Source: Paragordius varius
Taxonomy: Eukaryota > Animalia > Nematomorpha
Assembly: GCA_964247055.1 (NCBI GenBank)
Contig: OZ176060.1
Coordinates: forward strand, 1,798,001 to 1,862,000
Length of the DNA: 64,000 nucleotides
Direction: 5' to 3'
Shown here: piece after piece, positions 1-64,000 of the stretch
How the letters are laid out: each line of letters opens with the position of its first letter
Position numbering within the stretch: the first letter of the stretch is position 1
Notes under the pieces: generated by a model
Seen by the model: only the letters and a program-made list of their open reading frames with translations
What the model was told of the DNA's origin: nothing
The model's database searches: none
Position numbers and translations under genes: made by a program

Positions 1-1647
1 ATTGGTAATAATATATTTTTAACTTACCATAAAATACTATTAGTTAACATAGGATACTAATAACAAGTGCAAGATATTTACCAAATTATATTAAATCTAA
101 TTGATATAAATCAAATATTTTACCTAATGTTTATCAGAATGCAGAGTTACACAGGCAGCAGATATGGGTGTACAAAATTTGAGACTTTGCTTGTCTGGAT
201 TTAGCATTGGGTCTCGACCTCATTATTCTGTGATGGCTTCTTTCGATGAACCTAACCGATTAAACAAAAATCCAATGGTGTATTCCTACCAACTTTGGCC
301 TTATTACAATGCAACTTCCTTGTTTGAAGCTCATGGTCCCACATGGGCTAATGCTTTACATGTAAAATAATTTATTTCTCTTTGTAATATATATTATTAC
401 CGTTTTCGTATATTTATAAGGTTAAGCATTTTGAGTTGCCAAGATTGGTACCACAGCAAGAGTACATGTTAAAGGTATCAGCCTCACAAAAAAATATTTC
501 ACGAGGATCTTTTGCAGATTTCTTGCGATTTAAAGGTATTTCGCAGTAGTTGAAATATATATGCCATTTACGTTTAAATTGAGCTTTTAATACATAGAAT
601 CACCCTTTATTTAACGTATAATCAATAATACGTTTCTGAGCCTAACACTTTATTATCTTTATGGTAGTTTTGTACTCCCAGAGAGAATAAATAATTATTT
701 AGATTTTTATATTGGTTTGAATTTAAAAAGCATTCTTTAGCCTTGGGAGGGCGTATAAAAAAATTTCCGAATAACGTAAAAATATAAAAAGATACTTTGC
801 AATTCATTTTGCCGTAATTTTTTTGTTGCAATTTTAAACAACGGGCAAAATAGTGTACACTGTTTAGAGATCAATGTTTGAAAATTAAATGTTAATCAAA
901 ATCAAACAATAGAATATATTAAGTTTAAGCTATATACAAAACTAACCTTTTGAGGTTGTCAATGAAATTACCAACTGGAATGGTTTAAATAATTGTGACA
1001 TAAAAAATAATTTATATAATCCCGATTGGAAAGTTTAGCTCAATAATTTAATTATGGGCTATAAAGGTCAAAGTATTCATATGTCTTTACGGCTGATTTT
1101 AAAATGTCAATGTTTATTTTCTATCATCTCTCTTTTTTAGTGTCAGTGAATGGAAATGATTATAAACTTGAACAGCATGGTATGAAAATTTTTCTTTATA
1201 TACCACTAATTAAATTTATTCTTAACTAATACTGAATACTAAATAGACATTTCCAAATCGTTTGCTAAAATTGTTGGAACTACCACTACTTTTACTAATG
1301 AAGGCCGCACCAAAGATTTATTTGTATATATTGAGCCCCTTTCCGAACATTTTGCCAAGGCTTATGGGATTGAAAATTTGGATATCATATTAAGTCGCCC
1401 AGATGTAGAAGGAGAAAAGGCTCGACATGGGACTCTTGGTGTAAGTATTTACAGCAGAATATTTTATATTAGCAACATTCACAATATATAACTTTATTAA
1501 TAGTTAAAAAGCAGAATGTATCGGTTTTCCAACTTAAATCCAAGCTCTGAATATGAAGTCATCATTCGTCCTATATATAAAAATGGGGCTCATGCTTCAA
1601 CAGAATACCTCTCTCACCGGATCTATGTAGATTTGGCTCAATGTTAA
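1..1647 (+). CDS. Secreted two-FN3-like-domain protein, copy 1 (exon 1 mostly upstream of the window)
   Basis: Exons <1-4, 138-361, 421-535, 1141-1179, 1247-1440, 1504-1647, all GT-AG and frame-consistent. FN3-like strands FELPRLVPQQEYMLKVSAS and YRFSNLNPSSEYEVIIRPIY. Exons about 98% identical to copies 2 and 3. Confidence 0.85.
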
Positions 1648-4600
1648 ATTCCTATTTGTTTAGATTTCACTGTTCAGTTATCAAAAGTTGTAGTTTTTCT
1701 CAAATTTTAGCCAATATATCTATTATAATAAATGATTACTTATGAAAAATATTAGGAAGTTTATTATTTATTAACCAATAAAAAATACAATATAAATATA
1801 TGTGCAGTAATTTAAATTCTTGGGCAATTTACTATATTTCTATTCGTAATTGAATTTTTGGCTGAGAACTTAAATAAGCCTTCTATAATTGCCTTAACAA
1901 AATTGCTAAATGTCATAATAGATAAAAAAAAGTTTTTTTTTAAATTGCATACCTTAAATTAATATTTAAGCAGCATAACAAAACTTATAAAAGTGTTTTT
2001 ATGATCAGTAACATATTTAAGCTTGAGATATTAATAAGAAAGATTTGCTTGTTTTCAGATATATAGCAATTCAATTTGACCTGAATGATAAAACGAAAAA
2101 AATTTAATTTTATTCAGGGTTTATATGTATTCATTTTCGAATTTATTAAATAAAACTCAAACATTTGCTGAAATGAAATCAAGAAATTCAAATATTAATA
2201 TATTTCCTTTTACATCTTTAATATAATAACTTAATAAGGTACACCAATAAATTAGTTAGTTTAGTTTGATAAGTTCGCGATAAGGAATAATAACACAAAC
2301 GTACTAATATTAAATAATGCTTAAGCCCCAAAACGCATTTAGAGTGATATATTTGTTTATTTTCACCATATTATATATTTCTACACGGTGTTATTTGTGT
2401 AATATTTAAATCTTCAAAAATTTGTATAATAATAAATATAAAAATACGTAGCATTCACTCATTTGAGAGTGGTCATGCCCTCTTCTTCGCGAACATCCCT
2501 AACTTTTAAATCCAGCTTTTTAAATCTTTATAACATGGTTTAGAATCGTTTTGGTCAATATGACTCTTTGGACTTAAGACATATCATTTGCTGCATAATG
2601 CGAAACATGCCCTAACCCATGTCACTCCGTTTGCCATTGTCACTTATCCATCCCAGTTTTAAATTGCGTATATAGTTCTATATCTTTTTTCCTGACTTCA
2701 CTCAGCCGAGTGATTAAAACGCGACTTATAACGCTATCTTTTTTAATCTCCCAATTTTGTGATTTTATATGGTCGGCTAAATAACAGCATTAATTTAACT
2801 TCCGGGATCAAGATTAATATTCCTGTCACAAATTACATTAGATAGTTTTATGAACAATATACACTGCGTATAAAATGGCTATATATCCTGATCATAATAT
2901 ATTTATTAACGTATCAGTATACTCTAGGTTTTGATTCTGGGACTTACGAGCAGAGGCGTAGCTTTCATTTTTGGCGCCCCCTCCATGCGACCCTTTGCAT
3001 TTTAAAAAAAAATTTAAATTTAAACAATGAGCGGGACGAAATGACTTACGTTTTGAACAGAAACAAATATGCACATTGGGTGCATACTTTAACAACGACG
3101 GTTTGCTTGGCAGTATCAGTAATTAAACCAAAGATATTAGTTTCTGCGCAAGTTCGACTTTATATATAAATGTTGTATAAAAGCATTATGCAAACTGCAT
3201 TCAAATGCGTAGCCCGACCAATTTTTCTTATTTAAACTATTGTACTATCCTACCCTTTGAGATTATATTAGAGAGCGAACGATTGGAATAAAACTCAAAA
3301 TTATTAAGGTTTTATATAGTAAAAAATTTTAACCGGAACTGAAGGGTCTGGTTCCAAATCATTTTTCTTTCGGTTCCAGTTTCATTTTTTTAAATAAAGA
3401 ACTTTTGATTCCAAAACCGTTGCACTATATTTTGATTAAAATATTTATTTTTTTCTGGGCCACATATAAAACTATAGAATGGCCATGAAAACAAACAAAA
3501 TTATTGTTCTAGATCACTTATCAATATATATTTAAAAAATATATTGTTGTTCATATGTTAAAAAACCTTATCTGTGCGGTACATTTTGAATATACTTGAA
3601 AATAGTGTATCAAAATAAATATATAATCATATTTGATACCTATTCAGTGGATAAGAAATATCTTATTTAATAAAATTAGAAGTAAGTTGCAATTGAGCCA
3701 AAAGTTATTAGGGAAACAAAAAAATGAAAAACAAAAAATGAACTGCATAATATATGTAGATGTAGATGGTAATGCCCTAAATTAGGGAGATAAAACAACA
3801 TTTCTATTGGAATTCTTGTATCAATTTTAAATTTAATGAATTTTAACATAATGGGTGGCATTGAGCAAGCAATATATACAATTTTAAAAGAAAGTTAACA
3901 TATAACTAAAAATGATCTAATCCTTATATCTGACACTTTGGTGATTTAAAGCAAATATAAGGTAAACTCCACGAAGAACAGGCGTAGAGAAAGGCAGGAC
4001 CTTGAAAAATATAATAGCTATATGAAACAGATCATATGATGCAATAACTTTGACATTTTAGAGTAAAGTGTTAAAAATGATATAAATTAGATTTGTTAAA
4101 AAATCACAAGTATATAAAATCACATAATATTTTTTATCGGTTTTATGTTTTCACCCTGGCTTCAATAATCAAATAAAAATTACAATACATAAATATTTAT
4201 ATTTTAGATGTATACTAAATAATAGAGAATTGGAAAAATATTTGATTCTTTTATTTATTTCATTATGAGATATCGAACTAGTTAATAACATGTGTTTGAA
4301 AACAAAGGTTAAAGAGCCAGTGTGTGAAAAGCATTAAATTTTAGTTAAATCGCATTTCTAAAATCCTACAATCCATTATTGATATATTATATAAAATAAA
4401 TATTTTTTTATATGAAATTTTGAAATAATAACATTTTAATTAGTGTAATCTATAAATCAAAGTCTTAGTCATTTTAAATATAAATTATGTAATGAAATAT
4501 CTATTAAAACAGCCGACTGCATAATTTTTCGGTTACTAGAATTATTGCAAAAAGTAATAATATTCTACATTTTTGACACAAAATGACACATTGTGATTAC

Positions 4601-5077
4601 AGAGTCAATTCCTGATAGCGAAAAAATCATACTCTTTTAATTTTTTTCGATTTGCAATAAACTTTTGTACCTATTAACGTTTTTACAATAATTATACAAT
4701 ATGGTATAATTTTATATAATCACAAAGCATAAAAACATTTATTAACTATCATCTACATTTTATGATGAATAAATAAAATTACAAAAGAACGCATAAAATT
4801 ATTTTTTTGGTGATATGCAAAGTTATTTGGGAGTAAGCGACAAAGTTACCACTTTGTTTTCCGTATCTGTAAACTGAATATAAAAAATATAGGCAAAATA
4901 TTAAATGAGGGTTATTATTAAATGTGTGCTATTGAAACACTCGACCAAATAAAAATTATCTTTAAATTATTTTTAGTAAAATACCTAATTTAAATGACTA
5001 CCTATATAATTTGATAGGATTACAAAACTCCACACTTAATAAGAATTGTTTGAGAAATCATAATATAATAAAATTAC

Positions 5078-5150
5078 TGCAATGGTCAACGGGTAAGGTC
5101 TTATAGTTGACTCCATCGTATATGAATTAGTGGATCGAATCCCTAAACGC
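5078..5150 (+). other. Degenerate tRNA-like / SINE head (Pol III A and B boxes)
   Basis: TGGTCAACGGGTAAG (A-box-like) at 5083 and GGATCGAATCC (B box) at 5132, at tRNA-like spacing; no convincing cloverleaf. Confidence 0.35.
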
Positions 5151-7258
5151 ATTAAATTAATGTTATTTTTTCAACGAAATAATCTTTTATAAAACGACAT
5201 ATATTCAATTTTTGTACTTTCAAAATCTGGCGCTAAAGCAATATATAAGTCCAAATAGTTTTTGTGCATCAACACACAAATCAAATATTTATTTAAACAA
5301 TATGTGAAACGTTAATATACATAAATTTACAGAATTCTTAGCAAGTTTTATATAACCTTTATTAAATTTTAAATTATACTAAACGTGATTATGTCTAAAC
5401 TCTATATGTTAAAAAAATAAATTATTACTTATTCTCAACATTTTCTATATATAAAAATTTTGTGTCAGAGGGCCCAACCATGGCTGTTTTTAAATTTACA
5501 GATCAAAAATGATTATTGTTTAATCGATTTTAATTTAACTTACTTAACTTTCTGATAGGTTTCGCCGCTGGTGGGGGTGTTTCTCCAGCTTTCAGAATAT
5601 AAGTATATTTATCTCTGGTAAAAGCTATTTTTTTATGAAAAAAACAATTAAGTATAAAAAATGTGATATGAGTAGTAGAAAAAATATTTTATTTTGTATA
5701 AATATAGCTGTTAAAAATTTTACGAAATCTTAATAAATTTGAAAGATAAACTTGCTGTGCCAGCAGGTAAGGTTAGGGAAATCGTTAAAACACAACTACC
5801 GTCTACAGCCGAAATGGTGGTGCTGCCATTTTTATACAAAAAGCTTGCTGCTTTTGTTAATCGACTGCCATCTTTTACACAGGTGCCTTAAAAAAAATTA
5901 TAAAATTGAAAATATAAATAAGTCAAGTTTTGGATCGGTTTGCACGTTTTGAAAGACCTTATTTTTTTGGATAAAGTGAATACTCCCACCAAATCGGTCC
6001 CGATAAATATGTATATTTTGATTCCAACAATTATATCTTGATGCTTTGGTTTTAGGGACAATAAGTTGGTAAATAATTAATTTTTATGGTAAATGCTCGA
6101 TATAGTAAAATCGCAAAATTATCACTCATTATTTAAATTTATGGTAAAATGTAAAGACTTTCAACTAAGAATTTGGATTGGAAAATATTAATTAATGCTG
6201 ACATAATAAAAGATTTTGTAAAAAGGCTTGATTAGTTTTATATAAAATGTTGGTGAACCGTTTAAGGTATTATACGTAATAAGACTTAAGCGGTGGAACT
6301 CACCAAAAAAATTTGCAGGGCCAATATTTTTTGGGCACCAAATAACCCCGAAATTTTTTGCGCGCATATAAATCGCACTTAAAATGTCTCTTGTGGGATA
6401 TTTATAATTTAACATAGAATGAAAACCCCCTAACAATGGTATACTATCGTTCGTAAGTGTTATTTAATATTCAATTCATATAAGACTACCCTCGAATACG
6501 GGGGTATGTAAAAAATCCTGATTAAATATAGATTCCTATATGAAAAAGTATTAGATAATCATTTTTTTGGCCCTAGGAGGGATTTAAGAAATATTAAACT
6601 TTTGTGGTAACCATATAAAATGGATTAATTTGGGAAACATTTTGTTATATTTTTGGTAAATGCTTAATGCTTCATTCCAAAAAATAAATACCATAAACTA
6701 TATATAAAAAGCAAAACATACTTTTTAAAAAAATTATTAGATATTGTGCTAAGTCCGATTATGTTGTTCTAAAATTGGCTAGAAACCCACAATGCATCTA
6801 TGATTTTTTTTTTCAAAAAGGGTATACTTGTGACTTTAACACTTACCTGCCCATGGCTGCCAATGATGTTAGAAAAATTGCGTAGTTTTGGGGTTAGAAT
6901 TATGGCACGCAGTGTAAGAGTCCGGCGCCCTACTTACTATACAATCACGCCTATATTATATATAGGATTTATTAACATAAATTCCCCATCGCTTATTTGA
7001 CGACGAGATTGAGAAAATTTTACTGAAGGATATGACTATACCATGGCTTCTTCTTTTGTAGTTCCCGACCCCATTTATGATTGCGAATTTCTTAACAACC
7101 ACAACAAATATAAAAAAATTCGTTGAAATAACACTTAGAAATTTTGTGGATAATATTTATCAGGGTTGTTTCGGTTTTGAGAGATTGACAAAAATAAATC
7201 TACATTTTTTATAAATTTTTATAACATTTTCTGATTTATAGTAAATTTATACAAGATA

Positions 7259-8498
7259 CTAGCAGGCCCTTTCACGCTTCGGTGTGGCGTCGTCTCTTTG
7301 ATCATTATTTAATTTGCAATAAATAGAGTTAATGTACATAAAAAAATAATAATAAACATATTTAATAGAAAGAATGTCTTAATTATTCTTCTACGGGTTT
7401 TTGCGCAGGCTGAAATATTTTACTCGAAATTGACCATATTTAATCTGTCCCTTCTTAAAGTTAATAGTCAACTATCATTGGATTTATTTTAAAATTTTCG
7501 TTTTACGAAATCATGGTTAAAAGTTCTATTTTGAAATTGTGTTCATACATCTGGGATCAAGGGATATAAAAAGTAAATTATTTGTGGTCTTTTTTTAAAG
7601 GAAAGAGTAATATTATATGAATTCCCCAGAAATGTGTTTAACTGAACTCGTATGTCTTCTTTAGTTATTTGAAAATTAGCTCCAAAACTACGCCTATTTT
7701 GTATGGCGTCTCAGTTTTAAACCGGTAGACCTCTACCCGACTTATATAAAAGGCGCTGAGTTAATTCTTTGCCTTTATAGGACAAATATTCGGAATCATC
7801 TTTGATACCATCGTCTCATGAGTTATTCGAAAAAATACCTCAACACTAAATAATCGTTATATAATGGCGTTTTGGGGTTTAAAAGCCCCAAATTAACGGC
7901 TAATTAAAGAACCCGACCTTAATTTTTACCTAGTTACGGAAAATATTAAGTTTTTAATGAGCACATATGGCTTCATAAATTTTCTGTAAATTAGCTTCAA
8001 AACAATGCAATTTCTATATAGTGGCGCTTTAGCGGCTATCTGTTTAACCAGCAGACATTTTCAAAAACACGAGAGAAAATTTTCTTTTAATAGAAAATAA
8101 CTCGAATCCTCAGTAAATTTAACGGTCTCATAGCCTAAAAAATATTTAGTTTTTTAAAAAAATGGCATTTTACGAGGGGACCGGGTAAAAAGAAAGCCTA
8201 AATTAAAAAAGTAAGCCGACTAGGTTCGCGCAATCGATCATAATTAGAGCAAATCATATTTGAAATCGATTGATCCAACCGGAAAAATGTCTCAAAGACA
8301 ATTCTAAACTTCTGTTTTAAAAAAAACCCGTTTTTCACACGGGGTGGGCCCGAACTGGGGGCCTAATTCAAAAAAGGGCCAAGCTATTGTCGGCCATTCA
8401 TTATTAATAATATTTTTTTGACATTTGGATTTGAATGGGACCGGTTTTACGGAAACAGATCATTAAGCCAGCATTTTTTATTTTTATAAATATATAGA
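7259..8498 (-). mobile_element. Non-autonomous Helitron-like element, copy A
   Basis: On the minus strand it starts A|TC and ends CTAG|T, with a subterminal hairpin (plus strand CACGC-TTCG-GTGTG). Homologous to 38115-40225. Contains about 1.2 units of an internal repeat of roughly 310 bp. Confidence 0.65.
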
Positions 8499-8599
8499 TA
8501 ATGATCGGAATAGAAATGCTGGTATAAACAGTCTTTCTGAACCAGAAAATTTTATGATATATTTATCTACGATGATTGTTATTTTTCTTACAATAATTT

Positions 8600-8688
8600 T
8601 ACAAATTAAAAAACATTTTTTTGTTAAATTGTATTTTTATCACTCGCGACCCCAAATGGGGTCGCGACCCATAGTTTAAGAAGCCCTG
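8600..8688 (-). mobile_element. hAT-type MITE terminus with perfect palindrome
   Basis: Minus-strand end CAGGGCTTCTTAAAC; perfect inverted repeat TCGCGACCCC-AAAT-GGGGTCGCGA at 8644-8667. Partner end not found. Confidence 0.5.
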
Positions 8689-11477
8689 GACTATACTAAT
8701 GAGTAGGTTTAATATATATGACAAAAGACTTAAGATTTCCATTAATGTTGATATTTAAGAGATATTTTTAATTTGAGCGGGATTTCGAATAATTATTAAA
8801 ATTTAACAATAATAATATATCCGAATATATGATGCTTTTTTCCGATTTTTATCGTCAAGTTTTTTTTCCAAACCAAAATTCTGTGTTCACCGCAAGATTT
8901 CAGTTTGCTCGTTTGTTTATAAATCATAAAACTTTTTTCAAGGGTTCAAAATTTGCGGAAAAGCACCACACAGCTTTTTATGTTTCGTCAATTAATTTTC
9001 TTAAATCCAAAAGAATCGGTATCCGAAGAGCGACAATAATAATGAATGCAAAAATGATAAGAATAATGGCAGAATGGCAAATGTGTTAATTTGGTGAGAA
9101 TAATGTCCCGCATTCGGTAACTTGGTCACATTTGTTAAAAATCCTTTCCAAGCCATGGCCCATAGAACTCATTATAAAGATAATATAACGCTAACAGTAA
9201 GTGAGGCAGACAAATTAATATTAACATAATGAGAAATAGCCGAGTGTATGGTTTTAGATATTGAAGCTGCTACTTTTTTGATCAGTAAAATATAGGAAAC
9301 GGTGAGAGATCCATTACTAGAATGTGGGTCAGGTCTATGAAAACAACCCAATTAACTCTTTAGGAAAGCCCTATCAAGGTATCGATAGATAATGTGACAA
9401 AGGAGTTGGAAGGTTAGGTTATGGCAGAAGCGCCTGCCGTTATTTGGTTGTGGTGGGATCAAAATCAAATATTTTTCATGGGTCGTTAAACATTAAATAT
9501 AATACACTGTATCCCAAATCGCCAAGCACAAAAAGTAGCCTAGGAACCTATTTATTTTGATAATGTATCAGGATTCTGATACTTTCAGTGCACATTTTTA
9601 ATAAAATATTTTTTGGTAATAAATTCGTTGCTCCAAAAAATATTATTAAAATATATGATATAATATATTTTGAAAAGCAAAACAATACTTTAATAAAATT
9701 TAATATTTAGATGTGGACTCCGAAAGTCCCTTTCTAAAATGGGTTTGTCATATAATTTTATTATATGCTAGATTATGGCATCAAAACATATTTCTTTGAA
9801 AAATTCATAATTTGTTTTATACGTACTATCTACGATTTTGAGGCATGATGGAATTATAAGAGAACTGCATATTATAAAAACACTTATTGTATAATGGTTC
9901 TGAACATTAGCCATATTAATGAAAATATTCCTAAAAACTTTGTTTTATGTGAATTGTTTCATATATTCATACAAATTTAATAGCAAACTAACGTTTAAGT
10001 GTGAGGTAAATGAAACGTTCATCGAATTGTATAAAAAGTGTAATAATATAAAGTGTTTTTACAACGTTGACATTGAAAATATCATAACACTCGCTTCACC
10101 AAAATTTTGCTAATAAAATTTTTAAACATTTCGGAAAAACTTTTCTAACAAAATTTAACAGTAGCCCAATATCGGATCTTTGTCTTTTATTTTTTTGCTT
10201 ATTTTCACGGCCTAAAGTGGAAATACCGTATAATTTTCACTTCTGCAACATTCATAGTATAAATATTTTTATACAATATTCTGAAAATATTTTATCGACT
10301 AATCTTTTATGGGTTCAAGCACAAAATTGGAATGAAACAGTAGCCCTATATCCAAATACAATATTCAGGCATAAAACTTCCTAAATCAAAAGAAGTTGGT
10401 GAAGTTTGTATTCATATTGTAAAAATATTTATATATTGTACGTTTCAAAATATACCACTTCCGCTTTGCAAACACACAAAAAATGCTGCATATACGAAAT
10501 TGGGATGTATAAAAAATTGTGAATATATGTTTTTTAGTGACCCGTAAGAATCGGAACCAAAAGGACCATGAGAATAACATCAAAATATATTTATCAGAGA
10601 ATATGTATTCTGTGGTACTTTTAAAATCGAATCGAAAGATTAGTGCGCATTATACCAAGTAAAATGTTTAAAAGCCGACGCTTCATCCAAAAAATAATTT
10701 AAAATTATGTTATACTATATTTAGTAGCAAATTTTAAATTAAAAGAACGTAGAAAGCCGAAATGGCGCTGAAATTTTATAAATGACAGATGACATAAAAA
10801 ATTGATCATTAAAATATTTACTTGCTTAAATAACAAAGTTAAATTTTGTTTACGTTATTTTTGGGGTATTTTGAAACTCCTTAGAAACATTATTAAACAT
10901 TAAGATTTAAATACACTTTCTATAATTAGATGCTGCTAACTTTTATAATTTAATGATATTAGGCGAAAATTCGTGCGACAACAGGAACATACATTGTGTT
11001 TTTTAGATAAAATTTTTTAATTTAAAGGTAAACAATTAACTAAAAATATCTTTTGACACCAAAGTTTAGCTAAATTATCTAATGGGTTTCGCCACCATGC
11101 TTCATTTTACCTTTTAAAAATATATTTTGATATGTAGCATATATATAAAATTGTTATGGCACAATTACGTTTATTATATAAAAATCTATTTTATTAAAGT
11201 TAAAAAATTTTGATTGAAGACCTCTAAAAAAAGTTATAGATTTTTGCGTTTATCAAACTATATATTATCAAATATTTTGGTTAAAGTCTTGACCATTAAC
11301 AAATATATATCACTGTGGGCCAAAAATTTTTAACAAAAAAATTATTGGCACAAGCTTGTTCATGACAAGCTTCATTGCCGCAAAAACTTTTTATTGTTGA
11401 CAACCTATTTTTTAGAATATTGAGTGAAAATCAAAATCAGACAAGAGTAAAAATTAAGGATAATTCAATTCAAAAAA

Positions 11478-12300
11478 TAATGATAAAATTTGAGATATTA
11501 TGGTTTATTATCATTTTATGATATATGTTCAATATATAATTAGCCTAAAATCATATAGTTAGGGTTACTATAAAATTTAGGCTCAAAGGATGGTGTTATT
11601 CTTTTACAATTAAAAGATAACAATAATGAAACTGTATTAAAATATTTTTTTTACTTATCTACTAGCTAAACTCACTATTAAAATGCATATTTTATTCGAA
11701 AAAAAACTTATATATAAAAATAAAAGCAAAATAGTGATTTTTATTTTTGCATTTTTTTGTCATCTGGTTCATGAGTGTTTATAAAATTTTTACTCTTTTA
11801 TTTTGGGTTCTTACATGTGTGGGAATTATTTTATATATAATTTGTAAAATAGAAATTAAAAGAAGTGGAAGATCAACCAACAAACCTACCAATCCCTGTA
11901 ACAAGTCCGTTTTATGACAAATCAAAATTTTTATTGGGATTTGTACGAATTTTTTTGCATAAATAATATACTTAAGGTCCCATTGATGTTGGATTTCAAA
12001 ATACAGTATAAATTTTTCATGAACCAGATGAAAATAAAATGCAAAAATTAAAATAAATATTGGTTTTTTTATATATAAGTTTTTTTATTGAATAAAATAT
12101 GGATGTTAAGAATTTAATACTGAGTTGTTATTTAATAATTAAAAATTTTTTTTAATATATTTTATAAAAAAATTGTTTTTTAAATCTGTTAAAAGAAAAA
12201 GCCATTTTCTGAGCTGAAATTTTATTGAACCCTAACTATATGATTTTAGGCTATTTATCTAAAATGATAATAAACCATAATATGACCATTTTATTATTAT
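11478..12300. mobile_element. Foldback element with about 300-bp imperfect inverted arms
   Basis: 11490-11790 is the reverse complement of 12000-12300 (e.g. TAGCCTAAAATCATATAGTTAGGGT vs ACCCTAACTATATGATTTTAGGCTA; CATCTGGTTCATGA vs TCATGAACCAGATG), with a spacer of about 210 bp. Confidence 0.7.
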
Positions 12301-13006
12301 TATTTGTATCCTTGATTTTCATTTTTGCCCGATTTCGATTTTCGCACAATGTTTTAACAATTTGGTTTTCAAAAAATAATAATTTTTGCGAATGAATTTG
12401 CTGGTCGTAAGCTTTCTCATGAAAAATTTGTTAAAAAAACTCTTGCACACAGTGTAGTATTCCATATGTGCGGTAAGATTGCTACTTCGATAGGAAAAAT
12501 TAAAAAAAGAAAAATAATTCTTATGAATTTTGAATCCCAAAACTAAAAGCAACATGCCTAATACATCTATCAATATTTATTTTCATATATCAAACCAATA
12601 TATTCATTCGTGATTTATATTTAGCGTTAATAAAATTATGTAATATCAATTCAAAATTTTATTGAAAGTTCACCAAATTTATGGCACGCCTTGCTTTCAC
12701 ACTAAATATGGGAATACCAAAATAATATCCTCTGTAGAATATTTAAAAAGTTTAAGCTTAATTCATTAATTAATTCATAAAATATTTTAACCATTTCATA
12801 ATCTGGTAAAATTCCAATATTATGAATTTTTGCATGAAACCTTTTTACTAATATTATATATATTATTTAAAAATTTTGCGTTGTTTGCGTATATATAGCC
12901 TAAAAATAATCAGTTGCGAATACTTATTTTTCGCATTATGGCGTTTAGTCCCGATTTTATTCGGCAAATGAAAACCCATTCATTTATTTTTAAATATATA
13001 ACGGAG

Positions 13007-13362
13007 ATCACTATATAATTCAAGGTAATATAAGTGGTAAATTATTTAAATTTTTTTATACCACATTACATTGCAAAACTATATAAAAATTAAACCTTTT
13101 ATTATAGGCAAAAAACTTAAGGTTCCAACCAGGGCCAAAATTAATAGTGCAGTTTTTACCAAAATTGATGTTTGAGTTGCCATTTTGTTTTTTACTATTA
13201 ATCGATTCTCTGTTGGGATGAAAATAAATTAAAATTTCTTAGCATAAACTATAACAAATAAATAGAACTGCGTATCGGGGTAAATATCCTGATGAAATGT
13301 ATATAATTTATAGAAAAATGAATCAGGATTCATGTGCTTTTGGTTTTGGTCCTTACGAGTGA
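13007..13362 (+). CDS. Candidate small spliced gene fragment, unknown function
   Basis: Phase-compatible chain 13007-13024, 13108-13169, 13266-13279, 13314-13362 gives DHYIIQGKKLKVPTRAKINSAVFTKIDNCVSGKMNQDSCAFGFGPYE*. The first acceptor is weak. Confidence 0.25.
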
Positions 13363-15416
13363 TTTAAGAAAGTTTTTACATTTGTTTATTACAAAATGGC
13401 ATAATTCACACATTTATTTAGGTGAAATTTTAACGATTTTAAATTATGATATGTCATAAACTCTATAAAAAACCAACATTATTTTTTAGATGTGGACTTT
13501 TAAATATTTTTGCTCCTAAGAGAGTTCTTTTAAATAAACCCAAAAATGCTGAAAGAGGTTAAAATAATAGTAAATTCTGAATTCTGATATTAATAAAAGG
13601 TTTTTCTAAAAAATGTATTTTGCTCAAAAATATATTTTATAGCAAAATATTAAGCCTAGTTCATCTATTTTAGGGTATGTGGGATCGATATAGGAAATAC
13701 TTTATTAAATAATAAAAATTATATTTAATTAAAATATTTGTTCGCCTTAAAATTTTTTAAATAAAAATTGTGTTTTTTATGCAAGACGACCCAAATTAAA
13801 AACAAAACATTTATATTGCATTTGCCATTTGTGTAGCAACTATATAGCGGAAATAACTTTCTTAAATTACTGATAATGATACGGTTACATTAATATATAT
13901 ATATATATATTTCATCAGGACATTTTTATAGACACTATGTAATCAAATATGTAATTAATACTTTTAAAAGAAAAGTCTGTTAGTAAATTTATGTAAATTA
14001 ATTTAAATGAATTTTTCCGGAAGAGTAAGCATTTTCATTCAATTTAGAGGATTAAAAATGGTTTTATTCCTGCTCGAGTTATCATATTTTTACATATTGA
14101 TGAAATTTCAGGATTTATGATTTTACCGAATTTTTGAATTTTTATTTTTTATTTCATAAAACACTTCTATGTTGCATCCAACATTTTCACGCAAAAATTA
14201 CATAGTAAATAAAATTAGGGGTTTACCACAGAGTTTTGTCCAATATTGAATATTAATAATTATAGATGTTTAACAAAAAGTAAAATAATTTTATGAAAAT
14301 ATCGCCTTTTTATATGTTTTAGGATAACCAATTTCGGGTCCTTCATATGTATTTTAAATTCCTTTTTTAGCGATAGCCTTGTAAAACATATACCGCGTAA
14401 CATTTGATTAAATAATTCTATTGCCCTAAAGTTTTTCACATATTTTTATCTGAAAATTAAAATATATTAAAAATTTATGTGAGATTGTCATTGAAATAAA
14501 AATATTATTTTAGAAGGTCATAAAGATCTATAATATATTATAAATATATATTTTTTTACTTAAATTCATTTGGTTTAGTAAAACCATATAATATAAATAT
14601 GAAAAACCAGATATAATAAATATATGTATTAGCATCAAGGTTAAAAACCATAAAAGATTTATCCCAATTAAAGAACTTATAATTATTCTATTTGTTCAAG
14701 TGTTTTCTGTTAAAATCAATTGAAAATATAATATATGTTAAAATTAAGTTTAATGATCTCCGATTCTGTACTATATGGTATTAAGGCATTATATATAATG
14801 TAAGTTTACTTGTCTACTTCTAGAAAACGCACAAAATATATGTCAAAAAATATTTACTCGCCATTTAAATTTATATAAATATTCCGCTTTTAAATACATT
14901 TTTTGAGTAGATCCTAAACGATCAATAAATGGAAATATGAACAATATTACCCTTTTATTTACTGATAATTTATAAAAAATGAATAAGATGGTCTTTACAA
15001 ATCGATATGATTGTCTGAATGAGATGAGAGAAAGGCGTGATCACGTCATTTAATTAACAAATTTATTAACAACGATTGTTTGTTTTAGCCTGTAGCCAAC
15101 AAGCAATTAATTATGATTTTAAGGATATAAGAGAATTCCTATATTTATGTTACTTATTGTTCATCTATTGACTTTCTTAAGTTTTGCGTTAATATTGGAC
15201 GGACCTCTGTCCTGCCTTTTACAATTTTGATATTTTTGGAAATCTTATCAATATACGGAGTGTAAAAATGTTGGTAGAAGGGTGGTTGATTAAATTTATA
15301 TGCTCTTCTGATATATAAATCAAAATTATCATATTTTGTTTGAGCCCTTAGGAGTCATGTAAGAAAATAACACTTTTGGGTTACTTGCTCTCCATAAAAA
15401 ATTCTTAAAATTAGGG

Positions 15417-17390
15417 CAGTGGCGTACCGATGAAGGGTTTAGCATGACCCTGGAGCCGTTATTTAGGGGCGGCATTTTCTTTATATAAATTTAAAGTATG
15501 CAAATATAATAACAACTTTCATGTAATACTCCTTTAGACTTGTGCAATAAGGGCGTCTAGGTATGTTTTTTTATAAAAATTATTTGGCAATTTATGTAAT
15601 AGTCCCTAAAATAATATAAAATATAAATGAGATCAAGAGTACACATTATGCACTTTCTGCCCAAACGTAACCCTATCACTTCTAATAAATTATAAATTCA
15701 TTTTTTATTTAATCAAATATTATTTTAAAACTCAAGATAATTAATTTAAAAAACATTCTATCCATAACAAGGTATTATTAATTTTATTGTCATCTCAGCG
15801 GTTACGGAAATAGGAAAGAAAAATTTAAAACTGACTATGAAATATTATTAAACGAAAATAAATTCTGACCATTGAATTAAATAAAATGTATGCGGCAGCA
15901 CAAAACGGTACCCCTTAATATTATAATTTAAATACTGACACTTTAGTTATTGATTCAATAAATAGGGGAAAACGTTTATATATCTTTTGGCTTTAAAAGT
16001 TAATATTAAATTGATTGAAATATAAAACATATATATTATGGACTTATATCTGATCAACGCTGGATACAGTATACGGAGAACAAATTCAGTTGTAAAGTAA
16101 GTATTTATTGATTATAAGAAAAAAAATTGTTAAAAAGAATCTTTTTTGGATTTTAACAGTAAAGATGCAATATCAAAAGATAATTTTAGAAAATCTAAAT
16201 ATGTATAACATTTATCAAATTGCAAATATCAATGCTATGATAATGCAGTTATGATGTCGGGTCACATGCAGGCAGAATGGAAAAAAACAAAAAATATTTT
16301 TAAACTTTAACAATGATTTAGTGTAGCAAAACAAGATGTTATTAGAGTGACCCGTTTTGGAATAATTAATAATATTTACCTTTTTTGACCTTGAACTATT
16401 AAATGGGACTAAATAAAAAATTAATAAAACTGTCAAGCGTGAGTCTCCGATGAAGCATTAGAATTCGAAATGTTAATGCTATTGTTAAGGGAATAGTTGA
16501 TTTGAAAGAGTTATTAAAAGGTTTAATTAAAAAACTTCAAATACTAGTGAAACAATAAGTATGACGTCCGTTCTCAATTTTTTATTATTTTTTTGATGGT
16601 ATAGTGGGTAGGGCACCGGACTCTTACACTACATGCCAGATTCCCCAAAACACGCAATTTTTCCATCATCACCGTTAAACCTTAGCAGGTGAGTTTTATA
16701 GCCTTCAAAGTCCAAATACAATTTGAGTCCTTACCCTTTAATATAAAAGAAAAAAAGAGACTATAAACTGTATATTTATTTATTAATTTTTTTGTGGCAT
16801 CAAATATTTAAAAAAATTGATAGAGTTTTAACTTAGATTGTATAGCATTAAGAACCTGGAATCCTTAACTACTGTTTAGGTATACGGAATTAGTTTTGCG
16901 AGGAAGCCATAAAAAACGCTATTGTATGTGCAAACTGGAATGTTTCTATATTTATATCAAACCATGCTAGAAAACCAAAAAAATTTCAAAAAGACTCAGA
17001 GGTTATGATTCTTTCTGCTGAAATGAAGTTTATCGTATGAATGGTTAAGCAACATGAAATGGAAAAGCGATTTCTAGACTGAGAAATTTCAATTCTAAAT
17101 TTGGATTTTGATGGATATCGAAAATTAATTGACGCGTAACAATAACAATAAAAAAATTTGTAAATCTAAAGGCGAATCTTTCAGCACACATTTTAATGGA
17201 ACAGATCTTTTTATGGAAATTTGTAATTGTAGGATAATTATCCTATTTCGAAAAGATATTGAACCTATTCCGTTAGAACTCTTAACCTTTATAATTTGAT
17301 ACGGCGAAGATGTGTTCCCCAATTTAAGGGTTGCGCTTCAACTTTTAACTATTTTAAAGTCAGTCGCTAGTTGTAAAAGGGCATTCAGTA
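15417..17390 (+). mobile_element. Decayed hAT (ZMYM1/Tip100-like) transposon with transposase pseudogene
   Basis: Left TIR CAGTGGCGTACC; transposase remnants YQCYDNAVMMSG (~16225) and YGEDVFPNLRVALQLLTILKSVASCKRAFS (~17300, hAT dimerisation domain). Many stops and frameshifts; interrupted at about 16570-16870. Confidence 0.75.
16596..16632 (+). other. tRNA-derived 5' half (SINE-like head) inside the hAT relic
   Basis: TGGTATAGTGG A-box followed by TAGGGCACCGGACTCTTA, resembling D and anticodon arms; no B box. Confidence 0.3.
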
Positions 17391-18719
17391 ATGTGACCAG
17401 ATATTTTAAACTTTAACGCAGTACAAAATTATAACATACTTTGCCTGTTTTTACACCATCGGTGTGGTATATTTCCAGTTTCCACAAAACTGATCCAAAT
17501 GATATATATTTATATATATATATATATATATATATTCTGATGGGAAAATATCAGTATTATCATGGTGCTTTTGGGTTAAATTTTTAGATGTGGACCCTGA
17601 AAGTCCCAAATTTTTGGCTCTTTTAAAATAGACTGTTTATTAAAATAAACGGAAAATTCCGACATTGTGCAATAATTTTTTATATGTGCTAAATTTTGAC
17701 CACTAAATATATTTTTAAAAAAATGCATACTTTCAAAATAATTTTTAGCAAGATTTTGTTGAAGCCTTGAGCATGATGGAAATGATATAAACGTAAGATG
17801 TTATAACAATTTATACATTCGATAATTCTAATTTCAATCAGAATTTGGTTTTCATTTTCAAATTTATGTAAAAATTGTTTTTTTATAAAACACCCAAATT
17901 TGTAAGCAAAGTAATCTTTAAATTAAAATTCTGGTTGTTCATCATCATCGAATTATTTAGAAAAAGGGTTTTATTATATCTTAGAGCGTTATACCGTTTC
18001 ATTCATGCTTAAAATCGTTAGAAGTAAGCTTCAACAATTTATTTTTTTATGAAATAAGAACACTAATGAAAATTAATTAGGAAATAAATTAAGTAATATC
18101 AAACCTCCCACCTAATGAGTATAGAAAACGTAAAAACACATAATTTTTACCAAAAAAGGTTATCTCGAAATTATATGCCATATATAATAAATTTTTAAAT
18201 TATAGTTACGGGAATAACAATTTTCTATATCATTTTCCGTATAACTATAAAAAAAGGAACTTCTAAACTTGATCAATATTAAATATCATAAATTAATTTT
18301 GTTAATTTTAAATTTTGAGGCACTTATTTTTGCGGAAACCCTGAGTGAAAGAGCCTTTAGCCTGAATCTTACGGTGGATTGGGAGATTTATAGTTTCGCC
18401 ACTGCGGAAAGGCTGCGGTTGACCGATCCAAAATCAAATTTTATGTATAGTTCGAGCAGAAAATAAAATATTAATCAAATAAAAATAGGCCAATCTTAGT
18501 GTACCGCAAAATGAACTACAAATTATGGGGTTTTTTTACAGAGGGTACTATATCGAATTCTAAAATATTTTTTATGAATAAATAGAAGGTATTCAATATA
18601 TATATTCATAAATAATAATTTTTTTTACTTTCAAAAAGCAGTGCAAAAGTGGGCGCAGTACAGTCGCAGTTTTTTTCTATAAATCCAGTACTGTACTGCG
18701 TACAGCCTATCTGGTCACA

Positions 18720-18830
18720 TTTAACTACGCGGATGGATACGGTTGGCAAAACGGAACTTATAATGCAAGGATGCCATAGACAGGTATAGCGAAATAGTTT
18801 ACGGATATGATTGCTCAAGAGTGATATCAT
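18720..18830 (+). mobile_element. RTE LINE 3'-end remnant carried in the gene duplication unit
   Basis: Homologous to 23240-23350, which reads ETIDRVLWRNRLRI*, the DR..WR motif typical of RTE ORF C-termini. Confidence 0.45.
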
Positions 18831-19844
18831 ATAATGTAATTATTATTGAAAGCTAATCATGTAATCCTACATGGTATATTTTTAATATAATATATGTGGC
18901 TTAAAAATCTTGATGTTTAATGCGTGTGTGCTACAATTTGTTCACTATATCTAATGGCTGATTTTTTTTATAGATTATGGACGCTACAGGATATGGTTAT
19001 ACCAGCATTAATTAATAAAGTTATGTTATTGATATTTAATTAAAATCTTGTTTTTATCCGTTAGTTAATCTCTTCAAGTAAGGGTATATTCGATAAAATT
19101 GTTAATTGGTAATTATTTAATCGGATATAAGAATAGAAATGTTATGTTTGTTTAATTTTTTGATAATTTTAAAATTATATTGGCCATCCTATATTAATGT
19201 GAATCTAGAAAAAAGTTATTTTGCAATAAATACCATATAATTAACAATAAACCCCAACTAATTCATCACCGGTTAAAACTAAAACCGGGTAGGTTCCTAT
19301 GAAAATAAAACTGAGAGTAAGTGGAATGTTAAAATCTCAGGAATGGGATTCCGGCTCGAAACTGTGTCAATTGGCCGATATGGTGAATAGGCTGGCATAA
19401 TTTACATACTGTATATGCACATTAATCTTACACCGATATTTCAGTATATAATATATATATATATGGTTTTTTATCATGTGTTTAATTTATTTAATATCCA
19501 AAATTAAAAATCCATATTATAAGCCCTAAAAAACAAATATATCATATATTTGGCACACTTTTACCCAACACATTGCCAAAAATAACGCGCTTTATATTAA
19601 ATTAATTTATAAACTTGGCGTCAATTAATTTTCATAAATTTTAGGAAAAAATTGGGGTTTAATAGTTAAAAAATTTAATCAATATTTACGTATCCAAGAT
19701 AGCGTCCAAAACTACATTAAAAAGTAAAATTATCCCGAATATTTTAGCAATTATAAATATTTATTTAGGCATTTGATAGAGTATATATAGAACTGCCATA
19801 AATGACCAAAATCACATTATTTTGTCAAATCAAACGAATTCATA

Positions 19845-21546
19845 ATGATTGCCCTATCCTCTCTTTTGACCATCTTTATCGTTTCTATCGCCATGTCCGA
19901 TTGTAGATTGCTTAAAGGGACAGAAACCAGCAATATTGGTAATATATATTTTTAAATTACCATATATAACAAAGGATACTAATAACAAGTTCAAGATGTT
20001 TACCAAATTATATTAAATCTAATTGATATAAATCAAATATTTTACCTAATGTTTATCAGAATGCAGAGTTACACAGGCAGCAGATATGGGTGTACAAAAT
20101 TTGAGACTTTGCTTGTCTGGATTTAGCATTGGGTCTCGACCACATTATTCTGTGATGGCTTCTTTCGATGAACCTAACCGATTAAACAAAAATCCAATGG
20201 TGTATTCCTACAAACTTTGGCCTTATTACAATGCAACTTCCTTGTTTGAAGCTTATGGTCCCACATGGGCTAATGCTTTACATGTAAAATAATTTATTTC
20301 TCTTTGTTATATATAATGTTACCGTTTTCGTATATTTATCCAGGCTAAGCATTTTGAGTTGCCGAGATTGGTACCACAGCAAGAGTACATGTTAAAGGTA
20401 TCAGCCTCACAAAAAAATATTTCACGAGGATCTTTTGCAGATTTCTTGCGATTTAAAGGTATTTCGCAGTATTTTAAACATATATGCCATTTACGTTTAA
20501 ATTGAGCTTTTAATACATAGAATCACCCTTTATTTAACGTATACATCAATAATACGTTTCTGAGCCTAACACTTTATTATCTTCATGGTAGTTTTGTACT
20601 CCCAGAGAGAATAAATAATTATTTAGATTTTTATATTGGTTTGAATTTAAAAAGCATTCTTTAGCCTTGGGAGGGCGTAAAAATTTCCGAATAACGTAAA
20701 AATATAAAAAGATACTTTGCAATTCATTTCGCCATAATTTTTTCGTTGCAATTTTAAACAACGGACAAATTATTGTACACTGTTAAGAATAATGTTTGAA
20801 AATTAAATTTTATATAAAATATATACAAAACTAACCTAATGATATTGTCAAAAAATTACCAACTTAAATGGTTAAAAAAATTGTGGCATATAAAATAATT
20901 TATATAATCCCGATTGGAAAGTTTAGCTAAAAAATTTAATTATGAGCTATAAAGGTCAAAGTGTGATTTATAAGTCTTTAAGGCTGAATTTATAATGCCA
21001 ATGTTTATTACATACTTCTATCATCCCTTCTTTTTTAGTGTCAGTGAATGGAAATGATTATAACCTTGAACAGCATGGTATGATATTTTTTATTCATTTA
21101 CTAATAACTAAAATTTATTCTTATCTAATACTGAATGCCAAATAGACATTTCCAAATCTTTTGCTAAAATTGTTCGGGCTACCACTACCTTTACTAATGA
21201 AGGCCGCACCAAAGATTTATTTGTATATATTGAGCCCCTTTCCGAACATTTTGCCAAGGCTTATGGGATTGAAAATTTGGATATCATATTAAGTCGCCCA
21301 GATGTAGAAGGAGAAAAGGCTCGACATGGAACTCTCGGTGTAAGTATTTACATCAGAATATTTTATATTAGCAACATTTGCAATATATATTTTAATTAAT
21401 AGTTAAAAAGCAGAATGTATCGGTTTTCCAACTTAAATCCAAGCTCTGAATATGAAGTCATCATTCGTCCTATATATAAAAATGGGGCTCATGCTTCAAC
21501 AGAATACCTCTCTCACCGGATCTATGTAGATTTGGCTCAATGTTAA
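19845..21546 (+). CDS. Secreted two-FN3-like-domain protein, copy 2 (complete, 269 aa)
   Basis: Exons 19845-19938, 20060-20283, 20344-20458, 21039-21077, 21146-21339, 21403-21546 total 810 nt, open to TAA. Signal-peptide-like start MIALSSLLTIFIVSIAMSDC; two FN3-like motifs; N-glycosylation sequons NAT and NIS; no transmembrane helix. Confidence 0.9.
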
Positions 21547-21734
21547 ACTCCTATTTGTTTAGATTATACTGTTCACCTATCAAAAAATGTAGTTTTTTTC
21601 AAATTTTAGCCAATATATCTATTATAATAAATAATACACATATGAATATTATGAAGATTAACCAATAAAAAAATACATCAAAAATATAAATGCAGTAGAA
21701 TTCTTTGGGCAATTTACTAGCTTTCGATTCGTAA

Positions 21735-22900
21735 AGACAATTTGCTGATAGTTTTATGTTTGGATGGTTTGTAAGGTGATATAAATTCATTGGCTGTATT
21801 TTTGCAGATTGTGTATATAGAATTCCATATATTTTCAATGTTTGGACATTTTTTTGGGTGTTCAAGACTATTAAAACGATTATGTAATGTAAGGCTATAA
21901 TTATTATCGATGGTATTATAGTCGAGTTTATTACGAAGTGTTTTAGGTTTTTTCTTGGGTAATTGGAGTTTGATGCAGAGCTTAGCAACTAAAAGGTTAT
22001 GATCAGTGTAGCAATGAACTTTTATATTTATTCATGCCAATTATAAAATCATTTTGATTACGGTATTTTGGACACGGGAACGCCATGTGTAAAGGCGTCT
22101 TTTGGATTGATTAAAGAATATGTTTGCTATAAAAATTAATGACTTGGACAAAATTCGATGAGTCGATCGCCTCTGTCGTTTTTTGTTCCTAGTCTTGCCT
22201 CCTACAGGGTATGTATCCTCACCAATGATACTGTTGAAATTCACCAAGGAGAAATAGAATATCTTTTTTGGTACTCGCTTTATTGCTGTTTTTAGCTCAT
22301 TGTAAAAGGTTTCGCATTTGTCGTCGCTGTATGAACTGGTTGGAGCGTAGACTTGGAGGATTGTTATGGGCTGAGGTCTAGTTTGGATCCGTATTGATAT
22401 CATACGTTCGTTAATAGGATTATAGATGTCGGATAAATTTGCTAATTTCTCCTTCATTATGATACCTGTCCATTGTATTTGAGAGTGTTGTGTCCGGAAT
22501 AAAATAGTACGTGATTTTCGAATTCTAAGATGCCATTAGAAGAGATATGTGTTTCAGATACACCGAGTATGTCGATGTTGTATTTTATCATTTTGTTTAT
22601 AACAACATCGATTTTGTTGTTATAAGCACCTCTAAGATTCCAGGTGGCAACTTTTATATTCAAATTCCTTGATTAAAATGTTTGAACCATTGGAATAAGC
22701 AAAAATATGATAGTTTAGGTTTGATAGATTATTATAACGAGAATTTATGACGGAGAATATATGATGGATATTGTGAAGAGATGATTTTAATAAATGATTT
22801 AAAAATATACGAATGTATGGAGATGAGTTAAAATTACATTATTTATGGTAAAAAAATATATTGAATAGGGTAGGTCTACCATACCTTTCCCTCTCAATTG
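21735..22900 (-). mobile_element. RTE-clade non-LTR retrotransposon 5' fragment (AP endonuclease), 3'-truncated
   Basis: IKVATWNLRG, IDILGVSET, ITILQVYAPTS, TDHNLLVAK and NRFNSL motifs of RTE APE, with frameshifts. No RT domain; stops abruptly at the 3' flank of copy 2. Confidence 0.85.
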
Positions 22901-23962
22901 GTAAACATGTGTTTTTATCACATCAACAGTTCTCTTTTACAGCCAATGATGTATTACTCATAGACCTAATTTGAAGTTATTAAAATGGAATTTTTTTAGA
23001 TTGAGTGCAGTGTAACGCGAAAAGACAAGACGAGGAATTTATACATTATAGAGGAAATATGGAAATCAAGCCTTTACGCAAAAGAGATGCTATATTATCT
23101 TAGAAACTGGCACCTAGAAAAAAGAGATGGTAAATACATTGGCAAAAAGATTGAAATATATATATATATATATACATATATATATGTATGTATGTATATA
23201 GAAAGGTAAGAGGGGAAGAGGGTGCACTAAAACGGGATCGATTGATACGGTTAATAGAAACATAACAAAAGTGAACTTAAAACGCAAGGAAACCATAGAC
23301 AGGGTTCTATGGCGAAATAGATTACGGATATGACCGCTCGAGAGTGATATCATATGTAATTAATATTAAAAGCTGTAATATGTAATGCGTATGTAATCTC
23401 ACATGTGTGGCTTAAAAAATCTAGATTGCGCTTTGTTCACTATATATAATGGCTGATTTTTTTCGCGGTAATTGATTATGGACGCTATAGGTTATGGTTA
23501 TAACAGCAATAATTAATTATGTTATGTTATTAATCTAATTTAAAAAAAATCTTGTAAATTATATCTGTTTGTTAAGCTCTTCTACTAAGGGTATATTCGA
23601 TAAAATTGTAAACTTGCTAATTATTTAATCGGATATGAAAGAAAAAAATTGTTATATTAGATTAATTTTTTGATAATTTTAAAATTATGGCCATCCTATA
23701 TTGATGGGAATCCAAAAAGTTCTTTTTTAATAAATACCATATAATAAACAATAAACTCCAACTAATTTCTCACTAAAATCGGCTGGGTTAAGGAAATGAA
23801 ACCGAGGGTAAGTGGAATGTTAAAATCTCAGGAATGGGATTCCGGCTCGAAGCCCTTTTATCCATACATTATTATGTTGTCAATTGGCCAATGTGGTGAA
23901 TAGGCCGGCATAATGTACATACTGATATGCACATTAATCTTACACCGATATTTCAGTATATA

Positions 23963-24755
23963 CCATTTACACTTCAAGAGTGTCCTTGAACAATTCAAGT
24001 GGTCCTTGAACAATTCAAGTTGGTCCTTGAACAGTTCAAGTTGGTCCTTGAACAATTCAAGTTGGTCCTTGAACAGTTCAAGTTGGTCCTTGAACAATTC
24101 AAGTTGGTCCTTGAACAATTCAAGTTGGTCCTTTAACTTTTTTGTTTTGTTTTTAACTTTTATCAATCAAATCGAAAATAATTCGTCTATTTTATTGTTT
24201 TTAACCTATTTTCTATTATTTAACATAAATTTTAAATCGATATCAACTTTTAATCTTTGAAAAACCGTATATCTTTATTAATTTCTTAAAATAAATTTAA
24301 ATATTTATAAGATTTTAACACGAAATGAAAAAATATATAAGTTTTCTGGGTTATTAATTAAAATTTTTCATTAAAAACATTTAAAAGTCAATAATTTTGT
24401 TCAATTGAAAAAAAATAGTTTTAAACAAAAAAGTGGTTTTTCAATAAAAAAATTTATTTTTAAATGAATAATTATATAATAAATAAAGAAAATTAGGTTA
24501 ATAAATAATTAAATAAAAAAATAAATGCAAAAATTATGGTTAAATCAAAATTTATAAATTTTAAGGACCAACTTGAACTGTTCAAGGACCAACTTGAACT
24601 GTTCAAGGACTAACTTGAATTGTTCAAGGACCAACTTGAATTGTTCAAGGACCAACTTGAATTGTTCAAGGACCAATTTGAACTGTTCAAGGACCAACTT
24701 GAATTGTTCAAGGACCAACTTGAATTGTTCAAGGACACTCTTGAACTGTAAATGG
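23963..24755. mobile_element. Foldback MITE (793 bp) with tandem 21-bp subterminal repeats
   Basis: Ends CCATTTACA...TGTAAATGG flanked by TATATA; 7 left and 8 right copies of GGTCCTTGAACA(A/G)TTCAAGTT. Absent at the paralogous site upstream of copy 2 (about 19445). Confidence 0.9.
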
Positions 24756-25152
24756 TATATAATAGATATATATGGTTTTTTTATCATGTGTTTAATTTAA
24801 TATCCAAAATTAAAATATCCATATTATAAGACCTAAAAAACAAATATATCATATATTTGGCACACTTTTACCCAACACATTGCCAAAAATAACGCGCTTT
24901 ATATTAACATATTAATTTACTTGGCGTCAATTAATTTTTATATAATTTTAGGCAAAAAATTGGGGTTTGATAGTTAAAAAATTTAATCAATATTTACGTA
25001 TCCAAGATAGCGTCCAAAACTACATTAAAAAGTAAAATTATTGCCAATATTTTAAAAATTATAAATATTTATTTAGATATTTGAGAAAGTATATATAGAG
25101 CTGCCGTAAATGACCAAAATCACACTATTTTGTCAAATCAAACGAATTCATA

Positions 25153-26874
25153 ATGATTGCCCTATCCTCTCTTTTGGCCATCTTTATCGTTTCTATCGCT
25201 ATATCCGATTGCCGATTGCTTAAAGGGACAGAAACCAGCAATATTGGTAATGATATATTTTTATATTACCATAAAATATTATTAACATAGGTTAATAATA
25301 AAAAGTGCAAGATCTCTACCAAATTATATTAAATCTAATTGATATAAATCAAATATTTTACCTAATGTTTATCAGAATGCAGAGTTACACAGGCAGCAGA
25401 TATGGGTGTACAAAATTTGAGACTTTGCTTGTCTGGATTTAGCATTGGGTCTCGACCTCATTATTCTGTGATGGCTTCTTTCGATGAACCTAACCGATTA
25501 AACAAAAATCCAATGGTGTATTCCTACCAACTTTGGCCTTATTACAATGCAACTTCCTTGTTTGAAGCTTATGGTCCCACATGGGCTAATGCTTTACATG
25601 TAAAATAATTTATTTGTCTTTGTAAGACATAATATTACCGTTTTCGTATATTTATACAGGCTAAGCATTTTGAGTTGCCGAGATTGGTACCACAGCAAGA
25701 GTACATGTTAAAGGTATCAGCTTCACAAAAAAATATTTCACGAGGATCTTTTGCAGATTTCTTGCGATTTAAAGGTATTTCGCAGTAGTTTAAATATATA
25801 TGCCATTTACGTTTAAATTGAGCTTTTAATAAACAGTATCACCCTTTGTATTAATATTTATAATTTGATTCTTAACGTTTATCCCCAATAATGTTTCTGA
25901 GCCTAACACTTTATTATCTTTATGGTAGTTTTATATTCCCAGTGGGATTATAAATACTTATTAGAATAGATTTTTATTGAGCTGTTAAAAAGGTAAATTC
26001 TTTAGCATTGGGTCGCGTGATAAACAATTTCCGAATAAAATTAAAAAAAGATACTTCGCAATTCAGTTAGCCGTCATTTTTTCGTTGCAATTTTAAACAA
26101 CGGACAAATTATTGTACACTGTTAAGAAATTGAAAATTAAATGTTAATCAAAATCAAACAATAGAATATATTAAGTTTAAGCTATATACAAAACTACCTA
26201 ATGATATTGTCAATAATTTACCAACTTAAATGGTTAAAAAAAATTGTGGCATATAAAATAATTTATATAATACCGATTGGAAAGTTTAGCTAATAAATTT
26301 AATTATGGAATATAAAGGCCAAATGAATGTTTATTATATACTTCTATCATCTCTTCTTTTTTAGTGTCAGTGAATGGAAATGATTATAACCTTGAACAGC
26401 ATGGTATGATAATTTTTATTTATATACCACTAATTGAATTTCTAATTCTTATCTATTACTGAATGCCAAATAGACATTTCCAAATCTTTTGCTAAAATTG
26501 TTCGAGCTACAACTACTTTTACTAATGAAGGCCGCACCAAAGATTTATTTGTATATATTGAGCCCCTTTCCGAACATTTTGCCAAGGCTTATGGGATTGA
26601 AAATTTGGATATCATATCAAGTCGCCCAGATGTAGAAGGAGAAAAGGCTCGACATGGGACTCTTGGTGTAAGTATTTACAGCAGAATATTTTATATTAGC
26701 AACATTCACAATATATAACTTTATTAATAGTTAAAAAGCAGAATGTATCGGTTTTCCAACTTAAATCCAAGCTCTGAATATGAAGTCATCATTCGTCCTA
26801 TATATAAAAATGGGGCTCATGCTTCAACAGAATACCTCTCTCACCGGATCTATGTAGATTTGGCTCAATGTTAA
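25153..26874 (+). CDS. Secreted two-FN3-like-domain protein, copy 3 (complete, 269 aa)
   Basis: Exons 25153-25246, 25376-25599, 25660-25774, 26365-26403, 26474-26667, 26731-26874; same exon sizes and phases as copy 2; intact frame. Confidence 0.9.
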
Positions 26875-28059
26875 ACTCCTATTTGTTTAGATTTTATTTT
26901 TCAGTTATCAAAAATTGTAGTTTTTTTCAAATTTTAGGTATTATATCTATCATAATAAATATAGTTATATGAAAAATATTAGGAAGTTAATTAACCTATA
27001 AAAAAATACATAAATATAAATGCAGTAGAATTCTTGGGGCAATTTACTATTTCTCTATTCGTAAATGAAAAACTATTGAGATCTTAAAATCCCTCTAATA
27101 ACAAGCAGAATTGCTAATTGCCATAATAGATGATATAAACTTTTTTTAAAATGCATACTTTACTTAATATTAAAGCAGCATAACAACACTTTCGCGTATA
27201 GAAAAAGAGTGTTTTTATAATCAGTCTATCAATAAAATGAAAAAAATTGTTTGTTGTCAGATCTAATTTAGCAAAAAAATTTGACCTGAGGTGATAACAC
27301 GAATTATATTAAAAAAAATTTGCATGTTCAATAAAATAGATCTATTCGATTTTAGTTAAATTTTTAGCAAAAGAATATTTTTCAAACATACATTTATTGA
27401 TTAATCAAAGATATAAAACTGCTAAATATTAGGATTTTCGAGTACATCGGCAGTTAAATAGTATATTTCTTTTACATCTGTAATAGACAACAAATTTCCC
27501 TGCCACTCGGGTTTTTTGCATCTGATAGTTAATATCATTTTAACAGAAAATTCAAAACAATAATATTTATAATTTAGCTAAAAATGTGCGGCGTTTAAAA
27601 AAATATTTTTTTTATGTTTTTACCTTAGTAAAATTTAAAATTGCATTAAAGTTCTTTGGATATTTGTGTGCTTTCTCGTCCTACCGATAGTTTATGATAA
27701 ATTACATTAAAAATGGAAAATAGCAATCTAGAAATCTTAAGACAAAAAGCCAAAACTTTATTAAACCTAAATTATCACTATATAATTTATTTAACAATAT
27801 AATTATAATTGTAAAATAGATAATTAATTTGGTTACCAATATTTATCTCATTTTTTTGCTTGCAAAATAAAAATTGTATTTATCTTAAATTTTTTCCGTA
27901 CGATTTCAATTTACAATAAAAATTCAAATTTATACGGACAAAACGTAAATAAATAAAGACAATGATACTTTATACTTGATTATTTTATATAACTCATTGT
28001 TTAATTTTTCGATTCAAATTATACTTGTATCCCAATAAAAATTATAAAAAAAGCCAAAA

Positions 28060-28474
28060 TATGTAAATTAAATTTCGTTTTGAAAAAAAAGTTCCATGTG
28101 AAACTATTTCGACGCCATTTTTATTTTACAAAATTTTTGCAAAATATCCTAATGATTTGCTAACGTTTAAACTAACTTCTTATTTAAAAATCTAACATGA
28201 TAGAAATAGAAAAAGTGGTTTATTTAGTATTACTTTTCAATTTAGCCAATTCACATATATTACGTTGACTAAATTTTTACTAATGAAAATAAGTAATATC
28301 AGGTATATTTAAATTAAAATTAATTATATATTTCGGTTTATTAATGTTATAAGAGTGCAAATACACATGGTTGTGATTCCTTCATATTTTTTATAGTATT
28401 TAATTTTAACAGGCCTGAAGTGACCAACTACCCCAATTTAAATAGAAAGACTATGAATGTGTTATATTTAAGTG
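28060..28474 (-). mobile_element. Partial copy of the TTAA-flanked MITE family (see 58272)
   Basis: Reverse complement of the 58272-58690 portion; ends AGTG|TTAA. Confidence 0.7.
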
Positions 28475-28659
28475 TTAAATTTGCAAAGTATAAATTTAAA
28501 ATTGGTGTCAATAAATTATATATTTTCCTTTGTAATTAAATAATTTATATAAATTAAAGTTTAAAGAATGATTGTGTTTTAGAAATAAATATTTGTCTTT
28601 ATATTTTTACGTTTTGTCAGCGTACAATTGTAGTTTATAATGTATTTTATTTATTTTAG

Positions 28660-30015
28660 AATTTAATGCCAGTACGCCAGCAATTTTAACATTTAACAAA
28701 GGTGCCGGCGCGCCGTGCCAATTCACATTGGGTGTCGCCTTATTTGGTGGAAACCAATTACGTAAACATTTTTTTTCAACCATCATCCATGTATTTGTCC
28801 TTAAAAAACATTTAAAATTTATATTTTTTGGATTATCCCAGAAGATATAAGTGATTTTGTTGTTATCTTATCAACAACGGGCAAAACTAGCCTACTTTTT
28901 TGAATCAAAAAAATAAGATATCAATGAAATCAAATGTACGATTTTTGGTTTTTTTAACATATCCTTTTCACTATAAAATTTTGTAAGGAAAAAATATGAT
29001 AATATTTTTGACTAATTAAATATTTCCTCTAGGTTATACTATTTTGCCAAATTTACAGTGTTACAACCACGACCCTAAAATTTCTAAATTTTTCCCCAAC
29101 ATACTTACCAAAATCTAGCTTCCTATTTAATCATTGCCTCGGTCTAATCACAAATTAGATAAATTCCGAGTTTTCTCGATGTTAGCTGCTGCGTAAAATA
29201 TGGGAATCACAAAAAAATGTTTTTTATTTGAGTTAACCTCAGTAGGCGAGACAATCGAAAATTCCAATGATTATATCAAATTATACCGACAAATTTTAAA
29301 ACATAAAGACAAATGATTTTTAAAAAGGCAGCTCTCTTTTTGTTAACGTGATTGTTTTAATAAGACATTGTTTTTGAATTACAAAGTAAATATTTAAATT
29401 ATACGGACAAAACGTAAAAATATAAGGACAATAATTTTTTTTAAAGACAACCCATTAATTCCTATTTTTTTATCGCCTTTATTTACAATTGTATATCGTG
29501 TTGATGTTAGCAATTTGCATCTCTGTTTCATACTTTTTTATTTAGAATAATAACTAAATTTAAAAAATCCAGTTTAAAAAGAATGGTTGTCTTTAAAAAA
29601 ATATTTGTCATTAATTAAAGCTTTGTCGGAATAATTTCAATTCTTATTCACTGCTAACACAATCAATTTCGTTTTTACTAATGTAAGGATTAATTTATAT
29701 AAGATAAAGTAAGGATTTAAAAAGTCTGTTTCTCAAAGAAGATTTGTTTTTAGGTTTTTATGATTTGTCCGTATATTGTAACATTTTTTCAAATTTTGTA
29801 CAGGAGTCAATTATGCGGGAGCTATGCCTATGGCTATGTTAAGTACAACAGATCCCATTGGAACAGCAATTACTCTAGGAGCGGCGCCTAATACTGGGGT
29901 CATAACCTTAACAAGCAACACTACTGTTCCGGCAAATTTCACGAGCTTTAATTTTGAAGCAGTACTGGCTGCTGCTGTCGCACCAACGCCCATAGTATTT
30001 GATGTAAGCTTATAA
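28660..30015 (+). CDS. 3' part of an Ala/Thr/Gly/Pro-rich, probably beta-strand protein, unknown function
   Basis: GC-rich exons 28660-28761 and 29804-30015 with strong acceptors, both phase 1: FNASTPAILTFNKGAGAPCQFTLGVALFGGNQLRVNYAGAMPMAMLSTTDPIGTAITLGAAPNTGVITLTSNTTVPANFTSFNFEAVLAAAVAPTPIVFDVSL*. Start exon not found. Confidence 0.6.
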
Positions 30016-30419
30016 TTTCTGTTTTACAGTAAAATTAATTAAAATTATACAAGGAAAATGTAAAATCATAAGGATTTTTTTTACAAGTCACCATACTTTT
30101 TCAATTAGAATTAACATTGGCAGAAAACGCAACTATATATTTAACATATTTTGGCCTATCATTGCGAATAGAGGTTATACTTCTTCTCCAATAATGGCTT
30201 ATGAAGTCATACATGGATTGTGTTACCAATTTACATGTTACTTACTTTTCTAGTAAAATAAAGCTATATTTAAACAAGTTAAAAAAGGTTTAGCTGTTTT
30301 TTGAATAGAATTTCTTTTGCTTTTACACTTTCTCTGTATAATTATTTACTGTACTATTTTCTAAATAATATATTTAAGTCCATAAGTAGAAATACAATAT
30401 TTTTCTTGGGTAGTTACAA

Positions 30420-31030
30420 TTTATAAATTTCCATTCGAGTCTTCTTCTTTGTTAGCGTTTATAAGAGCATAGATTTTTGTGGAGACGAGTTTAATTGAAG
30501 TGATATTATGCGATCGCTGTGTGGATGGCGAATTACCTATGAGTTGGCAAATGATTTGGTCACTTTTATGGCCATTCCGTTTCGTAAAAGGTATCATGAC
30601 CTGATTATAATAGGATGTGATTTTCATATTCTATGTGACCGTTTAAAGGGATGTGGGATTCTGCTATGCCTAATACACTGATGTCAAGTTTCACCATTTC
30701 TTTTATAATAACTTCGATTTTGTTGGTGGTGTCGCCTGAATTCCATGTGCCAATACGTAAAGACAAAACGTTGGAGTTAATTTTATTCGAAACAAGTAGT
30801 GTCTGATTTCGATTGGTTTAGATGATATAGAAAATGAGGTAGGAAAAATTATTGATGGATAAGTTTCTGATGAAGGATATGAGGAAAAAATGAGTTGTAT
30901 TTTTAATGATGAAAGGATGTAGGTATGAGGAAACAAATGAGTTTGTATTTTCGATGATGAATGATATAGGTAATTGGATAGAGATAGTGTTAAGAAAGAT
31001 AATTTAATAATCAGTTTATAGTTCAAATGA
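30420..31030 (-). mobile_element. RTE LINE 5' fragment (AP endonuclease N-terminus), same family as 21735-22900
   Basis: LRIGTWNSGDTTNKIEVII and KMVKLDISVLGIAESHIPLNGHIEYENHILL*SGHDT align with the ORF at 22457-22663. Confidence 0.75.
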
Positions 31031-31199
31031 ATATATTTTTTTTGAGAATGATGATCTAATGCTATTCAGATAAAAGTAGATGAAATGGTTGGTAAAAGCT
31101 TTTCTAATGCGTTAATTAAATGCTTTCATTAATGTAGAAAAAAAATACATCTTCAAAAATAATTGGTATTCCTTCTGGTGAGCAGGCATACCAAGCCTT

Positions 31200-31420
31200 T
31201 CCCACCGTCTTCTTTACCATTTTTAACTTTGGTCACATTACCAAAGCTAATGACTTGGAATCCCAACTAATGAGAGGCATGGTCGCAAGATCTAGGAAAC
31301 GTGAACGCTGCAAGATGTGCTGGATCAAAAACCTAACCAAAGAAACCAATCTTTTTTTACAACAGCTAACAGCACTCACTTACAATCGAATAAACTGGAG
31401 AAAATATACCTTCGAAAAAG
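31200..31420 (+). mobile_element. RTE LINE 3'-end remnant
   Basis: LESQLMRGMVARSRKRERCKMCWIKNLTKETNL resembles the RTE C-terminal G.V.G.R.RGR...W..NI motif. Confidence 0.5.
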
Positions 31421-32699
31421 CAATAATTTGACAACGATCTTTGCTATAATAATAAAATATGTATATTATTAAAGAAACATTATACCAAAAAACTTGATAT
31501 TTATTGATTTTAAAATCATCTTCTCTATCTTTAGGACTTATACTAATATCTGGATGCCCAATATCGTAACAATATGAGTTTAATGTTTGAGAACGCTAAG
31601 AAAACATTCAGAGACGTATTTTATTTACAAGCTTATACCATAAGGTTTCAAACTTTTCCAAAAATGGTTTACTATATCCATCGCCTTTAAAAATAAATTT
31701 GTTTTGTCAGTTATATTTGAAACCTCAATGTTTTTCGGTAAATCTTCAATATTTTTAGAATTTTTGAAGATAACGTATCTAAAATTTTAATCAAAATTAA
31801 TGGAATACCAGCCGGGAAAATTAAATTATAAACTTCTGATAACACATATTGTAACATATAAATAAAAATGTTATATGAAAACCGATGCTTTTGAAGTTAT
31901 CATATATGTATTGATAAGTTAGCTCGCTTATAATTTTTAAATTAACGAACCAGGTGTGTTCAACAGTTAACCTTTTTTAAGACTGATAAAAATTTACGAT
32001 TGTTCAGTCCTTTAAACTGTTTAAACATCATCGTATTTTTGTTGCTCAACATCCATATATAAATTAGAGTCATTTTTTGATACAGTAATTCAAATTATAC
32101 GGACAAAACTTAAAAATATAAAGACAAATTTTTTTTTAACACAACCCTTTTTCAAACCATAATTTTCCTACATCTACTTGATAACAATGATGTAATTTAG
32201 AGGACGAATAATTTACATACATCTTTATGTTGAACCAATAAGGAATGTTCAGTTGTCTTTCAGAAAAATTTGTCTTTAGATTTTTACGTTTTGTCCGTAT
32301 AATTTCAATTTTTATTTAAGGGAACCCACCATTAATTAATTTTTAGAGTTTATTTTATACATTTATAAGACTCTAAAATTATTCGAATTTGTTTGAAAAT
32401 AATACTTTATAAACAAATGAAACGATACATATTTTCCAATTGAGCGGACAGATCATACATTATTTTCTATTTATTTTATATGAGACTTTTTTAAATAAAT
32501 CATATATTTTATACTATTTACGAGTCGAAAATGAATTTTATTCTAAATTACTGTGCGCCTAATAATAAATTATCGCATGTTGTATTAATATTGCAACAAA
32601 ATAAACAGTATATTCAATTTTTCTTGCATAAATAATACTCAACCGATGCTATCTCATATATGCGGCCCACAAAGTTGTATGGACAGCCCTGTGAGTGTG

Positions 32700-33030
32700 T
32701 AATTAGAAGTTTACGTCTTTTAAATAAGTATTCCATTCTAGACAATTTTGTGACTTTCGATTTATTTGAGATAGGGTAAGGTTAGTAACTGATGATAATA
32801 TTGAGAAACCGCTTATTAGGGCGGCCTCTTTTGCAAGTCCCATCGACCAACCCAAGAAGAATGTTCGCGGGAATCGGATCGAATGATATGGCCCAAATAT
32901 TTCAATTGCTTCTAGATCACAGCGTCATATACTAGAAAATTTTGGTTTAAGGAAGTTTGGGCTCCCCTGAAGCAACAGAAATGTTACCCTATGAGCTAGC
33001 GACATTAACCTTAATGTCCGCAACATTTAA
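32700..33030 (-). mobile_element. RTE LINE 3'-end remnant
   Basis: KQLKYLGHIIRSD followed, after a frameshift, by G.VDGTCKRGRPNKRF. Confidence 0.6.
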
Positions 33031-33924
33031 AGAACATTTTTTTTGAACTTGATTTTATTGTATAAATCCTAAAATTACAATTCTAAAACATATAATTGAT
33101 TGTGTTATCATCTTGTATATATAAGTTCGACTTTTTTATATAAAATATTGATTTATATTTAAAACATATTAGAAGTGCAGCGATATTGAAGACCTCCTAA
33201 TTTTCGCTTTTTAGTCCACCGTGACATATTGGGGTAGTTTTATACCATTTTAATGCCCTAAATCCTATAAAAGCCAAATGGCGCCAAAAATATATAATCA
33301 AAATTTTCGAAATTTCCTTAAATGAAAGATTTGAGGCTATAGATCTTTGACTGCATCAAATTGTATGGGAAATGTATTCTATTGGATGTTTTAAATTTGC
33401 GATTTGGTGCAAATTATCAAAATATTTTCTTTTATACATAAGGTTTATAATTTTTTGTTAAAGGTGATATATTGAGTAAACTTTTTATATAGAATTAATA
33501 TATGATTGTGTTAATAAAAATTATAATCTTTTACTTAATAACAAGTTTTCATAATTCAATTCAATGCTAAATTGGGATTTTTAGCTTATGGACACTGAGA
33601 AAAAAATTCAAAATTTGATGATAATATTTTGCGTCTGAAATTATCCTTATGCTATACTTAGACAATATGATTTAGTTGACGCGTTTTTTTATTGTATATA
33701 ATTTTAGTTGGCCTAATGTGCAATATAAATGAGTTTTTCCCATTTTGGCTATTGACAGAAAAAACTAAATAATTTTTTCTATTATATTAACCGAATATAT
33801 CATTTCTATATTCCTTATCCTGAAGCCTTTAGCTATCATTTTATATATGATTCTCTAACCTTTATTTTTTGCTACTTACCGTGTAATGGGAAAACGTATT
33901 TAAGCCCAAATAGACCAATGTATA

Positions 33925-34191
33925 ACAGTTCAAATTCACCCTTAAACAAAGCAAATTCATTCTAAAAATAAATTATATGTTTTCCTAACTCATTTAATTA
34001 AAAATTTATCTTTGTGGCATAGTTTATTATTTTTTCAATATCAATTTAATTTAAAACAAATTTTTTTTAAATAATATATAAAAATATAAATAAATTTTAA
34101 TCCTAAAATATATATAATTTATTTACAGGTAAATTTAAACTCTTCGAGGGTGAATTTAAATTGTTAAAGGGTGAATTAGGGTTGTAAATGG
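33925..34191. mobile_element. Degenerate foldback MITE of the 21-bp-repeat family
   Basis: Left AACAGTTCAAATTCACCCTTAAAC; right GGGTGAATTTAAATTGTT...GTAAATGG. Confidence 0.55.
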
Positions 34192-34521
34192 ATTTGGTTA
34201 TAAAATTGTTTAAAAATCTGTTTTATTTAACAGATTGACTTAATAATCTAAATTAAAATAAGTTATCAATTATAACGTAATATAAATTTATTTTAAAAGA
34301 TTTATTCCATAAGCATAGAGAATGGTGTAATAATGTATCAATCATATTTTGATCAAAATATGGATTATCAAAAAATGCAAGCTATATTTGCAAATCATAA
34401 AAAAACGACACATTTTATTTTAAATAAAGTTTGAAAACAAAATATTATAAATTTTTATTTTTATATAAAGCATTATATAAAATCAAATTCAATTATGTAC
34501 ATTATGCTTGGTAAGACTTCT

Positions 34522-35751
34522 TTATCGGTATATTTCTTTTGAGAAACCGGACATTCTTATTTTTTCGTGAACAGATTTAATGTGCGTTGCAAGATAGCTT
34601 TTTCTAGAAAAATCTGTTTTACAAATCGGACATGGATATCTAATTTGTTCTGCGTTGCAAGATAGCTTTTTCTAGAAAAATCTGTTTTACAAATCGGACA
34701 TGGATATCTAATTTGTTCATGAACAGATTTAATGTGCGTTGCAAGATAGATTTTTCTAGAAAAATCTGTTTTACATATCGGACATTGATATCTAATATGT
34801 TCATGAATTGAATTGATGTGCGTTACAAGTGAGCTTTTTCTAGAAAAATCTGTTTTACAAATCGCACATGGATATTTAATTTGTTCATGAACAGATCTAA
34901 TGTGCGTTGCAAGATAGCCTTTTTGAGAAAATTCAGTTTTACATATCGGACATGGATATCTTATTTGTTTATGAACAGATTTGTGTCTTGAAAGTGAGCT
35001 TTTCTGGGAAAATTTGGTTTTACAAATCGGACATGGATGTTTAACTTGTTCATGAACAGATTCAATGTGCAATGCAAGATTGTATTTTAGTGAAAAACCA
35101 GCCTTACATATCGGGCATTCATATTTAATTTTTTTGTGTACAGATTTGATGTGTGTTGCAAGATAGCTTTTATGAGAAAACATTTTTGAACAAATTTCGC
35201 ACGGATATTTAATGTGCTCATGTACCGAACGAATATGCTTGTTCAAGCTTTTAGTCATATAAATCTTATCACATTGAATACATCGATAATTATGATCAAA
35301 TTTTGTAGAGTTTAATGACTTAATAAGCTTTGCATTATTATTAAAAAGCTTGATAATATTACTATTTATTTTAACATTCGCACACATCGGAGTAATTTGC
35401 ATTACGTTTTCCGATGGTTTTTTAGCGAAAGATCTAAAGGCTCAGTCTGCTCTCCTACCAAATCAATTATCAAGTCGTTTTTGTTGATTTTGGGAATGAT
35501 ATGAATTTTATCATCTAAGCTAATATTTTGTTGCGTATTTTCGCTTTTATGTTCCCTTGAATAACAAAGGTTATGGAAAGAAGCGTTCAGAATTCTCCGT
35601 AAGTCATCATTTGTGAAGTCTTCAGTTTCCAACATATTAGTAAAAGATGCCGGTTTACATGGATCAATATACTTTTCTTGTTGATTTTTGAGTTCTACTT
35701 TATAAAGCTTAGTATCGAGATCACACCAAAGTTTGTAAGTTGAGTCGCCGA
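34522..35751 (-). pseudogene. C2H2 zinc-finger array (9 fingers) with PLDLS motif and two frameshifts
   Basis: Acceptor at 35752, then open frame through EQTEPLDLSLK. An A6 run (35418-35423) lacks one base needed to continue into ORF 34557-35402. Fingers are C-X2-C-X12-H-X4-H with EQIRYP-type linkers (87-bp units). A 16-nt deletion at 34650/34651 removes the His pair of finger 8 and shifts finger 9 out of frame. Confidence 0.8.
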
Positions 35752-36253
35752 CTAAAAATTTTTTCAGATATGTAATTTAAAAAGTCAAGTTATCAATGAA
35801 GAAACTAAAAATTTTAACACAGGAAAGATAAGACCTATTTATAAGTTATTACTATAAAATTGTTGATGCATAGATTATTCATATAGTAATGGTTGAAAAT
35901 ATACACACAAAATGTAAATACATAAAGAAACCATAAAACTAAAACTTTTCAGCATAAACTATAATATTATGTGTGATATCTCAAATTCATAATATTAACA
36001 ATTACATCTCTATCCCCTATTTTGTAACAAGTGTTAGAATATAATGTATGGCTGTCAAAATTATATTTAGTGTTTTCCCTTCTATTTGTAAGTTTTTGGA
36101 TTATACCGTTATTAGATTTAGTCTTAAATTTTGACTAAAATAAAAATTATCTAATATTAATGTAAGGTTGCAGAAAGTGGCGGATTGATAATAAATTATT
36201 TTTAATAAAATAATTAACTTCACAAATGAGACACTTATTATATTGAAGATTAA

Positions 36254-36690
36254 CACTTGGATACAACACATTCATTTTAGTCCTTTGATATAAATTGGGT
36301 AGTCAAATACCCCAGGCCCGTTTAAAATTGAATTCTTTAAAAAATATGGACGGAATCAAAACTATGGTTTGCGCTTTCATAACATTAGTAAACCGAAATA
36401 TATAAAATATTTTTTCAAAAATAATTGGTAATACTTATTTTAAGCTAAAACCGAAAGGTAAAAATTTGGTCCACGTGACATGTGTGCAATGATCGAAATA
36501 AAAAAAGAATACAAAATAAACCGCCTTTTCTATTTCTATCAATGTTAGATGTAATTTAAATAAAAATTAGCTTTGATTTTACGCTTAAAATTAAATGAAG
36601 ACCATACTTTGAAAAAATTTTGTAATTTATACAATTTATTTTAGATTAAAAGCATAAATTTAAATGGAACCGTTTCCTTCGGCACTCCAA
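36254..36690 (+). mobile_element. 3'-truncated copy of the TTAA-flanked MITE family
   Basis: TTAA|CACTTGGATACAAC start; colinear similarity to 58272-58780. Confidence 0.7.
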
Positions 36691-38114
36691 TTCGAATCGA
36701 AGAGTTAATTAAAAGTTTAAAAATCAAACAATTTAATATTTTTCTCAAAAAAGCGGTGTTGTTTTGAAAATGATATAAGAATATAAAACAAAAGTATAGT
36801 AATTAATATTTTTACAAATTATTTTAATAAAAATTTATATTAATAATATTAGGTATGTATTAGGATGAGTATTTGTTAAAATATTGAGATAGATTAAGAA
36901 TTTGTTCACGATTTATACATAAATTTTTTAACCAAAAATAATTAATAATAAAACGAATCATATCAAAATAAAAAAATATAAAATTACAAAATTTCCAAAT
37001 CTAAATAATCATCTAAAAATAATATATATTAACTATAATGATTAATAGGTTCTATTATATTTAAAAACAAGATAATTAATATTATTTAAAAAAATATTTA
37101 AATTTTTTTTCTAAACAAATTATTTTGATATTATATCACAAAAAATATAATAATTAAAGATAACGTTTAAATTAATATTTAAATAAAATATGATTTAATA
37201 AATAAATTAATAAAACCATGTAATATATAAATACCCATTTTCCAAATAAATTTATATTTTTTCTGATAACAAAAAGTAGACATTTTAAAAAAACCGTTGG
37301 TAATTTAATCGTCTGTCGTTTCACATATTATATTTAAATTATTTTTCAATTAATTTTGGGTTTGATTTTAAAATAAAATAATTTTTTAATATTTTTAATT
37401 TATATATATAATTTTAAATTTACTATAAAAGGCTATATTGAATTTTTTTAATTTAATTACGAATTTATTTTTTAATAATATAAATAAATTTAACAATAAA
37501 TTATTTAAATAATAATATTATTAAATAGTTTTGATTTACATCAAGCACTTACTAAATCTTAATACTTTTTAGAATTACCAAATTATATTTATTAATATTT
37601 TTAATTATTTTCTAAAATTATAATAAAAAATATAAAATTTATTTTTGATAACGTAAAATTTAATGCAAATTAATGATATTTTTTATTTATCAGAGAAAAT
37701 CTGTCAATCCTTTTTTAAACATGAATATTTAAAAAAAAATATTAAGAAGGTAACATGAAAGAAAGTAAAAATATTTTAATCGGGATATCTTTTTTTGCGA
37801 TTTTCCGCCAAATAAAAGTTTGGCTTATTTATATTTTATAGGAGACATTTTTATAAATAAAATGCTTATTATGAATTAAACTATCTCTTCTAAAGAATAA
37901 AAAATACTTTTAGTGTTATAATTAAATATAAAATTATTTAATGGTTGACAAATATGATTATAATTCTATTATTATATAATAAAAAATTTATTTTAAACCT
38001 TTTTACATTCAATATAGATAGGATCATCCACATTGATTTTGTACATCTTATTTCTTATTAATGATGTTTGGAATACAATATGGTATTCCTGCTGTAGAAA
38101 AATATTTTATTTAA

Positions 38115-40225
38115 CTAGCTAGCCCTGTCACGCTTCGCATGGCATAGTCTCTTCAATAATATTCTTAATATTTTGCAGTATAGGTAAGGGAAAATAAAAA
38201 ACATATTTTATCAAGAGAATGTCTTAAAGTATTAATCTTTTACAGGTTTTTGCATAGGCTCAAATATTGACTCAAAAATGACAATATTTATGTCCCTTAA
38301 TAAGGTTAATATTCAACTATTATTGGATATGTTTTAGGATTTTCGTTTTACGAAATCATGATTAAAAATGTTATTTTGAAATTATACTGGGATTAAGGGG
38401 TATAAAAAGTAAATCATTTGTGGTCCTTTTTAAAAAGAATGATATTATACGAATTCCTCAGAATTGTATTAACTGAACTCGTATGGCCTCTTTATTTAAA
38501 ATTTAGCTCCAAAACCACGCCATTTTTGTATGGAGTCTAAGTCTTAAAACGGTAGCCCCCAACCCATAGACCTGGATGGAAAAAGCACTGAGTTAAATTC
38601 TTTCCTTTTTAGGACAAATATTTGCAATCATCTTTGATACCATCATCTCATGGGTTATTTAAAAATTACTCAACACTTAATTCATCGTTATATGATGGCA
38701 TAGCATATAGGCCCCAACGGCTAATATAAAACGCCTGACCTTAATTTTTACCTAGTTACGGATAATATTTCAAGCTTCCAATGAGCTCATATGGCTTCAT
38801 AAATTTTCTGTAAACTAGCTCAAAAACAACGCAATTTCTATGTACTGGCGCAGTTTTTGTCCGACAGCTCCTACAGGGCAATAAAATGGCGTTGGCCAAA
38901 ATTTTTGCCTTATATGGGGAATATCTTGAATTATCATGGATTCCATATGTTCCAATTAGACTAAAAGCTGAAATTTGGCTCCAAAGGCATGCTGTATATG
39001 TATAATGACGCACGGGGGTAACCCTCTAACCTGGGGCGAAACAAAAAAAAACGCTCGATTAAAATTTTACTTAATTACCTGGAATCATGATAAATTCTAT
39101 ATGCTCTCGATTTTCCAAAAATTTTCTTAAAACCAATAAGTCATATGGTGGCTCATTTTCAGTGCGAAGGCCTAATTAAGGGGTAATTTAATAAAATCAT
39201 TTTATTAATATTTTTGCCTGTTTACAAGTAATATGTCAGGCCCTTATTAATTAACTTTTATGGCTTGATATGTTTTCTTAAAGGTATCTCCTAAACAAAG
39301 CAATTTTGATATAGTGGCGCAGTTATAGGCGGGCAGCCCCCTACCCAAAAGCCAATATAAAAAGCGTTCCATAAAATTATTTGCTTTTATAGGGGAATGC
39401 CTCTAACCATTAAATCCATATGTTATCATAGGTTTTCGGAAGAATGGTTTCAAAACTAAATAATAGTTCAATGATAGCGCATATCTTAGGGCGTTAAGGA
39501 ACGGCTAATTTAAAAAAACCGTTCGACTTAAATTATTGCCTTTTTACGGTAATATTTTAGGCCCTTAATAAACTTATCTTAAAAGTAACTCCTAAATTTC
39601 GATATGGTGGCGCAGTTTTAGGCAGGTAGTTCCTACCAGAAGCTAATAAAAACGCTTTATTAAATTTTTTGCCTTTCTACGGAAAATACCTGGAATCATG
39701 AATGATTACATATGCCTTTCATTAGTTTTTGGAAAATTACCTCAAAACTAAGAAATCATTCTTTAACGGCTAAAAAAACCACACGACTTAAATTTTTGTC
39801 TTGTTACGGGTAATATTCTAAGCACATATTTAACTCATATGGCATGAAGGTTTTTGAAACTTAGCCCTAAAGGCACGCTATATCGATATGACGATTTTGA
39901 ATAAAATGGCATTTTACGGGGGGAGCGGGTTAAAAGAGGGCCTAAATTAAATAAGCGAGCCGACTATGTTCGGCCCAATCTAATAGTAAAAAAAACATAT
40001 TTGACGCTTTCCAGAAAATTGTTGCAAAGACACGATTTTTGTGGACTTGTGTTTTCAAAAAAACCCGTTTTTACACGATGTGGTCTCGAACTGGGGGCCT
40101 AATCAAAAAGGGCGAAGCCATGTCGGGGCATTCATTAATGATTAGAGTTTTTCGACATTTTGATTTGAATGGGTTTACCGGTTTTCAAGAAACAGATCAA
40201 GCATTTTCCATTTTTATAAATAAAT
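38115..40225 (-). mobile_element. Non-autonomous Helitron-like element, copy B, with amplified internal tandem repeat
   Basis: Same CTAG terminus and hairpin, and same opposite end, as 7259-8498; about 4-5 diverged 300-450-bp internal units (marker motif at about 38500, 38815, 39290, 39590, 39860). Confidence 0.65.
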
Positions 40226-41271
40226 TAAAAAATTATCAAACATCTTCGTAATAAAAGTAAATTATGGTACATTTAGAAAACAGGGGATTATTATTTTTTT
40301 AACGAAATTGCTGGATTAAGTGATAAATAGATAATCTTAAATTATACAGGTAGCTAGTAGGACAATGAATATTTTTAAATATTGATTGAATATTTTAGCC
40401 AAATAATAAGGCTACTGTTTTTAGCTAGCAAAAGTCAAATTAATATATTTTTAACGTCTTTTTAAAAGGACTACTATGCCATCTTTTTAATTTATTTAAA
40501 TATTAATTTTAAGGCACCGCTATTATTAACAAATGCTAAATTAATTTTTTTATTCTTTTCGTATTATTAGTTATGTTATTTAATTACTAATAAACTTATA
40601 TTAATATTAACAAAACAAGGGATTATGTTTAATATAAATAAGTTTTACGATCAGGAATGATAGCCCATAAACGGTAAAATATTTAAATAGTTTTATAAAT
40701 TATTCTTTTATGTTGACTTTTATAATGTTATAATATTAATGAGTTAGAATATATATAGCTAAATATATATAGCTAAATATATATAATGTTGAAATTTAAA
40801 TTTTAAACAAAATATTGTCATGATTTTATGTAATTATCACTAATATACAGGTATAATTTTCTTTAGATTCTCTTTTATTTGTAAAATTCATAGAGAACAG
40901 TGGTCAACAAAAGTTTCAATTTTCAAGTTTTTCTAAAATAACATTATTTTGCCACATTTTTTTAAACCCCATGCCCTTGAAAATTAATGGTTAAAAAACA
41001 AACTTTTATGCTATTAAATAATAATTTTGCATGAATAATATAAAATTAGCTTGAGTTAAATAGACTCGATTAAATTTTAAATATTTCATAATTTTTCTTT
41101 AGATATAAAAAGACGAATATCTGATAATTTTTAATAAATTACTACAATTAACCAAATAGTTTTTCCATATCATAATTATTGTCCGAAACTAAAAAATAAA
41201 TTAATTTTTTTCCTTTTTCGAATTCAGATTAATTTCAGACAGATTCTCTTTGGGTAAAAATTGGATATATA

Positions 41272-41477
41272 CCATTTACAATTTAAATTCCCTTAAACAA
41301 TATCCTTGAACCATTCAAATTCACCCTGAAACAATTCAAACTTACCCCGCAAATAATATATATTTGTTTTTACCATAAAGTTATTTTTCATATTAATAAT
41401 AATGAGTTATTTTAGTTCAAAAACACAAAATTTATTTTTAGGGTTAATTTGAATTGTTTAAGGAGTAAGTTCAAGGG
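41272..41477. mobile_element. Short foldback MITE of the 21-bp-repeat family
   Basis: TATA|CCATTTACAATTT start; CTTGAACCATTCAAATTCACCC units; inverted GGGTTAATTTGAATTGTTTAAGG at the right end. Confidence 0.6.
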
Positions 41478-43165
41478 TATATATAACCAAAAACTTTCTT
41501 ACCCATATAAATCTAATAAGACAAAAACTTTTACAATTAAAAATAACCATATTTTTTTTAATACATAGATTGCAATTTTAAATACATGGATTTACCACCT
41601 ATTACTTGTTTTTTTTAGATATCTCATTATTTATGCATAGTTTAAATTTTGAGTGAAACACGTCATTATGTAGAATATCGAACACTTGATAATTTTTGAG
41701 TGAATTGAAAAATGGTGACATTTTTTGATTGGGCAAGAACTCTTGCTCCTTTACACAAAGAAAATATTTACCTCAAATAAAAAAACTTAAAATATTTTAT
41801 CTTACTTAAATTAATTGGAACTTCCATCAACAATTGTATTAACAAATAATGTGCCATCTATTTAATTACATGTAATACATTGCTAAACCATACAACACTT
41901 TTTATGTTTAAATAATGGTTCACCAATAGGATCATATTAGCAGTTATCATTGAAAGCCAAAAAAACCAAACTACAAAACTTCTTATTAAATGTAGCAAGT
42001 TTCTTTAAAATTCGGGACCTTGAATTATCAATATTTTTTCCGTTTTGTTCTGTATATTTACATTTTTTATGTTATTTATTGCCTGCTAAAAATGACAAGT
42101 ATAAATGACTTGATAATACAAGAAATTCCAAATATTATTTTACAATTTATCAATTCTAAGCCATAAAATAATCAATCATAAACCAAGAATTAGCATTGGT
42201 ATTGGTTAATAAATGTAAGCGACGGTTTTTTAAATTATTCGCGTGTAACAAATTTATAAAAACGACGATGGTTACAAAAATACTCGCACACACAACAACA
42301 GAAGTATGATGAAAAGTAAGTAAAATAAAATTTTTTCAAAATTAGATGGCCTATATATGTTCCGATTATTAAATAAATATTTGCCCATATATATAACCAT
42401 TTTTATTTGTATATCTGTGAATAAACTTTAATTGTTTTTCAGTATTTTAAGTCATCATAATAAAAAATAAAATAATTTCTTATCCGTATAAGTCCATATC
42501 TTCTTTTTTTTGCAGCGACTTGCCAGGTCTGGCTTGCACTATCATTGCAAGACCCAATTTTTTATTAAAAATGAAATTTATGAATAATATTTTTCAATAT
42601 TTTTTTTGCGGCTTGCAAGTAATTTGAAGTTATTTCAGATCATATAAATCATCAGAATATATTTTGTTTGTTCTGGTGTATTTATTAATAATCTTGGGAA
42701 AGAAGCATGATTTATCTTTGACAATACGATTTGTTTTAGCATAATACGACCGATTTTGTTTTTGATATGGAACATATAAAAAGAGTAAATATTTAATATC
42801 AGCACAAAAATCAAAGGAGCATGGGAATTTACTCTTTTTTTATAATAATAATTAAAACTAAAGCATAAAAACAGCCATAATAAGCTAAAATCATCTATAT
42901 ATATACTTTTTTAATGAAATTAACAAAAATATAAATTATAGTATTACCATTTTTTTTCTTTCTATCATAATGTCATGTTTAAACAATAGGTTATATCTAA
43001 AATGCTTGTTCTTTTGATATTAAATATTTATCTTTATTTAAATATATATATCTATATGTATATCATCAGGATATTTTATATCCCCCGATTTGATGCATAA
43101 AAGGGATTTTATAGGAATTTATCATTCGAAATAAAAGTTAAATGAAATATCACTTGTTTATAAAG

Positions 43166-43610
43166 TAATAATTATTCGAAAACAAATTGAATCCATTAAA
43201 GGTTACACATTGCAACGTAGGCTCCCAATATCTATCAATTTATACCGTCAAAAATTTATATATTCTCCAAATATTTTTGAGTAATATTTTTGTTTAACAA
43301 TAAATGTAATATAAGGAAGTTAAAATTAGGTTTTTTACAATAAATGCTCTACAAAGAGTAAGCAAACTATTTATATTTTTAATAGTGTAAAAAATGCTTT
43401 TAGGTTTTGGTACCGAGTTTTGTATGTTTAAGAGGATATTAAAATGTAGGAAGGTACTGCAAAACTCACCATTTTTTATAGGCTAGTGCAGTAAAAATTT
43501 AAATTAAAAAGATAAAAACATTTTTAAAACATAATATTATATCTTGATGTTTCCTATACTATTAAATTATTTAATTATGCAGAGCCTGCAATTTAAACCT
43601 CTATTCTTAA
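43166..43610 (+). CDS. Candidate spliced gene fragment, unknown function
   Basis: Phase-compatible exons 43166-43280, 43330-43357, 43450-43490, 43583-43610 give VIIIRKQIESIKGYTLQRRLPISINLYRQKFIYSPNIFEFFTINALQREGTAKLTIFYRLVQACNLNLYS*; donors GTAATA, GTAAGC, GTAAAA. Confidence 0.4.
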
Positions 43611-44817
43611 ATTAAGCAATCAAAATTGTATGTTACAATTAAAATTATTCCTTGGATATGAAATAATAATCGATTGAATACACAAATTTAAACCTTATAA
43701 ACACAACAATCACTTTTATACCTCAAAATACAATACATGTCACACAATAATCACTCTTTACCATTTACAAGAAATGAAAAACTTTCATTAAACAAAATTT
43801 TCATAAGTGGTACTAATATACCCTTACCTATAATTTTTTCATTCAAATCGTATTAGATCCTAAAAATTACCTTATTATAGGTTTCATTATATTGTTTTTT
43901 CTACGGTAAAGAAAACTTAAAAAGACAATCCAAAGGCAGCCATATATATATATATTATATACTTTAATTTTTTTCAAATAAAACCTATCGCTTAAAATCA
44001 AATGAAGAAAAGAGAATATATTAACAAACACTTTTAATCATATACTATTTAAACAATTATTTGGAAAAAAACAAGGTTTAAAAGTACAGTAAAAATTGGT
44101 ATACGGATAAATGTAAAAATTTAAAAACAATTACTTTTTGAAAAGACAACCATGTTTTTTAAACCCTAATTTATCCCATTAAAAATATTTAATAACAATC
44201 GTAAAATCTTTAATTAAAACAATCTGTTGTATTTTAAAAATTAATATTTAAAAAGTATGGCTGTACTCAAAAAAATGGGTCTTTATAATTTTACGTTTTA
44301 TCCGTATTGTATGACTGTGTTTATAACTGTTTAATTTTTTACGTTCAATCTTTATGTTCCTATTATTTATGGATATTTATAGTTAGCATGTGCAATTAAA
44401 ATGACATTAAAGCTTAATTTGATCACAATATTTTATATTGGCATATGCAATCATATAATGACTTCAAGTTATTGATTACAAATCATATTTGCGCTTTTGA
44501 AGTACAATTAGAATAAAAATATATTTAAAAATTTCGATAATACCAAACTTTTCAGTCTTAAAGACAACTTATCCATAAAATACATATGATACAAATGGCA
44601 ACAACAGCCGCATTCACTTGTGCACAGAAATGCAAAATTATTTATGCCTTTGACTTAATTGAATGACCCTATTTTGAAACTCATTTATACGCATACATGA
44701 TGCAAATCAAAGTTAAACCGATATTTTTATATAATTCCCAAAAAAGCTATTGAATAATATATATTTAATGATGGTTTAAATCATATCGGTACAAAAGTTA
44801 AATCGATATTTTAAATA

Positions 44818-45101
44818 CAGTAAAAATTAAAATAATACGGACAAAAACGTGTAAATGTAGAGACAAATATTTTTATCTAAAACCATATTTTTTTTAATAC
44901 ATAAATGTTTCCCATATAAGCTACTTAGTTACAATTAAAATATAGAATTGATTGTGTTAAAATTATATATCTCTATTACAACTTTACCATTTAAAATAAT
45001 GAGTTATATATAAATAAAGATTTAAAAAGTATGGTTATTTTAAAAAATATTTGTATTTCCATTTTTACGTTTTGTCCATGGTATAATTTTAGTTTTTATT
45101 G
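44818..45101. mobile_element. Tc1/pogo-like MITE (about 280 bp), representative of an abundant family
   Basis: TA|CAGTAAAAATT..ATACGGACAAAA TIR and its inverse. Related copies at about 27910, 29376-29655, 32082-32317, 44083-44320, 50120, 51130-51364, 56500-56591, 56753-57012. Confidence 0.75.
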
Positions 45102-45890
45102 TAAAAATCCCATGAAAGCTATTTAATAATATATTTTATAAAATTTCTTAAATCAGATCAGTACGGAATATCTAGATTTAAATCCATATGTCGCTAGTCA
45201 TCGAAATATCAACACTATATTTTTAATTATAGTTAATAATCGGACAAACTTATAATATAATAATTTTTTAAAAGACAACCATAATATTTTAAACCTTATT
45301 CTTACATAAACCATTTAATTTCATAAATTAAATTATACATTTATTTTTATTTTGCCACCCATACAATTACATTATAAAAAACAATAATGATAAAAATATT
45401 TGTCTTTTAGTTTTACTTTTTGTAACATCGAAATTAACTTCATGATACATGCGTAATAGATAATAAATGACAAAATTTTATAAATGAGATGGCTTATTGC
45501 TGCATCTGAGGCACGTTCTTATTTTTTAAATTCAACAAAAATTAACTGTTATCTATTTATATATATACAACAAAAATTATATATTTTAAGAAAAATAATT
45601 TGATGATATTGTTCATATTTATAAATTTCGCATTAAGCTAAAACGTAAAAATAAGGACAAACATTTCCAAAGATACCAATATTTTCAACTTAAATTTGTT
45701 AGCAGTACACGTCAATTTTATATATTAAAGTCGAAACAAGTTATATATAAAAAACAAAGCTATGTGTATAATTTGAATATTATTTATTAGTATACTGATT
45801 AATAACTTAAATGTAAATTATATTACAAAAATTATAAAAGTGCATGATAATCAGCATGAGCTAATTAGTTTATGCCACATTTATGATAAG

Positions 45891-46047
45891 GAGCATATTT
45901 AAAAGCCCCGTTCCGTATATATGATCAAAATGGTTAAATATAAATTTTTTAAATGATTTTAATGTTATATATGACTTTACCTATTCAGAGGATGGCGATT
46001 CTTTTAGTAATAAACGCTTAACTATTAAATACCAGCCATCTGTTTAA
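45891..46047 (+). CDS. Candidate last two exons of a small gene
   Basis: 45891-45932 (42 nt, phase 1-1), 56-nt intron, then 45989-46047: GAYLKAPFRIYDQNEDGDSFSNKRLTIKYQPSV*. Confidence 0.4.
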
Positions 46048-47215
46048 TGTCTTTATAAAATATTATACATTTATTTATATGTGATATGTTATTGCGTCCT
46101 AACCTTTTAATATATTTATGAAAAATGTTTTTAATTTATATCTTGTAGTATAAAACTATTATATGAAAAAAATCAAGAATTTTAAAAGCAATACATTTTG
46201 CAAACGATAAGTATTAATGAAATAATTGTCATCGGAATTCAATTGTTATTATAAATTCTGTCAAAAAAATTTACCAATAAATTTACAAAATATATTTTTT
46301 GCTGTATTGTAGCAGATCCGCTTATATCATTTTATTTTTGTATCCGCGAAAACTAGTATACTCTTAAGACTTTTATATATCTGATTAAATTTTTTAACCA
46401 TGAAATAAAATTTATTCTCTAACCAGGTTTATATCCTGGCATGTATAATATAAAATAAATACCCCGCTTTATTGCTTTCTTTGTTTTAATCCTGTTATAC
46501 TAATCATATAACATATATGTAGACAACCTGTTTTGAACAAAGCTTATCCAAATTATTGATAAACGTTTATTATAAGATTAAAATATAATCAATCCCAATA
46601 TAAAAAAAATATTTACATATATATTATAAACTTTAATGGGTTTAATTAAAAAAGGCTTATAAGAGTAGATATACTAGGATGTGTTTATTTATACATATAT
46701 CATTCATACTTTAAGTGCAGAGGGTCCAATCCACGGCTTGGGCGCTCTACGCGGCCCTTTAAAATGTGCCCAATAAACACAAATAATGATAAAAAATATG
46801 CTCATAAAATCTTAATATTTTTGTAATAAGTCTTCCCATTTGGAATTAACTAGAAAAAATTGGTGAAATAAAGTTTTATACTGGAATTGCAATTTTTTAC
46901 ACTCTTAGAAGATATTTGATATATTAATCGTTTTACCAATACATTACATAGTCAACATTCTAAATTTTCAATCAATTAGTCATAAACTATTTGAAATAAA
47001 AGCCGATACTCATAGGTACTATGGTTACATTAACTGTATTAAGATACAGAAAAAATTGAAATCAAAATAATATGGACAAACATTTTTTAAATAGACATAT
47101 TTCCCTGATATTTTACCCAAACTCACAATTATATAATCACTACATTTAAAATTTATATCTAATGAAATTTTTTAAAAAAAGACAACGATATTTTTCAAAT
47201 TAATTTTATTTAATC

Positions 47216-47420
47216 CAGTGGCGAAACTACGGGGTGCTAGGAGCAGTGCCAGTGGCCAAAGGCAAAACAGGGGCCCTTTTTTATCCTTTCTATTTTGCGG
47301 GGGGGGGGGAATTTATTACCTTTTTTAATTTAAAGATATATAAATGATAATTGCCTGATTGTAAGTATACTAAAAAATAAAGAGATTTTTCTTGTTGAAA
47401 GGAAGAAAAAGCGTAAAAAT
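47216..47420 (+). mobile_element. hAT left end interrupted by a second hAT
   Basis: TIR CAGTGGCGAAACTA and GC-rich subterminal motifs, immediately followed by the element at 47421. Confidence 0.5.
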
Positions 47421-48538
47421 CAGTGGCGGAACTATAAATTATGGGCTACCGCAAGATTTAAATTATCCCTCCTTCTTCTCGCCAAAGCAGTTATCTTTTC
47501 ACCTGGCGCATCACTTAGATTCGTAGTGAAATATAAAATGATAATATTTACATGACTAGGCATCCTGACTCTAGTTATGCGCGTCTGGTATTTATATATA
47601 TAATAGTTAGTACCCACCCGTCCAACCTAACCACCGTCAATTCCTTAATCTTAACGTTTATTTTTAAAAGTTTAAATAATTTAATAATTTTTTAAAAGCA
47701 TGTTTTATCAGAAAATCATGTTTAAAAATTTCGTTTTCTTGATTTTGTGTGAGTAAATTTTTTTAGCCATCGCGCTTACAATATATTTTTTATTAGTTTT
47801 AAGAAAGAACGTTTCTATCGGATATGTCTTCATTTCTGCTTCCATTAGAATTAACTAAAATGAGTGAAGTGGAATTTATCTATTCAGCTAAAAATTTAAT
47901 AATAAATTATCCAGACGATTTAAGTGAATATTTTCCGATTCAAACAGTGTCAGTTTCTAATTCTCTTTGGATGAGATTGGTCAAATTAAAAATGCCAGAG
48001 CTATTAATTATTAAGTACCCAACAGTTTCAGCCAGTTGGATGAAATTATAACAGCATTATTATTGTTGTTGACTTAAACAGTTACGGTTGTTACAGTGTT
48101 ACATTCATTCAAGTTAAAAATAATTAAAAATTATATTGAAGGCACGATGGCTTAAAAAATGATGAGCAATTTATCGTTCCTAACAAATGAAGCGGAGGTG
48201 GCCGATCAAATGAATAAAAAAGATATAATTAGAAAATTTGCTCACACAAAATCGAGAAAATTTTTAAATACATGCTCTTAATAAATTATTTAATTATTTT
48301 GAACTTTAAAAATGAACGTTAAGATTAGGAATTGGCTATGGTTAGTATGGGTACTGGTATCATATATAAAAATACGAGGAAAACAAAAATATTAGACTCA
48401 GGATGCCAAGTCATGTAAATATAATATTTCTTTACGAATCTAAGTGATGCGCCAGATGAAAAGATAACTACAAAACATTTGGGGGGGGAGGCTAGTATAT
48501 AATTGCGGCGGGAGGACAAATTAATAGTTCCGCCACTG
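47421..48538 (+). mobile_element. Internally deleted hAT with long (about 150 bp) imperfect inverted ends
   Basis: CAGTGGCGGAACTA...TAGTTCCGCCACTG; extended IR (GGCGCATCACTTAGATTCGTA vs TACGAATCTAAGTGATGCGCC); interior retains a dimerisation-domain remnant (VTVVTVLHSFKLKIIKNY...DIIRKFAHTKSRK). No 8-bp TSD visible. Confidence 0.8.
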
Positions 48539-51500
48539 AATTCATCGGTTATGTTTAAACGGGACAGGATGGAAATTGGTACACCTATGTATTATAAATT
48601 GTTATTATGCACTATGTGTGGGAAAAACGCTTTTAAAAGGGTATGGTTGTCTTTTAAAGAAAAACACGTCCCCTTTCAATGAAACCATTTTTCAGGAAAA
48701 CGCCATCTTAATAACAAATATGAAGTAAAATTTGGAAATTCTCTTTTACCATCGCAATTAGTAGTGATAGTACTTGAAATGATAATTTTTAGTAGAATCT
48801 TTCCCACGTGTCATAGTTTGAGACTCGTTTTCACCTTGTTGTACACTCATCAGTCACACATAATGTTCGTCTCATAAAGCCACCAATTGCTTGATAGAAA
48901 GTACAACTACTAATTGCGATCGTAAGCTAAGAAAATAATCTCCAAACTATGTTACATATTTAATAAGGATGGCAACCCCATCGTGGCTAATGGATATAAT
49001 AAAGGAGATATGATAATTTTATCTCAATCGGCGCCTCTTGGATTTGTTCTCTGTTTGCACTTAACCAACTATATTGGGAATTCTTAGTATATTTATACAA
49101 AATTCTAATTGACAATACGCGTGATCATAATGTATGACGGATTTTCCAACAGGAACCGTCTTATACTATCATACATGGTAAATATTGTTTATATTTTTAG
49201 GAAGTACTGCAATTTCTTATTGCGATGCTAGGCTAAGAAATTATTCTCCAAACACTGTATATTTAATTGCTCTTTAAGCTTCTACGTTTTTGTATGATTC
49301 AATTTTTATTGTATAATTGAGTGTGTGACGATTTGCGTCTTATTATTTTAACATCTATAATAATGATATAAAAAAGTAATAAAAGTATGGCTGCCTTTTT
49401 AAAAAAAATCATCAGTTAGTTCTAAATATTGTTCTACAATATTCTCTTCTTAAGAGATTATGTCATTATTTTCTGGCATGTCTGTATTTTTTTGGGTTTT
49501 TCTTTAAAGGAAGGCTCATTTCCAACTTATAAAGCTGGCCCAGTAATTATAGATAAAGTAGACTCTGGGGGGACGGTGAACCAAACAAGGATTTACTAAG
49601 ATAATCTGATAATGTTAAGCCATGTACAGTTAATATTTTTGACATTAAATCGGTAATTTATTATTTAATAATTTTTCTAATAAATTATGTATAATTTGTT
49701 TGCGAACGTTGCGTATGTGTATAAATAGAATTTTTATATGAACTTTGTACTAAGCATCCTATTAATAGAATTATTGAATAACATATAACTACTGCATAAT
49801 TACATAAATTATTTTTTAATCATGTATATGTTATCAAAATTATTATTCATAAATATTCTGTGCCAAATTAATATTGGAGGTTAAAATTGATTTATTCAAC
49901 ATTAAAATTTAGTTATAGGGACAAAATATATATTAAAAACAAATTTTTTTCATTATATTAAAAAGACAATCATAATAACTTAACTATTAAATTTATAATA
50001 TATATTATATTTAAACAACTTTCTGAGTTCATTTCGTAATTAAAAAGAAAATAAAAAAATATTGTGTTAAAAATCATGGTTGTCTATTTTAAAAAATAAT
50101 TATTGTGTTTTATTTATATTACAGTTAAAATTATATGGACAAAGGTAAAAATATAAAAAAATATTTTTTATAAATACAACAAAAAATATAAATTATATGA
50201 TTTTGTATGAATTTTCGATTTCTACAAGTAATCCTAAAATTATTATATAAACTAAAATCTAAATTCTATATTAATAACAATCAATAAATATTTTTTTATG
50301 ATACTATTATAATATTTATAAGCTTCAATAAGTTTTTGGACAATTTATTTTTAAAGAAATGACATCTAAATCTCTAAATGTAGTTCTCAAAAATCATGGA
50401 AATTACTTATGAATTATATTGCTTAATGTTATTTATGCCAACAATGGCGTATGTATACGGAATAGCACTAACTAGGGAATAAAATTGAATAAATAAATTT
50501 ATTTGCAGATAATACACAGAATGAGACATCAGCTTTTAGAACTTGTTGCTTAAAATATGAGAAATAAAGGAATTACCAACAATTACTACATATTATTTTT
50601 AATGAACCTTTAAAAATATTATAAATTGAGAATTGAAAAATTAGTTCATATTTCTCATTTTGATTTGCAAGGTATTCAAAAACGGCTTTAAAACGGCTAT
50701 GTAGCAAAATGTTTTAGTAATTTAAATACATATATTTAACATTCGAAATGTAAATGGACCGATATATAAAACTTTTTTTGTTTGTCATATAAATAATAAC
50801 CGAATGTGGAATATAATCATAATAATAATAAATAAAATAGAAAACTTGCAAAAAAATACAATCGATTGCAATAATAATATTTTACAAATATTGATAACTT
50901 CTACTAAACGTAATAACTAGCCATGTTTATTTTACCTTATATTTAAGAACTTTAATTACAAAATATTATATAGGCCTATCAATTACACAAGAAGAAAAAC
51001 AGACACAAGGTTCACAAAATAACGATATATTTCAATTTAGTTATTTGGAATGTTCTTTCCAAAAGATTTAATTTATTGGAAACGCCCGATGATTACCATG
51101 TCCTAATAGGTAAACATTAATTTTTAATTTCGTGAAAATTTTAATTCTACGGATAAAATAAAAAATATAAAATTAAAGACAACCATATCTTAAAAATCTT
51201 TTTATTACAATAGTATAATAATTGATTGTAGTACCAATATCTATCTTTATTTTATAATTTTAATGAGTTATATTCGAAAAAATCAAGATTTACAAAGTAT
51301 GGTTGTCTTTTATAAATATTTCATTTTTTTTCTGTTTTGACCGTATAACTTCATTTTTACTGTAATTAAGGAAAATATAATATATCATATTTTATGAAAA
51401 CAAACAGAAAATCCGGTATGTGTTTTTGACTTATGTTAACTATTTACCATATATTTTAAAAGTATTTAAGTAAAATGTAAAATTTAGCCCCATCCATGCA

Positions 51501-52399
51501 CATAAAATACAGGAAAAATTTAATTAGGCTAATAAAAAAGATAAAAAAGAAATATTCCAATAACATAAATGTTTTTTATCGTAAATCTATAATGTTTTAT
51601 AACATCTTTATTCCCTATTTTTCAACATCAAAATTTCATAAAGGCAGTTTAAAAAGTATAGCTGTCTTTTTTTCAAAAACATTTATCTTTAGTTTTTTAC
51701 CTTTAGTTTTATTAAATTTTGTGTAGTAAATATATTTAAGCTTTTACCGCGTGCTTAATTTAGGGGCGACCTAATAATATAGTATACGACGTACACAAAT
51801 AAGTTTAACGATAATATATTCCAAATAGAGCATCATCATTCTTAAAAAGCTAAAAAAAGATATCTTGAATATATGAAACAACAACCAGGGAAAGACCCTA
51901 CACAGTTTACTATATAATAAGTAATATTAATATTAAATATTATAAATCAAATTTTCGCTTTTAATAAATTTATCCAGGATTTTATTAGTAATCAGAACAT
52001 TCACATATATTATATGATTTGTCAATTGGATGGGATAAACAGTTAATAAAAATTTTATTTTTTTCGAATTATCAATTTAGAAAATAAACCATTTGGTTTG
52101 ATTTAGGCATTTTAAGCAAAAATTTGATTAAAAACGAAAAATATATTAATAAATAGCTATCTTACTTGGGAAGGTATTAACGTTTTTTGAACGGAAATCC
52201 CTATTTTTAGCCATTTTCGGAAAAAACGCAAATATATATTGTGAGATCGGTGACACCGTTTTGTACTGAAATATGAAATTTACTATACAAAGTAAAAAAA
52301 ACTAAAAACTAACGTACAATTAATATTTAAATTGCTATAAAAGACTAGATTTTTTTCATATATTTCTAAAATATCATGCGTTAATATTAAACAAATATA

Positions 52400-53820
52400 A
52401 TCCTTATTTCACAACAGGCAACGATATGTATTTGAGAAACGATAAATTAAGATTTGTTAAACAATAGGCATGTTTGCAAGGAACAGCGATCCAGAAAGTG
52501 TTTGATCTCAGACTAAAACAATTAGGAAGCGGTATTTAAGGTGTCTGGAATGAAAGGTGCTAAAAATTAGGTGTATAGAGAAGCATAGCTGAAAGACGCA
52601 ATTATTTTGAAGCGAGGAGTAAAGCTTTAAAAATGTGGAGGTATACCCACCATGCAAAAAAGGACAAATATAAAAGAATTATTAAGAAACTTAGAGAGCG
52701 AGAATAGTCAAAAAAAACTGTATGACATATAAACAGTAGGGATTGTCTAAAAAAAACTATTGCTCGATACCACAGAAAGACCTGGACTTGTCTTCTTTTG
52801 TGACCGTTGTTAAAGAAACGTTAAATTTTTTGTTAAGGAAGTGATTTTGAAGAGATGAAATGTTTCCAGAACCTAGAATTGGTTGTCAAAGAAAATTTAC
52901 GCTAGACTCTTAATCTGCGCATATTGAAAGAACTACCGAGGAGGTCAATGCCGTTTGAAAGAGATGTATAAAGCTGCTGGTTTGAATGATATTAAACTGT
53001 TAGAAATAGAGAAAGGTATTGAATTTTTAACGAATATTTTAATATAGTAGTTACTACAAGTATACCAAACTTATGGAAGGAGAGTTTCACTGTTTCCAAT
53101 TCAAGGTTAAGCACATATAAATGATTATAACCACTACAAAGAAATAAGATTGATGTCGCATACAATGAAGTTATTTGAGAAAATATTTGCGAAGGAATAA
53201 GAAAAATGGTTATTATAGAGGGTAATCAAATTGGTTTTAGGTTCATCATCAATCCGATTTACGCATTAAGTGGGCTAATAAAAAAACAATTGAAAAAGAT
53301 GCATGTTTTTTAATCGACATTAAAAAGGCGTTTGACAGAAAACCACGGAATAATATGGTGAAGTTTAAGACGAAAAAACGTTCCTGAAAGTTACATGAAA
53401 ATACTTAAAAGTATGTACTACTCTCACCACACCAAAGTTAACATAAAAAAGTGTCAGATCTTATCGAAATAAATTGAGGCATCGATCAGGATCAGATATC
53501 ACGTTGCGATTTATAATACCAATGAAAACTTAAAAGAAGAGGCAAATTGCGGCTTGTATTTTCTTTATGACGACCTTATAGAGCTGTCAGACGAGTTGCA
53601 TGAATTGAATGAATTGGTGTAATGAATTGATGTGTTACGATTGTGCTGTCTCAAAATTAATAAAAAGCGGAATTATTGGGAGAAAACGAGAAATGGAATT
53701 AAAAAAAGGTTGGGTATTAATAGATCAGGTAGGAATGCAAATATTTAGGAGCGATATTAGCCGCAGATAATAATTTAACGCATATTATAAATTTAAGAAA
53801 TCGAAATAATTGGGCAATTA
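52400..53820 (+). mobile_element. RTE LINE reverse transcriptase pseudogene
   Basis: Frameshifted motifs WKESFTV, RLMSHTMKLFEKI, NQIGFR, IDIKKAFD and a YDD-like catalytic segment. Confidence 0.75.
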
Positions 53821-54078
53821 TATGCATATCTTAAATTTTCTGTACGATAAAAATATTGTTCTAAAAGTCATGGAATATTATTCATTGATTTAAAAAATTC
53901 ATAATTTACACATTTTATACAATCAACAATGCCCTCAAAAGGGATGTTCTAAGCACCGCCATTTTTTAAGTATAAATTACATTTCGATTGTGAACATTTA
54001 TTATTATTTTTTTTATTATTTATATACTAAAAATAGCATTACAAAGCATCGCAGGGTAATTCAGTAGTCGTATATATA

Positions 54079-54366
54079 CCATTTAAAGTTTAAATTCATC
54101 CTTACCTTCAATAAAAAATTAAATTAGAGACTCTAAACTGTATTTTATTAACAATTCCTATTTCACCTTAAAATAAATTAAATGATCTTAGATTTAAAAT
54201 ACCTGTGTTTTTTTATTTTTTTTTAAAAAAATTTCTATGTAAAATAATACTCAAAAAATAATACTTTCTCATATAAATATATTAATTTCATTAAGAAATT
54301 ATATTAGACTGAAATTTTTTTTAGAGTGAACTTGAATTGTTTAGGATGAATTTGAATCGTAAATGG
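54079..54366. mobile_element. Short foldback MITE of the 21-bp-repeat family
   Basis: TATA|CCATTTAAAG start; GAACTTGAATTGTTTAGGATGAATTTGAATCGTAAATGG|TATA end. Confidence 0.6.
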
Positions 54367-54842
54367 TATATTTAATCTATAAAGCGCAGTTAATGTTTTT
54401 TATTCACAATCAAATACATTCATTCAAAGACAAGAAAAAATAAAAATATTGGATTTTTTTCTTTTAAGATTTAAAAAAATGTAAAAATTTTAAATGCAAA
54501 TGGAGTGTAAATTTAGCTTGCTTAAAAAATATTGGCAATAATTGTTTAAATTAATCGAAAAATATTTGGGTAAAAATGTTATGTTAAATATAATATTTTT
54601 AAAATACCAATTATAAAGAATGTAACTACAAATTAATTTTAATAATAAATTACGATTTCCTGTTTTAGCAGTGGTTTCCATGAAATACTTTCTCTCAGAA
54701 ATATCGAAAAACTCATTTTTCTTCCGAACTTTTGTTGATATAAATAAAAATGTTTCAATACCGGAACAACATGCCTTTTCCTCACAACTCAAAAAACAAA
54801 AAAATAAACTAAAGTTTGATCATCGCAAAGTTTATATTCCAG

Positions 54843-57554
54843 AACAACGAAATAGCCCAAGAAAGAGTGGTAGCTCTATTGTTGGAACCGCATTAATTGG
54901 GGGTAAAAAATTAATTATTAGGCAATATAATGGGATTAATTGAAATTATATATATAATGTAGGAGCGGCGACAGGTGAATTTTTTTCTATTTTATATTTT
55001 TATAATATTTTATTGATAAAATTATTTACAACAGGTGTGATTGGCGGTATGATATATTTTTATATATATTAGTTTTTTTTAGATGTTTTGTTATGTATCT
55101 AGATTTATATTTTTGTCAATGTCTTTTTGTAAGAAAAAAGAGGATGTCAGCGCAACGCATAAAATATTTTTGAAGTTTATAAAATTTTGCTTATGTTTCA
55201 CTACATTATAAGTCCTAATACTATATTTTGAATAATACAATAACTAAAATAGTTTATAATATATAAGACGTTCAAGGATATTAAACTTTAATCCTCTAAA
55301 ATATTAAAAACCCAATAAAAATTTATGAACTGACCTCATAGTTTCTCTATTAAAGTAACCCTTTTGTCTCTCATTAAAATAAATAGCACCAAATCAAATA
55401 ACATTTCCAAGTTTGATAAAGAGTTAATCCGTCCCACACCTTTAGTTTTAATTTAAGTTCAATAATTCCTATGAAATCATACACGCAAATACAAATATTT
55501 TTTTAAAAGACAACCATATTTTAAATAGAACCTATCATTTTGGACTAAAAAATATGTAAAAAGGTATACCATTTGCACTTTAAGATCCCTAAACACTTTA
55601 AGTTGGGACTTTTTGTTTTGTTTTTTAATTTATATCAAAACGTGTTTTCATTTATTTTATTATTTTGATCCCATTCTCTGATTTATCAACATTTTTAAAT
55701 CACTATTGATCATTAAAAAACTGTATATCACATTAAATATATATTAATGAGATTTCAACATAATTGATACAAGGTTATTATTTATAATTTTTTTTGAAAA
55801 TTTATACTTGAATAATATTATAGAAATGAAATAAAATGGATAGAAACAAAAATTGTTTTTTAATTAAAAAATTAATTTTAAATTAATAAATATAATATGA
55901 TAATTAAAGAAAATTAGGTTAAAAAATAATAAAATAAAAAATACTTTTAAAATTATGGTTAAATCTTAATTAAAAATTTAAGGACATGTTCATGGACCAA
56001 CTTGAAGTGTTACAGATCCAACTTGAAGTGTATGGTATATACTTAAGAGTTTTAAACCAGGTATGAAAAGTGTGGGTATCCTTTAGAAAAAACTATTCGT
56101 TTCAAATTCATTTATTTTTACTGTAAATATTTTGCCAAAATAATTTAGCTGTTGTTGGGGGTGGAGCCTCGGAAACACCCGAAGTGGCAGCTGTCGTACA
56201 AGGAGTCAATGATATGGAGTTGGGTGAAAATGTAGCACAAAATCTCGCAAACAACGAAAACCCAACTGATGAAGAAAACAACATTGAAGAACGACAAGAA
56301 AATCCAGAAAGAAACTCAAGATCATCTGAACATCAAACTAATCAACCTTCTCAGTCGACTTCAAATTCCAGTAGTTACATATTAAACTTAAATAAAATTG
56401 AAATATACGGACATACCGTAAAAAGGCAATTATTTTTTTTCAAAAATATATATAATTGATTGTAAAAACGCTATATTTAAATTTTAAGCAAGATAAGTAT
56501 TTTGAATTTTTTTTAAAAGAAAAGAGTTATCTTTTGAAAAAAATAGTTGTCTTTTTTATCTGCGTTTTGTCCGTAAAATTTCATTTACTGTATATTTAGT
56601 TTATATTTTCTTTCCAGATTATGAGATTTTATTATTGGTTGCATATCTATCAATAATATTGTTATTTAATTAAGGAAATTCACCAGAGGAGAATGCTAGA
56701 TTAGACACAGAAGATATCGGTAATTTTAAAAAAAATGCTATACGAATGAAAATACTGTAAAACATAAAATTATAATGACAAAATGTAAAAATAAAAAAAA
56801 TATTTTTGTCGTAAAGACACCCATATTTTTTTAACCTTAACTTTTCTCATATAAACTTTAGTTTTATATGTAAAATATAGAATTGATTAGTCTTCTCACT
56901 TTGTCATTTAATAAATGAGTTTTATTGAATAAATCATGTGAAAAAAGTATGGTTGTCTTTTAAAACATATTTGTCTTTATACGTTTTGTCCGTATAATAT
57001 AATTATTACTATAAAAAAAATAATAACCTTGCATTATATAGCTGATAGACCTGAACACACATCAGAAGAAATCGAAAATGGTAAAAATATAAATCGAAAT
57101 TAATATAATTCTCAATTAAATTTTAGTTATACAATTTTTATAACAAAATAGCCCGAGAAATCGTGGATCGATACGGTAGAACAAAACAAATTAAATTAAA
57201 GTTTATCATTTGAATTAATATATTTTTATATCAATTTGTATAATGATAGGAATGTATCATTTAAAAGCAGGTTGTAATTTTTATAAATAATATTCAAATA
57301 CTATAAGATACTATGATAATTTCTTATATGTTTAGCTCTGTACAATATAGAAACTGGTAAATCAACTGAATACACAATTCAATTCATTTATTCTAAACTT
57401 CATATACACTTAGGGGCAGAGAATGTGATGTATGAAGCCGAAAATATAGTTACAAGTTAATTTTTATAAATTACTAATAATTTATCTTGAAATCAAAATT
57501 ATACAGGCTAATCGCCTAAAACAAATAATTGGGCTCGCAAAATATGGAATATAG
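54843..57554 (+). CDS. Micro-exon gene A: Gly-zipper hydrophobic segment, acidic linker, amphipathic C-terminal helix
   Basis: Exons 54843-54902 (60), 54963-54974 (12), 55035-55046 (12), 56149-56370 (222), 56675-56719 (45), 57042-57080 (39), 57152-57175 (24), 57250-57270 (21), 57336-57356 (21), 57414-57448 (35), 57507-57554 (48). All GT-AG; the first nine are symmetric phase 1. Reads QRNSPRKSGSSIVGTALIGGAATGVIGAVVGGGASETPEV...EEIENAREIVDRYGMYHLKAALYNIETGAENVMYEAENIANRLKQIIGLAKYGI*. Start exon not identified; some donors are weak. Confidence 0.75.
55569..56035. mobile_element. Shorter relative of the 23963 foldback MITE, inside an intron of micro-exon gene A
   Basis: TA|CCATTTGCACTT...AAGTGTATGG|TA ends; GGACCAACTTGAAGTGTT units; interior matches 24470-24560 (AAAGAAAATTAGGTTAA...AAATTATGGTTAAATC). 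Confidence 0.75.
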
Positions 57555-58271
57555 ATGTATATTGGTGAAAGATAACTATCATCGTTTAAAAAAATACCAT
57601 ATTTTTAAAATTCTTTTAATTTTACGTTTGATATGTTTATTCTAATGTATAATTGAAGACACCAGGTTTCTTGGAAGAGGTATGGAAAATATTTATACAT
57701 AAATAAGGTATAATATTTGCGGAAATATTTAACAGATTTAATTTTATTAAATATTTTCATAACATAATTATTTTTTAAAGCACAAATCTAATCGCTAAGC
57801 CATGTAAAACTCATATTATTTAAAAGACATATATCTGACCAATTTTTAGAGTGTGTTTTCTGCTAAAATTTATTTGATAACAATAATGAAAAAAAGAGTT
57901 TATTATATTTTATAGTAAAATTATGAAAATTGCACAGATATATTATTCATATGTTAAAAGTCAATGAAGGATAAAAATACATTTTAAAGTAACATTTTTT
58001 TAAATAATAGGCGCTTTCGGCTAAAACCTATAATTAACATTATATGTAAATTGGTAGTGATCATTATAAAATCAAAAAAGGCTATTTTTCGAAATGGCAA
58101 CATACATCAATATTTAGAGAAATTATAGGTTTACTAGAAAAACAATAATGATTCAAATCACGGTGTCCACACAATTCTCGAGCCGCATACTAAACTAAAT
58201 TAATTTTGAGAATACATATACAACAGATGTATCTCTCTTTGATTTATAAGTACATAGGGGTCTCTTATTAA

Positions 58272-58836
58272 CACTTGGATACAACAGACTCATTTTAGTC
58301 CTTCGATTCAAATTGGGGTAGTTGAATACCCCAGGCCTGTGTTAAATTAAATACTTTAAAAAATATGGAAATCGAAACCATGGCAAAATTTTGCACTTAT
58401 ATAACATTAATAAACCGAAATATATAAAAAATTTTATTCATAAATACTTGATATTATTCATTTTGAGCTAAAACTGAAAGGTAAAAATTTAGTCAACGTG
58501 ACATGTGTGCGAAGGTAAAATTAAAAAATAATACAAAATAAATTCCATTTTTATCAATGTTAGATGTAATTTATATAAAAAATAAGCTTTAGTTTTACCT
58601 TTAAATTTAAATAAGGACGATTTTTGCAAAATTTTTGTAAAAAAATGGCGTCGAAGTAGTTTGAGGTGGAACTTTTTTTCAAAACAAAATTTTATCACGA
58701 TATTTTGGCATATTTTTAATATTTATCAGGATAGAAGCATAAATTTAAATTGGGACCGATTCCTTTAGTAGTTTTTTAAAAAATTTAATTTAAATTTAGT
58801 CTGGGGTATTTAGATACCCCAATTTAAAACATAGTG
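58272..58836. mobile_element. TTAA-flanked (piggyBac-like) MITE, 565 bp
   Basis: TTAA|CACT...AGTG|TTAA with subterminal inverted GGGGTA..TACCCCAG motifs; partial copies at 36254 and 28060. Confidence 0.75.
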
Positions 58837-59000
58837 TTAATGCCACTCGTGCTCTAAGTGGCGAAAATGGCGTTCGGTATCTTATCATATATGTTTTTGA
58901 AATTACGAACTGATTAATTATAGAATTTTCTCATATATCTCTTGTGTTAAATCAATATTTTAATTTTAAATTTGCTAATTGTTTAAATTATATTTTTTAG

Positions 59001-62000
59001 TTTTACGCATGTCTGGGCTTAGACTTGAAACCCATTTGCATGGTAAGGAATAAAGTTTAAATTTATACAGCTTTAAGTGAATCAAGTATGCATGTATTGA
59101 TAATCAATATAATTAGATTTCATACAAAGTAAATATATTTATGAATACAAATATTATAAAGGGGCGTAACAAGAAGAAGTTTTTTAAATCACCCATATTT
59201 TTTACCTGATTTTTTAAATATATTTACAATTCAAATTCCCCCTTAAACAATTCAAATTACCCCTTAAACAATTCAAATTCACCCTCAAATAAATATATGT
59301 TTTTAGATAAAAAAATACCGAATATTTTTATATATTTTTAAAAAATAAAAATTTTGTTTTTAATTTAAATAATACTGAAAAATAATAAAACATGCCATAA
59401 AAATATATTTCTCATTAATATTAGTTCAAAAACTCATAATATATTTTTAGGGTGAATTTGGTAGTTCCATCATCACCCCAAATATTTTTGAGATTGGACT
59501 ATAAATGTAATTTTTAAGAATTTTTTAAATATTTAAAAATTTTATTTTATACGTTTTAAAAATAAAAATGGCTACCTAAAATCCAAATTAGGGTGAATTT
59601 GAATTTTCGAGAGGGATTTTAAATTGTTCAGGGGTAAATTTGAATTGTTTAAGGCAAATAAATGCAATTGAGTTTGTTACCATTTAATACTTTGTTTTTT
59701 TTGGATTCAAAAACGAGTTATATAAAATAAGGTATATAATATGGTTGTCTTAAAAATATTTCCCATATTTATGTTTTGTCTATTATATTTATTTTTACCT
59801 TTTTTATTAAAAATATTTGCATGGCAGTTTTAAGGGACCAAATAACAAGTAGAATTTATAATAAATTAAAAAATTCGGATAATATCTTGAAAATCATTTT
59901 TGCATACTTTATATTATAAAATTATTGATAGAAATTATATCAGAGAATGTTTATCTACTTATATTAAAATTATCCAATTTTTGGCGGAAACATAGGAAAT
60001 TTTTACCAGTCTGAAATTGCTGATTTCAAAAATTATGGAAATAGTGATGTAAACAAGTTTTGTGGTATAAAAAGCGGAAAATTATAATATTGCCATGGGA
60101 AAATGAAGTACAATATAATGCGTTTTAAAGAGGAGATCAGTAATTATAGGGAGACTTATAAAGAAAATAAGTACGCTAGGGCGTCTTAAACTAGTTAATT
60201 TAATAAGACTGAAAATGCTACAAATAATGACGGGATATAGTGATTGAAATTATCCAGAAAAAAGCTAGTTTAAGCATAATTATAAAACATTGATATTCAT
60301 TATAAAACCCCTTTGGCTAGAAAATGAAAAGAGATATAATTATAAAAGTTAATAATATATTTGTGTTATTATATAGTTTTCTTAAAAAAAAGGGTTTTCC
60401 AAAGCATCTACAAATCTTTAATTTAAATATTACGAAATCTGGAAAAGAAAAGTAGTTAGATAACTAAAGTTGATAGATCTTCTACAAAGTTTATTCGTTG
60501 TTTTGTAAAAAAAATGAGATTATAGGAAGATTTTCTATAGTAATCATTGTATAACAGGCATTCACCAAAGTAAAATAGAGATTTTATAATCTTTATTGTT
60601 TTATATTAAATGTATGATATTTTTAGGTAGATATATGAAGTTAAATACCTATAATGCTGAACTTATTCTTTTATATTTTTTATTTAAACGAAAAACATCT
60701 GGCTTAAAATGTTGCCTAATATGTTATTTATCATTAGGGTAATTGCTTTTCGGTATAGAAGACAGAATTGTAAAATGATTTTTAATTAATTGGAATCCCC
60801 GATGGTATATTAATAAACGATAAATCATAAAATAAAGTGTGTTGGTAAAACACATAACCAAAACTATATTTCATGTTAACGTTCAGCGTGTGTTAATCAT
60901 AAACCTGATCGATTACAAACAAGACATTAACTTTCAAGGGACGAGAAAGGCTGTTGAATACCGAGGGATTAACTCGGAAAATATTAGAGAAGATAAAACC
61001 ATAATATAGTAATATCAAATGTTTAAAAAGGAAGAGGAGTTAATTTAATTTAAAAAAAAATTTTTGTTATGCCGAGCGCTGAATTTTGGGACCTTGATTT
61101 ACACATCGATATTTTTAATAATTATTTTTTTAATTAGATTTACGTCAACTTCTGGAAGGTAATTAATATGTAGTTTAATATAAAATATTACAACAGGCGT
61201 TGAAGACGGTTTTCAAGGTATTTTCGCAATATAGTTAAATTAATTAAAATAAAATAAAACACATTTGCAATAACGTTTAATTTATCATAATTTGAGTTTT
61301 TTATATTAGCTCTTGAACAACGATTTACTGGTATGTTTTTTTGGACAAAGCGAAATGGAAAAAACTGAATTTTTAAGCTTTATTATATATATTATTCTAG
61401 AGAGTACATCCGCCACACTAGGTTAAAATTAATTTTTATATTTTAGCTAACGATCTAAATATAGTGGGTAAGATATATAATTGTATTTTCACATGGCAGA
61501 AATATCTGAAGACATTAATGGTATAATTTAAATTCTTTCCACATAATTAATATTTATATTGATGTTATTTTTTATAATAGACGCAATAAACGCTGAAGAA
61601 TGTAAGGAAATTATTGAAATTTATTTTATACTAATTTTTTAAACACTTTCATTACATTAATGTCCATATTCGGCTAAACAACTCTGCTGGGTGTGCTCCT
61701 TTTTGAGTCATATTTTCGTTTTGATAAAAGAGTGCGAATCTCTTTTTACGACAAAACTAACAATCTATCTCTATTGTATCGATTTAACATCCGTTTTATA
61801 ACTATCCTTTACTTTCTTTTTCGTATAACCTTTTTTTGTAAAAATGACACCGATTAAATGCTTATGTCCATGAATTATTTTATGTCTCATTAAATATAAA
61901 TAATTTTATTGCATTGTTAAATTCAACCAAATATATTTAATATCTCTATTTACATCGGTTTGATGATTGCAGATTTTTACTTTAAAAAATCTTCTGACTT

Positions 62001-62366
62001 TCATGTACTGATAAAATATAATATTCATTTATTTATTGACCTATGCATAACCTTCCAGTTTGATAACCCATTTGTTAAAATTGGTACTTAAGCCAGTGTT
62101 ATAATGAAATTCCTACCAACCTTTGATCAGTTTCTGTATTAACTAACGCTTCTTTCATTAATAAAAAAATAGTTCGTATCTTAGTATAGTTCAATTGATT
62201 AATGATTAATTTAAAATGATTTTCTTAATGTAGAGATGTTAAATTAAGTATTTTTTATGGCTGGTAAGTTATCTTGCCAAAAACAATATTAACAGAAACT
62301 AAATTTTATGACTCAAATTTATACAATTATATTATACATATATATTTGAAGACATGGATGCTATTG
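59001..62366 (+). CDS. Micro-exon gene B (extent provisional)
   Basis: Symmetric phase-1 exons 59001-59042 (42), 59071-59085 (15), 59828-59848 (21), possibly 60558-60569 (12), the 7x21-nt block 61138-61601, and 62352-62366 (15). Regions 59932-60260 and 61973-62263 are unresolved. Possible terminal exon near 62600 (DEDNKEV*). Confidence 0.55.
59226..59660. mobile_element. Foldback MITE of the 21-bp-repeat family inside gene B
   Basis: Left tandem CCCTTAAACAATTCAAATT(A/C)CC units; right inverted GGGTGAATTTGAATT units. Confidence 0.7.
61138..61601 (+). CDS. Block of seven consecutive 21-nt phase-1 micro-exons (heptad exons)
   Basis: 61138-61158, 61197-61217, 61310-61330, 61401-61421, 61447-61467, 61500-61520, 61581-61601. 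Each is AG|21 nt|GT and open in phase 1; joined: DLRQLLE-GVEDGFQ-ALEQRFT-ESTSATL-ANDLNIV-EISEDIN-DAINAEE (the first residue depends on the upstream exon). Confidence 0.85.
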
Positions 62367-62859
62367 GTAATTTTAAATCAACATAATGACATCTTTCGCA
62401 ACGATTTTAAATTAAGAATATAAGTTTTTGCTTTTCAATCGGTTTATTTCGAATATACCATCATATTTTATTTTTTTCGAAAATGATTTTGTATACACGT
62501 TTTTAACTGAAATTTTTTTTGTTAACTAATTAAAAATAGAATTTAATTTTGCTTTCTAAATTCTTCCAAATTAAGGTATTTCATTGAATTTTCATATTAG
62601 ATGAAGACAATAAAGAAGTATGACCTGGTAAAGACGATGAAGAAAACAACATTAAATTTTTACATTTATAGATATATGGTGTATATAGATTATATAAAAT
62701 GGTGTCAATAAATAAATAAAAATATTCCTTACTAGTGCCTTAAAAAATTGATACAAAAAAAATCGTTTATAGTCCATTATTTTGGTACGACTTGAGTTGT
62801 ATTGGAAAGCTCTATCTACATTATAAATTTGGGTTTGAACTCGAATACACTAAATATGT

Positions 62860-63870
62860 ATAGAAGCTGTTCGATTAGCGACTCTTAGCTTTATTATATA
62901 TTAGCAAGTCATTTGAGGATGAGTATGCATTATTGTTTTGAGTTCCGATCCACCGCCTTTTGCTGCTTTTACGGGTTCCCTCTATCAAGCCAAATACTAT
63001 TCTTTTGGAGCGATATATTTCAATGAGATCAATACTTTATTGCCTGTAGATTATTAGATCGCAGAGCAGGAATTGGTTTGTTAAAGTTGCGAAAAAATAT
63101 ATGAGAAGCGTGGGATTTTGCCTAATTACAAGAACCACATTTAAAATGAGTCGGTCTTTATCGGATTCAAATATTAATTCTAGATAACATCAAAGGGTTA
63201 TCGTTGCCGATGCGAGCTGTCGTCAAAAAAACAGCATAAATATTATATAATTTTAGTCCGATAAAATTTGTTCGCTTATGTGTTTATTTAATCCTCTCAG
63301 CAAGCATTTATTTTAACAGAACGGTTTAGTAGGCGTGTCGGAGATTCGTAGCAATTAGACATCAGATATTCACTTCTATGTTTTCAAACACAGGTACGAA
63401 ATTTTTCAGTATACAGGTTGAGAAAAAGTGCATAAAAAAACATCCTTGTTTCACACCTTTGTTAGAAATGAGACGGCCTATTATGTTTTGATAGAAGCTG
63501 TTTGTTAGCATACGACGATTGTAGCCAATGTATTATGTGTGTGAAAACTGATTTCTCTCGAAATAATCTTATCTTTGGATAATAGTAAACATTCATTAAA
63601 GGATACGTAGTATTTTGTAAAGCCAGATTGTACGTCGGGCATTTATTATCTAGCTATTTTGGGTATTTCATTTTAAAGAGATATTTGGGCAGTTTTTTTA
63701 AATAGCAATCATACGAACAGGATAAAATCATTTTTTGAAAGGATGAATCAACGATTTAGATCAATCGTTTGGTCAATTCGACTCAAACTTTGCAAAAGTT
63801 TAGGTACATCTAGCTATGAATGGAAAAAGGTTATTGGAAATCCATGGTATCCTTAGACATCGAAAAAAAA
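62860..63870 (-). mobile_element. RTE LINE RT and 3'-end pseudogene fragment
   Basis: MPDVQSGFTK, NKGVKQGCFL, NLYTE and FGLIEGTRKSSKRRWIG motifs with frameshifts. Confidence 0.75.
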
Positions 63871-64000
63871 GAAGTGATATAAGGTAGGTAAAAATCATTC
63901 GCTAAAATTTGATTTCAGAAATGAGCCAATATTAAATGATAATATGACATTTAAATATATAAGACACCTCAATTCTCCAATAATAATAGTTTAGTGGTTA

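Follow-up and report, generated by a model that had tools for sequence, protein, structure and literature searches.

The locus at about 54680 to 57460 (or 57554) on the + strand of the window, by which we mean the whole 64,000-nt stretch of DNA that was analysed, is likely to be a real spliced protein-coding gene, as read from the sequence. We somewhat favour the fuller reading that it is an orphan (lineage-restricted) gene, referred to below as gene A, with 9-10 exons that would encode a membrane-anchored acidic protein of 214-226 aa. The exon chain is mostly real and lies beyond chance expectation. The gene resembles the micro-exon genes (MEGs) in exon symmetry only, and by itself it is no evidence of a variant-generating system. 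The splicing as drawn, the topology, the oligomerisation and the function discussed below are what we infer from the gene model.

The GC content of the window is about 26% throughout, which is compatible with the 26.93% of the published genome of the horsehair worm Gordionus montsenyensis. The window also carries a C2H2 zinc-finger ORF and numerous MITE-like inverted repeats, and neither a tRNA or Rfam match nor a housekeeping gene was found in it. The features of the gene model and of its flanks are listed below, with slashes marking exon borders.

54655..54668, + strand: acceptor-like pyrimidine-rich site ..tttcctgttttag, 11 nt 5' of the ATG, read from the sequence.
54680..54902, + strand: modelled first coding exon, 223 nt, with the ATG, a 66-aa basic region of net charge +9 and the first part of the membrane helix; donor G/gtaaaa.
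54963..54974, + strand: micro-exon of 12 nt, phase 1, (G)AAT; tag/GAGCGGCGACAG/gtgaat; GC 0.75.
55035..55046, + strand: micro-exon of 12 nt, phase 1, (G)VIG; cag/GTGTGATTGGCG/gtatga; GC 0.58.
55047..56148, + strand: intron 3, 1102 nt, lengthened by a MITE-like insertion (inverted arms 55565-55606 and 55997-56039).
56149..56370, + strand: exon of 222 nt, phase 1, with the membrane-helix end AVVGGGA, then a juxtamembrane helix followed by an acidic region rich in Asn, Glu and Ser; GC 0.42.
56675..56719, + strand: exon of 45 nt, phase 1, RNSPEENARLDTEDI; aag/.../gtaatt; GC 0.40.
57042..57080, + strand: exon of 39 nt, phase 1, ADRPEHTSEEIEN; tag/.../gtaaaa; GC 0.38.
57152..57175, + strand: exon of 24 nt, phase 1, AREIVDRY; tag/.../gtagaa; GC 0.54.
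57336..57356, + strand: exon of 21 nt, phase 1, ALYNIET, equal to one heptad; tag/.../gtaaat; GC 0.33.
57414..57460, + strand: exon 9, the last coding exon in model 1, with 42 nt (GAENVMY + EAENIVT) and then AGT TAA on read-through.
57507..57554, + strand: candidate last exon, giving Ser-stop in phase 1 and a 15-aa end with the stop TAG at 57552-57554 in phase 0.
57659..57679, + strand: candidate extra 21-nt phase-1 exon xTRFLGR in the GC island 57652-57687; aag/.../gtatgg.

The exons were re-derived from the sequence, and eight of the nine positions given in the initial annotation proved correct, with AG/GT borders and phase 1. That annotation had described nine consecutive phase-1 exons, each of which could be skipped in frame. 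The 12-, 12-, 222-, 45-, 39-, 24- and 21-nt exons were recovered, while the final pair of 21-nt exons turned out to be a single 42-nt exon and the 60-nt exon is most likely the tail of the 223-nt exon. The seven internal exons are all symmetric (length divisible by 3) and in phase 1, and no stop occurs in the phase-1 frame when they are joined; each of these seven could thus be skipped without a change of frame. The GC content of the exons is 0.33-0.75 vs 0.12-0.25 in the introns, and fine-scale GC islands coincide with exons; the first 12-nt exon is flanked by two 60-nt introns with GC of 0.17 and 0.12. A G precedes seven of the eight donors, and the split codon begins with G at 7/8 junctions. 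Since each exon after the first opens with G or C, the split codon encodes Gly, Ala or (once) Arg.

Introns that are free of repeats have lengths of 51-71 nt, and the 304-, 322- and 1102-nt introns each carry a MITE-like inverted repeat. The element in the 304-nt intron, which precedes the 45-nt exon, is palindromic and MITE-like, and that in the 322-nt intron, which precedes the 39-nt exon, is related to it. A tandem duplication of intron 4 plus exon 5 and intron 5 plus exon 6 was considered and rejected, as the alignment of the two units shares only the dispersed MITE-like repeat and not the exons.

At the 5' end, the acceptor of the 60-nt reading (exon 54843-54902, acceptor 54842) is good, yet the frame continues upstream of it without a stop for another 54 codons, as far as the ATG at 54680. 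The frame is open from 54671, and this ATG is its fourth codon, three codons past the preceding stop. The chance of 54 extra open codons is 0.007. An exon that begins with ATG and has a phase-1 donor was looked for in 53700-54842 (about 1.1 kb upstream) and not found, and no upstream signal-peptide exon was seen in that interval. Therefore, an initial coding exon of 223 nt that begins at ATG 54680 is more likely to be the better model than the 60-nt exon. The coding signal of the first 163 nt of the CDS (54680-54842) is weak, with GC at codon positions 1/2/3 of 0.37/0.22/0.24; because of this the 5' part is less certain and the true start may differ. The pyrimidine-rich site at 54655..54668 is a possible candidate for the end of a 5'UTR intron or for a trans-splice acceptor, and it also surfaces in the segment scan as the acceptor of a phase-1-open segment. 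A 29-nt intron (54814-54842) feeding the acceptor at 54842 was rejected, because the upstream frame closes with TAA at 54810-54812. Upstream of the gene begins repeat-like DNA that resembles a decayed retroelement.

Composition by codon position was then compared across the model, with positions 55846-55882 (in intron 3) masked or omitted in this analysis as well as in the repeat and tblastn analyses. GC at codon positions 1/2/3 is 0.52/0.38/0.28 for the whole CDS (chi-square p=1.2e-6) and 0.61/0.41/0.27 for the 222-nt exon. The small exons alone have values of 0.58/0.41/0.32 (p=0.01), a gradient in the same direction, which supports the frame imposed by the splicing model. Outside the locus, only 4 of 242 AG/12 nt/GT segments are both GC-rich and membrane-compatible. 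Exons 1 and 4 are separated by a gap of 1246 nt, and a post hoc test puts the probability that two such 12-nt segments fall within it at about 8e-4. For each frame that stays open over 74-77 codons, the chance is about 1e-3. A crude tally of symmetric AG...GT segments by strand and phase gave no discrimination, because short candidates are too common; 12-mer AG...GT segments alone occur about twice per kb per strand in the DNA of the window.

Relatives of the product were sought with several programs. With E values of up to 10 allowed, neither the 32-aa helix region nor the exon pieces matched a Pfam family, glycine-zipper families included, and no match was returned by the word-indexed search with the exon-4 frame or by the ESM Atlas for either large exon. 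The homologue search used a length window of 56-178 aa, which is blind to a full-length relative, and phmmer was run without a length limit. The exhaustive phmmer search of 1.84 billion representatives with an exon-piece query gave one marginal match, a bacterial repeat protein, which was rejected as a relative because it matched via low-complexity residues. No sequence relation to a MEG family was detected with the exon-4 and exon-1 pieces, and no paralogue is present in the window, where tblastn of the product returns the gene alone. None of the listed runs on record as RNA contains the locus.

The lack of a homologue, of an in-window paralogue and of the locus among those RNA runs is also what a non-working locus would give, whether GC-richer segments and open frames that line up by chance or a pseudogene in decay. 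A low-complexity orphan is also what a chance or decaying ORF chain would resemble, and the abundance of short AG...GT segments and the weak 5' coding signal point the same way. Such an origin is nevertheless quite unlikely, in view of the codon-position gradient (p=1e-6, or p=0.01 when the small exons are taken by themselves), the exon borders that fall exactly on GC islands, the continuous hydrophobic helix assembled over three introns, and the two open frames of 74-77 codons. A probable working spliced gene is the reading adopted here.

At the 3' end, the first 21 nt of 57414-57455 are not followed by GT, which leaves a single 42-nt exon with two heptad-like units. A weak donor, A/gttaat, lies at 57456, and both read-through (stop 57458-57460) and splicing to 57507 produce the same end, ...IVTS. 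The 214-aa product of model 1 ends in this way. Model 2, with a phase-0 3' exon, has 226 aa and requires a 35-nt exon 9 with the donor ATA/gttaca at 57449; its last exon at 57507 would add a basic, partly hydrophobic end of 15 aa, for which the GC gradient across codon positions 1/2/3 is coding-like (0.53/0.33/0.20), though in no more than 15 codons. The last donor is weak under either choice, being GTTAAT or GTTACA. The end at 57554 proposed in the initial annotation can accordingly be reached only with the 35-nt exon 9 and the phase-0 last exon, and phase 1 stops at once. The 3' end of the gene is ambiguous among three options, namely 57460, 57554 and a continuation via 57659.

Under the third option, gene A would be the 5' part of a longer (8-kb) gene that runs via 57659-57679 to the seven 21-nt phase-1 exons present downstream in the window at 61138-61601, and beyond. 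Exon 9 closes in phase 1 at what may be a donor, the segment at 57659-57679 is a GC island with AG/GT borders and an open phase 1, and the downstream exons share the style of phase 1 and one heptad per exon. An 18-nt exact match also ties exon 4 to 62636-62653, but the flanks of this 18-mer are unrelated. The stop comes right after exon 9 both by read-through and by the nearest acceptor, and no convincing exon chain follows the candidate exon, since 57680-61137 offers none and holds MITE-like repeats. The longer gene is thus unlikely, and the 9-10 exon model ending at 57460 or 57554 is retained.

The 214-aa product contains no cysteine. Behind its basic residues 1-66, residues 67-89 (IVGTALIGGAATGVIGAVVGGGA) constitute the sole hydrophobic segment, 23 residues long and rich in Gly, Ala and Val, with a Kyte-Doolittle 19-residue mean of 1.99 at residues 67-85. 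The best 19-residue window outside the membrane helix reaches 0.41, and neither a second hydrophobic segment nor a signal peptide was found with the modelled N-terminus. Small residues recur at every fourth position of the helix (A71-G75-G79-A83-G87 and G74-T78-G82-G86), and the pattern (G/A/S)xxxGxxxG is present within residues 67-89. The glycine zipper that had been ascribed to the two 12-nt exons was confirmed, and the string then quoted is exactly exon 1 plus both 12-nt exons plus exon 4. The helix is coded across four exons, and each 12-nt exon (54963-54974 and 55035-55046) equals one four-residue zipper period, the hydrophobic residues numbering 15, 19 and 23 with none, one and both of these exons. 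When exon 1 is joined straight to exon 4 in the model only the 15 residues are left; therefore both micro-exons would be needed for a full membrane span.

The 125-residue tail is acidic (net -22), has a high content of Glu, Asn and Ser, and is probably disordered. The peptides of its last small exons (AREIVDRY, ALYNIET, GAENVMY and EAENIVT) form a loose heptad repeat in which Ile or Val comes after Asn. AlphaFold2 was applied to the exon-4 piece alone as a single sequence, which makes for a weak prediction; it gave a 25-residue helix adjoining the membrane segment (residues 10-34 of the piece), the rest being low-confidence coil, with a mean pLDDT of 63. An amphipathic helix built by four short exons had been proposed, and this is not borne out, as the hydrophobic moment of the tail is not above that of shuffles (P=0.2) with either 3' model. 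The description of the helices as membrane-active likewise finds no support beyond one ordinary membrane-spanning segment.

Taken as modelled, the protein would consist of a basic 66-aa N-terminus, one 23-residue membrane helix and an acidic 125-aa tail with three or four terminal heptad-like units. According to the positive-inside rule, the N-terminus would be cytoplasmic and the acidic tail would face outward. The glycine zipper may promote self-association of the helix in the membrane, as GxxxG does elsewhere according to established knowledge, and the likely product would be an oligomeric membrane-anchored acidic protein, either surface or lumenal. The tiny exons would then track structural periods, with 12 nt for the four-residue zipper period and 21 nt for the heptad. 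This exon style is more probably a general trait of the genome than a cassette dedicated to generating variants.

GxxxG motifs are known to pack membrane helices into dimers or oligomers (PMC12470825, PMC7749410). Gene A shares with the GxxxG or glycine-zipper single-pass proteins, such as APP C99, the small residues at every fourth position on one helix face; the likeness is one of motif only, with no sequence relation, and in gene A a separate 12-nt exon encodes each period of the zipper. For human proteins a link between the symmetry of exon phases and intrinsic disorder has been described, and animal proteins commonly have symmetric phase-1 exons in their disordered and extracellular parts (PMC3632108). 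The phase-1 exons of gene A likewise coincide with a probably disordered acidic region, but they are far smaller and match periods of 4 and 7 residues.

Bicycle proteins are secreted and have a signal peptide and paired Cys-Tyr-Cys motifs. Like the bicycle genes, gene A has intron phase 1 (a start at codon position 2) at all internal exons; it differs in having 9-10 exons, two of them long, and a membrane helix, with no cysteine and no signal peptide. In the aphid bicycle genes, almost every small internal exon begins at codon position 2, and the number of exons is about 17 on average and at least 5; the genome that carries them is AT-rich, their homology is undetectable by sequence, and CYC motifs are mentioned (PMC9168663).

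MEGs are defined by a coding region made mostly of very small symmetric exons, together with a signal peptide (PMC4350168), and in S. mansoni their exons measure 6-81 bp, mostly 15 bp, and their introns are long (10.1101/2023.06.21.545858). Gene A is like them in its symmetric same-phase internal exons, some of them of 12-24 nt, and in having no outside relatives. In contrast to MEGs, its exons of at most 36 nt make up 69 of 642 nt (11% of the CDS) and those of at most 45 nt about 30%, the 223- and 222-nt exons account for 69% of the CDS, and its repeat-free introns are short (51-71 nt). MEG products all carry a signal peptide, whereas none is seen in the N-terminus of gene A as modelled from the sequence at the 5' end. 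The MEG-like label of the initial annotation thus holds as a loose resemblance in exon symmetry and fails on the small-exon share of the CDS and on the signal peptide.

An independent MEG-type system, in which symmetric exons are skipped in combinations and yield a variant pool of host-interface proteins, would draw on the seven same-phase internal exons, which keep the frame on every skip, and on the 12-nt exons, the skipping of which would leave the zipper in its four-residue register. The genome may also be that of a parasite, with a GC content of about 26% vs 26.9% in the published horsehair-worm genome. We nevertheless consider such a system distinctly improbable here: exons of at most 36 nt contribute just 11% of the CDS and two ordinary exons 69%, a signal peptide was not found, frame-neutral exons alone do not demonstrate alternative splicing, and exons that are symmetric and in phase 1 often encode disordered and extracellular parts of animal proteins (PMC3632108). 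Frame-neutral exon design is insufficient for the label MEG-like. We found no published account of such micro-exon genes in nematomorphs.

A further proposal treats the micro-exons as register-preserving length modules (12 nt for the GxxxG period and 21 nt for the heptad), the regulated inclusion of which would tune helix length, and hence membrane sorting or oligomer state, while the packing face is left undisturbed, and places the gene in a genome-wide, independently evolved micro-exon system of horsehair worms. We regard this proposal as very unlikely, and a lineage-restricted gene for a membrane-anchored acidic protein is the reading preferred here.

Gene A alone is a modest case, and its value includes the correction of the MEG-like label. 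Standard gene-finding programs would overlook or truncate it. If splicing follows the model given here, an exon of as little as 12 nt can by itself supply one turn-period of a membrane helix.

Three introns of gene A, the proposed orphan gene on the plus strand, are 300-1100 nt in length (introns 3, 4 and 5), compared with 51-71 nt for its other introns, and they are long because MITE-like inverted repeats were inserted there. Two further inverted-repeat elements were located in the interval that separates gene A from the next micro-exon series. The coordinates of these elements were as follows.

55565-55606 / 55997-56039, MITE-like inverted repeat, intron 3
56396-56445 / 56532-56585, MITE-like inverted repeat, intron 4
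56781-56845 and 56962-57004, MITE-like inverted repeat, intron 5
58307-58363 / 58772-58828, inverted-repeat element, between gene A and the next series
59226-59289 / 59606-59654, inverted-repeat element, same interval, with three 21-nt direct repeats

By eye, a motif (..tatggttgtctttt..gttttgtccgta..) common to the MITE-like repeats was seen again near 50077, 51300 and 59740. A 21-nt tandem repeat was also present in two arrays, with 95% matches, and its core, AACTTGAA, was found too at 54329, 55999 and 56020, adjoining or within gene A.

23982-24137, 21-nt tandem repeat array, 7.5 copies
24563-24736, 21-nt tandem repeat array, 8.3 copies, in opposite orientation to the former

Exon 4 of gene A shares 18 identical nucleotides, GATGAAGAAAACAACATT (56268-56285), with a site located 3' of the downstream micro-exon series (62636-62653). 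No exact match of this length was expected (100 shuffles); no similarity was found around the two copies, the flanks of which are unrelated.

The window also included one intact ORF with a Pfam match.

34557-35402, minus strand, C2H2 zinc-finger ORF, 281 aa, at least six fingers (E=2e-39)

A 77-aa ORF (35402-35635), whose end meets the start of this zinc-finger ORF, had no Pfam match. The stretches 52400-53800 (plus strand) and 22041-22457 (minus strand) look by eye like decayed retroelement coding sequence, and a Pfam search of two pieces of them found nothing.

At the 5' end of gene A, a strong pyrimidine-rich acceptor-like site (tttcctgttttag, within 54655-54679) was observed 11 nt upstream of the proposed ATG, an arrangement that would be consistent with a 5'UTR intron or, alternatively, with a trans-splice acceptor. 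On the 3' side, a 21-nt GC-rich segment (57659-57679) is flanked by AG and GT, with no stop in phase 1; it is possibly an additional exon, belonging either to gene A or to a different transcript.

Follow-up and report, generated by a model that had tools for sequence, protein, structure and literature searches.

A candidate gene of seven consecutive 21-nt phase-1 micro-exons with very short introns in an AT-rich, animal-like genome

Short symmetric exons in schistosomes and elsewhere

The micro-exon genes (MEGs) of schistosomes are built from symmetric exons of 6-81 bp, mostly of 15 bp, that are separated by introns of 100-5000 bp (PMC10526429). Their products are small secreted proteins, several of which contain amphipathic helices, and these proteins are varied by exon skipping (PMC10526429, PMC5825161, PMC10399815). 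A signal peptide is present in every MEG examined (PMC5825161), and the repeated patterns of exon length that MEGs display arise from internal duplication (PMC10526429, PMC5825161). Among known systems MEGs, and especially those with amphipathic helices (MEG-12, MEG-26 and MEG-24/27), are the closest to the locus reported here, which consists of seven consecutive 21-nt units at 61138-61601. It lies in a window (the whole 64,000-nt stretch of DNA that was analyzed) that has a GC content of 26.4%, is animal-like, and contains a C2H2 zinc-finger gene and LINE fragments.

Several features are common to MEGs and to this locus. The coding sequence would reside mostly in very short exons of a single phase, each a multiple of three nucleotides long, so that the reading frame survives the loss of any of them. 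In addition, the predicted product is small, lineage-specific and in part an amphipathic helix, and genes of either kind are easily missed by annotation. In contrast, exon lengths are mixed in MEGs, whereas here seven consecutive exons are exactly 21 nt long, and the internal introns are only 25-92 nt, with long introns confined to the outer parts of the gene. Furthermore, the predicted product has no signal peptide and no sequence similarity to the MEGs, and whereas exon skipping is documented for MEGs, the present locus is known from genomic sequence alone. It is therefore a MEG-like variant, set apart by uniform 21-nt exons and near-minimal introns, and not a member of the MEGs. An earlier note on this DNA had called the locus the strongest candidate for an undescribed system in the window, which overstates the case given that the architecture is that of the micro-exon genes known from schistosomes (PMC10526429, PMC5825161). 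The host genome is probably not that of a flatworm; its GC content offers an indirect lead, being close to the 26.93% of Gordionus montsenyensis (10.1101/2023.06.26.546503). We found no paper that connects Nematomorpha with micro-exons, or exons of 21 bp with heptads.

Consecutive mini-exons are also a feature of vertebrate fast skeletal troponin T, where frame-neutral 5' mini-exons with split codons encode an acidic segment and are combined freely into many isoforms. The troponin T mini-exons are of unequal length, lie between long introns, and contribute a small variable tail to a large conserved protein. Like them, the units described here are consecutive, frame-neutral and acidic, but they are equal in length and would account for two thirds of the entire coding sequence. 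A second parallel is fibrillar collagen, in which 54-bp phase-0 exons encode a 3-residue repeat that is obvious at the sequence level, and in which the equal size of the exons is generally attributed to duplication of an ancestral exon unit. In collagen, as in the model of this locus, exon length corresponds to a whole number of structural repeats. However, the period at this locus is seven residues, the exons are 21 nt long and in phase 1, and their sequences show no detectable repeat.

Layout of the locus and its neighbour

Within 464 bp on the forward strand, seven stretches of 21 nt are each preceded by AG and followed by GT (Table 1). Frame offset 2 (phase 1) is the sole frame without a stop across the seven units; the other two contain 3 and 7 stops. 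Translation of the joined 147 nt in the open frame gives the 48 residues LRQLLEGVEDGFQALEQRFTESTSATLANDLNIVEISEDINDAINAEE. Both the coordinates and the frame check thus agree with what the earlier note had described. AT-rich or T-rich tracts precede the acceptors, and the spacing from the start of one unit to the start of the next is irregular (59, 113, 91, 46, 53 and 81 nt). Tandem Repeats Finder detected no tandem repeat at the locus, and no near copies of the exons were found elsewhere within the window. Likewise, similarity between the exons is not significant when codon-position composition is kept (p=0.23), and the units are, as had been claimed, dissimilar in sequence and not a tandem repeat.

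Table 1. Coordinates of the predicted features at the 21-nt-exon locus and of the neighbouring gene
Feature	Position	Strand	Description
Neighbouring micro-exon gene (gene A)	54680-57512	+	directly upstream; same phase-1 micro-exon design
Putative first coding exon E0	59001-59042	+	42 nt; ATG 59009, MSGLRLETHLH + split codon; donor GTAAGG
Putative intron 0	59043-61137	+	2095 nt; if retained, stop after 3 codons
Micro-exon E1	61138-61158	+	21 nt, (D)LRQLLE; acceptor TTAG, donor GTAATT
Intron 1	61159-61196	+	38 nt, GTAATT...ACAG; if retained, stop after 2 codons
Micro-exon E2	61197-61217	+	21 nt, (G)VEDGFQ; GC 0.48; acceptor ACAG, donor GTATTT
Intron 2	61218-61309	+	92 nt; GC 0.16
Micro-exon E3	61310-61330	+	21 nt, (A)LEQRFT; acceptor TTAG, donor GTATGT
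Intron 3	61331-61400	+	70 nt
Micro-exon E4	61401-61421	+	21 nt, (E)STSATL, polar; GC 0.52; acceptor CTAG, donor GTTAAA (weakest of the seven)
Intron 4	61422-61446	+	25 nt, GTTAAAATTAATTTTTATATTTTAG; TTAAT branch-like motif 14 nt from 3' end
Micro-exon E5	61447-61467	+	21 nt, (A)NDLNIV; acceptor TTAG, donor GTAAGA
Intron 5	61468-61499	+	32 nt
Micro-exon E6	61500-61520	+	21 nt, (E)ISEDIN; GC 0.24, lowest of the seven; acceptor GCAG, donor GTATAA
Intron 6	61521-61580	+	60 nt; if retained, stop after 3 codons
Micro-exon E7	61581-61601	+	21 nt, (D)AINAEE; the only one ending in T, not G; acceptor ATAG, donor GTAAGG
Putative micro-exon E8	62352-62366	+	15 nt, (Y)MDAI; weak acceptor tttgaag, donor GTAATT
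Putative terminal exon E9, coding part	62601-62623	+	(D)EDNKEV; stop TGA 62621-62623

The best explanation as a whole, to which we assign a probability of roughly 0.6, is that the seven units are genuine phase-1 symmetric micro-exons of a lineage-specific (orphan) gene on the forward strand. Such a gene would lie unannotated in tandem behind gene A, and its seven micro-exons would be constitutively spliceable, with the AT-rich GT..AG introns of 25-92 nt removed by intron definition. Joining of E0, the seven exons, the 15-nt exon E8 and a short terminal exon would then yield a very acidic peptide of 72 residues. The uniform length of 21 nt could have come about in two steps. In the first, a single exon-plus-intron unit would have undergone serial duplication long enough ago for the copies to have diverged beyond recognition, and in the second, selection on a helix with a period of seven residues would have prevented codons from being lost or gained.

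Among the phase-1 candidates for a start exon, E0 has the highest GC content (0.43-0.44) and the best splice-like flanks, and we infer that it belongs to the same gene as the seven units. Intron 0 carries MITE-like repeats at 59101-59673, where summed contig word depth is ~1e6 compared with ~3e2 in the flanks, and its length of 2.1 kb is inflated because of these very high-copy elements. The other outer introns of the model measure 750 and 234 nt. An AATAAA is present at 62707-62712, downstream of the putative E9 stop, and GTATGA at 62618, inside E9, may be an alternative donor. Retention of any intron in the model results in a stop or a frameshift. The modelled product consists of MSGLRLETHLHD, followed by the 48 residues encoded by the seven units, and then YMDAIDEDNKEV. 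It has a pI of 4.05, with 19 D/E residues versus 4 K/R, and 147 of its 219 coding nucleotides are in the seven 21-nt phase-1 exons, or 74% if the 15-nt E8 is added. Judged from its sequence, the modelled N-terminus lacks the hydrophobic core of a signal peptide, and a search of 57500-61137 gave no convincing start exon in which an ATG and a hydrophobic stretch are combined with a phase-1 donor. The 72-residue model in its entirety is moderately likely. The weak acceptor of E8 and the weak donor of E4 are counted as points against the best explanation, as is the exon similarity given above, which provides the duplication with no support.

Gene A is composed entirely of phase-1 exons, with a first exon of 223 nt, two exons of 12 nt and one of 225 nt, followed by exons of 45, 39, 24, 21, 21 and 42 nt. 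Its product has a Gly/Ala-rich hydrophobic segment and then an acidic tail. Because the exon sizes of gene A are mixed, a length of 21 nt is evidently not demanded by the splicing machinery, and the uniform 21 nt is therefore a property of the 21-nt-exon gene or of its family. Such uniformity suggests that the exons arose by duplication of a single exon-intron unit, that they follow a structural period of seven residues, or both. Gene A and the 21-nt-exon gene are also alike in having a strong acceptor-like site 8-11 nt before the ATG, which suggests 5'-UTR introns or trans-splicing.

Given this proximity, the seven exons could conceivably belong to a larger transcript, either as an alternative 3' module of gene A or together with further undetected exons, such as one encoding a membrane or signal segment, in which case the ends of the 72-residue model would be wrong. 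Several features are consistent with such an arrangement. The acceptor before E0 is strong (tttttag, ending 8 nt upstream of ATG 59009), the reading frame of E0 continues without a stop on the 5' side of the ATG (LR-M...), and the penultimate exon of gene A could be joined in frame to 57659-57679 and then to E0. Moreover, the hydrophobic segment and acidic tail of gene A make up a design that is absent from the 21-nt-exon gene alone. However, gene A has its own in-frame stop (~57509) at the start of its last exon, high-copy repeats stand between the two genes, and an ATG so close to an acceptor may instead reflect a 5'-UTR intron or trans-splicing. Overall, we consider a larger transcript unlikely.

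Coding-like composition, haplotypes and searches for transcripts

In order to be scored as a chain, AG-N21-GT units had to be non-overlapping, separated by gaps of 20-120 nt and open in one common frame. The observed chain is seven units long. Blockwise dinucleotide shuffling of the window was repeated 1000 times and both strands were searched; the longest chain was six units (seen twice) and most reached three. Not one of the 1000 shuffles gave a chain of seven, which bears out the statement in the earlier note that chance occurrence is very unlikely. Three other measures are independent of the chain test. The units are richer in GC than the introns and flanks (0.39 versus 0.16), a contrast that exceeds that of 209 background AG-N21-GT matches (Mann-Whitney p=1.2e-4). 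Codon-usage log-odds, trained on long coding pieces within the same window, amount to +9.1 bits in the open frame versus -15 and -20 bits in the other frames, and the open-frame score is above that of seven-unit sets drawn at random from open background units (p=0.015). Finally, GC at the first, second and third codon positions of the seven units is 0.62, 0.28 and 0.25, respectively, with first positions being rich in G. The pattern is thus non-random, with a single open frame and a coding-like composition, and taken together these features of the sequence make it likely that the seven units are real micro-exons.

Two candidate lines of evidence were discarded. A crude count of AG-N21-GT matches per 464 nt was dropped since overlapping matches cluster in shuffles and the count does not discriminate. 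Permissive chaining by dynamic programming, which admitted any exon with a length divisible by three and introns of up to 600 nt, returned chains of 10-80 "exons" everywhere and so has no value as evidence. Among the controls, six 18-nt "exons" that form a chain at 34598-34999 proved to be the antisense of 84-nt zinc-finger repeats. The locus passes on the strength of its irregular spacing, dissimilar units and short introns.

Sequence data from other individuals and organisms were also compared with the locus, which is single-copy by depth in DNA runs. In another individual of organism A, a haplotype differs by ~10% around 61097-61220. Within E1 it carries two synonymous changes (61142 A>G and 61154 G>A) and one replacement (61144 G>A, Arg>His). 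Intron 1 has a 2-nt deletion variant at 61183. Another haplotype has insertions in intron 5 (+TTT, +A and +TTATC at 61485-61491). Among the haplotype variants listed, all 10 indels fall in introns, and their absence from exons (0/10) is not significant (p ~0.3); among the same variants, E1 (3 in 21 nt) varies as much as the introns. The variant pattern is therefore compatible with coding but not significant, and constraint at the nucleotide level is not demonstrated. Contigs from organism B are identical to the window and so add no information on conservation, and for organism C only a few 151-nt pieces matched.

Contigs of three small RNA runs labelled as this species gave no match on 57000-62700, in a comparison made without a positive control. 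Pieces of 21 nt are too short for such contigs to be aligned across, but the predicted terminal exon and UTR, a target of >100 nt that suffices for alignment, were not covered either. In four further runs (X3, X9, X10 and X11) there was no spliced form at the locus; X3, X9 and X11 cover it in the manner of genomic DNA, and X10 gave just 13 short, poor matches. The blank in the RNA runs weighs against the best explanation. For the modelled product, there was no Pfam family at E<=1 and no related protein at E<=10 among 5.8 billion clusters (length range 40-126 residues), and Rfam gave no match in the window. As a control, the 74-residue exon of the neighbouring gene was compared with 1.84 billion representatives, which produced one weak match at 32% identity and none that was near-identical. 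The homology blank is uninformative because the control exon also has no near-identical entry, the organism apparently being absent from the libraries.

These data bear on whether the seven units might be a chance coincidence of AG and GT in AT-rich DNA, or else a dead copy of a micro-exon gene family that is no longer expressed. The blank RNA contigs and homology searches are in keeping with such an origin, as are the variability of E1 and the ease with which permissive chaining builds long "genes" across the window, including the false 18-nt chain antisense to the zinc fingers. However, four partly independent statistics (the chain, the GC contrast, the codon log-odds and the positional bias of hydrophobic residues described below) argue against chance, and the frame is intact over 72 codons whereas a random frame in this genome closes every ~12-17 codons. 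In addition, all splice dinucleotides are intact, and irregular spacing together with dissimilar units speaks against a repeat artefact. We therefore regard either origin, chance or relic, as quite improbable.

Heptads, modularity and what the locus may mean

Since each exon is equivalent to seven codons, any 7-residue period necessarily sits in register with the exons. The earlier note proposed one coiled-coil heptad per exon, with a clean 4-3 hydrophobic pattern in the first three. In part this is upheld, as hydrophobic residues prefer exon positions 2 and 6 (9/14; p=0.03 by within-exon shuffling). However, E1-E3 and E6 are the only exons in which the pattern is clean, and contiguous heptads number only about three. 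Even among these, E2 contributes two Gly residues (EGVEDGF), whereas E4 (ESTSATL) is polar and interrupts the heptad pattern, and E5 and E7 are shifted relative to the register. A high hydrophobic moment (0.55) is confined to residues ~10-30, and power at a period of 3.5-3.6 is only modestly above that at a period of 3-4. A canonical coiled coil consists of at least 4-5 contiguous heptads with hydrophobic a and d positions and few helix breakers, whereas here we find ~3 heptads, in E1-E3. For a product of only 72 residues with these interruptions, the description as a helical rod or coiled coil does not hold. Instead, the modelled peptide would form an N-terminal amphipathic helix of ~3 heptads and a weaker second helical stretch.

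All 256 combinations of inclusion and skipping of E1-E7 and E8 are in frame, free of stops and distinct. Furthermore, E0-E6 all end in G, which means that the downstream exon alone decides the residue at each junction (D, G, A or E) and that the modules are interchangeable. It is important to point out that the frame is kept on skipping because the exons are phase-1 symmetric, which is a matter of arithmetic and no sign of actual skipping. This modularity is a generic consequence of phase-1 exons that end in the G of the splice consensus, and the logic is common to collagen and to the micro-exon genes of schistosomes. The proposal that skipping any exon preserves both frame and helical register stands for the frame but not for the register, which is not uniform, such that the loss of E4 or E5 would not be the plain removal of a heptad. 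Exon skipping is generally uncommon under intron-definition splicing, and with introns this short it would favour constitutive inclusion. The reading as a coiled-coil rod tuned by splicing is largely unsupported and very doubtful. A combinatorial cassette system, in which alternative skipping of the 21-nt exons would produce peptides that differ by whole heptads and thereby tune the length and surface of a helix, is very unlikely too: the full set of distinct open combinations, the interchangeable modules and the variants that schistosome micro-exon genes do make by skipping (PMC10399815, PMC10526429) are in its favour, but phase-1 symmetric exons are frame-neutral by their nature, the short introns (25-92 nt) imply splicing by intron definition, and the heptad register is uneven across the exons.

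Returning to the preferred explanation of constitutively spliced micro-exons of an orphan gene, the features of the sequence indicate that this is very probably a real tiny gene of 21-nt exons with very short introns, predicted to encode a small acidic helical peptide. Standing by itself, the locus is better described as a good candidate than as a discovery. Genes like the one modelled would be missed by standard gene finders and RNA aligners, as no 31-mer of the mRNA is present in the genome. One report of a hairworm genome gives 10,320 genes, a BUSCO score of 71.6% and a GC content of 26.9% (10.1101/2023.06.26.546503). Gene counts, and claims of "missing genes", could be biased for genomes that contain such genes.

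It is a long shot that the locus is one member of a genome-wide gene family in a parasite that is not a flatworm but perhaps a hairworm. In such a family, amphipathic helices would be encoded at one heptad per 21-nt symmetric exon, with near-minimal introns, and regulated skipping would generate a graded series of peptides that differ by whole heptads. If true, the micro-exon-gene strategy would have been invented a second time, independently, with exon length acting as a structural ruler. Should transcripts confirm even the gene described here, micro-exon genes would not be confined to flatworms, and helical peptides encoded by uniform 21-nt exons between introns near the physical minimum would challenge ideas on how small exons are recognized.

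An adjoining micro-exon gene

Gene B, the putative gene carrying seven 21-nt micro-exons, is adjoined upstream by a second micro-exon gene, here called gene A, in which exons of about 223, 12, 12, 225, 45, 39, 24, 21, 21 and 42 nt are followed by a terminal exon that opens with GC|TAA, completing the stop. The product has a hydrophobic Gly/Ala-rich segment (SSIVGTALIGGAATGVIGAVVGGGAS) and then an acidic tail, and for the 74-residue exon no near-identical protein was found among 1.84 billion representatives. A strong acceptor-like site (T-run and AG) lies shortly upstream of the putative ATG of each gene, which suggests either an intron in the 5'-UTR or spliced-leader trans-splicing.

Features of the window
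Feature	Position	Strand	Remarks
Gene A	54680-57512	+	every exon phase 1
Acceptor-like site, gene A	54667-54682	+	11 nt upstream of putative ATG
Acceptor-like site, gene B	58999-59011	+	8 nt upstream of putative ATG
Very high-copy repeats	58146-58909; 59101-59673		from contig word depth in DNA runs
21-nt satellite, two arrays	23982-24137; 24563-24736		7.5 and 8.3 copies, 95% matches
C2H2 zinc-finger gene	34557-35635	-	looks intact; at least 7 fingers, 84-nt tandem units
LINE-type retroelement fragments	21599-22663	-	endonuclease-like ORF, start MNIKVATWNLRG...
Apparent second retroelement	52400-53750	+	looks decayed

Repeats and other elements

The very high-copy repeats reach a summed contig word depth of ~1e6, against ~3e2 in their flanks, in DNA runs from the sources labelled organisms A, B and C. 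They contain inverted and 21-nt tandem motifs, including three copies of ACAATTCAAATTCCCCCTTAA at 59226-59289, and are MITE- or foldback-like elements, located between genes A and B and within putative intron 0 of gene B, which separates its putative start exon from the first 21-nt exon. Elsewhere, the two satellite arrays are mutual reverse complements with ~425 nt between them, giving a foldback structure, and their core, AACAATTCAA, is similar to the repeat at 59226. The antisense strand of the zinc-finger gene imitates chained "symmetric exons", six of them 18 nt and five 39 nt long, and is a false-positive trap in scans for micro-exon patterns.

Haplotype variation at gene B

In run X11, from another individual under the same species label, haplotypes are ~10% different at 61097-61220 and 62249-62540, with numerous small indels. 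Position 61154, inside the first 21-nt exon, is heterozygous in the assembly's own sample. For a single-copy region, local diversity around these two segments is unusually high.
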